NCBI GenBank assembly: GCA_963733195.1
Contig: CAVTCR010000024.1
Location: forward strand, 1 to 64,000
DNA length: 64,000 nt
Source of the DNA: an uncultured delta proteobacterium
GTDB lineage: Bacteria > Desulfobacterota > Binatia > Bin18
Direction: 5' to 3'
In this document: positions 1 through 64,000 of the stretch, piece after piece
Position numbering within the stretch: position 1 is the first letter of the stretch
Layout: every line of letters begins with the position of its first letter
Notes under the pieces: model-generated
What the model was told of the DNA's origin: nothing
What the model saw: the letters and a program-made list of their open reading frames with translations, nothing else
Database searches by the model: none
Translations under genes and position numbers: made by a program

Positions 1-6
1 AACAAG

Positions 7-150
7 TGAGTTTACTGCCACCTAACCGGCAGTATATCCTGATAAGCGACAGGTCCCACCAACCAATAAAATTCCCCGTACTATCCACGAGTCCCGTTCA
101 TTTTGTCAAGACTTTCTTCATCAACAAAGGCCGCCAGTTTGGCGGTATAT
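7..150 (-). repeat. Dispersed ~140-bp repeat, copy 1, carrying a TTGACA-N18-GATAGT promoter-like motif on the minus strand
   Basis: Aligns with 7152-7295 and 39323-39445 (GAG[T/G]TTACTG[C/T]CACCT...TATATC...TGTCAAG); TGTCAA at 104-109, ACTATC at 80-85. Confidence 0.75.
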
Positions 151-215
151 CCCGATATCAGCCCGCGGTATATCTCGTCCCGCCTCACTGGCGGTATATC
201 CCGATATCAGCCCGC
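140..215. repeat. 27-bp direct repeat TGGCGGTATATCCCGATATCAGCCCGC, two copies
   Basis: Identical copies at 140-166 and 189-215; related motif at 28-44. Confidence 0.8.
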
Positions 216-221
216 AGGTTT

Positions 222-257
222 GTAGCCTGGATGGAGCGAAGCAAAATCCAGGACAAG
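222..257. repeat. GTAG-type REP-like element
   Basis: GTAGCCTGGATGGAGCGAAGCAAAATCCAGG, with CCTGGAT/ATCCAGG arms. Confidence 0.6.
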
Positions 258-289
258 ACTGATTTTGTGCGCCAACCTTCCTTTCTTGC

Positions 290-706
290 TTATCGGGTTG
301 GCATCTTGGGAAATTTGGACAAGGTCGGATCCATGTGATCCCACGGCTGGGCACTGTCGGTATAAATGTCTCGGGCTGGGCGCACCCAGCTGGGATCATC
401 AAGACTCGCCGCATAGAGCACGATGATCGAGGGGCGCGCGGAGTTGGTTAAGAACACTGGTGAGCCACATTGGGCGCAGAACGCCCGCCGCATTGCACTA
501 CCACTATCCGCTTGTTTTTCATACCACGTGGGAGCACCGCTGAGTTGGCGGAAGGCGGTCGTGGAGAAACCAACAGCAGCAAAGTAGGCGCTGCCGGTCG
601 CGCGCTGACAATCACGGCAATGGCAGTTCCCCATGTAGAGGGGTTCCGCGGTGCACTCATAGCGAATGGCGCCACAGGCACAGCCGCCAGTAAAGGGAGC
701 AGCCAT
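290..706 (-). CDS. GFA (CENP-V) family Zn-binding protein
   Basis: MAAPFTGGCACGAIRY, CHCRDCQR and RAFCAQCGSP motifs; RBS-like AGGAGG upstream of ATG 706. Confidence 0.9.
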   Translation of the reverse strand: MAAPFTGGCACGAIRYECTAEPLYMGNCHCRDCQRATGSAYFAAVGFSTTAFRQLSGAPTWYEKQADSGSAMRRAFCAQCGSPVFLTNSARPSIIVLYAASLDDPSWVRPARDIYTDSAQPWDHMDPTLSKFPKMPTR

Positions 707-872
707 ATGAGACCTCCTGTGTAAGATGATATGAGAGGTAACGGATTCCGTAGGGAAAGAGAAGAGGTAAGAACAACGAACAACCGTTGAGACTGTAGTT
801 GACTGACGAATAGCTTCTCCTTTACAGCGCACGTTAAACTGTTCTACACTGCGGGCAAAGGAGGGACCGACG

Positions 873-1508
873 ATGGCAACACAATCAACTGGTGGCTTGT
901 TGGCAGTGTGGACAGACATCGCGCCTGAGGCCGAGGCCGAGTTCAACGAGTGGTACAATAAGGAGCATATTCCCCAGCTGCTTGGTGTTCCCGGATTTCT
1001 CACTGGCCGTCGCTATCAGGCGGTCGAGGGTAAACCACAATACCTGGCCCTGTATGAGTTAACGGACGCCAGCGTGCTCAAGAGCGATGCCTTTCGTCAG
1101 GTACGGGAGATGCCGACGGAGTGGACGAAAAAGATGCGGCCGCTGTTTCGCAATACCACGGTGGCAGCCTATCAGCAGATCTTTGCCCATGGCACGAAGC
1201 CTGCACAGCCTGCTGAGTTTGTTCTCTCAGTGCGCTTAAACACTCCTAGTGACAAAGAGAAAGAGTTTAACGATTGGTACAACATCGATCATGTCCCGGC
1301 GCTGGTCGGCGTCCCAGGAGTGTACTGCGCAGCGCGGTATCTCTCGGTCGATAGCGATCCCAAGTATCTGGCCGTGTACGAGATGAATGATGCGGGCATT
1401 CCAAAGACACCGGCATGGGATACGGCGCGTAATTCCGAGTGGACTGGACGCATACGTCCGTATCTGAAGGATCTGCGTACGGTGATCGGTCGACGTATCT
1501 TTCCGTAG
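873..1508 (+). CDS. Tandem dimeric alpha-beta barrel protein (DUF4286/EthD-like)
   Basis: Two internal repeats EFNEWYNxEH(I/V)P..L.VPG...RY....KYLA.YE. Confidence 0.75.
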   Translation: MATQSTGGLLAVWTDIAPEAEAEFNEWYNKEHIPQLLGVPGFLTGRRYQAVEGKPQYLALYELTDASVLKSDAFRQVREMPTEWTKKMRPLFRNTTVAAYQQIFAHGTKPAQPAEFVLSVRLNTPSDKEKEFNDWYNIDHVPALVGVPGVYCAARYLSVDSDPKYLAVYEMNDAGIPKTPAWDTARNSEWTGRIRPYLKDLRTVIGRRIFP

Positions 1509-1538
1509 GCCTCTCAAATAAGGAAGGAGAGTAACTCG

Positions 1539-3215
1539 ATGTCATACGATCTATTGATTAAGAACGGGACCGTAGTTGATGGCCTCGGCACTCCACGTTA
1601 CCGGGCGGATGTGGCTGTGGCCAACGGAAAAATTGCTGCGATTGGCAAAATCACTGATGGTGCCAACACAGACCATTGATGCGTCGGATTTGATTGTCGC
1701 GCCAGGCTTCGTTGATCCCCATACGCACTACGATGCGCAGATTTGTTGGGACCCTTTGCTGTCGTCTTCCTCCTGGCATGGGGTCACATCAGTCATTATG
1801 GGGAACTGTGGTGTTGGTCTCGCGCCGTGTAAACCGAACGTGCGGGACATCGCTGCCTGGGATTTGGTGAACGTCGAAGCGATTCCGTTCGACGTGCTCA
1901 GTCGCGGTATCAACTGGGAGTGGGAGACGTTTCCTGAGTATCTCCAAGCCGCACAGAAACGCGGCTCGGGTATCAATCTGGGATTCATGGCGCCACTCAC
2001 ACCATTTCGGCACTACGTCATGGGTGAAGAGTCGATGGAACGCGCAGCCACTGCCACCGAGACAGCGCAGATCAAGGCCTTGTTACAGGAAGCGGTGAGG
2101 GCAGGGGCCTTTGGGTTCACCACTACGGCGATTCCGCAACACATTGGCTACAAGGGCCGACCGTTGGCGTGCCGCCAAGCCAGCCGCGAGGAATTAAAGG
2201 CGTATGCGAACGCGCTCAAAGAACTCGGCAAGGGGACGATCGAATTAGCGCTCACCGCTACGGCGGCTGAACTCTCAGAGGAAGAATATGCACTGCTCGA
2301 TTTCTTACTCACAGAGAGTGGCCGGCCAGTGACTTGGCTGGGCGTGGTCAGTCGTGATGATAAACCTGGATGCTGGTCCAGAGCTTTTGCGTAAGGCTGA
2401 GCCACTGATTAAACGCGGCGGGATTCCGCAAGTCACCTGTCGCCCCTTTGTCATTCAAATTAATTTGCGTAACCCGTTCATCTTCGCCAATCATCCCTCG
2501 TGGAACCCGGTGTTCAATCGCAGCCCAGAAGAGCAGATGCAGGTCTATCGTGATCCCAGCCTTCCGCCAAGCGTTCCGTAAAGAACTAGAAAAGCCGCGC
2601 ATCTTTTCTGGCCGCTGGGAGCGACTGGAAGTGAAAGAAGTGAGCAATCCAGCCATGAAAGCGTTAGAAGGCAAGACCGTCGCCGAAATTGCGCAAGCGC
2701 GGGGCAAGGATGGCCTCGACACTTTCTTGGATCTTGGACTCGAAGATGACCTCAAGATCGAGTACACCATCGTGCTCTTCAATGCCAATGATGATCTCAT
2801 TCCTGAGTTGATTACCGATCCACGGACCTTCATTGGTCTTTCTGACGGCGGTGCACACGTTGATATGCTGTGCGATGCTGGTTACTGCACCTACCTACTG
2901 GGCACCTGGGTGCGTGAGAAAGAAGTCATGAGTCTGGAGTATGCCGTGCAGCGACTCACTTCTGAGCCAGCCGATTTTTTCGGTCTACGAGATCGTGGAC
3001 GGTTAGCCGTGGGCACGGCTGCTGACATTGTCGTGTTTGACTACAACACTGTGGGATCAGGCAGGCGACCGGAGATGCGCTACGATCTTCCTGGCAATGG
3101 ACGCCGCTTGGTGATGCCAGCGCATGGGATCCAGAGCACGATTGTCAACGGTGTCGTGCTCTACGACCAGCAGAAACACACCGGAGCACTGCCAGGGCAG
3201 GTGCTACGGTCGTAG
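1539..3215 (+). CDS. N-acyl-D-amino-acid deacylase-like amidohydrolase (frameshifted in this sequence)
   Basis: MSYDLLIKNGTVV start, PGFVDPHTHYDAQ, GNCGVG, SDGGAHV and RGRLAVGTAADIVVFD; split over frames at ~1580, ~1660, ~2370 and ~2560. Confidence 0.85.
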
Positions 3216-3401
3216 TAGTGTGTCCAGATGGTTTTGAGAGGAGCAGAGCGACGAAGCAATCTCGTCAACTGGGAGTTCCCCGTAGAGATTGCTTCGCGAA
3301 GTTTATCCTGAGTCCCCATAGCGCGCGGCGCTAAGCGTGGAGGCAGAAACTGGATGACTCTTGCTCTGGGTCTCGCGCTGCTCGCCCGGAATGACGGGCA
3401 T

Positions 3402-4935
3402 GTGTGCGTTCACGGGGTCGGACTGCTAGGGCAGTGCTAGTCAACCTGGCTGAGGAATCAAGGCTGGGGGAACCGCAGTCTGGAAATAGGCGCGACAACA
3501 GGCGGTGAGATAGGCAAAGGCATTTTGCTGATGTTGCTGGCAGGTGGCGAAGACGGTGAGGATGCTCTCCACAAAGCGACTGCCGCGCTCACTCTGCCGT
3601 GCCATAACTGGTCTTACGCCATTGCACGGGATGGCGAAGCACGCGCTCAGCCACATTATTTGTCTCAGGGATATCGGGCATCCGCACGAACGTCCATAAG
3701 CGCCCGCTCTTTGGCTAAGAGCTCGCGACAGGTCGCCGCCGTTTTCTGACACCGCACTCGCGTCCCCCACTGCAACTCTAGCCGAAATGACCGGCGTAAG
3801 CCGCCCATCTGTTGTTGCCACGTGCTACGACTCCATTTGCCCTCACGCAACCAGCGGCGCCAGGCAAAGAGCACGTTGGCATGTTCGAGCAAGTGTTCGC
3901 CGACTTTCCGGCCCGGGCCGCCGCGATCAATCATCGCTTGCGCGTCTCTACGCAAATGTGACCAGCACAGTTGCCGTTGCCGCGGTGGATAACAGTCATA
4001 CGCTTTCGCGCGATCACTGCCGATCGTCCCCGTGTAATCCTTTCCTAACAACTCGTGCAGGACTTTGGCGCCACGCGAGCGGCGAATCGCATACACACTG
4101 GCCTGCGGCGTCACCACGGTCCAGAGCTGCACCCGGCGATGCTGTTCCCGCCATCGGGTCTCATCCACATTCGTATCGCTCCACTGGATCGAGTCCCGAA
4201 CCTCGTCAACCGGTTCTTGCACTGCTCGCCTCACGACCTGTTCTAAGGCGCAGACTTCGCCAGCGAGAGCGGGATCCCCCATACTTCGCGACTGAAATGG
4301 GCGATCATCCGCTTGCTCATTCGATAGGCTCCGCTACAGAGCGCGACGATACTGGTGAAACGCGGCCCATAGCCCGTCGTTGGGATGCCTTTGGGTAATG
4401 CTCCACAGGTGGTGATGCCACAGTGAGCACACGACCAGCCGGTGTTGTTGATATTCGGTCACGTGGGGCAGCGGCGGGGGGAGTTCCACCACTTGATGGC
4501 GATGGGGCTGCGGATCGTCTCCCGTGCAACGCTTGTCCACACCGCCGACAGTGCGTCGGCGTACAGACAATCACGTCATTGACCTGCTCCACCGGCACTA
4601 ACGTGCGGTGATGCGCGGGATGGCCTGGTTGTCCACCCCGTCTCCGGCCTGAGGATGGACGTGGCGGTTTGCGCTTGACGTGAGGCCCATCACTCGACGG
4701 CGGCTGCGAGGAGTTTTGCGAATTCTGGTTGCGTTGCGCTTTCAGCTCCGCCACTTCGGCTTCGAGCTTGCGCAATCCGTGCGTCATAGCGATCGAATAC
4801 TTCCCACAGCACGGCTTGCACATGTAGCGGAATCTGCTCCCATAACTCGATCGGAATTGGTGGCGTGCGTTCCATCTGCGCGCTCTCTTACCCCACTTCT
4901 AGCAGTCTACGCAAGTCTGACTGGTGAACGCACAC
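3402..4935 (-). mobile_element. IS66-family element, single-ORF (ISBst12-like)
   Basis: Terminal IRs GTGTGCGTTCAC (3402) and GTGAACGCACAC (to 4935); 8-bp target duplication ACGGGCAT at 3394-3401 and 4936-4943. Confidence 0.9.
3441..4875 (-). CDS. IS66 transposase (frameshifted)
   Basis: QNSQNSSQPPSSD, GGQPGH, CxxC Zn finger, NVDETRW, SDRAKAY and QLCWSHLRRD motifs across frames. Confidence 0.85.
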
Positions 4936-5189
4936 ACGGGCATGATGTCTGCGTCATTCCAGCGAAAGCTTGGAATCCAGGGGCAGTGGTGCGGAGCATT
5001 TTGTTTCTGAGCAGCATAGCGAGGCGGAGTCGAAGCGCTTGCAATGACCGTATCGAACCACATGGGATTGGCCGTCCCTGACAAAAATCCCCCGCGTTGC
5101 GCGCGGTCCCCTTCGTAAAAAGGGGCTGTTGAGCCCCTTTCTTTGCAGGAGAAGGGCAGGGAGGATTTCACAGTATGTGCTACACTGTA

Positions 5190-5255
5190 CGGTTGCTGCT
5201 CCCGTAGCCACCGGGCTACCGCTGGCCCCGTACACTCATCGACTAGAAAGCGCAT
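5190..5255 (-). pseudogene. Truncated DUF5615 PIN-like toxin
   Basis: MRFLVDECTGPAVARWLREQ, then similarity is lost; directly follows the DUF433 gene. Confidence 0.65.
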
Positions 5256-5504
5256 CTACGCAGACTCGACTGTCAGCGGCATGAATGTGGTGTTTTCTAA
5301 CGCCTTGGTAGCAAACAGCAAACATGCCTGAATATCTTCCTGCGTCAGCCCTTCGTATTCTTCGAGAATTTCGGTCACCGTCGTCCCGTGTGCCAGGAGA
5401 TTTAGGATATATTCAACTGTTAATCGAGTGCCTTCGATAACCGGTTTTCCCACCACGACTTTAGGATCAATAGTCACGCGCTTCAGGAGCTGTTCGTCTT
5501 TCAT
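5256..5504 (-). CDS. DUF433 family antitoxin
   Basis: RVTIDPKVVVGKPVIEGTRLTVEYILNLLAHG...EILEEY..LT.EDIQAC. Confidence 0.9.
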   Translation of the reverse strand: MKDEQLLKRVTIDPKVVVGKPVIEGTRLTVEYILNLLAHGTTVTEILEEYEGLTQEDIQACLLFATKALENTTFMPLTVESA

Positions 5505-5749
5505 TGTTTGTATGCCTCTCCTTCATTGCACCATAGCCTTCAGAAAATCTACCGCCAAGAGGTATTGCTCTTGGCCTAATTGCGAACCTTTAAGCAGGGG
5601 CTAACGGTCCCGATCACTATTTGCCGCCCAAACCAAAACCTTTCACGTTCATCCTGAACCGCAAGCGGGTGGCGGTCACGTGGACGGCTTCGTTAGACAG
5701 CAGAGATCTGAGTGGCGGGGAACACTTCTCTTTTTGTCTCCTCCTTCAC

Positions 5750-7099
5750 TTACTGTTTTCTTTGCTGGGCCAACACCCGACTCCGCAAGGGCTCTTCCTG
5801 CAACGCCGACATCGGCCGTAGGAGTTGAAACACCTCTGTCACCAGCCGTTGCACCGCGGGATCCTCTCGTTGCAGCTGATCGACCGCCGCGAAGTAGCGT
5901 GCCCCCTGTTCCACGCCCGGCGGCCGTTCGCCTCGGGTCTGCGGATAGGCAAAATCGAAACCAGCGGCAAGCGACCAGGGAGTGCTGTTGATTTCTGCCA
6001 CCTTAGGAAAAAACGACAGGGCAATGCCATCGAGGCCGCGGGACTGTGCCGCGCGTTCGGACAATATTTGCTGCAGCACTCTCGCCTGTAAGGCCGCCGC
6101 GCTCATCCCTTGCGCGTAGATCGGATTGAAGCTGCAAACTGCGTCGCCCAGGATCAGGAACCCTTCCGGAAAGGACGCCATCCGCTCATAGTGACGCTGC
6201 ACGCTGGTCGGAAACCGGTAATGGTTGATCTGCGTCAACTGCTCCGCTTCGCCGATGAGCTCATAGATAAAAGGGGAATGGAACTCCTTCGCGAAGGTGA
6301 AGAACCCAGCCTGGTCAGTCGGGGGATAGTCGCCGAAGCGGCCGATGAGGCTCACCAGCAAGGTCTCGTGCTCGATCGTGATCAGGTAGCCGCGCCGGGT
6401 GAAGTGTGGCGCTGGACCCGTCACGAAGATGAGCGGTTCACCAGCGTAGGACTTGGGCTTGCGGAAGTGCGCGGTGCTGTAGGCGGTGTCCACGCCGATG
6501 GTGGTTTCATCGGGCCGCGAAAATCCCATGGCCTCAAGCCATTGCGGAGCACGAGAGCCACGCCCTCCGGCATCCACCACCAACTCCGCTGCGAACGAGC
6601 GTGAGCCGCTGCAGCGCACGCCCTGGACGTGTCCGCCGCTGTGCGCCAGCTCGTGCACCGTGATGCCAGTCTCGAGCTTCACATTCGGCAGTGCCAGGGT
6701 CAGCCGTCGGACCAGGAATTCGATGAGCCCCCGGCTCGCGCAATGCGCTTCAAACCCGAGATCGAGCGGCTCTCGCAACGACCCGGTCGGATTGTAGGCT
6801 TTCCCGTCGGGCAGGTACCAGACGATATCCCGGCCGACGATGGCCCGCGTGGCACCAAGCGTGCGTAATTCTCCGGTAAAGCCGGGATAGAGCGACGACA
6901 GCACCTGCTGTCCACCTTGCAACAGCCCGTGCAGATGATTCCCCTGCGGAATCGACTTGTGAATGACAGGACGGTCTTCAATCTCATCGCGCTCGAGCAC
7001 CGTGACGTGGTCGAAGTAATCAGCGAGCACTCGCGCGGTCATCAGTCCCGCTAGGCTGCCGCCGATGACGACTGCATGTTGACCGAGGGGATTCCCCAT
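5750..7099 (-). CDS. FAD-dependent oxidoreductase/monooxygenase
   Basis: GGSLAGL Rossmann motif, VVDAGGRGS and GDAVCSFNPIYAQGMS. Confidence 0.85.
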   Translation of the reverse strand: MGNPLGQHAVVIGGSLAGLMTARVLADYFDHVTVLERDEIEDRPVIHKSIPQGNHLHGLLQGGQQVLSSLYPGFTGELRTLGATRAIVGRDIVWYLPDGKAYNPTGSLREPLDLGFEAHCASRGLIEFLVRRLTLALPNVKLETGITVHELAHSGGHVQGVRCSGSRSFAAELVVDAGGRGSRAPQWLEAMGFSRPDETTIGVDTAYSTAHFRKPKSYAGEPLIFVTGPAPHFTRRGYLITIEHETLLVSLIGRFGDYPPTDQAGFFTFAKEFHSPFIYELIGEAEQLTQINHYRFPTSVQRHYERMASFPEGFLILGDAVCSFNPIYAQGMSAAALQARVLQQILSERAAQSRGLDGIALSFFPKVAEINSTPWSLAAGFDFAYPQTRGERPPGVEQGARYFAAVDQLQREDPAVQRLVTEVFQLLRPMSALQEEPLRSRVLAQQRKQ

Positions 7100-7151
7100 A
7101 AATCCCTCCTTCAACGAAGATTTTCAGTGGACTCAGTGTGACGGCTAACTA

Positions 7152-7295
7152 CTGAGTTTACTGTCACCTCACCGGCACTATATCCCGATATTGAGACTTT
7201 CCCACCACTCAAGAAAATCTTCCGTAGTATCTGCTCGTTCCACGCATTGTGTCAAGACTTTCTTCTCTCGCGAACGCTGACAGTTTAACCGTCAA
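7152..7295 (-). repeat. Dispersed promoter-bearing repeat, copy 2
   Basis: TTGACA (7255-7250)-N18-GATACT on the minus strand, pointing into the gene that starts at 7099. Confidence 0.75.
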
Positions 7296-7480
7296 TCTAT
7301 GGGCTCAATACTTGCTGCTCTCCCTCGTGACCGAGATATCCAAAACAGTACCTTGATTTGCTGTTGTGGGGGGCCAACTGGTAATCATCCGTGCAGGACA
7401 GATGCCGCTTGCGAAGCATGTCCGAGAGTCTATAGTTTCTTCTACTACTGACCGGTGAGGGCAACGACGGAAAGGACACT

Positions 7481-8617
7481 ATGCAGAGTGAAAAACTGAG
7501 CCCAGTGGTGGACGCTGACGGCCACGTCTTAGAGCCCGCTGATACGTGGGTGAAATATATCGATCCGCAGTTCCGCGACCGTGCCCTGCGCATTGCGCGC
7601 GATGAGCGGGGCTATGAAGTGCTGTTATTTGATAACAAACCGATGGAAAAGCTCCGCGGGTTGTTAGGGATGCTTGGTGGGATTGGCATGGACACCAAGC
7701 CATTGCAGAGTCGCGGGAAGAAGACCTACGCCGAGGGGAGTCCTCTGGGTTCCTTTGATCCACGTGCGCGTTTACAGGTGATGGATCAGGAGAGCATCGA
7801 CATTGCGCTGCTCTATCCGACCCTCGGCATCTGCTGGGAAGGAGCGGTGCAGGATGCCACCCTCGCCCTGGCTTACACCCGCGCCTACAATCGTTGGCTA
7901 GTCGATTTCTGTCGTGAGAACCCCAAACGTTTAGTGCCGATCGCTCACATTTCGTTACTTGACCCTGACGGAGCAGTAGAAGAAACGATCCGGGCACGAA
8001 AAGATGGTTGTCGCGGCGTATTTCTATCGCCCGATCTACCGGCGCGCGGTGGCAAGCAGTTGAACGATCCTTCCTACACGCGCTTTTGGGAAACTGTCCA
8101 GGACCTGGAAATGCCAGTAGCGTTTCATGTGATCGTGCGCGATCAGCCGACATTTCGTGAATGGGAGCTGCGCCGCGATAGTTTCGGCCTGTTCGGGTTC
8201 GCGTTCTTCGCCATTGACGTCATGGCGGCCTTCACGCAGATGATTGCCGCGGGGATGTTCGAGCAGTTTCCACGCCTGAAGTGTGCCGTACTTGAAGCTG
8301 GGGCCAACTGGATTTCAGCCTGGTTAGATCGCCTCGATCATAAATACGAAGTCGTTGGTCCCTACACGCCCCTCAAGCTGAAGCCGAGTGAGTATTTCTT
8401 TCGTCAGTGTCTGATTTCTGCCGACCCCGATGAATCGCTGACAGCGAAGATCATCGAACATCTCGGAGAGGACTATTTCATCTGGGCCTCGGATTATCCC
8501 CATATCGATGCTTCATTTGATGTGGTCCACACTCTTCGTGAGCGTCTGGCAGGGCTTCCGCTCACCACTCAACGTAAAGTGCTAGGAGAGAATGCGGTCC
8601 GCTTCTATAACTTGTGA
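7481..8617 (+). CDS. Amidohydrolase-2 family protein
   Basis: VVDADGHVLEP, YPT, AYNRW, FHV, LEAG and WASDYPH motifs. Confidence 0.9.
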   Translation: MQSEKLSPVVDADGHVLEPADTWVKYIDPQFRDRALRIARDERGYEVLLFDNKPMEKLRGLLGMLGGIGMDTKPLQSRGKKTYAEGSPLGSFDPRARLQVMDQESIDIALLYPTLGICWEGAVQDATLALAYTRAYNRWLVDFCRENPKRLVPIAHISLLDPDGAVEETIRARKDGCRGVFLSPDLPARGGKQLNDPSYTRFWETVQDLEMPVAFHVIVRDQPTFREWELRRDSFGLFGFAFFAIDVMAAFTQMIAAGMFEQFPRLKCAVLEAGANWISAWLDRLDHKYEVVGPYTPLKLKPSEYFFRQCLISADPDESLTAKIIEHLGEDYFIWASDYPHIDASFDVVHTLRERLAGLPLTTQRKVLGENAVRFYNL

Positions 8618-8682
8618 TGCCGACAGCAAGATACAGAGGAAAAGCAATGAGAACCCTCTAGTAAGGAAAGGAGATTTACACG

Positions 8683-9162
8683 ATGGATGCTGCAGAACTC
8701 GAAAAACATATCACCGTCCTCCAAGACATTGAGGCGATCAAGAAGCTTAAAGCCGAATACTGTGATATTTGCGATGACGATCACAACCAGGATCGGATTG
8801 TGACAATTTTTACCGACGATGGTATTTGGGAAGGGAAGGGGGTAGGGCACGCAAAGGGGCATGCAGAAATTCGCAAGCTATTCAAAAGCTTCGCCGAGCG
8901 GATCAGCTTCTCACAGCACAATGTCTTCAATCCACGTATCGAGGTGAACGGCAATGCGGCGCACGCAAGCTGGTATTTCCTGGGGCCGTTCACCTTTCGC
9001 AAAGACACTCGTCAGCTGTGGATAGCGGCCCGCTACGAAGACGACTATGTCAAAATTAACGGCACGTGGAAATTCAAACACCTGCGGGCATTCGGCCGGA
9101 TGGCTGCGCCGTACGAAGAGGGGTGGGCCTCAAAAACCAAAGTGGACGTGTTTTCGAATTAA
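8683..9162 (+). CDS. SnoaL/NTF2-like protein (LinA/BaiE-like)
   Basis: DIEAIKKLKAEY, FTDDGIW, H..FNP.I, and YEDDYVK..G.WKF. Confidence 0.85.
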   Translation: MDAAELEKHITVLQDIEAIKKLKAEYCDICDDDHNQDRIVTIFTDDGIWEGKGVGHAKGHAEIRKLFKSFAERISFSQHNVFNPRIEVNGNAAHASWYFLGPFTFRKDTRQLWIAARYEDDYVKINGTWKFKHLRAFGRMAAPYEEGWASKTKVDVFSN

Positions 9163-9216
9163 CTCTGAGCCCGGTTACTAGTGGTCTGCCACGCTGATGT
9201 TGAGGAGTTCAGGTCC

Positions 9217-9312
9217 GTCATGCCAGCGAAGGCTGGCATCCAGGGAGATTCAGCACTGACCTCTGATTCTGCCTCCTGGATTCCGGGTCTCGCGTTGCTC
9301 GCCCGGAATGAC
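9217..9312. repeat. REP-like palindromic element (GTCAT..C.GCGAA.GC..G.ATCCAG family)
   Basis: GTCATGCCAGCGAAGGCTGGCATCCAG...CTGGATTCCGGG...CCCGGAATGAC; related copies at 3349-3395, 4953-4980 and ~23960-23990. Confidence 0.7.
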
Positions 9313-9403
9313 GTACCCGCCGTTTACCCTTCATCTTTACTGTGGTGGTCTACTAGGGGTATGACACCTTTGGGTGTCAGACCCCTGCTCAGATTGTGAT
9401 GCG

Positions 9404-10261
9404 TTACCGACCAGGGAACTTCGGCGTACGCTTCTCCACAAAATGCGCCACGCCTTCTTTGAAGTCTTCACTGCCTAAGCTTTCGACCACATCCGGGATC
9501 GATGCATGCAGCGCTGCCCCAAAGTCTAGATTTTGCGCCCGGAAGAGTTGCTGCTTCATCACTCGCATCGAGCGTGGTGAGACCATTGTCGCCAGTTCGA
9601 GGGCATAGGCGCGGACTTCTGCCATAAACGACTCATGGGCAAACACTTTGTTGACCAACCCCATCTGCAGCGCTTCTTCCGCCGTGATTTTGCGGGCCGA
9701 TAAGAGCAGGTCAATCGCATTTGGCAGGCCAACAAGACGGGGCAGAATCCAATCGATCCCATGTTCCGCTACCAGCCCGCGCCGCGCAAAGGCCGTAGTA
9801 AAGACGGCCGCCTGCGAAGCAAAGCGCAGATCAGCGTACAAGGACACAACCAGCCCGATCCCCGCTGTTGGACCGTTCAACGCCGCAATAATGGGCTTGG
9901 GCACGGTAGGGAAATAGGCATGGCGATAGGAGAACGCTTGGGGCAGCTCCAGGCCGCCTTTGATCGGGCCTGATGCATACGCTTCCGCCTGCGTTGCGGC
10001 TAAGCGTTCAGTAAGGGAACTGTTCTTCGCCGTTCGTTGGCTAGCCTGATCGAGCCCGGACATATCAGCGCCAGAGCAGAAGCCTCGCCCCGCCCCAGTC
10101 AGGATAATCACTCGCACCGCCTCATCGGCCGTGGCCTCGGTCATCGCTGCGCGGACTTCTCGCTCCATCACCGGTGTCCACGCGTTTAAGCGTTCTGGTC
10201 GATTCAGCGTCACCGTCGCAATTCGGTCCTGCACCTCATACACAATCTGTTCGTAAGCCAT
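9404..10261 (-). CDS. Enoyl-CoA hydratase/isomerase (crotonase)
   Basis: TLNRPERLNA, GAGRGFCSGAD, KPIIAALNG and DFKEGVAHFVEKR.P.F. Confidence 0.9.
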   Translation of the reverse strand: MAYEQIVYEVQDRIATVTLNRPERLNAWTPVMEREVRAAMTEATADEAVRVIILTGAGRGFCSGADMSGLDQASQRTAKNSSLTERLAATQAEAYASGPIKGGLELPQAFSYRHAYFPTVPKPIIAALNGPTAGIGLVVSLYADLRFASQAAVFTTAFARRGLVAEHGIDWILPRLVGLPNAIDLLLSARKITAEEALQMGLVNKVFAHESFMAEVRAYALELATMVSPRSMRVMKQQLFRAQNLDFGAALHASIPDVVESLGSEDFKEGVAHFVEKRTPKFPGR

Positions 10262-10306
10262 AACTTTTTCTTTTCATAACGAAACAGCGGAAGTAACTCC
10301 GCCTTG

Positions 10307-10379
10307 TCATTGCGAGCGCAGCGAAGCAATCTCATTTTTGGATGGAGATTGCTTCGTCGCTCATGCTCCTCGCAATGAT
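10307..10379. repeat. REP-like element (GTCATTGCGAG...GAAGCAATCTC/GAGATTGCTTC...CTCGCAATGA)
   Basis: Nested inverted repeats; related copy at ~3240-3300. Confidence 0.75.
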
Positions 10380-10407
10380 AGATAATCCCCACTTTAACTG
10401 TCATTTC

Positions 10408-22270: not shown

Positions 22271-23449
22271 ATGACAACACGATTTGCCGATTGCCTGGTG
22301 GTGGATGCCGATGCTCATATCCTCGAGCCGCCGGATTTGTGGGAACGATATATGGACCCAGTGATGCGTGACCGGGCGATTCGTATTCGTACCGATGCCA
22401 AAGGACTGGAATATCTCGAAGTGGATGGCAAGCCCTCCAAACGAAGCCAAGGCGGCACGTTATTTTCGTTGGGCGGCTATGGCAAGGAGCCCAACGAACT
22501 TGTACCGTGTCCAGAACGTACCTACGTCGGCTGTGCGCCATTGGGCGCGATGGATGCCCACGGTCGTGTCCAGTTCATGGATCAAGAAGGGGTGGATGCG
22601 TCGGTGTTGTATCCGTCGCTCGCGTTGTTATGGGAACCGGAGGTCTTTGATGCCCAGCTTTGTGACGCCTACTGTCGTGCGTACAATCGTTGGATTACCG
22701 ACTTCTGCACCGATTCGGGCGATCGCCTCATTCCGATCGCTCATATCTCACTTGGTGATGTCAATTTGGCAGTGAAAGAACTAGAGCGAACAGTGCGTGC
22801 AGGAGCGAGAGGCGCGTTCATCGCGCCGCATACGATTACCCGCAAGCCGCACGGTCATCCGGATCACAACCCCTTCTGGGCTAAGGCGCAAGAGCTTGGT
22901 GTGCCGATCGGCATCCATCCGACGCTGGAGCCGATGCCACCTATGGCCGCGGCCCATTTCGATGGGATGAAGGGGGAGACCTGGTATTTCGTCGTGATGT
23001 CTTCCGTCGCTGTGCAAGCGGCGATGACGACGATGTTTCATTACGGTACGTTCGATGCCTTCCCGAACTTAAAGCTGATCGTGCTGGAGTCGAGCGCAGG
23101 GTGGATTAGCGCGTGGCTTGATCGCATGGATGCCAAGTTTGCCTCGGTTGGTCGCTTCAACCGCAAAATGAAGACCCTACCGAGCGAAAGCTTCAAAGCC
23201 CATTGTTGGATCGCCTGTGATCCCGATGAGAAGACGGTGCCGGCGATTATCGACCTGGTTGGCAATGATCGCTTCTTTTGGAATAGCGATTATCCGCACT
23301 CCGAGGCAAAACCCGGAGTGATGGATGATCTCGCACACATGGGCACGCAACTCAGCCCGGAGGCAAAAGCGAACGTCTTCGGTCTCAACGCTGCACGCTT
23401 GTACAATATCACTGGGCGACGCAGTGAGGTGCAAAGCCAGAAGTCATAA
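22271..23449 (+). CDS. Amidohydrolase-2 family protein
   Basis: VVDADAHILEP, AYNRW, GIHP and WNSDYPH. Confidence 0.9.
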   Translation: MTTRFADCLVVDADAHILEPPDLWERYMDPVMRDRAIRIRTDAKGLEYLEVDGKPSKRSQGGTLFSLGGYGKEPNELVPCPERTYVGCAPLGAMDAHGRVQFMDQEGVDASVLYPSLALLWEPEVFDAQLCDAYCRAYNRWITDFCTDSGDRLIPIAHISLGDVNLAVKELERTVRAGARGAFIAPHTITRKPHGHPDHNPFWAKAQELGVPIGIHPTLEPMPPMAAAHFDGMKGETWYFVVMSSVAVQAAMTTMFHYGTFDAFPNLKLIVLESSAGWISAWLDRMDAKFASVGRFNRKMKTLPSESFKAHCWIACDPDEKTVPAIIDLVGNDRFFWNSDYPHSEAKPGVMDDLAHMGTQLSPEAKANVFGLNAARLYNITGRRSEVQSQKS

Positions 23450-23451
23450 CA

Positions 23452-23501
23452 GTAGAACAGGCTTCCAGCCTGTTACAAAGGACAGGCTAGAAGCCCGTCC
23501 C
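23452..23501. repeat. GTAG-type REP doublet (REPIN-like)
   Basis: GTAGAACAGGCTTCCAGCCTGT...ACAGGCTAGAAGCCCGTCCCAC. Confidence 0.65.
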
Positions 23502-23563
23502 ACCACGAACCTGTTGATGACCACGTCGGCGAGTCAGACAATATACGGAAGGAGCACAACACT

Positions 23564-23905
23564 ATGGTTAAGTACATTATTTGCGCGAAGCGCAAGGCTG
23601 GAATGACATGGGAAGAATTCGATGCCTATTGGAAGAATCACCACGGAACTGTGGTGAAAAGCGTTCCCGAGTTCATTCGCCATGTCAGGAAGTATGTCCA
23701 GTGTCATCTCGTGAAAGGAGCAATGCCACTGGGAGCGGCAGGCAACTACGACGGAGTCGCGGAATTGTGGTTCGATAGCGTAGAGGAGCTAGAGAAAGCC
23801 TTTAACGAGCCGCGCTACCTGGAGATCATTCGCGCCGACGAACTCAAATTTGCCGATCTCGATAAATGCATGTCTTTTATTACCGAAGAGCTTCAAGTGG
23901 TGTAA
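23564..23905 (+). CDS. EthD domain protein
   Basis: KRKAGMTWEEF..YW..HH, KYVQCH, YDGVAELWFDS and ADELKF.D. Confidence 0.88.
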   Translation: MVKYIICAKRKAGMTWEEFDAYWKNHHGTVVKSVPEFIRHVRKYVQCHLVKGAMPLGAAGNYDGVAELWFDSVEELEKAFNEPRYLEIIRADELKFADLDKCMSFITEELQVV

Positions 23906-24091
23906 TCATGCTGCGGAGGGTAGTAGTTCATCTCGAGAAAGAGAGGGGTAAGAGAGGCCCGTCATTCGGAGGCGCGAGACCCGGAATCCAGGAGGCTACC
24001 GAGGCGGCTAATCTCCGCCCGTTTCCTGGCCTTCCCAGACTGAGCCTGGGCAGGGTAGAGCTTAGGTATTTTATGGCGGGCACAGCCCGCC

Positions 24092-24670
24092 CTATTTCGT
24101 TGCCGCTACACGTGCGGCATACGGCTTAGCAGACTGGCGCTTGCCGTTCTTGCTCACAGAGAAATTTTCTCCTGCTCCGTTCTGCTCAAGGACTGCAATT
24201 GCTTTTTGCATGAGGCGTACCATCTCCTGGATTTCTTGTCGTGGCATGCCATCTAAGAGCTTCTGGGTAAAAATCCGTCCCTCCGCAGCCATACTGGACA
24301 AGAACTGTTCACCTTTCGGCGTCAAGATCACCCGCTTCTCACGGCCTGAATCTCGATCCCCCGTCACACGCACGAGCTTGAGCGGTGCACGTGCTAATGC
24401 GGCGAGAGAACGAGTGATGGTCGAACTACTGGTTTCAAACCAGGAGGCAAGGAGTCGCTCAATATCTTTGCGGCGCATGCTTCCTTCCGGTCCACCTTCG
24501 GCCCGCATGAGCCATAAGATCGCGACTTGTTTGCGCGAGAGCTGACCACAACGTAGCGTCTCCTCGAACCCGACACCGATGCGATAATGAATCGGCAAGA
24601 AAAGATTCATCAGGTCCGCTACAAGATCCTTCTGCGCGGGCTGTCCTATGTCTGCCATACGATCAATCAT
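24092..24670 (-). CDS. MarR-family winged-helix regulator
   Basis: LSRKQVAILWL...SSTITRSL..L...DSGREKRVILTPKG. Confidence 0.8.
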   Translation of the reverse strand: MIDRMADIGQPAQKDLVADLMNLFLPIHYRIGVGFEETLRCGQLSRKQVAILWLMRAEGGPEGSMRRKDIERLLASWFETSSSTITRSLAALARAPLKLVRVTGDRDSGREKRVILTPKGEQFLSSMAAEGRIFTQKLLDGMPRQEIQEMVRLMQKAIAVLEQNGAGENFSVSKNGKRQSAKPYAARVAATK

Positions 24671-24767
24671 CCCTTTATCTCCAACGAATTTGCGCGGTGT
24701 ACGCCGGATTCTCTGTAGCGGGAATGGAACTCGCCCGCAACTCGGTCTACAGAAGAAATTCTAAAGC

Positions 24768-24795
24768 TTGCACAATGCAACTTTTGTGTTATACA
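24768..24795 (+). promoter_or_regulatory. Candidate MarR operator TTGCA-N3-TGCAA overlapping a -35/-10 (TTGCAC-N16-TATACA)
   Basis: Palindrome at 24768-24780 in the divergent marR/hydrolase intergenic region. Confidence 0.5.
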
Positions 24796-24829
24796 ACAAT
24801 CCCTGTCATTGCAGAAGGAGGGTGCATGC

Positions 24830-25709
24830 ATGAATGCAAAGAAAACTGCGCAAGGAATTGAGGTGCGGAAAGTCCCGTTCGAGTTTCCGCCAGACTTTCA
24901 ACCGCATTGGCACGCAGACGATCCAGCGTTAAGCCAACTCATCAACGGCACGTCGATACTACTGCCGTACATGGAGCCCTTCATCATCGATGCGATCCGT
25001 GAGGCGAGCAAACACATCACCGACCCAGAGCTGCAGAAAGAAGCGAAAGCCTGGATCGGCCAGGAGTCGCAACACTTCATGCAACACCGCCGGTTCAACG
25101 AAGTGCTCATCGCCAAAGGCTATCCTCAACTGCGTGAGCGCGAGAAGGAAATTGAACAGGAGTACGAAGAACTGCGAAAGCGTCCGCTCAAGTATCAGGT
25201 GGCCTATACGGCTGGGTTCGAGACACTGGCGCTGGCTACCGCCCATACGATCATTGCGGACCGTGCGCACCTCTTTCGCGGAGCCGATCCGGCCGTCGCT
25301 TCAATGTGGCTGTGGCATGTGGTGGAAGAAATTGAGCATAAGAATCTGGCGTTTGATGTCTACCAGCATGTCTATGGCGACTACTGGTATCGTGTCTATG
25401 GCATGTTCGCCGCGCTGCTCCATCTCTTCCAGATGGTGCGCGGATCGTACATGGTGCTCCTCAAAGCCGATGGATTGTGGGGCAAGTGGAAGACCCACTG
25501 GGCAATCAAGAAGTTTGCCTTTCGCTTCTTTACCTCTGCGATGCCAGGAATCTTACGACACGCGCTGCCGTGGCATCATCCTTCGCATGTCGCTAACCCG
25601 GCGTGGATGCGAGAGTGGGTAGCGCTATACGACAAAGGTGAGATGGGCGCTGGCAAAGCTCGATACGACTAAGCTGCCACTTTCTCCTGCGGATATGCTG
25701 CCGGTGTGA
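24830..25709 (+). CDS. Predicted metal-dependent hydrolase (PF10118-like, ferritin-like fold)
   Basis: EPFII..IR, GQESQH..QH, TAGFE, WLWHVVEEIEHK.LAFDVY and PWHHP; probable frameshift near the 3' end. Confidence 0.8.
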
Positions 25710-25940
25710 GGAGAGTCGGCATGCGTGCGTAGACACTATCAGTGTTCGATTACACGAGATTTCGCTCACGTTGGGTATACCTCACATCCGTCTTCGATGG
25801 GAGAGGATACAGGAGAGGGTGAGCGATGCCGGGTCGCGGCTCTGCGATCTCTCTCCCCGGAATGGCGAGAGAGGACCGAAGCCTGACGCCGTATTTGAGG
25901 CTCGTCGTACTCGAACAAATGAATTGAAAATGGAGAATCC

Positions 25941-26263
25941 ATGACCCACGCGAAATAGTCTATGCCGTGCTTGCTGCCTTGGGGGTCATCATCCCGATGT
26001 ATTACAACCTCCAATACATGGGTGCAGGGGGAAATCTTCTTGTCGATTTCTTCACCGTGCCTATGCAGAGCGCAATAACAGCGTCGCTGCTCTTCGACCT
26101 CTTAATTGCCTTTGCGGCCTTCAATGTTCTGCTCTTTGCGGAAGGCCGAACGTTAGGCAGCCGCAATTTTATAGTGTGTGTCGTGGTCTCGTGGTTAGTG
26201 GCATTTGCGGCGGGCTTGCCGCTGTTCCTCTTCTTCCGTGAGCGGCAAAAGCGGATTGGATAA
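25941..26263 (+). CDS. DUF2834-like small membrane protein
   Basis: Three hydrophobic helices, DLL motif and GLPLFLFFRE C-terminus; frameshift near the start. Confidence 0.7.
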
Positions 26264-26291
26264 TACTCGAAAATAAAGGAGCACAGTGCTA

Positions 26292-27470
26292 ATGAACTAC
26301 AATCCACTATCACCTGATGTGATAGAAAACCCGTTTCCGTTTTATGCGTACTTGCGTGAACATGCCCCCGTGTACTGGATCGAACCTCTGCACGCTTGGG
26401 CCCTCAGTCGTTATGCCGATGTCGACTTCGCCCTCCGTAATCCACAGATTTTCCCGTCTTCTGGATTTACCAACCAAACGCTAGGGGATCTCAACCCCAC
26501 ACCGGAGGTGCCGTGGATCCTCGATATGAATCCACCCGATCATACGCGGCTGCGCAAGTTGGTGAACAAAGGATTCCTCCCCCGCTTGATCCGTAACCTT
26601 GAACCACGGGTGCAAGAGATTACTCGGCAATTGATCGCCTCCCTGAGAAGGCAGACCGAGGGAGATTTAGTACCGGCGTTGTCAGGGCCACTCCCAACGA
26701 CCGTGATCGCAGAAATGCTCGGGGTTGAAGACGACCGGCTCAATGATTTTAAGCGCTGGTCAGATGATGTGGTTTTGGGCACGAGCCGCCCGACTGATGA
26801 AGTCATGCGGACTCGCGTGCGCGAGAGTGGTGCCGCGTTGCGCGCCTACTTCGAGCGGTTGATTGAACGACGCCGCACCAATCCAGGCGAAGATGTGATT
26901 ACTGCCTTGGTGCGCGCCGAGGAAGAGCACGATACGCTCACGGCTGCCGAGATCCTGGGGTTAGCGATCCTCCTACTCTTAGCAGGGAACGAAACCACGA
27001 CTAACTTGATTGGCAATGCGGTGCGAAACTTATTGAGTCATCCAGCGGAGCTTGCCAAGGTCCGAGCTGATCGCACCCTCGTTCCATCGCTGGTCGAAGA
27101 AGTGCTGCGCTATGATTCGCCGGTACAGCTCATTCCTCGCCAAACTGCGCGTGAGGTCGAATTAGAAGGCGGAAAGATTCCCGCCGGCGCAACAGTCTTT
27201 TTGCTGTTGGGCTCAGCCAACCGCGATGAGCGTCAGTTTTCACAAGCGGACCGTTTTGATGTCACACGGAATCCGCAGGACCATGTCGCGTTTGGCTATG
27301 GCATCCACTATTGCCTGGGCGCTCCGTTAGCGCGCCTGGAAGGTCGGATTGCACTCGACTCGCTCTTGTTCGACTGTCCGTCGTTTACGTGCACCAGGGA
27401 ACCTCTGCCACAGATTGCCTCGATCGTCGTCCGTGGTGTACAAACATTGCCGTTGCGATTTGCCGCATAA
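26292..27470 (+). CDS. Cytochrome P450
   Basis: PPDHTRLRKLV, AGNETT, EEVLRY and FGYGIHYCLG heme ligand. Confidence 0.95.
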   Translation: MNYNPLSPDVIENPFPFYAYLREHAPVYWIEPLHAWALSRYADVDFALRNPQIFPSSGFTNQTLGDLNPTPEVPWILDMNPPDHTRLRKLVNKGFLPRLIRNLEPRVQEITRQLIASLRRQTEGDLVPALSGPLPTTVIAEMLGVEDDRLNDFKRWSDDVVLGTSRPTDEVMRTRVRESGAALRAYFERLIERRRTNPGEDVITALVRAEEEHDTLTAAEILGLAILLLLAGNETTTNLIGNAVRNLLSHPAELAKVRADRTLVPSLVEEVLRYDSPVQLIPRQTAREVELEGGKIPAGATVFLLLGSANRDERQFSQADRFDVTRNPQDHVAFGYGIHYCLGAPLARLEGRIALDSLLFDCPSFTCTREPLPQIASIVVRGVQTLPLRFAA

Positions 27471-27631
27471 GGGTCTAGGAAAGAGTCAAGAATGAAAGAC
27501 TAGGCTACAGGCTTAAGACTTGATGGCTGTCCCCATCTCCTACTTCAGCCTTCGGTCTATAGCCTATAACCTTTTCGTCATCACATTTCACGCAGTACGC
27601 TTTAACTATATTTACCCAAAAGGAGGGTCGT

Positions 27632-29377
27632 ATGGCGCAGTTCGATACCATTATAAAAGGCGGGACGGTCGTGGATGGCACGCGAGTGCCGCGGTACAAG
27701 GCAGACATCGGCATCAAAAACGGTAAGATCGCTAAGATCGGCCGTTTGAACAGTAGCGACGCCACCAAAGTGCTCGATGCAACAGGGCTCATTGTCGCAC
27801 CGGGGTTCATTGATCTCCACACCCACTACGATGCCCAGTTGCATTGGGACCCCTACTGCTCGATCGGCGGCTGGCACGGCGTGACGTCGGTGACGATCGG
27901 CAACTGCGGCTTTGGTTTCGCCCCAGTGTATGCCAAAGATTTCGACCGTGCGTTGCTGTCACTGTCGCGCAACGAAGCGATTCCGCTCGAACCGATGAAA
28001 GTGACGATGGCGCCGGAGTGGGAAACCTTCCCACAGTGGATGGCGCATCTTGACCGCTTGCCGTTAGGGATCAACCTTTCACAACTTGTTCCGGTGACAC
28101 CTCTCGTAGCCTATGCCATGGGTGGTTTTACTGAAGCAAAGAAGCGGCTGCCCAATGAGAAGGAAGTGCAGACCTCGATTCGGCTGTTCCATGAAGCGAT
28201 GCAGGCTGGCGCGATTGGCTGGGGCGCGCAGCGTCTGTTCCCAGAAAGCACCGCGTCTGTACAGCGCGATTACGACGGCACACCGATGATCTCGGATGTG
28301 CTGCCGGATGACTTTTATCTGGCGATGGCGCGAGCACTGCAGGACTATGACGCCGGGTTCATTCAGATTACGCAATCGAGCGCAACCTCGAACGATCAAG
28401 GTGTGGGCATGCAGCGCGACTTAAATTTCAGTACCCAGCTTGCCGAGCACAGCGGCCATGCGGTCATCTACAACGCGCTGGTAGCGCACGAAAAGATTAT
28501 CGAACCGATGCGGTTGCAACTCAGATGGTTGAACGAGATGGTTGCCAAGGGGATTCCGGTCTACGGCCAGGCTGCGTCGGTGCGGGCGCCGTTCACCATC
28601 AACTTCAAGGACTGGAACCTCTTTGATGATAATGCGGCGTGGCGCGAAGCGACGTTGGGCACAGTCGAAGAGAAACGTGTGAAGCTGGCGAATGCCGACT
28701 TCCGCAAAATCGTCCGTGCCGAATACGACGCGGGCACGCCGACCCGTGATTTCGTTTTCGGCGAACTGGGTAAATACATCGCCATCACGATCGAGCGCGC
28801 CGACCTGCGCGAGAAGTATCTGGGCTTGTCGGTAGAGGAGATCGCCAAACGCGAAAATAAACACGTCGTTGACGCGATCTTGGATATTTCCGTCGCTGAT
28901 AATCTCGAAACCGAGTGGCTCGGACCGGTAGTCAACAGTGATCCGCGCGTCCACGGAGAGATGCTCAGTTCACCTGCCTCTATTCCAGGCGTCTCTGACG
29001 GCGGCGCGCACATCAAGTTCCTCACCCTGGGTGTCTATCCGACGGACATGCTGAGCTGGTTAGTGCGCGAGACTGGCACACTCACGTTAGAGGAAGCCCA
29101 CTTTCGCTTAAGCACCCTGCCGGCGCACGCGGCACAGTTCAAGGATCGCGGCACGCTGCGTGAGGGACTGGCAGCGGATATCGTAGTCTATGATCTCGAC
29201 AATCTGAAAGCGTTACCGATCGAGATTGCGTATGACCTGCCTGCGGGCGAATGGCGGCGGGTGCAAAAGGCGCAAGGTTATCGCTGGATCATGGTCAATG
29301 GTGGTGTGACGTTTGAAGATGGCAAGTGCACCGGCGCGACACCGGGTAGGCTGTTGCGATTCGGGAAGTCAGCATAA
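27632..29377 (+). CDS. N-acyl-D-amino-acid deacylase-like amidohydrolase
   Basis: PGFIDLHTHYDAQ, GNCGFG, SDGGAH and RGTLREGLAADIVVYD. Confidence 0.9.
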   Translation: MAQFDTIIKGGTVVDGTRVPRYKADIGIKNGKIAKIGRLNSSDATKVLDATGLIVAPGFIDLHTHYDAQLHWDPYCSIGGWHGVTSVTIGNCGFGFAPVYAKDFDRALLSLSRNEAIPLEPMKVTMAPEWETFPQWMAHLDRLPLGINLSQLVPVTPLVAYAMGGFTEAKKRLPNEKEVQTSIRLFHEAMQAGAIGWGAQRLFPESTASVQRDYDGTPMISDVLPDDFYLAMARALQDYDAGFIQITQSSATSNDQGVGMQRDLNFSTQLAEHSGHAVIYNALVAHEKIIEPMRLQLRWLNEMVAKGIPVYGQAASVRAPFTINFKDWNLFDDNAAWREATLGTVEEKRVKLANADFRKIVRAEYDAGTPTRDFVFGELGKYIAITIERADLREKYLGLSVEEIAKRENKHVVDAILDISVADNLETEWLGPVVNSDPRVHGEMLSSPASIPGVSDGGAHIKFLTLGVYPTDMLSWLVRETGTLTLEEAHFRLSTLPAHAAQFKDRGTLREGLAADIVVYDLDNLKALPIEIAYDLPAGEWRRVQKAQGYRWIMVNGGVTFEDGKCTGATPGRLLRFGKSA

Positions 29378-29671
29378 CCTGAAGTGAGTACTGAGTTGAG
29401 AGCAGGCAGCATCGGGAGAACGGAGAAGAAAAGAAAGAATCGGAGAAAGAAAACTACTTTCTCTTGCTCTCCGTTTCTCCCACTCTCCGGTTTGTTCTCA
29501 GCATCTCCGATTCTTTGATTCAATGCGCGAAACGTGACACATGGACGCGCCACGGATTGTTTGTGAGCCTCAGGTCGTGTAAGCTAGCTCTCTGATGTCT
29601 TCAACAAAACGTGAGGCATGGTGCTTCAGCTGTAACAACGCTGTGACAATATGACCGAGAAAGGAGTCGGT

Positions 29672-30802
29672 ATGAAAATTGGTATCCAAAATGTCTTTCC
29701 CGCTCACAAGGATTACAACGATCGCGACATGTATAAACATGAAACGCGTTTGCTAATCGAAGCTGAAGGCATGGGGTTCGATATCATTTGGCCGGTCGAA
29801 CACCACTTCTTCGATTACTCAATGTGTCCCGACAACATGCAATACCTCAGCTATATCGCTGCCCGCACCGAGAAGATGGAACTCGGCACTGGTGCCATCA
29901 TCCTACCTTGGAACAATCCGATGCGAGTCGTTGAGAAGATGGCCTTGCTTGATCACCTGTCTGACGGGCGCGCGGTTCTCGGCCTTGGGCGCGGACTGTC
30001 GCGGCGGGAATATGCCGGGTTCGGCGTGGATATGAACGAAGCGCGCGATCGCTTCAATGAAGCCGCGGCCATCGTGGTGCAAGGGTTGGAGACCGGTGTC
30101 GTCGAAGCCAACACCAAGTACTATCAACAAGCCCGCATCGAAGTGCGCCCGCGGCCGTTCAAGAGTTTTAAGGGTCGTCGCTATATGGTGTGTATGTCAC
30201 CAGAGTCCTTCTCGGTCGCGGCCTCGCTTGGACTTGGTTCAATGATGTTCTCACAAACAGCGTGGGAGAACATGGCTCCGCAACTCGAAGCGTATCGAGC
30301 CGAGTACCGCCAGCATAACAACGGTGAAGAAGCGCCACCGATCAGTATCGTCGACTTTATTTCGTGTTTCCCCACTCGCAAGAAAGCCGAAGAGGTCGCC
30401 CGTCGTGGTATCACCGGTTACTACTGGACGTTGATGGAGCATTACCGGATGGATGATGCGGCTAACTTTGCCTCAACTGGTGCCTCGTACCAGCACTACG
30501 CCAAAGCAGCCGAGCAGATCAACGCTGCTGGTCACGACGCGGTCATCGAAGAATTCATTAGCTCGAACCTATGGGGCACGCCTGACATGATCTCAGCGAC
30601 GCTACGCCGTCGCCGTGAAGCGATCGGTGATTTCGAGGTCAACGGCGCCTTCAGCTATTTCAGCGTGCCGTATGCCGACGTAGAGGAAAACATGCGTCTC
30701 TTCGCTAAGGAAGTGGCGCCGGAGATCAAGAGCTGGCAACCTCAAGCCCGTCGTCAGCCGATTGATGTCCGTCCTGCTGCTGCACCCGCAACAGCAAAGT
30801 AA
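29672..30802 (+). CDS. LLM class flavin-dependent oxidoreductase
   Basis: GFD.IW.VEHHF, AART..MELGT...ILPW.NP.R..E and LDHLSDGR..LGLGRG. Confidence 0.9.
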   Translation: MKIGIQNVFPAHKDYNDRDMYKHETRLLIEAEGMGFDIIWPVEHHFFDYSMCPDNMQYLSYIAARTEKMELGTGAIILPWNNPMRVVEKMALLDHLSDGRAVLGLGRGLSRREYAGFGVDMNEARDRFNEAAAIVVQGLETGVVEANTKYYQQARIEVRPRPFKSFKGRRYMVCMSPESFSVAASLGLGSMMFSQTAWENMAPQLEAYRAEYRQHNNGEEAPPISIVDFISCFPTRKKAEEVARRGITGYYWTLMEHYRMDDAANFASTGASYQHYAKAAEQINAAGHDAVIEEFISSNLWGTPDMISATLRRRREAIGDFEVNGAFSYFSVPYADVEENMRLFAKEVAPEIKSWQPQARRQPIDVRPAAAPATAK

Positions 30803-30842
30803 GAGGACGTGTCCTAACAACATCGCGAATGCCTCTTTACAA

Positions 30843-30960
30843 GCATCTATATATAGATGCCGAGCAAAGGACACGAAGCATCTACATATAGAACCATCGC
30901 AGGCATCTATACGTAGATGCCTGCATCTATTAGTAGAGACTTGCATCTATTAGTAGATGC
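30843..30960. repeat. Array of five 18-bp palindromes GCATCTA-N4-TAGATGC
   Basis: Units start at 30843, 30878, 30903, 30923 and 30943; the last three have an exact 20-bp period. Confidence 0.85.
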
Positions 30961-31176
30961 AGCTAGTGCCGTTCAATTCAGTTAGGCTGTGCAGAAAGAT
31001 GCACTCGGCGACAGGGAAAAGAATTGAGCGACTCGTCACAAAAGAGGATTGTGTCGAACGATACCCTCATCAGTCGGGGTTGTGTGAATTGATTGATGCC
31101 GCAATGAGCCCGCTTTAGCCACCGGCAGCGCTAGACCCATGCAACGTTGAACAAGACCAACAGAGAGGAACTTGCT

Positions 31177-32160
31177 ATGAAGCTCGCGCTTTATCTACCG
31201 AATCTCCGCGACAAGATCACCGTCAGCGAAATCGTTGACCTGGCACGTGAAGCGGAGGCTCTCGAATTCGACTCGGTGTGGTCGCTGGACCGCATCGTGG
31301 TGCCGGAAGCCTCGGACCGACAGGAACTCGAGAAGCCTTTTGGCTTCATGACGGAATTTCCGAAGGCGCTTCCAGTCAGCGCACGTGCGGAGTTCCTGCA
31401 TGGCTTGCCGCTCATTCCGTATCTGGCGGCAATTACGAAGCGAGTTCGGTTGGGTGTCAGCATCATTGTTACGCCCTATCGCGCCCCCGGCGTGCTGGCC
31501 GCAGAAATCGCCACCTGGGATCACCTCTCGGGCGGGCGCATCAACGTTGGCGTGGGCTCAGGCTGGATGCCGGAGGAGTTCGCCGCGGCCAGCGCCGCTC
31601 ACATCTACCAGAAACGCAACAAGCATGTGAGAGAAACGATCGAGGTGATGCAGGGGATCTGGACCAACGAGTTGTTCGAGTACCACGGGGAATTCGCCGA
31701 CTTTTCGAAATGTGGCTTCGGCGTGAAGCCGGTCCAGAAGCCACGGCCCCCGATGTTTTTTGGGGGCTTAGGCAAGCCCGAGATCGCGGCGGCGCGTGTT
31801 GCCAAGTACGGCCTCGAAGGTTGGATCGGGATCATGGACACGCCGGAAGCGATCACCACCTGGCGCGCAGCCATCAAGGAGGAGTTCGCGAAGATGGGCA
31901 GCAAGCATTCCATCGACGAGCTCGAAATTTCGAGCATGCTGCCGTTTGAGATCACGCGCGACAAAACAGATCAGACGCCACGCGGCAAACTCACGCCAAC
32001 GCTGGTCGGCACCGTCGACCAGATCACGGACAATCTCAAGCGGTATCGGGATGCCGGTATGACGATGCCCTTGCTGTGGCCGCCGTTCAGCGGGACCCCA
32101 ACCGCGAAGACCCTCGTGGACATGCGGCGGCTCGTGCACGACATTCTGCCTAAGGTCTAG
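31177..32160 (+). CDS. LLM class oxidoreductase (possibly F420-dependent)
   Basis: FDSVWSLDRI, LAAITKRVRLGVS....PYR.P, DHLSGGR..VGVGSGW..EEF and KPVQKPRPP. Confidence 0.85.
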   Translation: MKLALYLPNLRDKITVSEIVDLAREAEALEFDSVWSLDRIVVPEASDRQELEKPFGFMTEFPKALPVSARAEFLHGLPLIPYLAAITKRVRLGVSIIVTPYRAPGVLAAEIATWDHLSGGRINVGVGSGWMPEEFAAASAAHIYQKRNKHVRETIEVMQGIWTNELFEYHGEFADFSKCGFGVKPVQKPRPPMFFGGLGKPEIAAARVAKYGLEGWIGIMDTPEAITTWRAAIKEEFAKMGSKHSIDELEISSMLPFEITRDKTDQTPRGKLTPTLVGTVDQITDNLKRYRDAGMTMPLLWPPFSGTPTAKTLVDMRRLVHDILPKV

Positions 32161-32214
32161 GACCAGCTCGGAGGGTGCTATAGTGAACCTAAATCATTTG
32201 TGGATAGCGAGTGC

Positions 32215-32327
32215 CGTTCATGCTTCGACTCCGCCCTCCGGGTGATGCTTAGCCACGAACGGGCTTACCGTGCGCATAGCGGAGACCGTGCGCCCTGAGC
32301 GTAGGGGAGCGAAGTCGAAGGGTGAAC
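32215..32327. repeat. REP-like element (GTTCATGCTTCGAC...CACGAACGG / CCGT.CGCCCTGAGC...GTCGAAGGG)
   Basis: Inverted arms typical of intergenic palindromic repeats. Confidence 0.55.
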
Positions 32328-32582
32328 CAAATTCAGCTCTTCTGCTTCCACCACAAATCAAAAAGGATTCCTATATTGCACCTGCCCACAACTCCTTGGG
32401 GTTGACAGTCTGGAGGAGCCTGTGTATTGACTTATGAGTCTAAATTCTAGATTTAAGAATATGACTCCGTGCAGTGCTGCCTCAGGTGGGCTGCCTGGGC
32501 AGTTTCGATGCGTAGAAGAACATGTCATAGAGAGTTAATATCTGATCACAACTGTCTACAAACTAACTGAAGGAGGGATACC

Positions 32583-33780
32583 ATGAGTGGCTACACTATT
32601 ATTGACGTCGATACCCATGTGACCGAGAGTCCAGACCTGTGGACCAGTCGCGCGCCAGCCGGATGCGTGACCAAGTGCCGCGCATCGAGACCAGCAGCGA
32701 TGGCCGCCTGTCGTGGATCGTGGGAGGCACCCCGATGTTGGCCAGCCCTGGTTTGACGGCGACCGCTGGAGTGGGGAATTTCAAGAATCCACCCAAAAAC
32801 TACGAGGAGATGCACCCTGGAGCCTACGATGCCAAGGCGCGGCTCAAGTACATGGACAAAATGGGCATCTGGGCCATGGTCATGTATCCCAATGTCGGTG
32901 GCTTTGGCGCGCAAGAGTTCTTAAAGTTGAATGACCCGGAGCTGATGCTGACTTGCGTGCAGATCTACAACGATTGGCAGACCGAATGGGCATCCGCCGA
33001 CTCGCGCCGCTTACTGCCAATCACCTCGCTGCCGTTTTGGGATGTCGCAGCCGCAGTAAAGGAAGTGCGTCGCTGTGCCGCTAAGGGTCATAAGGGCATC
33101 CTGTTCACGGGCGAACCCCAATCCTTGGGCCAGCCGTTGCTGGGCGATCCCCAGTGGAATCCGTTGTGGGAAGTGGCCTGCGAGCTTGATCTGCCGATCA
33201 GTTTCCATATTGGCTCAGGCAATATGGAGATGGGGTTATTGCAGACCAAGATCGCTGCGTATGGCAAGATGGCCGCGTTTACCGAGCTGTCGGTGGACAT
33301 CTTTCTGCGCAACGGCATCCAGATGAATGACTTGATCATGTCTGGGGTGTTAGCGCGCTATCCGAAGATCAAGTTCATCTCGGTGGAGAGTGGGATTGGC
33401 TGGATTCCGTTTGTCCTTGAAGCGTTGGATTATCAGTTCCGGGGCAATGATGTGGCCGAGGAGCATCCGGAGTTTGACCTGCTGCCGTCAGAGTACTTCG
33501 CGCGCAACGTGTATGCGTGTTACTGGTTTGAGCAGACGGCGCCGCGGCGGCTGATTGACAAGGTGGGGGTGGACAACATTCTGTTTGAGACGGACTTTCC
33601 GCATCCGACCTCGTTATACGGCGAGGAAGTGCACGCGCGGATCAAGGGTGGACTCTCAGATTGTGAGGAATCGGTACGGCGCAAGATTCTGTGGGGGAAT
33701 GGGCAGAAGCTGTACAAAGTGACGGCCCCCACTGCCAGGACGAGGCGCGGCGCGCGGCGTAGGCGACTGGGAAGCAATTG
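32583..33780 (+). CDS. Amidohydrolase-2 family protein (frameshift ~32650)
   Basis: IIDVDTHVTE, YPN, YNDW, FHIG, VESGIGW and FETDFPHP. Confidence 0.88.
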
Positions 33781-33798
33781 TTAGAAAAAGGAAACGGT

Positions 33799-34894
33799 AT
33801 GAAAGCGGCAGTACTCTATGAGCGAAAGACGCCCTTGAAAGTTGAGGACGTTGATCTCGATGCGCCAAAAGCGGGAGAGGTCTTAGTCAAAGTCGTCGCC
33901 AATGGCGTGTGCCATAGTGACTATTCGGTGATCCACGGAGTATTGCCGCTCCCTCTGCCGGTCGTACCTGGGCATGAAGGCGCGGGCATCGTCGAAGAGG
34001 TGGGACCTGGCGTCACTTTGGTGAAGCCCGGAGACCATGTCGTGCTCTCGGCAGTCCCCTATTGTGGCCACTGTTACTACTGTTCGTTTGGTGAGTTCGT
34101 GCAGTGTGAAAGCACAGTGGTCGTGATGGGCCGAGGGACCCTCGCAGATGGGACGTCGCGTCTGCACAAGAACGGGACGGCGCTTCACCATATGGCGGGT
34201 CTCTCAAGCATGGCGCAATACGCCGTGGTTGCGGAGCTGGCGTGCATTAAAATTCCCCAAGAGGTCCCACTACAAACTGCGTGTTTGGTGGGCTGCGGCG
34301 TGATAACGGGAGTTGGGGCGGCGATCAATACCGCCAATGTCGCCGCCGGCAGCAGTACCGTGGTGATCGGCTGTGGCGGCGTCGGCTTGAACGTGATCCA
34401 GGGTTGCGTGCTGGCCGGAGCGGGCACGATCATCGCAGTTGATTTGCTCGACAACAAGCTCGAAGCGGCCACACAGTTCGGCGCGACTCATACCATTAAC
34501 CCACAGCGGCAGGAGGTAGTGAAAACCGTTCGTTCACTCACAGAGGGTAGAGGCGCCGATTACGCCTTTGAGGTGATTGGGTTAGGGAAAGACGATCGAG
34601 CTGGCTTATGCCTGCATCCGCCGGAGAGGGACCGCGATCATTGTTGGTGCGGCAGCACGAGACGATCGGGTGACATTGCCGGCGGCGAGTTTTCTCGGTG
34701 AGAAGACTCTCAAGGGCTCGGCGTATGGGTCTGCGCGTCCCCGCGTGGACTTGCCGCGGCTCATCGACCTGTACATGAAAAAGAAACTCAAGCTCGATGA
34801 GTTAGTGACGCGCACCTATCCGCTTGACGAGGTGAACGAGGCGATGACCGCTCTGGAGAAGGGTGAAGTCGTCCGTAGTGTGCTCGTCATGTAA
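33799..34894 (+). CDS. Zn-dependent alcohol dehydrogenase (class III-like); frameshift ~34590
   Basis: GVCHSD, GHEGAG, CGHCYYC, GCGV.TG.GA and GCGGVG. Confidence 0.92.
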
Positions 34895-35112
34895 GGGTTA
34901 GTGCCGAGTGCGGTAATTACGGAGTGAAGTTTTGTCGCGGGCATGTGTTAGTGAGCCTGCTGCGCATTTTATACGCTGGGTACTGCGGACTTCGGAAACA
35001 ACTGTATCGCAAAGTTCTCGTTTGCTTAAATAAGCGTACTGAAGTGGCTTGAGTGCCTGGCAAAGTCGATTGAAAAACTACAACGAGAGGGGAACTCAAT
35101 CAGAGGATCGAC

Positions 35113-36738
35113 ATGACAAATACTTTACCGACTGCACCGACTGTTACAAATGGAGCGATCGAGCAATATGATGTGGTTATCATTGGCGCTGGGGTTGCCG
35201 GGCTGTACCAGTTGTACCGCATCCGGCAACTGGGGCTCTCGGTACGGGTCTTCGATGATGGCGGTGGCGTTGGTGGAACGTGGTACTGGAACCGCTATCC
35301 AGGCTGCCGCTTCGATTCCGAGAGTTACACTTATGGCTATTCGTGGTCAGAGGAACTGTTGCAGGAATGGGATTGGAAGGAGCATTTCTCTGGCCAGCCG
35401 GAGAACGAGCGTTACCTCAACTATGTTGCCGACAAGTTCGATCTGCGGCGTGACATTCAGCTCAATGCGCGGGTCACCTCAGCGGTCTTCGACGAAAAGG
35501 AGAACCGCTGGGAACTCGCGCTTGCTAGTGGTCAGCGAGTGCGCGCACGCTTCGTCATCGCCGCGGTCGGGCTACTGTCTGCGCATTATGTTCCTAATAT
35601 CGCAGGAATCGATAGCTTCAAGGGCGAGTCGTATCATACTTCCCGCTGGCCGAAGGAAAATGTAAACCTCACCGGCAAGCGCGTGGCAGTCATTGGCACC
35701 GGTGCCACCGCGGTACAGCTCATCCCGGTCATTGCCAAAGAAGTCGGCCATCTGACCGTTTTCCAGCGCACGCCCAATTACTGTGCGCCGCTACGGAACT
35801 CGCTGATCGACCCGGAGACGCAACGTAAGATCAAGGCGAGTTATCCTGAAATCTTCAAAAAGTGTCGCGAGACTCCTGCCGCTTTTATGCACGACTTCGA
35901 CCCACGTAAGACCCTGGAAGTCCCAAAGGAAGAGCGACTGGCGTTGTATGAGGAGCTATGGGCACAACCGGGGTTCAAGAAATGGTTGGGCAATTTCCAC
36001 GACATCATGATCGATAAAGAGGCTAACGAGGACTTCGCCGAGTTCGTCCGCAACAAGATTCGGGCGCGCGTCAAAGATCCAGTGGTAGCGGAAAAGCTCG
36101 TGCCCAAGGATCATCCGTTCGGCTCCAAGCGCATCCCGTTAGAGACCGAGTATTACGAGGCGTACAATCGCGACAACGTCTTGCTGGTCGATCTCAAAGA
36201 AACTCCAATCGAGAGCATCACGCCCAAAGGTATCAAGACGAGTGAGAAGGAGTATGAATTTGACGTCATCATCTATGCGACGGGGTTTGATGCAGTGACG
36301 GGAGCGTTGACGCGGATTGACATACGTGGGGAAGGGGGGCAGACGCTCAAGGACAAATGGACTGATGGTCCACGCAACTACTTGGGACTGCAAACTGCTG
36401 GTTTCCCCAATTTCTTCATTGCTAATGCCGCCGCGTTTTGTAACGTCCCCCGTTGCATCGAGATCGTGGTGGAATGGATTCGCGATTGTATCGGCTATAT
36501 GCACAAGAAGCACTTGAAGCGCATCGCGGCCACCCCACAGGCAGAAGACGCCTGGGTGGAGCACTCCAATGAGTTGCTCGTGGGCTCGCTCTTGACCCAA
36601 GCGAACTCCTGGTTTGTCGGGGCGAATATTCCTGGCAAGAAACGCGCGTTCTTGCTGTATGCCAATACTGCTCCAGCTTACCGCGAAAAGTGTGCGGAAG
36701 TGGCAGCTAAGGGATATGAAGGGTTTGTGCTTCAATAA
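35113..36738 (+). CDS. Type I Baeyer-Villiger monooxygenase
   Basis: GAGVAG, GGTWYWNRYPG and the fingerprint FKGESYHTSRWP (FxGxxxHxxxW[PD]); GTGATAVQ. Confidence 0.95.
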   Translation: MTNTLPTAPTVTNGAIEQYDVVIIGAGVAGLYQLYRIRQLGLSVRVFDDGGGVGGTWYWNRYPGCRFDSESYTYGYSWSEELLQEWDWKEHFSGQPENERYLNYVADKFDLRRDIQLNARVTSAVFDEKENRWELALASGQRVRARFVIAAVGLLSAHYVPNIAGIDSFKGESYHTSRWPKENVNLTGKRVAVIGTGATAVQLIPVIAKEVGHLTVFQRTPNYCAPLRNSLIDPETQRKIKASYPEIFKKCRETPAAFMHDFDPRKTLEVPKEERLALYEELWAQPGFKKWLGNFHDIMIDKEANEDFAEFVRNKIRARVKDPVVAEKLVPKDHPFGSKRIPLETEYYEAYNRDNVLLVDLKETPIESITPKGIKTSEKEYEFDVIIYATGFDAVTGALTRIDIRGEGGQTLKDKWTDGPRNYLGLQTAGFPNFFIANAAAFCNVPRCIEIVVEWIRDCIGYMHKKHLKRIAATPQAEDAWVEHSNELLVGSLLTQANSWFVGANIPGKKRAFLLYANTAPAYREKCAEVAAKGYEGFVLQ

Positions 36739-36784
36739 AGAGGCCCCTTGTTTCTTTCCGAGTAGACTCGCACAACGTGCCAAC

Positions 36785-37546
36785 ATGCCTGTAAAGAAGA
36801 TCACCGTATCGAGGAAGCGTACCGCCATTGAGGAAGAGATCCTCCGTGTGGCGGCGGATAAGTTTGGCAAACAAGGCTATCAAGCCACGACGCTGGACGA
36901 GATTGCCGCTGCGGCGGGAATCTCGCGGGCGGCGTTCTATCTCTATTTCCCCAACAAAGAAGAACTCCTGCACCGGATGTATACCCAGGTCATTGCCACC
37001 AGCCAGGCGGCAGTCGAGCAGATTGCTGCCGAGCACCTCCCAGTCTCTGAGAAGCTGCGGCGGATTATTCGGCACCAAGTCCGCTACATGGCTGCGAATA
37101 TTCCGCTGACGCAAGTCTTTTTCTCCGAGATCTTCAATTTGCGCCCGGAACTGGGCCAGTGGGTGAGGAGTGCGAACCGCGCTTTCGGTGAGGTGATCGA
37201 GCGAGTGGTAAACGAGGGAGTGCAGACAGGGGAGTTGATTCCGCTACACCCCAAGCAGTTTACCTATGCGCTGATGGGGATGTGCAACTGGATGTACCGT
37301 TGGTACCGACCTGGTGGCGAGTGGACTCCTGACACGGTGGCAGAGGAATTCATTCGCATCCTTGAATCCGGCTATCTCACACGGAGAGTGGAGCAGCCCC
37401 ATGCCCCCTGCGCACCAGAGGTACAGGCGTTACGACGTGAGGTGACAGAGTTGAAGTCGATGATTGAGACGCTCGTCCGCGCCGCACAGCCGGGCAGAAC
37501 CAGGACGTCCCGGAACGGTCCTCGCCCGTCTTCCAATGCGCGCTAA
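36785..37546 (+). CDS. TetR family regulator (KstR2-like C-domain) with coiled-coil tail
   Basis: F...GY.ATTLDEIAAAAGISRAAFYLYFPNKEEL; GMCNWMYRWYRPGG. Confidence 0.9.
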   Translation: MPVKKITVSRKRTAIEEEILRVAADKFGKQGYQATTLDEIAAAAGISRAAFYLYFPNKEELLHRMYTQVIATSQAAVEQIAAEHLPVSEKLRRIIRHQVRYMAANIPLTQVFFSEIFNLRPELGQWVRSANRAFGEVIERVVNEGVQTGELIPLHPKQFTYALMGMCNWMYRWYRPGGEWTPDTVAEEFIRILESGYLTRRVEQPHAPCAPEVQALRREVTELKSMIETLVRAAQPGRTRTSRNGPRPSSNAR

Positions 37547-37568
37547 GTCGAACAATTCTACGCCTGAC

Positions 37569-38660
37569 CTACAGCGAGTCAGCGAACCCCTTGATATCGC
37601 GGAGGGTGGCCGCGTACACCTCCGGGAGCGCCTTGCGGAACAGGACGTCAGCAGCGTGACACGTGCCGTTGACGGTCCGGCTGTACACGCGCACTCCAGC
37701 CGCCATGAGCTTCTGATAATATTTCAGTCCCTCGTCCCGTAGTGGGTCTAACTCGTTGACTGAGATAACATGCGGGGGCAACCCTTGCAGATCCTCGCGC
37801 GTGGCCCAGTATGGCCAGCACAGCGGATTGGTGGCGTTTTTGTTCTCAGGGTCATAGATGCTCGCCAGCACTTCCATCGAGCGAACGTCGATCAAGTAGC
37901 AGTTGTTTTCCACCAGCGACGGGAGCTCTTTGCTCTTCTGCGCCCAGGCGCCATAAATGTACGGGCACAGGGCGTAGACTCCAGCAATCTGAGCAAGGCG
38001 GTTGTCCTTTTTGGCTTTTAAACACACAGCCAAGGCAAGATTGCCACCACCAGATTCACCAGATGTGATAATCTTTGAGATTCCCAAGGCAGCCTTGTGG
38101 TCAAACACCCACTGCAGGCCACTCATGCAGTCGTTGAGACCCGCAGGAAATGGATGATTGCCTAGCTTGCCCGCGCCATTACGAAATTCCACGCCGACCA
38201 CGACCATGCCGAGGGCAGCCAGCTCGTCACGCCAGCGCACATAGGTCGGGCCAGCGGCCGTCAGCAGGACCATACCGCCGCCGTGCGTATGATACACGCA
38301 GGGGAGTGGGCCGGACATGTTCTGGGGCGTATGGATATAGAGACTGATGTCGTTCCCATCCACGCCCTTGATGACTTCAGTCCGCCGCTTCACGTTGGTA
38401 ATCGGAGGGAGGTCAGCGAACACAGCAGCAAACACGGCTTCCATGCCCGACTCGTTGGCTGCAGCGTAGGCAAGCTTGTCCGCCAAGGGCGAGTTTGCAG
38501 TAACCGGAACGGGTGGAGGAGCAACGTCTAGAGCAAAGGGGGCGCAAGCGGCGACCAAGCGCGGATCAGCGCGTGGATCAGTCTTCAAAACTCTGCTGGG
38601 ATCACCGAGACGGCCAGGTAAGAGAGGCAGCTCGCTGATGTTTTGTGTGGAGGTTGTCAT
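37569..38660 (-). CDS. Family IV (HSL-type) esterase/lactonase
   Basis: HTHGGG oxyanion motif, GESGG nucleophile, DPLRDEG and terminal His. Confidence 0.9.
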
Positions 38661-38718
38661 TGTAATACTCCTTCCTGAATTCATTGGTACGTCTGATACA
38701 AGGAGAAGAACGAACAAG

Positions 38719-39243
38719 CTAGACCGGACGCGCAAGGATGTCGTTCAGTGATTGGCCGCCCACGTCCGTGGCTTCCAACCGGGCCCGATAACGAATCGAA
38801 ATGCGCAGGAAACAAAACCGCCAGCGATCGGCTTCACGACGGAATCGATGCTGATACGTGCCGATCAGCACCCGATCGTTCGCCACGATCTCGAAAAAGT
38901 ACGCTAGGGTGGTGGCCTCGTCACCTTTGAGGTCAATCTGCATGTTGGTACTGATATGACCGGTGACGAACATGGGCTTAGCGCCGTGTGGAAGAATTGT
39001 CCCGGTTCGCTGATAAAAGTCTTTGATGATCGATTGTCGACTGCGATACTGCCCATCCAATCCTTTCACAAGATGGTCTAGTCCATCCATCTCGAGTACC
39101 GCATCCTCGGTGAAGACGTCGCCGAGCGCGACCCAATCAGCGGAATCCAGTCGCATACAATAGTCCCGCCAAGTGTGCCGAATGGCTTCGAGGTCTTCCA
39201 GGCGTGCAATACGTGCCACCAAGTCGTCGATCTTGTCGCTCAT
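38719..39243 (-). CDS. SnoaL/NTF2-like protein
   Basis: RLEDLEAIR....DYC.RLD..DW....VFTEDA; G.Y...FRRE...WRF. Confidence 0.85.
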
Positions 39244-39322
39244 ATGATCTGCCTTACCTTTCCGAGCGTCCCCCAGTAAAATGCCAACTCCGCAAAAGAC
39301 GTTCAACCAACGGGGCTCACTA

Positions 39323-39445
39323 ATGAGGTTACTGCCACCTCACCGGTAGTATATCTCGCTATTGAAATTCCTGAGCATCAAAAAAATCTGGTGTAATATC
39401 CTCTCGTTTCACCCATTTTGTCAAGCCTTTTCTCAACAGTAACAC
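39323..39445 (-). repeat. Dispersed promoter-bearing repeat, copy 3
   Basis: TTGACA (39424-39419)-N18-GATATT on the minus strand, pointing into the SnoaL-esterase genes. Confidence 0.7.
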
Positions 39446-39599
39446 TGCTAGTTTGGTGCTATATCCAAAGGATCAGTACGCATGGATCTCATGCTGTCCT
39501 TCTTGAGTTTTCCAGCATTTACGTCTACGCGAGAGAGCGAACCGATCGTATCTCGCTGCGCAACCACGGGTTGGGCGAAGCAATCAGAAGGGGTATCGA

Positions 39600-40842
39600 A
39601 TGAAGAAAGCAGAATTTTACCGAGAAGCAAACCCGAACGTCGCACGGTCCGCTGGAAGGGCTGGTCGTGCTTGAAGCATGTACGACGTACGCCGGGCCGG
39701 TGGCCGCAGCGGAGCTGGCCGATTTGGGGGCGGAGGTCATCAAATGTGAGCTGCCTGTGACCGGCGATGTCTGTCGTCTGTTTGGGCCGCGCGTGCCGAA
39801 CGCGCCGACGCAGGATAGCAGCGCGCCATTTCTGAGCATCAACCGCAACAAGAAAGCGATTACCTTGAACTTTCATCTGCCGCGCGGGCAGGAAATCTTT
39901 CGCCAGCTGGCGCGGCGCGCGGATGTCATTCTACAAAACTTCCGCCCCGGCGCTTTGGACAAATGGCATATCGGCTATGAAGATATCCGAGCGATCAAGC
40001 CGGACATCGTGTACGTATCGATTTCCTGTTTGGGCCAGTGGGGCCCGCTGTCTGCGAAGGTCGGCTATGACACGGACGCGCAAGCGATGGGTGGCATCAT
40101 GTCGATCACCGGACAAGCTGATGGTCCGCCGACGAAGACCGGCCATGCGAGCATCGATTATCTGACCGGAGTAAAGGCGGCACAAGCAGCGCTCGCAGCG
40201 CTCGTGCGGCGACTACGCACCGGCGAGGGCCAACATGTCGATATCGCGATGGTGGATTGTGCGCTGTCAGTCACGGAAGGAGGGGTGATGCAAGCCGCCA
40301 TGACCGGTGAGGTGTGGCAACGGAAAGGTAACCGGCATCCCGCCTCCGCTCCCTGCAATAGTTTTCTCTGTCAGGATGGTTACGTGATGCTCGCTGTGGC
40401 GCATGACAAACAGTGGGCGAGCCTGTGTCGGATCATCGGTCGAGAAGACTTTGCGAGCGATCCGCGCACGGCGACGGTGGCGGCGCGCAAAGTAAACGAG
40501 GAAATTGTCGAGCAGCTCGTGAGCGAGTGGGTGCGTCAACGCACCCGGCACGAGGTCGTCACGGCACTCAACGCTGCGAGCATTGCTGTGTCACCGGTGT
40601 TGGACTTCGGGGACATCATTCGGGAGCCACATTTCCGGGAACGGGAAATCGTCTGCGAGGTTGAGCACTCAACGGCCGGGACATTGACGCACTATGGCGT
40701 CGCGCCCAAATTCGCCAAAACGCCGGCACGGGTGCGCTCGGCGGCGCCCGTGCTCGGGCAACATAATGCGGAGATTTATGGGTCCTGGCTCGGGTATGAC
40801 GAGGCGACGTTGGCAGAGTTGGCAAAGGAGGAGGTCATTTAG
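39600..40842 (+). CDS. Family III CoA-transferase (CaiB/BaiF); frameshift near the start
   Basis: AGP....LADLGAEVIKCE, NRNKK, NFRPG, GYD and APVLGQHN. Confidence 0.9.
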
Positions 40843-40944
40843 CGTGTGAAAAGCAGAACTCAAGTAGAACCTTGACCTCTGAAATATTAATCAGAGTCTC
40901 GTACGGCCCACACAGACAGCATGACAAAAAAGGAGGAAACAAAA

Positions 40945-41769
40945 ATGGTATATACTACATTGCAATTGACACAGGACGAAGCGGTGTTGACGATCACCGT
41001 CAATCGCCCCGAAGTACTCAACGCCCAGAGTCGGCTGATGCTGGAGGAATTTGACCAGGCCATGGATGAGGCCGCCGAAAACGAGAGCGTAAAAGTCGTC
41101 ATTGTTGCCGGTGCTGGCAAACACTTTTCAGCCGGACATGATATAGGCAGCCCACAAGAAAAAGAAGACCAACGCCAGCGTCCCTATGCCCCAGGAATGC
41201 CTGGCGAATATAAACGTGGCCGCGATCTGTATTTAGATAATACGTTACGCTGGCGTGACTTTCCCAAACCGACCATTGCCCAAGTGCAAGGCTACTGCAT
41301 TATGGGCGGTCTCATGCTGGCGTCGGCGTGCGACTTGATCCTCGCCGCAGACGATGCCAAGTTCTGTGACCGCACCGTCCGCTGGGCAGGCGCACACGTG
41401 CAGTATGCCAGTCTGGCCTGGGACATCGGGTTCCGCAAGGCAAAGGAATATCTGTTTACGGGTGATTGGCTCACCGCAGACGAAGCGTTACGTTTGGGAC
41501 TGGTCAATCGAGTCGTGCCCCGTGCACAGTTGGAAACCGAGACCATGCAACTAGCCCAGCGTATCGCGTTACAGGACCCGTTTGCGTTGCGGATCGCAAA
41601 ATTCTCGATGAATCAGATGCAAGACGAAATGGGGTTTCGCACGGGGATTACCAACGCCTTTCAAAACTATGCTTTGACTCGAGTCTACCGTCTCACTAAA
41701 GGTGAAGACACTATGAGTGGAGCCGAGCGGGCCCGGCGTCGGGATGAAGTTTTTGGTGATAATAAGTGA
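40945..41769 (+). CDS. Enoyl-CoA hydratase-like protein
   Basis: NRPEVLNAQ, GAGKHFSAGHD and PKPTIAQVQGYCIMGG. Confidence 0.9.
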   Translation: MVYTTLQLTQDEAVLTITVNRPEVLNAQSRLMLEEFDQAMDEAAENESVKVVIVAGAGKHFSAGHDIGSPQEKEDQRQRPYAPGMPGEYKRGRDLYLDNTLRWRDFPKPTIAQVQGYCIMGGLMLASACDLILAADDAKFCDRTVRWAGAHVQYASLAWDIGFRKAKEYLFTGDWLTADEALRLGLVNRVVPRAQLETETMQLAQRIALQDPFALRIAKFSMNQMQDEMGFRTGITNAFQNYALTRVYRLTKGEDTMSGAERARRRDEVFGDNK

Positions 41770-41868
41770 GCCGGACCACTACTGCTTCCTCCCTGCTAAT
41801 CCGTTACGCGGGTGGCATCGGTGAGCCTGACCTGATATCAGCCTTCGACCCTACGGAGTGTCTTAGCT

Positions 41869-43425
41869 ATGAATTTTTATGCCCACCGACCCAATCAGCA
41901 TCTTGGTCGTAGTGAACGCGCACTCATGCGCATCGCCGCCGATCTGACGAGCTTCCTGCTCAAAGCTCAGCGGTCCCTGACTTTTGAGACACTGCATCTG
42001 CCCAAGCACCAACGCGAGGTCTTAGCCAAGATCTTGGTGGAGTTCGCTGAAGACCTGTACCAGGACATTGGCATCTGGCGCAGTCTGGAACAGTACAATC
42101 TCGATTTCTTTGGTACGAAACTCCCCTGCGTTCTTCAGGCAGAGGGTCCGCACGATACACAGCCGGTGAATCCCGCGCGGGTTCAGTATTTGCTATGGAC
42201 GCTCTACAGCCAATTTGAACCCGAGTTGATCCTCGCTCCCCAGCATCAGGACTTGGTACGGTTGGCGGCGGTGATTGCGGCGTTTCTGCATGAGCGTTTT
42301 GCTCACCTGCAGTTTGACTCGGGGGTGAAAACCTTCCTCACTCAGCCGAACACCTATGGATGGGATGTCAAAAAAAAGCTCATCTGGTTAGGTCAGCACT
42401 CCTATCTCTTTCGCCTGAGTTTCGGTAATTATGTCCATGCGCATGGAGGGAAACCTGATATTCCCACCATTGATGATTTTCTGTGTCAAGAAACTACCTG
42501 TTGGTCCGGCCTCGGCGTTATCGATCTGTTGGCCGCGCTCCTCGACATTACGGTCGAGCAACGCGCCAGCGTACGCGGTTGGTATGAACGACATAGTGCG
42601 TATTTCCGCGTGGTCGCGGTGCGCGAGCCGTTCCTGGAAGTCGTGAACCTGCTCAATGAGCAATCCTATACGGTCAGAGTGGAAGTAGAAGCGAAGCGGT
42701 TCGAAACAGGTACGTTGGTGTACGGCAGTTTGGTGCCCTGGGATGGTACATGGTATTGGTCCGGGGTGCAGCAGGTCTTTGGCCCTGTTACCAACGACAT
42801 TATTCAGCGCATACGCAAAGAATTTTCTCTCAAAGCTCCTCATATCGTCTATCGATATTGTGAATCTTTGGCTGAGAAAGCCCGGGAGATCGTGGGCAAG
42901 CACTACCAGCAATTTGTTGCCTACTATGGCAAGGATCTCATCCGTTATCCCGATAGCCGCTCGATGGCGGAGGATATGCGCAAGTTCTACCGTTACCAAA
43001 ATGAAGCGACAGCAAAGGACCTCCCTGCAGCAGACCGCCAAAAGTACAATCGTTCCGACTTGTCTCAGCCTCTGGCGCTGCCGTCGGAACTCCTCAAAAT
43101 GAAGAATGGCGTTGGCATCTATTTTAACCCCGCTGAAGGACAAGAGATAATGGAAGGCTTCAACGCTATTGTCAGTGGATTGCAGAAGCAAGGTGAACAT
43201 GTGACCGACGACGAAGCCGAAAGCCTCAGAGCATTGCTGTATTCTGATGCTATTAGCCCACAGTTTGTGAGAACGTTAGTTCGGGAATATGGTGATACCT
43301 CTATCGCCGCCGCGTTTTTGATCCAGCGTGAGGCCGCTCCTCAGTATCTGGAATATTTGCTGCGGAGATATAAGGGACATTTCTATCGCCGCCGTTATCC
43401 CAGCCTCACACTGGTTGACCAGTGA
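41869..43425 (+). CDS. Hypothetical protein (DUF3843-like)
   Basis: Long intact ORF; WL...SYLF, GIYFNP..G.EI and YLLRRYKG.FYR motifs. Confidence 0.6.
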   Translation: MNFYAHRPNQHLGRSERALMRIAADLTSFLLKAQRSLTFETLHLPKHQREVLAKILVEFAEDLYQDIGIWRSLEQYNLDFFGTKLPCVLQAEGPHDTQPVNPARVQYLLWTLYSQFEPELILAPQHQDLVRLAAVIAAFLHERFAHLQFDSGVKTFLTQPNTYGWDVKKKLIWLGQHSYLFRLSFGNYVHAHGGKPDIPTIDDFLCQETTCWSGLGVIDLLAALLDITVEQRASVRGWYERHSAYFRVVAVREPFLEVVNLLNEQSYTVRVEVEAKRFETGTLVYGSLVPWDGTWYWSGVQQVFGPVTNDIIQRIRKEFSLKAPHIVYRYCESLAEKAREIVGKHYQQFVAYYGKDLIRYPDSRSMAEDMRKFYRYQNEATAKDLPAADRQKYNRSDLSQPLALPSELLKMKNGVGIYFNPAEGQEIMEGFNAIVSGLQKQGEHVTDDEAESLRALLYSDAISPQFVRTLVREYGDTSIAAAFLIQREAAPQYLEYLLRRYKGHFYRRRYPSLTLVDQ

Positions 43426-43806
43426 GAAGGGAGAGGATGAGTGCAAGTAAGCTGATCCTGATCGCTTCGATGTGTTGCGCAACCCGTGGGACCTCTGGAC
43501 CACCGAGGAGATGACACGTGGTGATGGACTCGCCGTGCGCGACCCAAAGACCCTGCCACTACGGTTTGAGATGACGTGCAGAGCAGGCGCATGAACCGGT
43601 GATATAACGAAAAGTGAGAAAGAAAGCTCGAATAATTGGGGCCAAGTCTTGAAGCGAACAGATGATGATTTCGTTAAGAGAAAAGCGAAACAATTGTCGA
43701 AGTAAAGACCTGACCCTAATGTCCTGGTCGCGAGTGCTTCTCCCCGATTTTCACCTGTGCCCCCCGAGCCGCTCTTTGTGCTTGCCCGGAGGACACGGGT
43801 CGCGCT

Positions 43807-44991
43807 TCAGACGCGTTCGATCAAGGTGCCCGTCCCGAGGCCCCCGCCGCAGCACATCGTGATCAACCCGTAGCGGCCCTGCGACCGTTTGAGCTCGTGG
43901 GCGGCCTTGGTGATGAGGAAACACCCGGTCGCGCCGAGCGGATGACCCAGCGCAATGGCGCCACCGTTGGGGTTGACGCGCGCCATATCGGGCTTGATCT
44001 CTTTGGCCCAGGCCAGCACCACCGAGGCAAAGGCTTCGTTAATTTCCACGACGTCGATATCGTTGATCGAGAGCCCGGCGCGCTTGAGCAACTTGCGGGT
44101 GGCCGGGATCGGCCCTTCGAGCATCAACACTGGATCGCAACCGACGAGGGCCGTCTCGACAATCCGCGCCAGTGGCTTGAGGCCGCACTCGCGGGCTCGC
44201 TCAGCGCTCATCAGTAACACCGCAGCAGCTCCGTCGGCAATCTGGGACGAGGACCCTGCCGTATGCACGCCGTTTTCGCGCGCGACCGGCTTGAGCCCGG
44301 CAAGGGCCTCGAGACTCGTCTTGCGCGGGATCTCGTCGGCGGTGACGGTCCTGGTCTTGTCGGTGCGCTTCCCGTCTGCATCGAGGACTGGTACCTCGAC
44401 AGGAATCATCTGCGCATCGAAACGGCCCTCGGCAATTGCGCGCGCCGCGCGAATCTGCGATTCGAGCCCCAGGGCGTCGGTATCCATCCGCGAGATGCCG
44501 TACTTCTCGGCGATGCGCTCGGCACCCTCAAACTGGCTGGTGAATTCGTAGTGCTCGTGGTAGCTCCGGGCGATGGGTTTGCCGTATCCGGCTTTGGCGC
44601 CAGCAACGGCGTCGGAGCCGATCGGCAGCCGGCTCATGTTCTCGACCCCGCAGGCGAGCACGACGTCTTCTACCCCGGAGGCGATCAGGCTGTACGCCAG
44701 GTTGGTGGCTTCCTGCGAAGAGCCGCACTGGGAGTCGACGGTGATGCAGGGCACTGCCTCAGCGCCGCCGTGGGCAAGCCAGGCGGTGCGTGTGACGTTC
44801 ATCGCCTGGGCGCCGACTTTGTTGATACAGCCGCCGACGACCTGTCCCACGTCGGAGGTGCTAATCCCGGCGCGCCCGAGCACGCTGTTCAGGACTTGAC
44901 CCAGAACGTCGGTCGGATGAGCCTCGGCCAGAGATCCGTTGCGTCGGCCCACCGGCGAACGACCAGCCTCAACGATGACGACTTCTTTCAT
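43807..44991 (-). CDS. Acetyl-CoA C-acyltransferase (thiolase; steroid FadA-like)
   Basis: QCGSSQ catalytic Cys, EINEAFA, GGAIALGHPLGATG and MCCGGG. Confidence 0.93.
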   Translation of the reverse strand: MKEVVIVEAGRSPVGRRNGSLAEAHPTDVLGQVLNSVLGRAGISTSDVGQVVGGCINKVGAQAMNVTRTAWLAHGGAEAVPCITVDSQCGSSQEATNLAYSLIASGVEDVVLACGVENMSRLPIGSDAVAGAKAGYGKPIARSYHEHYEFTSQFEGAERIAEKYGISRMDTDALGLESQIRAARAIAEGRFDAQMIPVEVPVLDADGKRTDKTRTVTADEIPRKTSLEALAGLKPVARENGVHTAGSSSQIADGAAAVLLMSAERARECGLKPLARIVETALVGCDPVLMLEGPIPATRKLLKRAGLSINDIDVVEINEAFASVVLAWAKEIKPDMARVNPNGGAIALGHPLGATGCFLITKAAHELKRSQGRYGLITMCCGGGLGTGTLIERV

Positions 44992-45271
44992 ATCTTTCCT
45001 CCTAAGGGGCGTCCCGGACCCGCCCTGTTGAATGCCTTATTTGATCGGGACTGAATGGGGTTTTGTTCTAATATATGAAGAACGATTTCGCAAGGCAGAA
45101 AAGCGAATCGGGCACCAAGGAACAGCGCGGGGAAGATGTGGCCGAGAAGCGTATGCAGCTATTGCCCGGAAAGTCATGCCAGCACTGGAGGAGATCTCGC
45201 CACAGCCCATGCAAGCTGCTACCTCAATTGGTAAGAGTTGTCGACAAACCATTTGTAATAAGGAGGAAGTT

Positions 45272-45661
45272 ATGAGTACAGCGAATGAACAAGTCGTAGT
45301 TGAGTTTTTTAGAGCCTTCGATCGCTTGGACCTAGAGGGGTCTTTAAGCTATCTGACTGAGGATTGTGTCCATGATGATAAGCCGGTTGGGATTCACCGA
45401 GGGAAAGAAGAGATCCGCCGGTTTTTTGCTCCTCAGATGAAGGATCTGAAAAGTTTCCGGGCCGAGCTGAAAGAGACCTTGTCGGTCGGGGATCTGGTGA
45501 TGAACGAGCGGGTGGACTGGATCGAGTTGCAAGGGGGAAAGAAAGCGGCGTTGCCGGTCATGGGGGCGTTCGAGATCCGGGCCGGGAAGATCGCTGTGTG
45601 GCGAGATTACTATGATATGGCCAGTTTTCACAAACAGATCAGCGGGAGCAAAGCTTCTTAG
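45272..45661 (+). CDS. Limonene-1,2-epoxide hydrolase family protein
   Basis: VMNERVD, LPVMGAFEI and WRDYYD signature. Confidence 0.88.
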   Translation: MSTANEQVVVEFFRAFDRLDLEGSLSYLTEDCVHDDKPVGIHRGKEEIRRFFAPQMKDLKSFRAELKETLSVGDLVMNERVDWIELQGGKKAALPVMGAFEIRAGKIAVWRDYYDMASFHKQISGSKAS

Positions 45662-45842
45662 CGGCAATTTGCGGATCTGTCGTAACTTCTCACTTCTCTG
45701 AGGCCGCGTCACTGTCCGATTAATCATGTGATTCAGCAGCTCCCTAGCTCCCTTCCTCTCCCAACAGTTTGTGAGGGAGCGGGAGGGAGAAGGGGTACAC
45801 ACTCCGCCCGCCTCAGGCAAGAAGACGTTCGGAGTTCTCTCT

Positions 45843-47507
45843 CTAAGGGCGAGCTTTCTGAAGCGGTGACTCGGATCTGATCGCTTTCTGAAGATGAGCC
45901 CCTTGCAGGTTAGCGCCATCGAGATGGGCCCCTTGCAGATTCGCGCCATCGAGATGAGCCCCTTGCAGATCCGCCCCTTGGAGATAAGCCCCTTGTAGGT
46001 TCGCCCCTTGGAGATAGGCCCCTTGCAGATTCGCTCCTTCAAGATGGGCCTCTTGTAGATTCGCCCCTTCAAGATGGGCATTCATCAGCTTAGCATTTTG
46101 ATAGAGGAAGGCTCCTTGTAGATTCGCCCCTTCGAGATGGGCCTCAGATAAATCTGCCCTTTGGAGCCAGGCCCACGACAAGTTGGCGTTCTGGAGCTGG
46201 GCCTCAGCCAGGCTGGCGCCTTGGAGCTGAATCATGAAGAGATCGGCGTCCCGCAGATCGGCTCCCCGGAGATTCGCTTTCGCTAAAAAAGCTCGGCGGG
46301 CGTTCACGCCTCGCAAATTATGGGCTTCGAGTTGCGCTCCTTGGACTGCCTCAATCGCCTTTGCCATGTCCTCCTCTTTCTCGTATTGGGCTGCCCAATT
46401 CGGCGGTTTCGTCGAAATATTCTCTTCTTCAAGCCGGGCCGTCGCCAAGGGGAGGTGGAGATGCGCCTGCGCATACATGGGGATGTAAGAGGGGATGCCG
46501 TAGATGGCGCCGACAGAAAGAAGAGATAAGATTGCGCTGCTTACCACCGCACCGACCATGGCTTTCTTCCAGGGGAAAAGTTGCCTTTGCTCTGCTCCCC
46601 GTAGCGGCGTCGCGGCCAACCAATAGAGCAGGACAAATTCCCATATCGAGATGACGACCAAGATGATGTGCAACAGCGTTCCCCACGGATCATGTCGAGG
46701 AAGGTATTCCAGCCAGAAGAGCAAGAGCGTGACTGGCACGATCCCCCACGTGAGGAGCCCTGGTCCATGACTTTGCATAGCAGCCAGAGGAGAGCGGTCT
46801 TCCGTCGCTCGAACAGATTGTGATCGGTCGAGGCCGGTGAGAAGCCACAGAGAGGCCTTCTTCTCCAAGAGGCGGCCGTCCGGAAAGCGGACAGGTAAGT
46901 CGGCCAACAGTTCCCATAAGGGGCGGAGGTAATACAGATGCAGGTAGAGGTACAGCCCAAGCAACAGCAGGGGCGCTGCCATATAGAAGGAGGCGATAGG
47001 AATCACGGTTCCAATGATGGGCAGTGGAGAGGAGGTCGCGTTAGTAAGCAGGCGGGCGTGCGTCGTTGTGGCAATGGTAAGGATGGAATACACGCACGCC
47101 GAGAGCATCACAAAGAAGAGCGACTGGAGTCCGAGGGAGAGCTGGTCAACAATGGCAAGCTCCGGAAACGGTCGAATCTCCTCTGGGAGCTGCGCCCCAG
47201 AGACATTGGCACCTGCCAGTTGTCCCGCCAGAAGGCCTGTGGTGTGAGTAAGGTCCGCATACTGTAAGTTCGCGTCCGATAAGATAGTCCACGGGAGATG
47301 CGCCTCCTGAAGGTTAGCCTCGGAAAGGAGGGCCCCCTGCAGGTTGGCTCGCGCAAGATTTGCTTTGGACAAGTTGATTGCACAGAGATCAGCGCCGGGC
47401 AGCTGAGCCCCCGTAAGGTCCGGCAGCAATTCGGGATGCTTTTCTCGCCACGCATTCCAGACCGCTACTCCCTGCTGCAGCAGGGTAAGATGTTCTTCAT
47501 TCGCCAT
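45843..47507 (-). CDS. Membrane-spanning pentapeptide-repeat protein
   Basis: MANEEHL..L.QGV..WN.WR start, A(N/D)L repeats at both ends, ~5 TM helices in the middle; 30-bp DNA tandem repeats at ~45890-46145. Confidence 0.88.
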   Translation of the reverse strand: MANEEHLTLLQQGVAVWNAWREKHPELLPDLTGAQLPGADLCAINLSKANLARANLQGALLSEANLQEAHLPWTILSDANLQYADLTHTTGLLAGQLAGANVSGAQLPEEIRPFPELAIVDQLSLGLQSLFFVMLSACVYSILTIATTTHARLLTNATSSPLPIIGTVIPIASFYMAAPLLLLGLYLYLHLYYLRPLWELLADLPVRFPDGRLLEKKASLWLLTGLDRSQSVRATEDRSPLAAMQSHGPGLLTWGIVPVTLLLFWLEYLPRHDPWGTLLHIILVVISIWEFVLLYWLAATPLRGAEQRQLFPWKKAMVGAVVSSAILSLLSVGAIYGIPSYIPMYAQAHLHLPLATARLEEENISTKPPNWAAQYEKEEDMAKAIEAVQGAQLEAHNLRGVNARRAFLAKANLRGADLRDADLFMIQLQGASLAEAQLQNANLSWAWLQRADLSEAHLEGANLQGAFLYQNAKLMNAHLEGANLQEAHLEGANLQGAYLQGANLQGAYLQGADLQGAHLDGANLQGAHLDGANLQGAHLQKAIRSESPLQKARP

Positions 47508-48315
47508 AGTTTCCTTTCTCTGCAAGGTCTCGTCCTGCGGGAGTACCGCTGTGGGTTGACAGAGGTCGTCGACCCGCAATGGACGAGCTGCGGCTGAGAT
47601 TCCATCAGAATGAGTATTAGCTCCTCGATAGGGTTCTGGAGCAATCCAGATATTGAACAGATTATCCCATGTGCTGTGGCAGGATTTTCCCTGAATGGGC
47701 GCTGCCTCCGCCCCCTGTACTGAAGAGGCATTCCGTTTCCCACTCCCGCTGTCGAACTCAGGCCTGTGGGTGACGTGTTGAGTTGTTCAACCGCATCTGG
47801 CCTTGGCACTTACCTTTCCCCGTACTCTCTTCCCCTACCTCCACAAGGTTGGCAGTCGAGTCCATCCGGTCGTGTTCGTGTTTCGTATCATATCAATAGA
47901 AAGGTTGTGTATGTGTATATTGAAGGCGCGTCCGATCGATTTCCATCCCCCCTTAGCTATCAAACTCCGCTCTGGCATCGTACTCGCGAACCCAAGCGTC
48001 CAGTGGCACATTGAGATCCTCGTGCAGGCGGGGATTCCCGAGGACCAATGGGCAGAGGTGGTAGCGGAGAGCGGGTTTGTGGATCCGCAGGGGACCTTCA
48101 TTGCCGGGCACGGGGCTCGGATCCTCGAAGGGAATGATTATTTCGCACAGCCGCTTGAAGAGGCCTAGCCGTGAGAGTAGACCCGAGGTCCCACGGGTCT
48201 GCCTCACTATATGAAGGGCCAACGATCCAGGTCATGCGCTGCCCCGCGCCGGGCCCCTTCCGGGCGGTTATTTCGCTGCTAATATCCCCCAAACAAAGAG
48301 AAAGGAGGCACGCGT

Positions 48316-48551
48316 ATGCCACAGATGCGAGAAATCACTTCAGGACTCCAATTCCCCGAAGGCCCCGGATTACGATCATCTCGCCCGATGGCGCGTCGGT
48401 GGAATTTGTCCCCACCGGCGATCCCCTTACGACGAACATTTGCTTTGGCGGGCCGGATCTGCGCATCGCGTATATTACCCTAAGCGGTCAAGGGAAATTA
48501 GTTGCAATGGACTGGCCTCGACCCGGGCTGAAACTACACTACACGCGATGA
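48316..48551 (+). pseudogene. SMP-30/gluconolactonase gene with large internal deletion
   Basis: N-terminal MREITSGLQFPEGP is joined directly to C-terminal ITIISPDG...TTNICFGGPDLR.AYITLS. Confidence 0.75.
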
Positions 48552-48718
48552 TACCGTGCCCACACTCGTCTTTCCCGATCCGCTGGTGAGACGGGAGAGA
48601 ACTAGGATGCGGGGAAAAGTAGCGAACGCGTGTCTTTTTCACCTCCATGAGCAGCGGGGGAGTGACCTCATCGTCTAGCATCACAATCGTTACTACGGGA
48701 AAAGGGAGGAAACAGCGG

Positions 48719-49951
48719 ATGATACAGAAACCATTATCGGGGATTGTCGTCTTAGATCTTACACGCTACCTGGCTGGTCCGTACTGCACCCTGCTCCTTG
48801 CTGGGCTCGGTGCGGAAGTCATCAAGATTGAGCCACCTGGGAAAGGCGATCTGCATCGGCGCTTTCCGCCCTTTCTCGGGCCGAAGGGAGCGGCTGGCAC
48901 GCCACAGACTGATGAAGACATGGGCGTGTTCATGCTCCATCGGGCGCGCAACAAGAAGAGTATAACGCTTGACTTGTACCAGCCTGAAGGACGAGTGGTG
49001 TTTAAGGAACTGTGTCGGAAGGCGGATGTAGTCGTCGAAAACTATGCCCCAGGGGTGATGAACGAGATGGAAGCAGGGTACGCCGAGCTGCGGACACTCA
49101 ATCCTGGCCTCATTCTCTGCTCAATTTCCGGCTTCGGGCAGACCGGTCCGCTACGCGATTGGCGCGCATACGACCCGGTCATTCAGTCCATGAGTGGTCT
49201 TGCCAGTGTCACAGGGTATCCTGATCGTCCACCAACGCGGTGTGGGGCCGCGATCAGCGATACCGTCGCGCCACTCTTTGCCATCATTGGTATTCTCTCC
49301 GCGTTGCGTCGACGCGAGCAGGGCGGAACGGGTGAGTGGGTGGATATCGCGATGATGGACACGTCATTCTTCTTGCAACCCGATCTGTTGGAGTTGCTCA
49401 ATGGAGGCATCGAACCTCAGCGGCGCGGGAATACGCACGTTGCTGGAACGCCGCTCAATACCTACGCGACGCGCGACGGGTTTGTCACGGTCGCCGTCAC
49501 CACCGACAAGAACTGGGAATGTCTATTGGCCGCACTCGGACGTGACGATCTCAAGGCCGATGTCCGATTTGCGACGCCGCTGTCGCGTCGGCAGAGCATT
49601 CAGTTTATCGACACCCTGGTGGCAGCCTGGCTGCAAGAACGGACCACGAACGATGCCGTGCAGTTGCTGCAACAGCATGCGGTGCCGGCTGGAGCGGTGC
49701 AAACCATCCCTGAGCTCCTGACGCACCCGCAGGTCCAAGCGCGGCAGATGATAGTTGATTTAGCCCACCCTACGGCGGGAGCGCTTCCCGGAGCGAAAGG
49801 GTTCGGCATGCCGATTCGTTTTGTGGAGCATCCGTTGCAGTTCGATCAGCCCGCGCCGCTCCTCGGTGCGCATAATGAAGAGATCTACCGGCAACGACTC
49901 GGGATCAGTGCAACACACCTCGCCGAGTTGCGAGCCAAGAAGGTAATCTGA
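48719..49951 (+). CDS. Family III CoA-transferase (CaiB/BaiF)
   Basis: PLSGIVVLDLTRYLAGP, RNKKSITLD, ENYAPG, SISGFGQTGP and APLLGAHN. Confidence 0.92.
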   Translation: MIQKPLSGIVVLDLTRYLAGPYCTLLLAGLGAEVIKIEPPGKGDLHRRFPPFLGPKGAAGTPQTDEDMGVFMLHRARNKKSITLDLYQPEGRVVFKELCRKADVVVENYAPGVMNEMEAGYAELRTLNPGLILCSISGFGQTGPLRDWRAYDPVIQSMSGLASVTGYPDRPPTRCGAAISDTVAPLFAIIGILSALRRREQGGTGEWVDIAMMDTSFFLQPDLLELLNGGIEPQRRGNTHVAGTPLNTYATRDGFVTVAVTTDKNWECLLAALGRDDLKADVRFATPLSRRQSIQFIDTLVAAWLQERTTNDAVQLLQQHAVPAGAVQTIPELLTHPQVQARQMIVDLAHPTAGALPGAKGFGMPIRFVEHPLQFDQPAPLLGAHNEEIYRQRLGISATHLAELRAKKVI

Positions 49952-49974
49952 GGAAAGAAGATGAAGAAAAGCCA

Positions 49975-50317
49975 GAAATGACTGCACCGGCTTCGCAAAA
50001 GGAGCACCGTGTTCGACCCGACCTGTCGCACGCACGCAATATCCCGTATCCCACTCCCATGGAGTGTCATCTCAACCCTTTGCTGCTTCACCGTGGGCAA
50101 ACAGCCAGGAGACGCATAGCTCTGCAAGAACGTCCGCCCACACTACGCGCGTTGTTGACAGCGAAATCGCTCCTTGCCGTTACTTGTCTCGCCATACTTC
50201 ACCACGGCTTTACTCTGACAGTGCGGACACTGCACGGCTGCCTCTGCCCTCGGTTCTTTCTCCTTCAGGCACTATGCTCGCCGTCTTCTTGTCAATCAAC
50301 AAATTGGAGGCACTACC
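49975..50317 (-). mobile_element. IS1-family remnant (InsA part; one terminal IR)
   Basis: Left end GGTAGTGCCTCCAA on the minus strand from 50317; CPHC..CGRTF Zn finger and GSGIRDIA.V..V..NTV HTH; truncated, with an internal stop. Confidence 0.8.
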
Positions 50318-50456
50318 GAAAACTTCCTATATGTAGCCACATTAACATGGCTACATATAGCCGTATAGAGCTGGCTACCCGTAGACCGTTCTGGCTATTC
50401 GTAGGAAGATGTTTCTGCTAATAGCCGGGAGCTTTGCCGTTGAATTAAAGTTAGCC
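50318..50456 (+). other. Candidate integron attI region (no intI in window)
   Basis: Ends in GCCGTTGAATTAAA-GTTAGCC (R box 50450-50456) directly upstream of a + strand cassette array; 13-bp IR CTATATGTAGCCA/TGGCTACATATAG at 50327-50360. Confidence 0.5.
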
Positions 50457-50498
50457 AAACATGTCGCGTGGCGGCGCCACGCAGGATGAAAAGAAGGC

Positions 50499-51958
50499 CT
50501 GTAAGCGCTACAGTAGTTGCCGTCTTTGGTGCGGATGAGGTCGAGACGCCTTGGTGCACACAGCCCGTAAGTTAGCCGGACCCGAGAGCCTCCTGAGGCA
50601 CCACTCAAGGTTGCGCCCGTCACGGGAAAGCACGGATAGCAGACTCTTTCTTGCATGGGGTTCTCCCCGCCAGAGGCGAAAGGAGCCTGAGATGGAAGTC
50701 GTCTACGAGTGTTGTTGTGGGCTCGACGTGCACGCCAAGACGGTTGTGGCGTGTGTGATCAAGAAAGGGCGAAAGGAAATTCGTACTTTTGCGACGATGA
50801 CGGAGGAGTTGTTGTCCCTTGGGGATTGGTTGATCAGCGAGGGCTGCACGCATGTGGCGATCGAGAGTACGGGGGTGTACTGGAAGCCGGTGTTCAATCT
50901 CTTGGAAGGGACGGTCGAGGTGATCCTCGTCAACGCGCGGCATATCAAAGCAGTGCCAGGGCGAAAGACTGATGTACGCGATTGCGAGTGGTTAGCGGAT
51001 TTGTTGCGGCATGGCTTATTGCGGGCCAGTTTTATTCCGCCGCAGGAGATTCGGGAGTTACGGGAGTTAACGCGCTATCGGCAAACCCTGCTGCGCGAAC
51101 ACACTGCCGTGGCCAATCGGCTGCAAAAACTGCTGGAAAGTGGGAACATCAAGTTGGGGCAAGTAGCAAGTGACGTACTGGGCCTGAGTGGGCGTTTGAT
51201 GTTGCACGCCTTAGCCGAAGGCGAGCAGGATGCGCGGAAGTTGGCCGAGCTGGCCCAAGGGAAGCTGAAGAATAAAAAGGACGCCCTGCGGCATGCGTTA
51301 GTCGGGCGGTTGACGCCAGTGCAACGCTGGGTGCTGGGCGAATTACTTGCGCGGGTCGAGGAACTGGATACCGCGCTTCAGCGTGTCGAGACTCGGATCG
51401 GGGAGGAAGTCGAGCACTGCTCCGACCCTTTCGTGCAGGAGGCTGTGGTGTTGCTCGATAGTATGCCGGGGATTGGCGAACACATCGCGCGCACGGTTGT
51501 CTCTGAGATTGGTGTCGACATGGCACGATTTCCCTCCGCCGAACATTTGGCGAGTTGGGCAGGGCTGTGTCCGGGCAACAATGAGTCCGCGGGCAAGCGG
51601 AAGAGTGGGCAGACGACCAAAGGCAGCCAGTATCTGCGCACCGCCCTGGTTGAAGCAGCATGGGCCGCGACGCGGGCGAAGGGGACGTTTCTGGCTGCCA
51701 AGTATTACCGCCTGGTGAAACGGATGGGCAAGAAGAAAGCGCTTGTTGCAGTGGCGCATGGCATGTTACGAGTGATTTATCCTCTGCTCCGTCGCCGCGT
51801 GGGCTACACAGACTTAGGCAGTGAGTACGTAACACAGCACCAGGTCGAGCAGCAACGGCAACGCTTAGTGAAGAAACTGGAAGCTCTTGGCCTGAAGGTC
51901 ACGCTTGAAGAAGTCGGACAAGCCGCGTAGCTCACTTACTGAGGCATTTTCATAGCAG
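50499..51958 (+). mobile_element. IS110-family element with upstream non-coding end (boundaries tentative)
   Basis: AGGCCT on both flanks (50495-50500 and 51957-51962); ~190-bp leader; ends TTTTCATAGCAG; alternative left end at 50414. Confidence 0.7.
50692..51930 (+). CDS. IS110 DEDD recombinase/transposase
   Basis: GLDVH, IESTGVYWKP, GRKTDVRDCEW, PGIG and SWAGLCPGNNESAGK. Confidence 0.95.
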   Translation: MEVVYECCCGLDVHAKTVVACVIKKGRKEIRTFATMTEELLSLGDWLISEGCTHVAIESTGVYWKPVFNLLEGTVEVILVNARHIKAVPGRKTDVRDCEWLADLLRHGLLRASFIPPQEIRELRELTRYRQTLLREHTAVANRLQKLLESGNIKLGQVASDVLGLSGRLMLHALAEGEQDARKLAELAQGKLKNKKDALRHALVGRLTPVQRWVLGELLARVEELDTALQRVETRIGEEVEHCSDPFVQEAVVLLDSMPGIGEHIARTVVSEIGVDMARFPSAEHLASWAGLCPGNNESAGKRKSGQTTKGSQYLRTALVEAAWAATRAKGTFLAAKYYRLVKRMGKKKALVAVAHGMLRVIYPLLRRRVGYTDLGSEYVTQHQVEQQRQRLVKKLEALGLKVTLEEVGQAA

Positions 51959-51992
51959 GCCTACTTGAGACAAACAGGATGGTCCGTAGCCC

Positions 51993-52556
51993 ATGGATCA
52001 CGATGCCATTCGAGACCTGATTTCGGTACTGGGATTCGTCATCTCATTGTTCTTGTTGTTCGTACACATCAAGAACAGACGTACCCAGCTGTCCTCATAC
52101 CAGCTAGCGCGAGCTACATACCGTAGTAGCTCAATCGACCTTCATTACATCGGATCAGAGCAAGTCGATGATCATGTTCTCCTGAAACTTGTTCTCTTCA
52201 ACCCTGGTTCCGTCGCAGCAATCATCCAAAGCTTTGCAGTCTTTGAAGTCTCCCCTACTCGTAATTCGATTCGTCGACTATTTTGGCCAACCGAATGGCG
52301 AAGAATCGAAGATGCCCGATGGTGGCCAACAAAGAACGCTGATCAAAAAACATCTGGATATTTAGCCGATGAGTACGAAAACCTATACGTCGAAGACTTC
52401 AGAACCATTTTGGTGTCGATACCAGGAATGATCGATTGTCGTGAGTACTTGTTTGAAGTTCGCAGCAATCATGGATCTCAAACCACAAGAACCACGATTG
52501 CTGCAACAGCGAGCCACTTTTCGCACCATTTCGAGCGGTGGTACAGAGAGAGGTAG
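51993..52556 (+). CDS. Cassette 1: hypothetical protein with N-terminal TM helix
   Basis: Stop codon abuts R'' GCCTAAC at 52557; lower GC than the flanks. Confidence 0.75.
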   Translation: MDHDAIRDLISVLGFVISLFLLFVHIKNRRTQLSSYQLARATYRSSSIDLHYIGSEQVDDHVLLKLVLFNPGSVAAIIQSFAVFEVSPTRNSIRRLFWPTEWRRIEDARWWPTKNADQKTSGYLADEYENLYVEDFRTILVSIPGMIDCREYLFEVRSNHGSQTTRTTIAATASHFSHHFERWYRER

Positions 52557-52594
52557 GCCTAACCCTTTGTTGCAGCGGACCGAATGCGTTAGGC
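52557..52594 (+). other. attC site (truncated, 38 bp)
   Basis: GCCTAAC...TTGCAGCGGAC...GTTAGGC; the L' arm is missing. Confidence 0.7.
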
Positions 52595-52603
52595 TATCTC
52601 CTC

Positions 52604-52632
52604 TTGCCGCATATGCATCGTGCATATACACT
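52604..52632 (+). promoter_or_regulatory. brnTA promoter TTGCCG-N17-TACACT with operator ATATGCA-N3-TGCATAT
   Basis: -35 at 52604-52609, -10 at 52627-52632, palindrome 52611-52627; GTG start 6 nt downstream (leaderless). Confidence 0.7.
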
Positions 52633-52638
52633 GCCCAC

Positions 52639-52923
52639 GTGAACACCTGGGACGAGCGTAAGCGGCGGAGGAATCTGAAGGATCATGGCATTGACTTTGC
52701 CGATCTGGAGGGGTTTTTCGACGGCGACCTGCTCACCCGCGAGGACACACGTGAAGCCTATGGTGAAGCACGTTACCAAAGCGTCGGGGTGTTTAATGGC
52801 GTGCCCTTGTTTGTCGTGTGGACGCCACTTGATGATGAGGGTGAGATGACCCATTTGATCTCGGCACGAAAGGCGGAAAAGCATGAATACAATGCGTGGC
52901 TCGCGCGTTACTCGAAGCGCTAA
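52639..52923 (+). CDS. brnT: BrnT toxin (cassette 2)
   Basis: WDERKRRRNLKDHGIDF, YGEARY and HLISARKA. Confidence 0.9.
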   Translation: MNTWDERKRRRNLKDHGIDFADLEGFFDGDLLTREDTREAYGEARYQSVGVFNGVPLFVVWTPLDDEGEMTHLISARKAEKHEYNAWLARYSKR

Positions 52924-53266
52924 AGGCAAAACGGACTGGGCAAAGCTCAAGGCCATGCCTGACAAGGCGATCCGGTTCACGAAAGATGCGCCTCGCACCT
53001 CACCGGAGGATTGGGCTAATGCAGTAGCTCATCGTGGACTGCCGCTGCCAGTGCGGAAGGAGCAGATTGCACTGCGTGTGGATGCGGACGTGTTGGCTTG
53101 GTTCCGCGCGCAGGGAAGTGGCTGGCAGACGCGCATGAATGAGGTGTTAAAGGCATATTGGAAAGCAATGGCGAAGGCGCGGCCTAACATGCGCCTGCAG
53201 CCTGACCGCGGCCCGCTTGCGGTTTCTGCTGAAGCCGAAAGGACTCGTTTGGGCCGCGGCGGCTGA
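52883..53266 (+). CDS. brnA: BrnA antitoxin (cassette 2), reading through the attC
   Basis: KTDWAKL, KEQIALRVDADVLAWFRAQGSGWQTRMNEVL. Confidence 0.9.
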   Translation: MNTMRGSRVTRSAKGKTDWAKLKAMPDKAIRFTKDAPRTSPEDWANAVAHRGLPLPVRKEQIALRVDADVLAWFRAQGSGWQTRMNEVLKAYWKAMAKARPNMRLQPDRGPLAVSAEAERTRLGRGG

Positions 53267-53276
53267 GGCGTTAAAC
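53182..53276 (+). other. attC site
   Basis: R'' GCCTAAC, L arms CGCCTGCAGCC/GGCTGAGGCG and R' GTTAAAC. Confidence 0.9.
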
Positions 53277-53283
53277 ACCAGTC

Positions 53284-53931
53284 ATGGTTGATCTACATCA
53301 AAAAATAGGCGGCTGGGCGGTAACCTCAACGGTGGTGATAATGTTCGTGTTAATCACCTATCTTTCACCACTGATTGCGAATGCGACCACTATGAAGCAG
53401 TTAGCTTCGATTGCTGTGGGCGCCCTCACGACAGTTGGCGTCTACAAGTCGGTGTTGTTCGCCCTGTTTCTCGGATTCAAAAAGGCTCAATGGATCCGAC
53501 GACGCTTGTTGGGCGATGCATTTCTTGAGGGTACGTGGGTTGGGCACTATCAACATGGCGGACTTAACCGCTTCACGATCGAGACGATTAGCCAAGTAGA
53601 TGGAGAGACGCGTATAAGCGGTCGTGAATTTGATGAGCACTTAAAAACTCGTGCTGACTGGTCGTCAGAAACTGCTGTCGTAGATCTGCGGCATCAGCGG
53701 CTGATCTATATGTATTCCTGCGATGTGTACGATACAAAGCATCAACAAAACGGAATTGGCGTTTTCAAAATAGTAAAGTCAGATCTCAAGCAGCCTCCGA
53801 ATATGCTTGATGGTTACTCAGTTGACCTAGTCGATGCGGAAAAGGATCGAAATACGGAGCACAAAATCGGCGATCAATTGGTCAAAACTGAAGATGCCCT
53901 TGCCGAAGCAAAACGCATATTTGGTGTTTAA
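53284..53931 (+). CDS. Cassette 3: 2TM plus beta-barrel protein (S-2TMbeta/Cap15-like)
   Basis: Two N-terminal TM helices followed by LEGTWVG and a beta-rich domain (LIYMY, G.G...LDGY). Confidence 0.6.
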   Translation: MVDLHQKIGGWAVTSTVVIMFVLITYLSPLIANATTMKQLASIAVGALTTVGVYKSVLFALFLGFKKAQWIRRRLLGDAFLEGTWVGHYQHGGLNRFTIETISQVDGETRISGREFDEHLKTRADWSSETAVVDLRHQRLIYMYSCDVYDTKHQQNGIGVFKIVKSDLKQPPNMLDGYSVDLVDAEKDRNTEHKIGDQLVKTEDALAEAKRIFGV

Positions 53932-54023
53932 CATCGCGCGCCACCGCATCGCTGCCACGTTGGGTTTAAGATAACTGTGAAAGGACGCAGTTGGGCAGCT
54001 CGCGATGCGCGGCAGCGTTAGAC
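53926..54023 (+). other. attC site
   Basis: R'' GTTTAAC (complement of the preceding GTTAAAC), R' GTTAGAC and internal inverted arms. Confidence 0.88.
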
Positions 54024-54038
54024 AGCTAGAGACATTTC

Positions 54039-54794
54039 ATGATGCATGAAGAGGAATTTGGCACAGCCGAGGACTATATTAGAGCCTTCGCGGCACTCTT
54101 GAGGGAGGGAATTGCTGAAAAGTACGTTGCCTTGCTGCAGGCCCATTTCAAGGCTCCACAGCATACCGCCACGTGGGCACAGATAGCCAAGGCTGTCGGA
54201 TACGCGAATGGCAATGCCGTCAATCTCCACTACGGAACGCTTGCAAGCCGAGTGGCGCATCACCTTGGTGTCGTCGAGCCACCTCAGGGTTTTTGGCTCT
54301 TCGTCCTCGTAAGGTGGGCAGACGAGAGGGATGCGAGCGGCCATACGGCTTTCGTACTCCGGCGTCCCGTCATTGAGGCATTAACGCAGCTCGGCATCCT
54401 GCCTGGTGAGGGGAATCTTCACCCCCCAAATCCGAAGGTAATCCCGGCGTGGGAAAACGTCGATCAAGACCTTGACCGAAAGGTGAAAGAAGCGCAGACA
54501 CTTTCATCAGAAGAGCGGCACAGACGTTTGGCCGAATCCCCCAAACACCCAGAGAAGGTATTGGTGAATACGACCATGTTCCTTCGGAACCAGTATGTCA
54601 TTAGTGAAGTGCTGACCCGCGCAAATGGAGTCTGTGAGTCGTGCCACGCTCCGGCACCATTTATACGCGTATCCGATGGCACACCGTATTTGGAGGTACA
54701 TCATCGGGTACGACTCGCAGATGGAGGTGAGGATACGGTCTCAAATGCCGTCGCGCTGTGTCCCAATTGTCACCGGAAGGCGCATTATGGATAA
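54039..54794 (+). CDS. Cassette 4: McrA-like HNH endonuclease
   Basis: RANGVCESC..PAPF....GTPYLEVHH...LADGGEDTVSNAVALCPNCHRKAHYG. Confidence 0.88.
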   Translation: MMHEEEFGTAEDYIRAFAALLREGIAEKYVALLQAHFKAPQHTATWAQIAKAVGYANGNAVNLHYGTLASRVAHHLGVVEPPQGFWLFVLVRWADERDASGHTAFVLRRPVIEALTQLGILPGEGNLHPPNPKVIPAWENVDQDLDRKVKEAQTLSSEERHRRLAESPKHPEKVLVNTTMFLRNQYVISEVLTRANGVCESCHAPAPFIRVSDGTPYLEVHHRVRLADGGEDTVSNAVALCPNCHRKAHYG

Positions 54795-54807
54795 CTGAGA
54801 GTGAACT

Positions 54808-54905
54808 GTCTAACTTTGCGCGCCACTGCATCGCTGCCCGGTTGCGGTTCTGCTAAACCTGAAAGGGCGCGTGTGGGCAGCTCGCGGTGAGCGCAAGCGT
54901 TAGCC
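54808..54905 (+). other. attC site
   Basis: R'' GTCTAAC (complement of GTTAGAC) and R' GTTAGCC. Confidence 0.88.
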
Positions 54906-54947
54906 TGCCGAAAGAATTGACTATAGCTCGTTGGAGGGGACTGTTAC

Positions 54948-57062
54948 ATGACTATTCGCGAATTGCTTGAGGGGATCAAGAAGATGGACCTGGTTCTCCC
55001 AGAATTCCAGCGCGAGTACGTGTGGGAAAAGGAACAGGCCAAACAACTTCTGGTCTCGCTTACCCGAGGCTACCCAACAGGCAGCCTTCTCGTCTGGAAA
55101 ACCGACAATCCCCCAGACATCAAGAATAGCGCCATCGACCGCGAGCACATCGGAACGACATCGGTCATTCTTGATGGCCAACAGCGGCTCACTACGCTCT
55201 ATCTTTTCACTCGTGGAGAGATTCCGCCTTACTACACCTCAAATGACATCCAGAACGACCCTCGAGATCTCTATTTCGATCTTGAAACTGGTGACTTTCA
55301 GTACTTTCAGCCGATGCGCATGCAGGGCAATCCCACCTGGGTAGCTGTCACTGAGTGCTTTCGTCCAGAACCGCTCAATGTCTTTGAGCTCGCCAGGAAG
55401 AAAGCGGTGACATCCATTGACCCCTTTCAGCTTGCTCAAACTTACAACAATAATCTAAATCGGTTGCGGAATATTCTCGAAAAGGACTACCCGATTCAGA
55501 CAGTTCCCTCTTCGGCCGAAATCGACGACGCAATCGATGTCTTCGACCGGGTGAACAGCCTCGGCACCAAGTTGACAGATGCTGACCTCGCGCTAGCCCA
55601 TATCACGGGAAAGTGGCCTCAAGCACGACGAGTAATGAAGGAGAAAATCGTAGAGCTAGGAAAACGGCACTTTTATTTCGACCTCACGTTTTTGGTTCGT
55701 AGTCTGACCGGGGTGGTCAAAGGACGTGCGCTTTTCGATACGATTCATGGGACCCCGGCAGACGAAATCAAAAACGGCTGGACTCGATTATCAAAGCTTT
55801 TGGACTACCTTGCTAGCGTGCTTCCGAAGCACGCACATGTTCATTCAACCGAAGACCTTAACACGACTAACGTTTTGGTCCCTGCGGTGGTCTATCTGGC
55901 TCACCACGAGGGCAAGTTCGGTTCAGACCAGGATCTACGACGGTTTATCCATTGGATGTACGCTGCCTCCGCATGGAGCCGTTATACTAGCCAGACAGAC
56001 CAACGACTCGATCACGATATTTCTCTTATCGTGCGCGAGCGAGACCCTTGGGCCGACCTAGTGGGCGCAATCGTCGAACAGCGTGGCCGCATCGAGGTTA
56101 AGGCCGCAGACTTGGAGGGCAGAGGCACACAACATCCGCTCTACAGGATGATGTACATCCTTGCCAAGCGCAGAGGTGCTGCGGATTGGTTCAATGGCAT
56201 GCCCCTGGACACAAACGTTGCCGGCGCATACGCAATCCATAGTCATCACATCTTCCCGACGTCCCTTCTCTACAATGCTGGCGGATACAGTCCCGAGAAC
56301 CACCTCCATAAGAAGATCGTAAATGAAATTGCGAATCGTGCGTTTCTCACGGATGAGACGAACTGGGCTCTTACGAACCGCCCTCCAGCTGAATATCTCT
56401 CCGAAATCCAGCGGCGATATCCTGGCGCTTTGATGAAGCAGTTCATTCCTGAGGACTCTGCCGTGTGGTCTTTGAATCGTTATGAGGACTTCCTGCAACG
56501 ACGGCGTGAGTCCATCGCTGACGCTTTCAACGAGTTAATGACCACTCTGACGGGCGAAATTGAGCTGCCACGAGAGCAGACGCTAGCCGAACTGCTTGTA
56601 GCAGGGGAGACTGCTACAGTCGAATTCAAGTCCTCTTTGAGATGGGACATCCGTGAAAACAGGGTAAACAAAGAACTTGAGAAGATCGTGGCAAAGACCA
56701 TCGCGGGATACCTTAATGTCGAGGGTGGTGTCCTTCTACTTGGAGTCTCGGACGATGGAAGTATCGTCGGACTCGGCAATGACTTTACCAGCCTTCCGCA
56801 CCAAAATCGGGATGGATTTGCTCAACAAATAGCTCAAGTGATTTCGTCCTACCTTGGTGCAGAGTTTGCCCCTTACGTTCGAGTTACATTCGAGGATCTT
56901 AATGGAAAGACGGCGTGTCTCGTAAGGGTCGAAGCAAGCCCGCGTCCTGTCTTCCTCGCAGACAAGGGCACGAAAGAGTTCTACATACGCACGGGTAACA
57001 CGACTCGCCCTCTCGATATGGAAGCTATGCACAACTATATCGGGATGCATTGGGAGATGTAG
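54948..57062 (+). CDS. Cassette 5: GmrSD-type (DUF262 + HNH-like DUF1524) protein fused to a C-terminal AlbA_2/Schlafen domain
   Basis: LPEFQREYVW, ILDGQQRLTTL, FDRVNSLG; HSHHIFP...IANRAFL; GETATVEFKSS...GYLNVEGGVLLLGVSDDG. Confidence 0.85.
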   Translation: MTIRELLEGIKKMDLVLPEFQREYVWEKEQAKQLLVSLTRGYPTGSLLVWKTDNPPDIKNSAIDREHIGTTSVILDGQQRLTTLYLFTRGEIPPYYTSNDIQNDPRDLYFDLETGDFQYFQPMRMQGNPTWVAVTECFRPEPLNVFELARKKAVTSIDPFQLAQTYNNNLNRLRNILEKDYPIQTVPSSAEIDDAIDVFDRVNSLGTKLTDADLALAHITGKWPQARRVMKEKIVELGKRHFYFDLTFLVRSLTGVVKGRALFDTIHGTPADEIKNGWTRLSKLLDYLASVLPKHAHVHSTEDLNTTNVLVPAVVYLAHHEGKFGSDQDLRRFIHWMYAASAWSRYTSQTDQRLDHDISLIVRERDPWADLVGAIVEQRGRIEVKAADLEGRGTQHPLYRMMYILAKRRGAADWFNGMPLDTNVAGAYAIHSHHIFPTSLLYNAGGYSPENHLHKKIVNEIANRAFLTDETNWALTNRPPAEYLSEIQRRYPGALMKQFIPEDSAVWSLNRYEDFLQRRRESIADAFNELMTTLTGEIELPREQTLAELLVAGETATVEFKSSLRWDIRENRVNKELEKIVAKTIAGYLNVEGGVLLLGVSDDGSIVGLGNDFTSLPHQNRDGFAQQIAQVISSYLGAEFAPYVRVTFEDLNGKTACLVRVEASPRPVFLADKGTKEFYIRTGNTTRPLDMEAMHNYIGMHWEM

Positions 57063-57095
57063 CTTGGCAACTGGGCGGAACGGCAAGCTAACCCC

Positions 57096-57600
57096 TATCA
57101 GGCCGCCGATGTCAAGAGGGCAGACGGATGCATCGCGGGGGCGGGGTGGCCGTCCGAGAAACATATGGTGAACCATCTTCGCCAAGCGTTTGCGGCTGAC
57201 TTGATTTCGGTTGCTGGTCACAGCCTGTGAGCTGCACCAAACACCTATTGAGGGTCGATGTTTCCGTGGAGCAATGTTCCACGGGAAACAGTGGCCCCCG
57301 CAAGAGGCCACGTCCTAGAAACTCTTCTGTGCCCTCATGCCGGTCTTCTCAATGCAGCGGGTTGTGTCCGAAGACACTCCTAGTTAGTGCCAGACTCGGG
57401 GGAGGGGCAGCCACGGGGCACTTGGTGACGGATCACCAAGAAGATGAGCGGGAGAGACGGTCCAATCAAACGCCTGCGGCTCCGGGGCTGTGCGTCCAGA
57501 TGTTCCCTCACAGTCCGTGCTGTATATATAAGGAAGGAACATCGAAGGGGCTCTACCCGTTGTCGGCCAGTTAGGCGGCGGGCTCCGTCTCTCCCCTCAG
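57096..57600 (-). ncRNA. Candidate bridge/seek RNA of the attC-targeting IS110
   Basis: Several hairpins including GTGTC-TTCG-GACAC (minus strand); CAACCCGCTGC (revcomp of 57354-57364) matches junction 58735-58745; GCCTAAC (revcomp of 57570-57576). Confidence 0.55.
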
Positions 57601-57603
57601 CGG

Positions 57604-58649
57604 TTACGCGGTGACAAAGCGATTGAGATCAAACGCTTGTTCCCGCGTGAGCATGTAGTACACGGCCCGGCCCAGCTTGTGCGCGAGCACGGTGAGCGCT
57701 TTGGCTTTGCCGTGTTTGTGTTCCAATTTCGCAAAATACTCTTTGCCCGGTTGATTCTGCCGTAAGAAGAGGACCGCGGCTTCGGCAAACGCCCAGCGCA
57801 AGTGCACGTTGCCGATCTTTTTGCCCGAGGTGCCCAGCCGTTTGCCGCCCGATTCTTTGGCGCACTTCACCAAGCGACAGTAGGAGACAAAATCTTGCAC
57901 GCGCGGAAAGCGGGCGATGTCCTGAATTTCATACAGAATGACCAACGCCAGAATCTGCCCGATGCCCGGGACGGATTGGAGCCGGGCGAACGTCTGGACA
58001 TCGTGCGTTTTGGCACTCCGGGTAATGATAGAGTTCCACTTCGCCGAGCAATTTGTCATAGTGATCAATGAGCGACACATCGACTTCAATGGTCTTGCGG
58101 ACACTGGGATCGGGAAAGTGCTCTTCCACTCCCTCGCGATTGGCTTTGTACGCCAGCTTTTTGCCGATCTCGGGGAGATTGTACTGACTATTGGTATTGT
58201 GGATGTGGGCTAAGAGTTCGGCGCGTTTGCGTACCAGATGACAGCGACGGCGTAGCAAGTCTCGGGTCGCCCGCATCTCTGCAGGATAGACATACGCTTG
58301 GGGGAACATCCCGCCGCGCAATAAGACCGCAATCTTGTGCGCATCAATTTTATCGTTCTTGGCTTTGCCCCCATGAATCGCCTTCATATAGAGGGCATGG
58401 CCCAGGACAAAGGCAATTCCTTCCTTCTGACAGAGGTCCGCCAGCCAATACCACGTGAACATACATTCGACGCCGACGACCACATCCTCGCGATACGGCG
58501 CAATGATCCGCAAAAACGCCTCGGGGGTCGTCGGCAGATTTTTGTGGACCAGTTTCGTGCCACTGTTGATCGAGGATACAGACGTACATCGCCTTCGCAT
58601 GTAGATCGATGCCACAATAATGTTTATGTTGCTGCGTGTAGAAATTCAT
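57604..58649 (-). CDS. IS110 transposase (frameshifted)
   Basis: YCGIDLHAK, VECMFTWYW, KAKNDKIDA, SVPGIG, SYCRL...ESGGK and GNVHLRWAF.EAA. Confidence 0.9.
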
Positions 58650-58905
58650 CCAGGTATCCTCCTTGTGGAGTGGATTGTTGTGGTACAGCCATCCTACCGC
58701 TGCACTCGCAGCACGAGGAGGCCTGGATGAGTATCAACCCGCTGCCACCGCATCGCCGCCCGGTTGCGGTTCTGGCTGAACCTGAAAGGCCGCGTTGGGG
58801 CGGCTCGCGGTGACGCGGGGGCGTTAGGCCACAGTGGTGGAAGCAACATAACCACCAGGGTGTCATAGAGATCGGAACACTTCAGACATACGGGAGGATG
58901 ACGAC

Positions 58906-59214
58906 ATGCAAGCCTATGCTATCGGCACAGTTCAAATGCGAGATCAGTCCTGGGTGGAAGAATATCTTGCAAAGCTCCAGCCTTTGCTTGAGAAGCACGG
59001 TGGGCGATGTTTGGTCCGTGCGTGGGAAATGGAAAAACTTGAAGGGACCGCACCACCGCCCAGTGTGCTGGTCGTGCTTGAGTTCCCGACCATAGATCAC
59101 GCACGAGCGTGGTACCGAGACCCGGAATACGCACCCCTCATCAAGTTGCGGCAAGGCGGCTCTGAGGCCGAGTTAATCTTGGCCGAAGGGGTATCATTTG
59201 GTCCTACCTCGTAA
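58906..59214 (+). CDS. DUF1330 domain protein
   Basis: HGGR.LVR, LEG, VVLEFP, WY..PEYAPLIKLRQ. Confidence 0.88.
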   Translation: MQAYAIGTVQMRDQSWVEEYLAKLQPLLEKHGGRCLVRAWEMEKLEGTAPPPSVLVVLEFPTIDHARAWYRDPEYAPLIKLRQGGSEAELILAEGVSFGPTS

Positions 59215-59312
59215 AAGCGAGACCCCAGATCACAAGTTTGGATGGCTCGCTTTCACGTTGAGGCATTAGGCCAGTCGGCCTGCTCGTGCGAGAGAGATGG
59301 GGGGAAGTTACA

Positions 59313-59756
59313 ATGCAGACGAACACCGAGGAGAACAAGCGCTTAATCCGACGTTTCTGGGAAGCCATGAACACGCGTCAGTTGGACCTTCTCGACGACA
59401 TCCTCACTTCGGACGCTGTCCGCCATTGCCAGGCGACTCCAGACCTCAACGTTCGGAGCTGTGAGCAGTTCAAGGAGTTCTGCCGACAGGATGCCGCAAT
59501 CTTTCCTGATTCTCTTCAAACCATCACGCATCTCGTGGCCGAAGGGAATTTCGTGGCTGTCTGGGCAACCTACGAGGGCACCCAGAGGGGACAGATGGGA
59601 CCATTCCCACCATCGGGGAGGAAAGTGCGATTTGATTTTGGGGCAGTGTTCCGTGTAGAGAATCGTAAAATTACGGAGTGGTGGGTGACGTGGGACAACA
59701 TGGCGATACTCGCGCAGCTGGGGCACCTATCGGTTCCTTCAAGCAAGAGTGAATAG
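59313..59756 (+). CDS. SnoaL-like ester cyclase
   Basis: EENKRLIRRF, FPD, VAEG..V, GTQRG.MG.FPPSGRKV and KITEWW..WD. Confidence 0.88.
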   Translation: MQTNTEENKRLIRRFWEAMNTRQLDLLDDILTSDAVRHCQATPDLNVRSCEQFKEFCRQDAAIFPDSLQTITHLVAEGNFVAVWATYEGTQRGQMGPFPPSGRKVRFDFGAVFRVENRKITEWWVTWDNMAILAQLGHLSVPSSKSE

Positions 59757-59865
59757 CGACGGTCTCACACCAATGAGCGATTGTAGTCACACAACAAGCT
59801 GAGAGAATGAAACACCGCTAGCCAACTCTTGCTCTCATTCGCTACAATGGCGCAGAGGGAAAATT

Positions 59866-60150
59866 ATGAGCCAGACACTTGAGATACCCGATACCTTGTA
59901 CACCGCTCTGAAAGAGGCGGCGGAGGCGAGAGGTCTCACCCCAGTGGCGTGGATCGCGGCACACCTCCGGCACGCCGAAAGTGAGACAGAGAGCCAAGCA
60001 AAACAAGCGAGCGGTCCGAGAACGCTCGCCGATCTCTTCGCCGGGCGAGTCGGGCGCATTCGGAGTGGCGGGAGAGAACAATTATCCCAGGAGTGCGGCG
60101 CGAAGTTCACTGACTATCTGGAAGAGAAACGGAAAGCAGGGCATCTGTGA
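59866..60150 (+). CDS. VapB-like antitoxin
   Basis: MSQTLEIPD.LY..L RHH-like start; overlaps the PIN gene start (GTGA). Confidence 0.7.
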   Translation: MSQTLEIPDTLYTALKEAAEARGLTPVAWIAAHLRHAESETESQAKQASGPRTLADLFAGRVGRIRSGGREQLSQECGAKFTDYLEEKRKAGHL

Positions 60151-60563
60151 CCCTTTGTGATACTGGTCCTTTGGTGGCGTTGGTGGACCAAGATGACGCC
60201 GCCCATGCCCGTTGTGTGGCAGCATTGAGCACCCTCCCAGCCAGTCCTTTACTCACGACGTGGCCGTGCTTGGTAGAGGCCATGTATCTCTTGTGGCGTG
60301 CTGGTGGCTTGCCAGCACAAGAAGAATTGTGGAGCTATTTGGCTGATGGGTTAGTAGTGCTGCACACGCCACAACCTGGCGAATGGGAGCGGATGCGGGA
60401 GTTGATGCGGCAGTACCATGACACGCCGATGGACTTGGCCGATGCTTCGCTAGTGGTAGTTGCCGAACGGCTCAATCTTCGTCGCCTCTTCACGTTAGAT
60501 AGTGACTTTTACGCCTACCGGATTAACGGTACCCAATCATTTGAAGTTGTCGCGCAGAAGTGA
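60147..60563 (+). CDS. vapC: VapC (PIN domain) toxin
   Basis: CDTGPLVAL, LVEAMYL, MDLADASLV and LFTLDSDF. Confidence 0.9.
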   Translation: MTLCDTGPLVALVDQDDAAHARCVAALSTLPASPLLTTWPCLVEAMYLLWRAGGLPAQEELWSYLADGLVVLHTPQPGEWERMRELMRQYHDTPMDLADASLVVVAERLNLRRLFTLDSDFYAYRINGTQSFEVVAQK

Positions 60564-60624
60564 GTGACGACGGAGAAGGCAGGAACCAAGAAAGTTAGGC
60601 AAAAGAGGAATGAAGAAGCCTTTG

Positions 60625-60724
60625 GCCTAACAATCGCCTCCAGCCCGACCGCGGCCCGCTTGCGGTTCTGACTGAATCTTAGAGATTTGTTTGGGCTGCG
60701 GCGGCTGAGGATGAGGCGTTAGGC
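60625..60724 (+). other. attC site
   Basis: R'' GCCTAAC, R' GTTAGGC; very similar to attC 53182. Confidence 0.9.
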
Positions 60725-61128
60725 CTACGAGCTATGCCACCGCAATACAACGAACCCGGTGATACGGGCGAAGATCGCATCCGGGATCGAATCGCCGCCT
60801 ATTTGAGACAGCAAAGATGCGAGATTACATGCGTCCGAGACAAACGGTCCAAGGGATGCGACATCGTCGTTCATAGCAAGCCACGCCGAATCATAGAGGT
60901 CAAGGGTTACCCATCGGTTAATGTGTCACAGGGCCAGACTAAGGCAGTACGAAAACAGCGTCCAAGCGCCGCCTACAAGCGCTGATCTGGCTTTGGGATG
61001 CGATTCGACAGCTACTTGAGACAAGGCCACAAATCCTGGCGATGAGATAGCTCTTGGCGTTCCTGCTACTGAGTTCTACGTTTCCTACCTCCAGAAATTC
61101 GACTCTATCCCACGTGATCTTTCACTGC

Positions 61129-62372
61129 TAAATCGGCCCACACGAGATTGGCACAGAGACGCACACGCTGATAGATCAAGAGTTGTGAGACTATTGCAAC
61201 GATCAGCGAGGAGTTCTGTGCCGAGACCTACGATAGTGGAGATTCCCCTTGCCGAGCAAGCCCGCATGCGGGCGGAATTACGTCGCGCCCGGTATGGATA
61301 CCTGTTGGCCCTTCATCTGGTGCTCCGTGCGCTGCCGGGCGGACCCCGAGCGAAGTGGCCGCGGTACTCTTTTGTTCGCGCTCCAGTGTGTACCGGATCG
61401 TTCGGGCATACCAGGCCGGAACGCTCACCTTCGATGAGGCCAGCGACCACGCCCCGAAAGCAGCAACGGCTGCGGCGACTCACCCCGTCGCTCAAACGCT
61501 CCGTGCAAGCGCTGCTCAAGACGGCCCCCCGGGCGTTGGGCTGGTGTCGCACGCGGTGGAGCTGCGCGGCGCTAGTCACCGAACTCCAAATCCGCCGCGG
61601 GATTGAGGTCTCAGCCGAGACGATGCGCCACTGGCTCCATGAGTTGGGCTGGGAATGGAAACGCGCAAAGTTAGCTGCTAAGGATGACGACCCACAACGC
61701 GTGGAAAAATTGGCTCGCATTCGGCTGGCCTACGAACAACTGCGAGCAGGTATGGCCCTGTTCTTTGCCGACGAGTTGGATATCAGTCTGTTACCCAAGG
61801 TGGGGCTATCAATGGATGCTCAAGGGGGAACAAGTCGAGGTAATGACCCCAGGGACCAACGAAAAGCGTTATCTGGCCGGAGCCCTCGACCTGACTACCG
61901 GAACGATCACGCAGTGTGTGTGGTATCGCAAACAGACCGGGCTTTTTATTGACCTGCTGGAGACGCTCGATCGGACGCATCCCGCGCCGCTCTTTACCCA
62001 CCTCACCATCGTGGTCGATAACGCGAAACTGCATAAGGCTAAGAAAGTGCAGCAGTGGCTCGCTGCCCATCCCCGCTTCGAGTTGCTGTACTTACCGACC
62101 TACTGTCCGCGCGCCAATCCGATCGAGCGGGCCTTTGGCGATGTCCATGACAAATGTACCCGTAACCACACCCGCAAACGGATGTGGCATCTGGTGCAAG
62201 ATGTAAAACGGCCATCTGCGAAGCAATGGACCGTGGCGGTATGCCCTCTCCGAGATCTACTACACCCCGGAAGTGACGGCAGCGGTCGAAGCCCTACAGA
62301 CTGCGGATAGCTCACTTGTTGCGCTCTCACAACTTGCCGCCTGAGTGTACGAATGTCGCCTGGTTCGATTTA
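61129..62372 (+). mobile_element. IS630-family element
   Basis: Ends TAAATCG / CGATTTA with duplicated TA in a CTAG target; transposase motifs RWSC, FADE, VVDNAKLH and LPTYCPRANPIER (frameshifted, ~61218-62310). Confidence 0.9.
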
Positions 62373-62446
62373 GTTTATTTGGTATCGGACAGCGATGTTG
62401 TGATAGTTTCTCCAGAAGAAGAGAACGTCATCCGCAAACTCGGTAG

Positions 62447-62527
62447 GCTTAACCCCGCTTGGAGTATACTAGCCCGGAAGCGGCGCCTCCCTTTTCTTCG
62501 GTCAGCCGCTCAAGCGGAACGTTGGGC
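62447..62527 (+). other. attC site
   Basis: R'' GCTTAAC, L arms CCGCTTGGAG/CTCAAGCGG with an extrahelical G, and R' GTTGGGC. Confidence 0.85.
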
Positions 62528-62570
62528 GGGGCATCCCAGTGGCCCAACGTAGCTACAGGAGGTTCTACTT

Positions 62571-63271
62571 ATGGGACGGCATAAGTCGAATAGTGTTGCC
62601 TTTAAGGGCGCAACTCAGGGAGCCTACTTGTTGGTATCAACAAACTCAATATGGATGCGGTTATACAGGTTCTGGTGTCACAACCACCAAGTCAAGAGAA
62701 AGCACTCAGCGTCGTTGGGCCTTTTGTGGCAGCACTCCGCTGGTATAGGCACCTATGCAGATGCCTTTGCCTTCTATTCCTACATCAAGAGACGAATGCA
62801 GACGAGTTTATACGTGGAGGGAAAGAGCTTGGAGGGCTTTCTGCCAGATGACCTTTCCAATAAGTTGTGACAACTTCCGGGTCTTCGACAATAGAGATGA
62901 GATGCAGCTTCCTGAAGAAGTGCCGAGTGAAGAGCAGTACAGCGAGGGCGCTACAAAGCAGATTCTTGTCAATTCGTATGAAAGAAGTCCCCAGGCTAGA
63001 GGTCAATGTATCAAGCACTATGGGGCCAGGTGTGTAGTATGCGATTTTGACTTCGCGACGTCTTACGGTGTGTTGGGGGCGGGCTTCATCCATGTTCACC
63101 ACATCATGCCTTTGTCTGATCTCAGGAGAGCTATATCGTAGATCCGGTAAGAGACCTGCGGCCTGCTGTCCAAATTGTCACGCCATGCTCCACGTGAGAA
63201 TGCCACCTCTCACAATTGAGGAACTTCAGGCTCTAGTGGACTGCCCAACAAGGTCATGCACGGCGGATTGA
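62571..63271 (+). CDS. Cassette: McrA-like HNH endonuclease (frameshifted)
   Basis: YSEGA.KQILVNSYERS..AR..CI.HYG..C.VC.FDF...GFIHVHH...CPNCHAMLH. Confidence 0.8.
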
Positions 63272-63316
63272 CTCCAACTTCGCTTCTCCGGCCGGTCGCT
63301 GCCCCCGTCATTAGGC
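63243..63316 (+). other. attC site (degenerate R' ATTAGGC)
   Basis: R'' GCCCAAC complements the preceding GTTGGGC. Confidence 0.65.

Positions 63317-64000: not shown

Follow-up and report, generated by a model that had tools for sequence, protein, structure and literature searches.

A predicted BrxU-like GmrSD core joined to a prokaryotic Schlafen domain and encoded by an integron gene cassette

We report that a gene at positions 54948..57062 (+ strand) of the window, i.e. the whole 64,000-nucleotide stretch of DNA that was analysed, encodes a 704-aa protein in which three modules are joined: DUF262 comes first, a His-Me/HNH finger follows after a helical linker, and a Schlafen/AlbA_2 domain forms the C-terminus. 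The protein is assigned by its sequence to class pSlfn7, of which it represents a long form, and the gene is an integron gene cassette bounded by attC sites, with its own attC split by an IS1111-type element. Our data suggest, with moderate confidence, that the product is a stand-alone anti-phage protein belonging to the BrxU branch of the GmrSD family and carrying an extra C-terminal Schlafen RNase, such that the sensing and cutting of DNA would be combined with cleavage of tRNA. If both nucleases are active, phage-DNA restriction and translation shut-off by tRNA cleavage, which are usually separate, would be united in one protein; this would provide a compact model for the hand-over from a sensor between two defence logics, and the long form gives clear predictions for separation-of-function mutants. 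Moreover, a large three-domain system would be added to the defence cassettes in chromosomal integrons that are reported in the consulted part of 10.1101/2024.07.02.601686.

The gene and the BrxU-like core

The gene is present as a single copy in its 6.95-Mb genome and has an ATG start and a stop codon at 57060-57062, and translation of 54948-57062 (+) gave an unbroken frame of 704 codons with no internal stop. The AF2 model of the protein has a mean pLDDT of 90.3, the catalytic motifs of every module were found intact in a motif scan, and the domain, motif and structure matches are far beyond chance; NCBIfam assigned no family to the protein. A preliminary description, made from the sequence alone, had claimed an intact 704-aa ORF with DUF262 motifs, an HNH-like region and an AlbA_2 domain, and the ORF together with the Pfam, profile and structure matches confirms this. 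Specifically, the motifs that it named are located at residues 20-23 (FQRE), 76-80 (DGQQR), 199-203 (FDRVN) and 431-437 (HSHHIFP), with N463 and N472 following, and those of the AlbA_2 part at 554-563 (ETATVEFKSS), 590-594 (NVEGG) and 598-605 (LGVSDDGS); the domain search that it proposed placed both GmrSD_N and SLFN_AlbA_2 above their Pfam cut-offs.

The DUF262/GmrSD_N domain (ParB-like NTPase) spans residues 3-219 (54954..55604, + strand) and was identified by Pfam as PF03235 (E 5.5e-31; 108.7 bits vs a cut-off of 33.2). It carries QR at 21-22 as well as DGQQR and FxxxN at the positions given above, in keeping with the GmrSD-family motifs (QR, DGQQR, FxxxN) in the portion of 10.1101/2024.04.04.588119 available to us, and ParB/Noc chains align to residues 1-207 of the model (VIA, Z 4.4-5.3). 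An alpha-helical linker follows at residues about 220-424 (55605..56219, + strand), where the AF2 model has helices at 211-408 and the pLDDT of the block is mostly >90; the C-terminal part of SspE aligns to model residues 208-536 (VIA, Z 11.4).

The His-Me (HNH) finger occupies residues about 425-480 (56220..56387, + strand) with H434, N463 and N472 as its predicted key residues. In the AF2 model a strand at 430-434 ends in H434, N463 precedes a second strand at 464-468, and N472 lies within a helix at 469-475. Cas9 HNH domains align to model residues 379-511 (VIA, Z 4.8-5.3), and GmrSD_C (PF07510) stayed below its Pfam threshold, with 14.4 bits vs 23 over residues 400-482. Although Pfam gives it little weight, the HNH reading is carried by the model secondary structure, by the PADLOC profile HEC-05 (BrxU), which covers residues 1-532 with an E value of 1.6e-47, and by the match to the BrxU structures 7p9k/7p9m, which ranked first in the structure comparisons (Foldseek E 2.6e-15; VIA Z 21.5 for residues 1-532 of the model). 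According to the consulted part of Payne et al., the homologue chosen for HEC-05 is 99.2% identical to BrxU, which defends against modified DNA.

Taken together, the DUF262 motifs, the helical linker and the DUF1524 His-Me finger with H, N and N are those of the GmrSD family, BrxU branch. BrxU has the same three features and is likewise a single-gene system, but it lacks a Schlafen domain and shares only about 20% sequence identity with the 704-aa protein. SspE and DndI, phosphorothioate-sensing GmrSD-like proteins, resemble it in their overall DUF262-linker-HNH fold (Z 10.4-11.4); however, the structural match is weaker than that to BrxU, and these proteins work together with Ssp/Dnd modification genes, none of which lies near the 54948-57062 gene.

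The Schlafen/AlbA_2 domain

The C-terminal domain covers residues about 546-704 (56583..57059, + strand), with a Pfam match to SLFN_AlbA_2 (PF04326) at residues 554-689 (E 3.4e-17; 63.5 bits vs a cut-off of 25.3). The preliminary description had allowed for an AlbA_2 domain without catalytic acidic residues, and this did not turn out to be the case: E554, E559 and D602 are present, plus K561, with E554, E559 and K561 forming the Ex4ExK motif, which pairs with ESASIEFK in a phmmer alignment to the Schlafen chain 5yd0. In structure comparisons residues 540-702 match bacterial AlbA_2 domains, SAMD9 and the catalytic lobe of SLFN11/13/14, where VIA gave Z values of 14.3 for DIP2311 and 10.2 for SLFN11 (model residues 541-671 on chain residues 188-327).

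The eukaryotic SLFN11/13/14 and SAMD9 proteins thus have the AlbA_2 fold in common with the 704-aa protein, the SLFN structures being aligned over SLFN11 residues 188-327. In contrast to the single lobe on a restriction-enzyme core seen here, eukaryotic Schlafens combine two lobes within one chain and add a helicase. Among prokaryotic proteins, RorSlfn5, which belongs to another class and combines an Ig-like sensor with a Schlafen domain, cleaves tRNA in the anticodon arm in the presence of Mn2+ once it has been triggered by a phage. The effector domain family is the same as in the 704-aa protein, whereas the sensor is different, the trigger is the T5 tail assembly chaperone, and RorSlfn5 has no DNase module.

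Relationship to class pSlfn7

The DUF262-Schlafen architecture is not new, since class pSlfn7 (DUF262-Slfn) has already been published (Perez Taboada et al., Nat Microbiol 2026, PMC13056530); 109 of 5,930 proteins fall into this class, and its defence score is 0.76. Two of its members were assayed in that study, both of them short-form proteins (about 590 aa): EcoSlfn7 defends E. coli, most strongly against T7, the plating of which was lowered about 540-fold, and EluSlfn7 was inactive (PMC13056530). Since the assayed members are all of the short form, the three-module long form is catalogued in pSlfn7 with a function that is predicted only. A partial literature search, including 58 of the 109 pSlfn7 members, found no description or assay of the three-module form, and a DUF262-Schlafen fusion is not described in PMC6765204.

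The assignment of the 704-aa protein to pSlfn7 is based on PF04326 above threshold fused to DUF262, on the Ex4(E/D)xK motif, and on homology to a listed member, NC_017457.1_46 (NC_017457.1 52940-55066), in the part of the class consulted (40.8% identity over residues 1-702, E 1e-166). EcoSlfn7 has the same Pfam architecture, opening with DUF262 and closing with a PF04326 domain that contains Ex4(E/D)xK, but it is 589 aa long and gave no HNH match, its DUF262 domain resembles NsnA and PD-T4-2_A rather than HEC-05, and its gene sits in a P2-like prophage and not in an integron. By BLASTP no full-length homology to EcoSlfn7 was found, with a match limited to DUF262 residues 20-213 (24% identity, E 5e-7), and the Schlafen parts of the two proteins showed no significant likeness.

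Proposed mechanism

In the mechanism that we favour, the DUF262 NTPase domain would sense foreign, probably modified, DNA, and sensing would license the His-Me finger to cut DNA in the way BrxU does. This activation, or else its failure, would also switch on the Schlafen domain, which would cleave tRNA in a metal-dependent manner, as in RorSlfn5 and SLFN11/13, and the resulting arrest of translation would constitute a second layer. T7 DNA is unmodified, and T7 is the phage against which EcoSlfn7 acts best; sensing by DUF262 therefore need not mean sensing of modified DNA. The preliminary description had interpreted the gene as a two-tier system, of which the architecture is supported; the coupling between DNA sensing and the RNase we purely infer, given that EcoSlfn7 is without an HNH match, shares 24% identity within DUF262 alone and is most effective against T7.

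A more specific version has the long form act as a restriction enzyme backed by a fail-safe, in which the core attacks modified phage DNA and the Schlafen tRNase acts only if the core has engaged but is blocked or overwhelmed. One polypeptide, encoded by a single cassette and having two nucleases, would then lead from direct immunity to abortive infection, with an RNase slot that is exchangeable (Schlafen or HEPN). We put this forward as a speculative and rather unlikely elaboration.

Conservation of the catalytic residues and the variable C-terminal slot

A search against representatives gave 914 proteins at E <= 1e-30, and PF03235 and PF04326 are both present in all of the best 120 homologues listed (59-93% identity). 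Proteins of the three-module long form occur widely among both bacteria and archaea, and the BrxU-like core with a Schlafen domain makes up, as judged from sequence, a large family conserved across phyla. With respect to carriage by phages, seven phage records match, none of them covering at least 80% of the protein.

Among 161 aligned sequences, the core residues are kept in 160 (DGxQR), 161 (N463) and 144 (H434), and those of the Schlafen domain in 158 (E554), 156 (E559), 156 (K561) and 150 (D602), with Ex4ExK as a whole retained in 155. In 15 of these 155 relatives with Ex4ExK, including five close ones with 62-64% identity, H434 has been lost (to Y, R or K), which suggests that DNA cutting is dispensable in some lineages. 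These losses would fit an alternative in which the Schlafen RNase is the sole effector and the BrxU-like part, including the HNH finger, serves as sensor, regulator or oligomerisation scaffold, as DUF262 presumably does in EcoSlfn7, which is protective although no HNH domain is detectable in it; that fused domains are sensors is also the view taken in the pSlfn study (PMC13056530). However, H434, N463 and N472 are all present in the 704-aa protein, the first two are kept in most or all of the aligned relatives as given above, and equivalent residues are needed for defence in both BrxU and TgvB according to the available portions of the reports on them. We consider a sole Schlafen effector unlikely for this protein.

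The C-terminal slot has several states among the relatives, i.e. the core alone, the core with a Schlafen domain, and the core with an HEPN-like tail (RNxxxH). Specifically, the Schlafen domain is missing in 39 of the 106 relatives that form the rows of the core alignment, and RNxxxH was detected in the tails of 5 of the 20 relatives with other tails, in none of 47 Schlafen tails and in 2 of 106 cores; two of the five relatives with RNxxxH tails also gave weak Pfam HEPN matches. This alternation between core alone, Schlafen and HEPN-like tail supports the reading of the slot as one for RNase effectors. Fusions of ParB, HNH and HEPN domains were noted by Anantharaman et al. 2013 (PMC3710099), and these ParB(DUF262)-HNH-HEPN proteins are alike in having the same core and an RNase-type C-terminal domain; they are unlike in that the RNase fold is HEPN, not Schlafen, and their function is predicted only. 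A tree of the Schlafen domains (47 rows, 160 columns) is poorly resolved with respect to gain vs loss, with only local clades in agreement with the core tree.

One relative has RAMA and Mrr_N, which are DNA-reading domains, in the slot otherwise held by the Schlafen domain. This, together with the fact that the core works alone in BrxU and that the fold matches an entry named 'hSAMD9_DBD with DNA' (VIA, Z 13.1) and 'DNA/RNA binding protein' entries, would be compatible with a conventional type IV restriction enzyme having AlbA_2 not as an RNase but as a module for binding or sensing nucleic acids, e.g. single-stranded or modified DNA. The conservation of Ex4ExK and D602 makes a mere binding domain hard to accept, and the HEPN-like RNase tails that replace Schlafen in some relatives also speak against it, as does the deposition of the SAMD9 domain as a tRNase (9o0d; the tRNase domain entry gave Z 12.4). 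Such a binding role for AlbA_2 appears quite improbable, and the combination of a DNA-cutting core with a Schlafen RNase remains our preferred reading.

The integron cassette and its IS element

Repeats of the attC type, about 100 nt long, follow successive genes, and 63 copies were found at E <= 1e-3 on 28 contigs. Their stems show compensatory changes at 17 of 33 pairs, and TAAC marks the 5' end of 35 of the 43 rows that extend that far, GTTA the 3' end of 39 of 54. The attC consensus strings are RYYYAAC and GTTRRRY, and the strict forms of these occur in 20 and 21 of the 63 copies, respectively. Upstream of the gene, an attC lies at 54808..54905 (+ strand; R'' 54808-54814, R' 54899-54905), and the 2.3-kb cassette starts at about 54900. 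The gene's own attC is in two parts: its left (R''-like) end is at 57086..57092 (+ strand), 23 nt past the stop codon, and the rest of it is at 58737..58829 (+ strand; R' 58823-58829). The cassette ends at about 58823.

Between the two parts is an IS110/IS1111-family element (57093..58736, - strand) identified by the Pfam domains DEDD_Tnp_IS110 and Transposase_20. The reading frame of its transposase is broken into two (57604-58104 and 57929-58615), and some 510 nt downstream of it are non-coding. The unit of R'', IS and attC has five other copies in the genome (81-91% identity), and IS1111 members are known to target attC (PMC11187229). An IS110 element sits at the array's left edge, and the end of the contig falls within an attC (65406-65504). 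A composite transposon was considered as well and discarded: over an alignment of 76 residues the flanking IS110-family transposases are only 34% identical, and a search for inverted repeats found none.

An integron integrase is encoded elsewhere in the genome (contig C33 20009-20953, frame intact), with 477.4 bits to TIGR02249 (cut-off 265), a cut-off that was exceeded in none of 14 control genomes; a profile search gave no IntI match on the gene's own contig in this fragmented assembly. The absence of an integrase from this contig, the attC split by the IS, and the fact that a cassette remote from the integron promoter often goes unexpressed could mean that this cassette is silent or decaying and at present serves no function in its host, which we regard as very improbable in view of the intact 704-codon frame with all motifs present, a full-length homologue at 93% identity, near-identical copies of the gene in 15 DNA runs of 15 studies (word share at least 0.25), and near-identical pieces in contigs of two metatranscriptome libraries.

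Neighbouring genes and metagenomic occurrence

The neighbours of related loci are variable and often defence or mobile genes. Specifically, they are not conserved across eight related loci, where we found a MTase, pAgo and SIR2, Hachiman-like genes, a SNF2 helicase and recombinases. A multi-gene system was also considered by comparing six neighbours in the window with nine related loci (tblastn) and was rejected, the only match being one of 63 residues to an HNH.

The gene pieces in the metatranscriptome contigs give a weak hint of transcription. In the four runs compared, 54973-55063 has no covering contig, a gap that carries no weight as evidence. A contig joint in one run leads from 57138 to 54849 (side 34); it probably stems from repeats and was set aside. 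Finally, contigs of two DNA runs track the gene up to 57091 and then diverge from the window.

Domain architecture and predicted fold

We report a genuine, intact and well-conserved defence gene at 54948-57062 (+). Its product, as judged from sequence, is a new long-form member of a Schlafen class published in 2026, and the integron-cassette setting of this long-form member is unreported in the accessible sections of the cited literature. The open frame has 704 codons with an ATG start and is present in a single copy in the 6.95-Mb, 87-contig genome. The preliminary description of an intact 704-aa ORF with a GmrSD/Schlafen architecture was correct: the Pfam domains PF03235 (GmrSD_N; residues 3-219, E 5.5e-31) and PF04326 (SLFN_AlbA_2; residues 554-689, E 3.4e-17) both score well over the curated cut-offs, while PF07510 (GmrSD_C) is sub-threshold at 14.4 bits vs a cut-off of 23, and an NCBIfam search of the protein returned no model. 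The motifs it had named were also recovered, i.e. FQRE (20-23), DGQQR (76-80) and FDRVN (199-203) in DUF262, HSHHIFP (431-437) followed by N463 and N472 in the HNH-like region, and ETATVEFKSS (554-563), NVEGG (590-594) and LGVSDDGS (598-605) in AlbA_2.

Residues 1-532 constitute a BrxU-like core. They were matched by positions 26-594 (of 600) of the PADLOC profile for BrxU, HEC-05 (PDLC04151; E 1.6e-47), and in a PDB sequence search BrxU (7p9k) matched residues 2-319 (E 9.4e-13); the homologue chosen for HEC-05 is reported to be 99.2% identical to BrxU, a GmrSD-like single-gene defence protein (Payne et al., 10.1101/2024.01.29.577857). A confident AlphaFold2 model based on a 39-sequence alignment (mean pLDDT 90.3, pTM 0.70) had BrxU as its top structural match (Foldseek E 2.6e-15, 610 columns; VIA Z 21.5, model 1-532 on chain 6-579), followed by DndI and SspE (Z 10.4-11.4). 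The hallmarks of GmrSD proteins are QR, DGQQR and FxxxN in DUF262, a helical linker and a His-Me finger with a His ending beta-1, a loop Asn and a helix Asn (10.1101/2024.04.04.588119). All are present here; in the model, strand 430-434 ends in H434, N463 stands ahead of strand 464-468 and helix 469-475 contains N472. In BrxU and TgvB the DGQQR motif and the His-Me residues are required, and modified DNA is the target (10.1101/2024.04.04.588119).

The C-terminal residues 540-702 superposed on the bacterial AlbA_2 protein DIP2311 (VIA Z 14.3, rmsd 3.1, 142 residues), on SAMD9 (Z 13.1 as deposited for a DNA-binding domain and 12.4 as deposited for a tRNase domain) and on SLFN11, 13, 14, 5 and 12 (Z 9-10), with SLFN11 188-327 on model 541-671. 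In a phmmer alignment that is weak by itself (E 0.15), ESASIEFK of Schlafen chain 5yd0 aligns with ETATVEFK, and GGVLLLGVSDDGS of our protein with GGYLLFGVDDES of the same chain. From this alignment and the Schlafen-fold superposition, E554, E559 and K561 form the Ex4ExK motif that is conserved in the active site of prokaryotic Schlafens (Perez Taboada et al., preprint), and D602 is present as well. Among relatives, Schlafen domains act as metal-dependent tRNases (PMC13056530).

Relationship to class pSlfn7

The catalogue of Perez Taboada et al. (Nat Microbiol 2026, PMC13056530) comprises 5,930 prokaryotic Schlafen proteins and 55 architectures, with DUF262.pSlfn as class pSlfn7 (109 proteins, 1.8%; defence score 0.76). 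EcoSlfn7 from E. coli UC4224 reduced T7 plating ~540-fold and was also active against T2, T4, T5, T3 and T6 but not lambda, P1 or T1; EluSlfn7 was inactive, and RorSlfn5, of another class, is a hexameric phage-triggered Mn2+-dependent tRNase (PMC13056530). EcoSlfn7 has 589 aa and no GmrSD_C match; it has only DUF262 in common with our protein (residues 20-213, 24% identity, E 5e-7), and its DUF262 matches NsnA and PD-T4-2_A, not HEC-05. The mobile carriers differ as well, a prophage vs an integron cassette. The EcoSlfn7 gene (NZ_CP104472.1 4519514-4521283) lies in a P2-like prophage between a replication endonuclease gene and the portal gene.

Among the 58 of 109 pSlfn7 genes in the accessible rows, 42 are 1,746-1,869 nt, like EcoSlfn7, and 16 are at least 2,100 nt, like the gene studied here. 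Several long rows are in type I R-M or BREX loci, and one, NC_017457.1_46, is the Haloquadratum homologue of our protein; the long three-module form therefore belongs to the published class. The accessible sections of PMC13056530 neither single out nor test this form, and the literature searched held no other treatment of it; GmrSD and Schlafen effectors each appear, separately, in the accessible part of a 2026 survey of BREX (PMC12839542).

Family spread and conservation of the active sites

A word-indexed search scored 8,000 candidates, of which 2,719 reached E <= 0.001. The best 120 of the 2,719 all carry PF03235 and PF04326 (identity 59-93%, 119 at 99-100% coverage) and eight additionally PF07510; they come from Planctomycetes, Chloroflexi, Tissierellia and unclassified MAGs, and where named they are only called 'DUF262 domain-containing protein'. 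Exhaustive phmmer against 1.84 billion cluster representatives returned 13,374 proteins at E <= 0.001, of which 914 reached E <= 1e-30. Full-length relatives are plasmid-borne in the halophilic archaeon DL31 (42.6% identity), Haloquadratum walsbyi C23 (40.8%) and Sinorhizobium meliloti (37.1%), and no phage record covered at least 80% of the protein.

Of the 173 stored sequences (640-830 aa) placed in an alignment, 161 could be compared at all three modules; these rows are not independent since ~120 are close relatives. DGxQR was kept in 160 of the 161, N463 in all 161, H434 (the HNH histidine) in 144 and N472 in 141, and the Schlafen residues E554, E559, K561 and D602 in 158, 156, 156 and 150, respectively. 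Ex4ExK was intact in 155, and thus the RNase motif is kept at least as strongly as the DNase histidine. The six rows without it comprise four HEPN-like tails, P0172, which is misaligned because of a longer linker and still has a Pfam Schlafen match, and P0147, which is truly degenerate. Conversely, H434 is replaced by Y, R or K in 15 of the 155 relatives with intact Ex4ExK (P0039, P0042, P0044, P0076, P0105 and ten others), which suggests lineages that rely on the RNase alone.

Exchange of the C-terminal domain

Of 217 stored near-complete cores, 157 have a Schlafen tail, 39 stop within 60 residues past the core and the other 21 bear a different tail of at least 100 residues; there are no tails of intermediate length, so the tail-less forms are not truncations. 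On a quick maximum-likelihood core tree (106 rows; close relatives thinned, with 10 Schlafen rows of the best-120 set kept) the Schlafen label required at least 17 changes, 15 of them forced by starred branches, vs a shuffled mean of 35. The starred clade of our protein has 30 rows, i.e. 26 with Schlafen, three without a tail and one with another tail. As the core tree has no fixed root, the changes may be gains or losses of Schlafen, and a tree of the Schlafen domain only was too poorly resolved to separate the two. RNxxxH, the HEPN signature, was found in 5 of 20 other tails vs none of 47 Schlafen tails and two of 106 cores. Such HEPN-like tails replace Schlafen in P0131, P0175, P0182, P0187 and P0259, two of which show weak sub-threshold Pfam HEPN matches. 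In P0235 the slot holds RAMA and Mrr_N, and ~14 further tails (118-456 residues) matched no Pfam family. A ParB(DUF262)-HNH fusion is already among the published HEPN architectures (Anantharaman et al. 2013, PMC3710099). The strongest comparative case for the Schlafen domain as an effector here is the apparent use of one slot by two unrelated RNase folds.

Predicted mechanism

While architecture, intact motifs, fold, family-wide constraint, autonomy and mobility are established for this protein, its mode of action is predicted. We favour, with some reserve, a two-tier scheme in which DUF262 would sense foreign DNA, the HNH finger would cut it and the Schlafen domain would cut tRNA as a second layer. 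The main rival, that the Schlafen domain is the sole effector and the core a sensor, draws on the 15 relatives without the HNH histidine and on EcoSlfn7; we regard it as rather unlikely. A DNA-binding role for AlbA_2 is still less probable, since its catalytic motif is conserved and HEPN-like tails take the same slot in some relatives.

Occurrence and transcription

Near-identical sequence was present in 15 DNA runs from 15 rhizosphere and soil studies (word share at least 0.25), one of which may be the source sample. Contigs from two metatranscriptome libraries carried pieces of the gene with 0-2 differences (55143-55323, 55473-55642 and 55646-55910 in X16; 55310-55447, 56114-56264 and 56264-56414 in X17), and these give only a weak hint of transcription because DNA can contaminate such libraries.

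An integron cassette array with insertion elements

In eight full-length relatives (MAGs from five or more lineages) the neighbours were not conserved and included Eco57I-type methyltransferases, pAgo+SIR2, HamA with a helicase, an SNF2 helicase, recombinases or ordinary housekeeping genes, and we conclude that the gene acts on its own. In the window it is preceded by a BrnT/BrnA toxin-antitoxin pair (52441-53266, +; Pfam E 1.7e-21 and 1.3e-19; similarity to BrnT sets in only at residue 70 of the listed frame, and translation probably begins further downstream), a 215-aa protein unassigned by homology (53284-53931, +; no Pfam, PHROG or PADLOC match) and, directly upstream, a 251-aa HNH protein (54039-54794, +; PF01844 E 3.4e-11, PADLOC 'mREase_IV' E 3.2e-21). 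Each is followed by an imperfect palindrome of ~100 nt; such palindromes lie at 53182-53285, 53925-54026, 54807-54908, 58728-58830 and 60625-60724, and further ones at 5598-5699 (-) and, on the same contig, at 64059-64156 and 65406-65504. A profile built from four copies found 63 on 28 contigs (E <= 1e-3), in same-strand runs spaced mostly 0.56-5 kb apart. The 5' end is TAAC in 35 of the 43 rows reaching it and the 3' end GTTA in 39 of 54, compensatory double changes occur in 17 of 33 stem pairs, with pairing in 78% of cells; strict core-site strings of the textbook attC consensus were matched by only about a third of the copies. The genome encodes an intact integron integrase (C33 20009-20953; TIGR02249 477 bits vs a cut-off of 265, exceeded in 0 of 14 control genomes) and several broken copies elsewhere. 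Taken together, these features identify the repeats as attC sites and the gene as an integron cassette (~54900-58823), its ORF starting 48 nt past the cassette boundary and ending 23 nt before its own attC. The array extends to the contig end; this contig carries no integrase, and the array is therefore an attC cluster without integrase or a piece of a larger array. Chromosomal integrons are reported to be stores of defence cassettes (10.1101/2024.07.02.601686); GmrSD, DUF262 and Schlafen each have zero occurrences in the accessible text of that work.

An IS110/IS1111-family element (~57093-58736, -), its transposase frameshifted into two frames, interrupts the attC of the gene just past the R'' end. 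The R''+IS+attC unit has five further copies in the genome (C41, C34 twice, C81 and C6; 81-91% identity), which suggests that attC sites are the target of the element; IS1111 members target one attC end (PMC11187229). Contigs from two metagenomic DNA runs track the gene to 57091 and depart from the window sequence beyond it, which is what copies lacking the IS would show. A second IS110-family element (50449-51960), with an intact 459-aa frame and an 87%-identical copy on C33, lies at the left edge of the array, and an IS630-like transposase in two overlapping frames (HTH_33, then DDE_3; 61185-62310, +) lies inside it.

The adjacent cassettes of the 251-aa HNH protein and the gene studied here encode two putative modification-dependent nucleases. 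The BrnT/BrnA pair and the 215-aa protein are cassette-borne too. In protein-language-model features the 215-aa protein is near clusters with some Cap15 cyclic-dinucleotide-receptor members (score 0.93-0.96), a lead only. The ~135 nt just left of the second IS110-family element (50318-50456) recur on seven other contigs (C68, C28, C19, C66, C63, C1 and C39), near integrase fragments on two of them (C66 and C1). The window also encodes a 578-aa pentapeptide-repeat protein (45843-47579, -) and IS66-family transposase fragments (3665-4823, -), and its remainder (7-45 kb) is given to catabolic enzymes, i.e. amidohydrolases, luciferase-like monooxygenases, P450 and CoA-transferases.

Follow-up and report, generated by a model that had tools for sequence, protein, structure and literature searches.

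A decaying IS1111-type element beside the R'' box of an attC site and the candidate guide RNA of its non-coding tail

Introduction

When an insertion sequence is found to split an attC site, the question arises whether its non-coding end encodes an RNA that directs it there, and which bases of such an RNA would read the target. The locus considered here lies on contig CAVTCR010000024.1 of an uncultured delta proteobacterium, of which we analysed a stretch of 64,000 nucleotides (positions 1 to 64,000, the window). A preliminary description, made from the letters alone, had placed an IS110-family element in this attC and had proposed a natural RNA-guided recombinase, programmed for the attC family of this integron by an 11-nt guide in the tail of the element. 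The background to which it appealed is published: IS1111-type elements encode a seekRNA or bridge RNA in a long non-coding region downstream of the transposase gene, and some of them target attC (PMC11187229, PMC11208160). ISKpn4 and ISPst6 produce seekRNAs of 82–86 nt from the downstream non-coding region (NCR) that match both strands of the target (PMC11187229), and the IS1111-attC elements insert near the 5' end of attC and antisense to the cassettes (PMC3001079).

A broken member of the IS110 family

The element and its coding parts are as follows.
57093–58735, minus strand: IS110-family element of the IS1111 type, 1,643 bp, with ends placed to within about 1 nt
57604–58649, minus strand: transposase pseudogene in three frames, with shifts near 58560–58565 and 58026–58030
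58650–58735, minus strand: short left end, containing a subterminal repeat at 58720–58728
57097–57104, no strand assigned: right subterminal inverted repeat, partner of 58720–58728, recognised by eye

The DEDD-type transposase gene runs on the minus strand from 58649 down to 57604. Pfam searches with pieces of the window copy returned PF01548 (E = 9.7e-12) and PF02371 (E = 5.4e-21), the pairing of an N-terminal DEDD/RuvC-like domain with a C-terminal Transposase_20 domain that marks the IS110 family. Both domains are likewise present in the open genomic copy, copy E, whose transposase is 358 aa long and also scores 204 bits against the NCBIfam model NF033542 (cut-off 140). The window gene itself is broken, a feature on which the preliminary description was silent: blastx against an intact homologue follows it through three frames, and the list of open reading frames and the alignment of the copies agree on two frameshifts, which leave this copy unable to make transposase. 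The window copy is thus a broken member of the family and not a non-member. The transposase is open in one of six genomic copies, and shifts or stops occur in 10 of 15 full copies.

The six full copies in the genome are 81–100% identical and share the same ends; the boundaries given above follow from uninterrupted neighbouring attCs in relatives and from the spacing of the attC arms. Downstream of the transposase gene the non-coding tail measures 511 nt (57093–57603), which bears out the approximately 510 bp reported earlier, against 86 nt upstream. This is the layout of the IS1111 group, for which a longer non-coding region downstream of the transposase gene is diagnostic (PMC11187229). The subterminal repeats (57097–57104 and 58720–58728) agree at 8 of 9 positions with a one-base indel and lie 4 and 7 nt from the ends, although the pair does not figure among the 25 longest inverted pairs listed for the 1.7-kb stretch. 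For the ends of IS1111 elements a '7 and 3 bases' rule is known, and gamma-proteobacterial relatives of the window element have a matching arrangement of their subterminal repeats. In size the element resembles ISPst6, which spans 1,713 bp (PMC11187229), the present one measuring some 1.6–1.7 kb.

Two sets of sequences serve for comparison, namely 20 diverged copies from soil genomes of one bacterial family and, as more distant relatives, 80 loci of the 359 that a genome scan confirmed in marine Gammaproteobacteria. Plasmid-borne relatives of at least 44% identity came only from Ca. Manganitrophus, Alteromonas, Pseudoalteromonas, Vibrio and Catenovulum (14 records), and the matches on Klebsiella and E. 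coli plasmids are about 24% identical.

The insertion point within the attC

The element lies between the two parts of its target.
57086–57092, plus strand: R''-type box of the interrupted attC; 57092–57093 is the right-junction copy of the inferred 2-nt crossover
58736–58829, plus strand: remainder of the attC, from the L'' arm to the R' box (58823–58829); 58735–58736 is the left-junction copy of the inferred crossover

An nhmmer model of the attC arm has its best match at this remainder, and the attC family that it describes occurs on many contigs. With its transposase gene on the minus strand and the adjoining cassette ORFs on the plus strand, the element is antisense to the cassettes; in this respect, as in its position beside the R'' box, the earlier reading is upheld. 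Place and orientation within an attC do not vary in the family: they agree in all 15 copies for which the left flank is present and in all 18 for which the right flank is, and all 18 right ends continue on their contigs into the same type of box remainder. Every row of the relatives that shows its flanks likewise has the insertion near the 5' end of an attC and antisense to the cassettes. By description the published IS1111-attC group (ISPa21, ISPst6, ISKpn4, ISPa25) shares this position and orientation; a further mark of that group is a monophyletic transposase clade to which ISPa21 and ISPst6 belong. The same niche, on the attC bottom strand and antisense to cassettes, is taken by the group IIC-attC introns (PMC3001079); these move as retroelements, by means of a ribozyme and a reverse transcriptase, and their mechanism is therefore unrelated. 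Separately, the present genome has intron-like 5' ends at the same point of three attCs.

How the empty site would read is best told from attCs that have escaped insertion. At four loci of relatives (L104, L105, L112 and L125) the neighbouring uninterrupted attC passes from the last flank base directly into the box, with no duplication. Judged by eye, the spacing from arm to box in this genome is 9–10 nt in uninterrupted attCs and 8–10 nt in occupied ones if nothing was duplicated. The simplest empty site reconstructed in the preliminary description, which assumes a shared GTT, leaves only 5–7 nt; it is 3 nt too short and is contradicted by the neighbouring attCs. A duplicated TT or GTT was rejected on the arm spacing, the junctions of the copies and the neighbouring attCs in relatives. 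Insertion is thus site-specific and without target duplication, on the evidence of neighbouring attCs in relatives and of arm spacing in this genome. ISEc11 compares closely here, as it too has a downstream NCR and subterminal inverted repeats, and shows no duplication once one copy of the repeated bases is counted as part of the element (PMC11187229).

Direct searches yielded neither an empty site nor a joint. Among 55 genomes of the family that were searched, the window's own was the sole one to contain the left-side cassette, and the search with the right side returned only other attCs and remote gene matches. The contigs of four public runs showed neither a joint across the element nor a circle junction, which is evidence neither way; 24 public runs were listed, none with more than 0.22 of the sampled words.

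The junctions, rather than a circle junction, point to a 2-nt TG crossover. Its first base is always T at the left, and at the right it is G, T or A in 12, 3 and 2 of 18 copies, so that the first core base differs between the two junctions in most copies. In IS621 the core is CT.

The non-coding tail and its loop domain

Within the tail the following features bear on a guide function.
57318–57412, minus strand: stem-enclosed loop, candidate target-binding loop of a seekRNA/bridge RNA, from the consensus fold and the relatives
57383–57387, minus strand: pentamer on the 5' side of the loop, the complement of the R'' box on the top strand of the element, resembling a right target guide
57364–57377, minus strand: inner hairpin of the loop; 57379–57380 also pair with 57359–57360
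57350–57356, minus strand: 3' side of the loop before the closing stem, a hypervariable 4–6 nt followed by three constant bases, resembling a left target guide
57570–57576, minus strand: first copy of a box-like heptamer, 28 nt after the stop codon
57240–57249, minus strand: donor-end-like segment, in the same sense as the right end of the element and the first flank bases

The tail is not unusually long, contrary to what had been suggested, relatives of the clade having 458–492 nt against 511 nt here. The loop as read on the RNA strand in the preliminary description is correct as written, being the reverse complement of 57350–57391. It is homologous to a conserved stem-enclosed internal loop of marine relatives that are 53–56% identical. 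A consensus fold of 20 copies gives 22 pairs, one of them with a compensatory change, and in 33 relatives the homologous domain has a closing stem with compensatory changes in four of seven pairs. The relatives carry a hairpin at the same place in the loop, variable in sequence and length.

It is very improbable that the tail encodes no functional RNA and is a decaying remnant whose conserved stretches are protein-binding end sequences. The decay of the window gene and of most full copies would fit such an account, as would the folding of the loop domain as a single sequence, which is no more stable than that of shuffled sequences (z = 0.08), and Rfam, searched at a permissive threshold over 56900–59000, gave no match. 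The account is opposed by the conservation of the tail in the 53–56% identical relatives with intact genes, by the compensatory changes in the stem, by an internal segment that covaries with the right end, and by the requirement for an NCR RNA published as family-wide (PMC11187229). Contigs of two metatranscriptome runs overlap parts of the element at 85–95% likeness, but they show neither strand nor ends and do not demonstrate transcription.

The two sides of the loop behave differently. The match of the CUAAC pentamer to the R'' box was recognised at the outset and stands, since the pentamer is complementary to the box on the top strand of the element. It is unchanged in 13 of 20 copies, varies at one position in the other seven and is kept in the relatives; the variants of those seven copies do not track their own flanks. 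The pentamer plausibly reads the R'' box.

On the 3' side, the three constant bases agree in sense with the last bases of the left flank and the crossover. When the 3' side was compared with its own flank, anchored and in the same sense, the 20 copies scored 2.20 versus 1.73 of 8, which 1050 of 20,000 permutations reach, and 55 loci of relatives scored 2.53 versus 1.93 of 8, which none of 20,000 permutations reaches; copies and hosts are related, so that these figures overstate independence. In the window's own group this left-side signal is marginal. Unanchored local alignment in the relatives gave no same-sense signal (866 of 5,000 permutations) and a weak signal for the complement (96 of 5,000). 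As the two tests disagree on polarity, the argument from polarity rests on the anchored test and the published mechanism. When the same-sense comparison of 3' side and flank was extended and every register allowed, occupied and unoccupied sites did not differ.

The 11-nt segment as a proposed guide

The segment to which the preliminary description gave the leading part overlaps the 3' side of the loop.
57354–57364, minus strand: 11-nt segment, perfectly complementary to 58735–58745 as an inverted pair

Under the proposal this segment would pair with the left half of the target, on the strand to which the pentamer also pairs. The RNA would then read an unbroken run of about 15 bases on the attC bottom strand that spans the insertion point, its own two pairing parts being separated by the hairpin. 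The match is real as a perfect inverted pair anchored exactly at the junction and placed inside a conserved loop, although it is not a match to flank throughout, base 58735 being the first base of the element. How uncommon it is can be gauged from 2,000 shuffles of the tail, compared in either sense with the 25-nt flank: an exact match of at least 10 arose anywhere in the tail in only 48 of them and one of at least 11 in eight. The same 1.7-kb stretch contains one further perfect 11-nt inverted pair and three perfect 10-nt pairs, and on both counts the match is uncommon and not extreme. Its less likely part is the place in the loop and the exact anchoring.

Occupied sites lend the proposal some support. 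Gapped complement scoring reaches at least 19 in 4 of 15 occupied sites, against 1 of 36 unoccupied sites scored with the window RNA, and T, T and G at positions -1, -2 and -3 are found in 15, 11 and 7 of 15 occupied and in 9, 20 and 7 of 36 unoccupied sites, comparisons that are not clean because one genome supplied all the unoccupied sites and seven genomes the occupied ones. The enriched G at -3 is compatible with complement pairing and not with a same-sense segment, and the weak complement signal of the unanchored test in relatives points the same way. Beyond -3, however, the segment does not separate occupied from unoccupied attCs (4.27 versus 4.06 of 8, p = 0.50). Nor does it follow its own target, as the covariation of loop and target foreseen in the preliminary description would require: complementarity of each RNA to its own flank is no better than to mismatched flanks (3.80 versus 3.59 of 8, reached in 3697 of 20,000 permutations), and a further comparison of own and mismatched pairs gave 14.93 versus 14.81. 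The first seven bases are identical in 13 of 20 copies despite differing flanks, close to the invariance across different targets that the description had itself named as telling against a guide, and relatives with flanks unable to pair with this heptamer start carry it all the same. Two of the 11 bases lie in the predicted stem of the hairpin. The polarity is also contrary to the published systems. IS621 has a left guide for the bottom strand and a right guide for the top strand (PMC11208158); by this rule a left guide would not pair, as the 11-nt segment would, with the strand that the pentamer uses. In the IS1111 seekRNAs, those of the attC-targeting ISKpn4 and ISPst6 included, the two matches are to opposite strands, with the top-strand match 5' of the bottom-strand match (PMC11187229).

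We regard the 11-nt segment as an unlikely guide. The match is best read as a family-level likeness to the GC-rich attC arm together with chance, and it is probably not what aims the element. Of the RNA-guided reading as first put forward, the IS1111 type, the tail, the conserved loop and the complementarity of the pentamer hold, and the 11-nt segment as a programmed guide is not supported, on grounds of polarity, constancy and the test against its own flank.

A related single-strand scheme is improbable in our estimation. It would have the RNA of the soil lineage read both target halves on one strand, the attC bottom strand that integrons use, with a split guide that flanks the hairpin and copies the R'/L' arm. 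Were this true, what the element recognises would be attC DNA in unwound or folded form instead of a duplex, the same-sense segment would be a remnant, and the one-sided pattern of the first crossover base would reflect a different geometry.

The module after the stop codon and the donor-end segment

The second heptamer noted earlier directly after the stop codon is present (57570–57576). It is part of a module that resembles the 5' half of the loop domain and recurs in all six genomic copies and in relatives. This module could be the true reader of the target, which counts against the scheme that we favour, and would leave the loop to serve another step such as recognition of the integrated junctions for excision. 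The same pentamer in a similar 5' context is there twice in each of the six copies and in relatives; published work finds circle formation to depend on bases of the target that flank the element (PMC11187229); and by eye the donor-end segment fits the integrated right junction better than a circle junction. Against this, it is the loop domain, the second of the two modules, that has the form of a stem-enclosed loop and a 3' side that tracks the flank in relatives, and we hold the module after the stop codon to be a doubtful, rather improbable candidate.

The donor-end segment at 57240–57249 matches an end of its own element and covaries with it, as expected of a bridge RNA. A G variant appears in both the segment and the right end at L097, L100 and L114, the common T variant in both at L057, L098, L123, L077 and L081, and L023 and L037 each have variants of their own in both places. 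A search of the tail for a complement to the left end of the element found nothing consistent at 6 nt or more.

A proposed mechanism and its relation to known systems

We consider it likely that the window holds a non-autonomous, decaying IS1111-type copy whose lineage uses an RNA-guided scheme built on the pentamer, the short 3' segment and the donor-end segment. The lineage inserts orientation-specifically into attC, where it lies immediately next to the R'' box and duplicates no target bases. Homology with ISEc11, ISKpn4 and IS621 suggests that a seekRNA/bridge-like RNA is transcribed from the 3' non-coding region, and it is on analogy with these systems that RNA production, binding by the transposase and pairing by the segments named here are proposed. 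In the loop at 57318–57412 the 5' pentamer would pair with the R'' box on the top strand of the element, which is the attC bottom strand, and the short 3' segment, in the sense of the left-flank end, would pair with the other strand. The second segment, about 100 nt downstream (57240–57249), would read the right end of the element itself, and strand exchange would take place at the 2-nt TG adjoining the box. All attCs share the box and only a short stretch would be read on the left, and we propose that many attCs of the host's family are for this reason open to the element.

The guide-RNA systems described so far resemble this scheme in part. The bridge RNA of IS621 likewise has a target loop and a donor loop, the same strands for its two guides and a 2-nt core (PMC11208158, PMC11208160), but it lies upstream and the order of the guides in its loop is reversed relative to the window element. 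ISEc11 has a top-strand match 5' of a bottom-strand match, the two overlapping at the insertion point; its target is a short linear site of 12 bp (PMC11187229), whereas the target here is a structured attC family. Its tail is also far shorter, the NCR that was removed comprising bases 1170–1374 of about 1.44 kb, against 511 nt with two pentamer modules here.

Implications

As IS1111 elements that target attC and possess seekRNAs are already described (PMC11187229), the window adds no new principle. What it provides is a natural comparison set of 20 soil copies, 80 loci from the 359 confirmed relatives, and attCs by the dozen, some occupied and others not. With these sequences the place of insertion is fixed next to the R'' box and a TG crossover is suggested; the conserved loop can be told apart from the hypervariable stretch of 4–6 nt, and the donor-end segment is recognised. 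They could help to show how a guide RNA handles a target family that is conserved in structure and not in sequence, and how such elements shape large chromosomal cassette arrays.

Structure and setting of the element

The element encodes on the minus strand an IS110-family transposase (58649-57604), whose pieces match PF01548 and PF02371 (Pfam), with 86 nt upstream of the start codon and 511 nt without coding signal downstream of the stop codon. Two frameshifts interrupt the gene, which spans three overlapping ORFs in the ORF listing; alignment of the copies places the shifts near 58560-58565 and 58026-58030, and blastx against the intact Vibrio campbellii homologue also needs three frames. 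As had been proposed in the preliminary description, the element lies within an attC and antisense to the cassettes, the neighbouring cassette ORFs being on the plus strand.

Features of the occupied site:
57086-57092: R''-type box, which the element adjoins inside the attC
57093-58735, minus strand: IS1111-type element, 1,643 bp
58736-58829: remaining attC, ending in the R' box at 58823-58829

The integron cassette into whose attC the element has inserted (54948-57062, plus strand) carries a predicted defence-like gene for a 704-aa protein with GmrSD_N restriction-endonuclease and Schlafen AlbA_2 domains; it is followed by cassettes for a DUF1330 protein and a SnoaL-like protein. The window also holds a second IS110-family ORF, distinct from the first (50551-51930, plus strand, 459 aa), which shares 36% identity with the studied element in its C-terminal domain.

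Searched with an nhmmer model for the attC arm, the genome gave 55 sites, six occupied by the element, 36 uninterrupted and 13 others. Sites of one family occur on more than 25 contigs, and the window's contig carries cassettes without an integrase. A single intact integron integrase is encoded elsewhere in the genome (C33:20009-20953; 477 bits against a cut-off of 265), alongside at least seven integrase fragments or broken copies on other contigs. In three same-family attCs outside the window (C56 ~71,880-71,970; C6 ~101,465-101,560; C55 ~5,818-5,900) a shared sequence resembling a group II intron 5' end breaks the site at this same point beside the R'' box; such interruptions would agree with group IIC-attC introns, whose target is the bottom strand of attC.

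Copies in the genome and family

The genome contains six full copies (81-100% identity) besides shorter right-end fragments, and the tail was matched in 14 of 55 family genomes, this one included. Wherever flanking sequence remains on the contig (left in 15 copies, right in 18), it represents the same place in the attC and the same orientation. Five of the 15 full copies have a single open frame (L013, L031, L005, L030, L017), and ten carry shifts or in-frame stops. Since the sole open copy in the genome is copy E (C34:5929-7558; 358 aa; NF033542 at 204 bits, cut-off 140) and the window copy's own frame is broken, the latter could be mobile only with help in trans.

The right-end fragments, 105-170 nt long, lack the rest of the element and are each followed by an R''-type flank; they occur in this genome (C56:189882-190015, C47:62007-62159, C5:56248-56310, C16:34154-34271, C49:9721-9833) and at loci L007, L008, L023, L024 and L033-L038, and could be remnants of decayed copies or the ends of relatives that have diverged. 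Several related-genome contigs terminate within the fragment stretch. At C62 ~322,233-322,303 an attC arm is joined directly to the last ~60 nt of the right end, which looks like an internal deletion of nearly the whole element. In contigs of two rhizosphere metagenome runs the family reaches 10-100x the depth of its flanks.

Insertion point and crossover

A contig scan confirmed 359 relatives, 80 loci of which were fetched. They reside in attC-like sites of marine Gammaproteobacteria, have intact genes, measure 1.58-1.67 kb and share ~53-56% protein identity with the window's element (a figure taken from plasmid matches), with a nearly identical left end. At four loci (L104, L105, L112, L125) the occupied attC has an uninterrupted neighbour with which it aligns as far as the junction, three of the four pairs being 95-97% identical over 50-64 nt, and in every neighbour the last left-flank base is followed directly by a complete box, without duplication. 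Judged by eye, the conserved arm and the box are 9-10 nt apart in uninterrupted sites of the same subfamily in the window's genome. In occupied sites the distance is 8-10 nt with a complete flank and would be only 5-7 nt if, as first reconstructed, three bases before the box remainder are common to element and target. The neighbouring attCs and the arm-box spacing speak against this shared-base model: the empty site it gave thus lacks 3 nt, and position 58735 in the 11-nt match is an element base.

The junctions are consistent with exchange at a 2-nt TG formed by the last spacer base and the first box base. The first crossover base is T at the left junction in 15 of 15 copies; at the right junction it is G in 12 of 18, T in three, A in two and ambiguous in one, a mix similar to that of the 36 uninterrupted sites (G 18, T 9, A 8, C 1). 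The two junction copies of the crossover (57092-57093 and 58735-58736 in the window) differ from each other in most copies, which suggests a tolerated mismatch that is always resolved in the same way.

Organisation of the non-coding tail

The tail had been read exactly, including a second box-like heptamer just after the stop codon (57570-57576). Its length had been called unusual; it is long compared with the shorter tail of ISEc11 but normal for its own clade, the tails of the relatives measuring 458-492 nt and aligning with it blockwise. The loop (57318-57412) corresponds to a domain in the relatives that is closed by a stem with compensatory changes in four of seven pairs (33 sequences), and the consensus fold of 20 family copies has the same layout. 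Folded as a single sequence, the loop domain is not more stable than shuffles (z = 0.08).

Order of the loop domain:
First: 5' side, ending in the box-complementary pentamer (57383-57387 in the window)
Second: hairpin of variable sequence and length
Third: 3' side, whose final bases have the same sense as the left-flank end and crossover

A perfect 11-nt complementary pair within the tail (57450-57460 and 57585-57595) is a candidate long-range helix enclosing the first pentamer module. About 100 nt beyond the loop, the segment 57240-57249 reads in the same sense as the right end of the element and covaries with it: relatives L097, L100 and L114 carry a G variant at both, L057, L098, L123, L077 and L081 a T variant in both, and two divergent right-end fragments of the element's own family (L023, L037) have their own variants in both places.

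The 11-nt segment as a proposed guide

The inverted match between 57354-57364 and 58735-58745 is perfect, and the segment had been interpreted as a guide programmed for the attC junction. In IS621 the left guide is reported to pair with the bottom strand and the right guide with the top strand (PMC11208158), and for IS1111 seekRNAs a top-strand match is described 5' of a bottom-strand match, the two overlapping in the target (PMC11187229). By analogy, the pentamer would fit a right guide; pairing of the 11-mer would involve the strand that the pentamer also pairs with, contrary to the published polarity.

In complement polarity, the window RNA matches positions -3 to -10 of occupied sites (n = 15) at a mean of 4.27/8 and of unoccupied sites (n = 36) at 4.06 (p = 0.50); when all ten positions are scored, the difference stems from -1 to -3. 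Nor did RNAs score detectably better on their own flanks than on others in complement polarity, whether gapped (14.93 against 14.81; permutation p = 0.43) or anchored (3.80 against 3.59, reached in 3697 of 20000 permutations). The same-sense anchored test gave 2.20 against 1.73 in the window element's family (1050/20000) and 2.53 against 1.93 at 55 relative loci (0/20000), where 18 of 26 RNA types score better on their own sites. Counter to our reading, unanchored local alignment of the relatives loses the same-sense signal (866/5000) and yields a weak complement signal (96/5000), G at -3 is commoner in occupied sites (7/15) than in unoccupied ones (7/36), and four of the 15 occupied sites score highly in the gapped complement test. 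Because seven genomes supplied the occupied sites and a single one the unoccupied sites, the copies are related and the RNA is reported to be able to act in trans (PMC11187229), the polarity tests are weak both ways.

By chance, a match of at least 10 arises anywhere in the tail in 48 of 2000 shuffles, and unoccupied attCs match the segment at 4.9/10 on average because it resembles the complement of the GC-rich arm. Its first seven bases are identical in 13 of 20 copies, followed on the 3' side by a hypervariable stretch of 4-6 nt (window positions 57353-57356; 20 copies), and two of its bases fall within the base of the predicted hairpin stem. Contigs of the two rhizosphere runs show that most relatives have A instead of G at 57354 (depth 99.9 of 148.9 and 71.2 of 77.5); the G that completes the perfect match is therefore a minority variant. 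Given the unsuitable polarity, the lack of an own-flank advantage and the constancy of seven bases, we regard it as quite unlikely that the segment is a real guide. The sequence facts, the attC site and the orientation in the preliminary description thus stand, whereas its empty site and unusual tail length do not, and its guide is not supported.

Relation to known elements

ISPa21, ISPst6 and their relatives have been described as an IS1111-attC subgroup (PMC3001079), and seekRNAs of 82-86 nt that match the attC target are reported for ISKpn4 and ISPst6, and as common to ISPa25 (PMC11187229). The closest plasmid-borne relatives of the window's element come from Ca. Manganitrophus (66-77% identity) and marine Gammaproteobacteria (44-56%), and matches on Klebsiella and E. 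coli plasmids are ~24% identical. Rfam gave no match over 56900-59000, no empty site for the window copy was found among the 55 family genomes and no circle junction in contigs of four public runs; the RNA-guided mechanism is therefore inferred by homology. Since attC-targeting seekRNA elements are already published, the window's element is an ordinary case of that kind.
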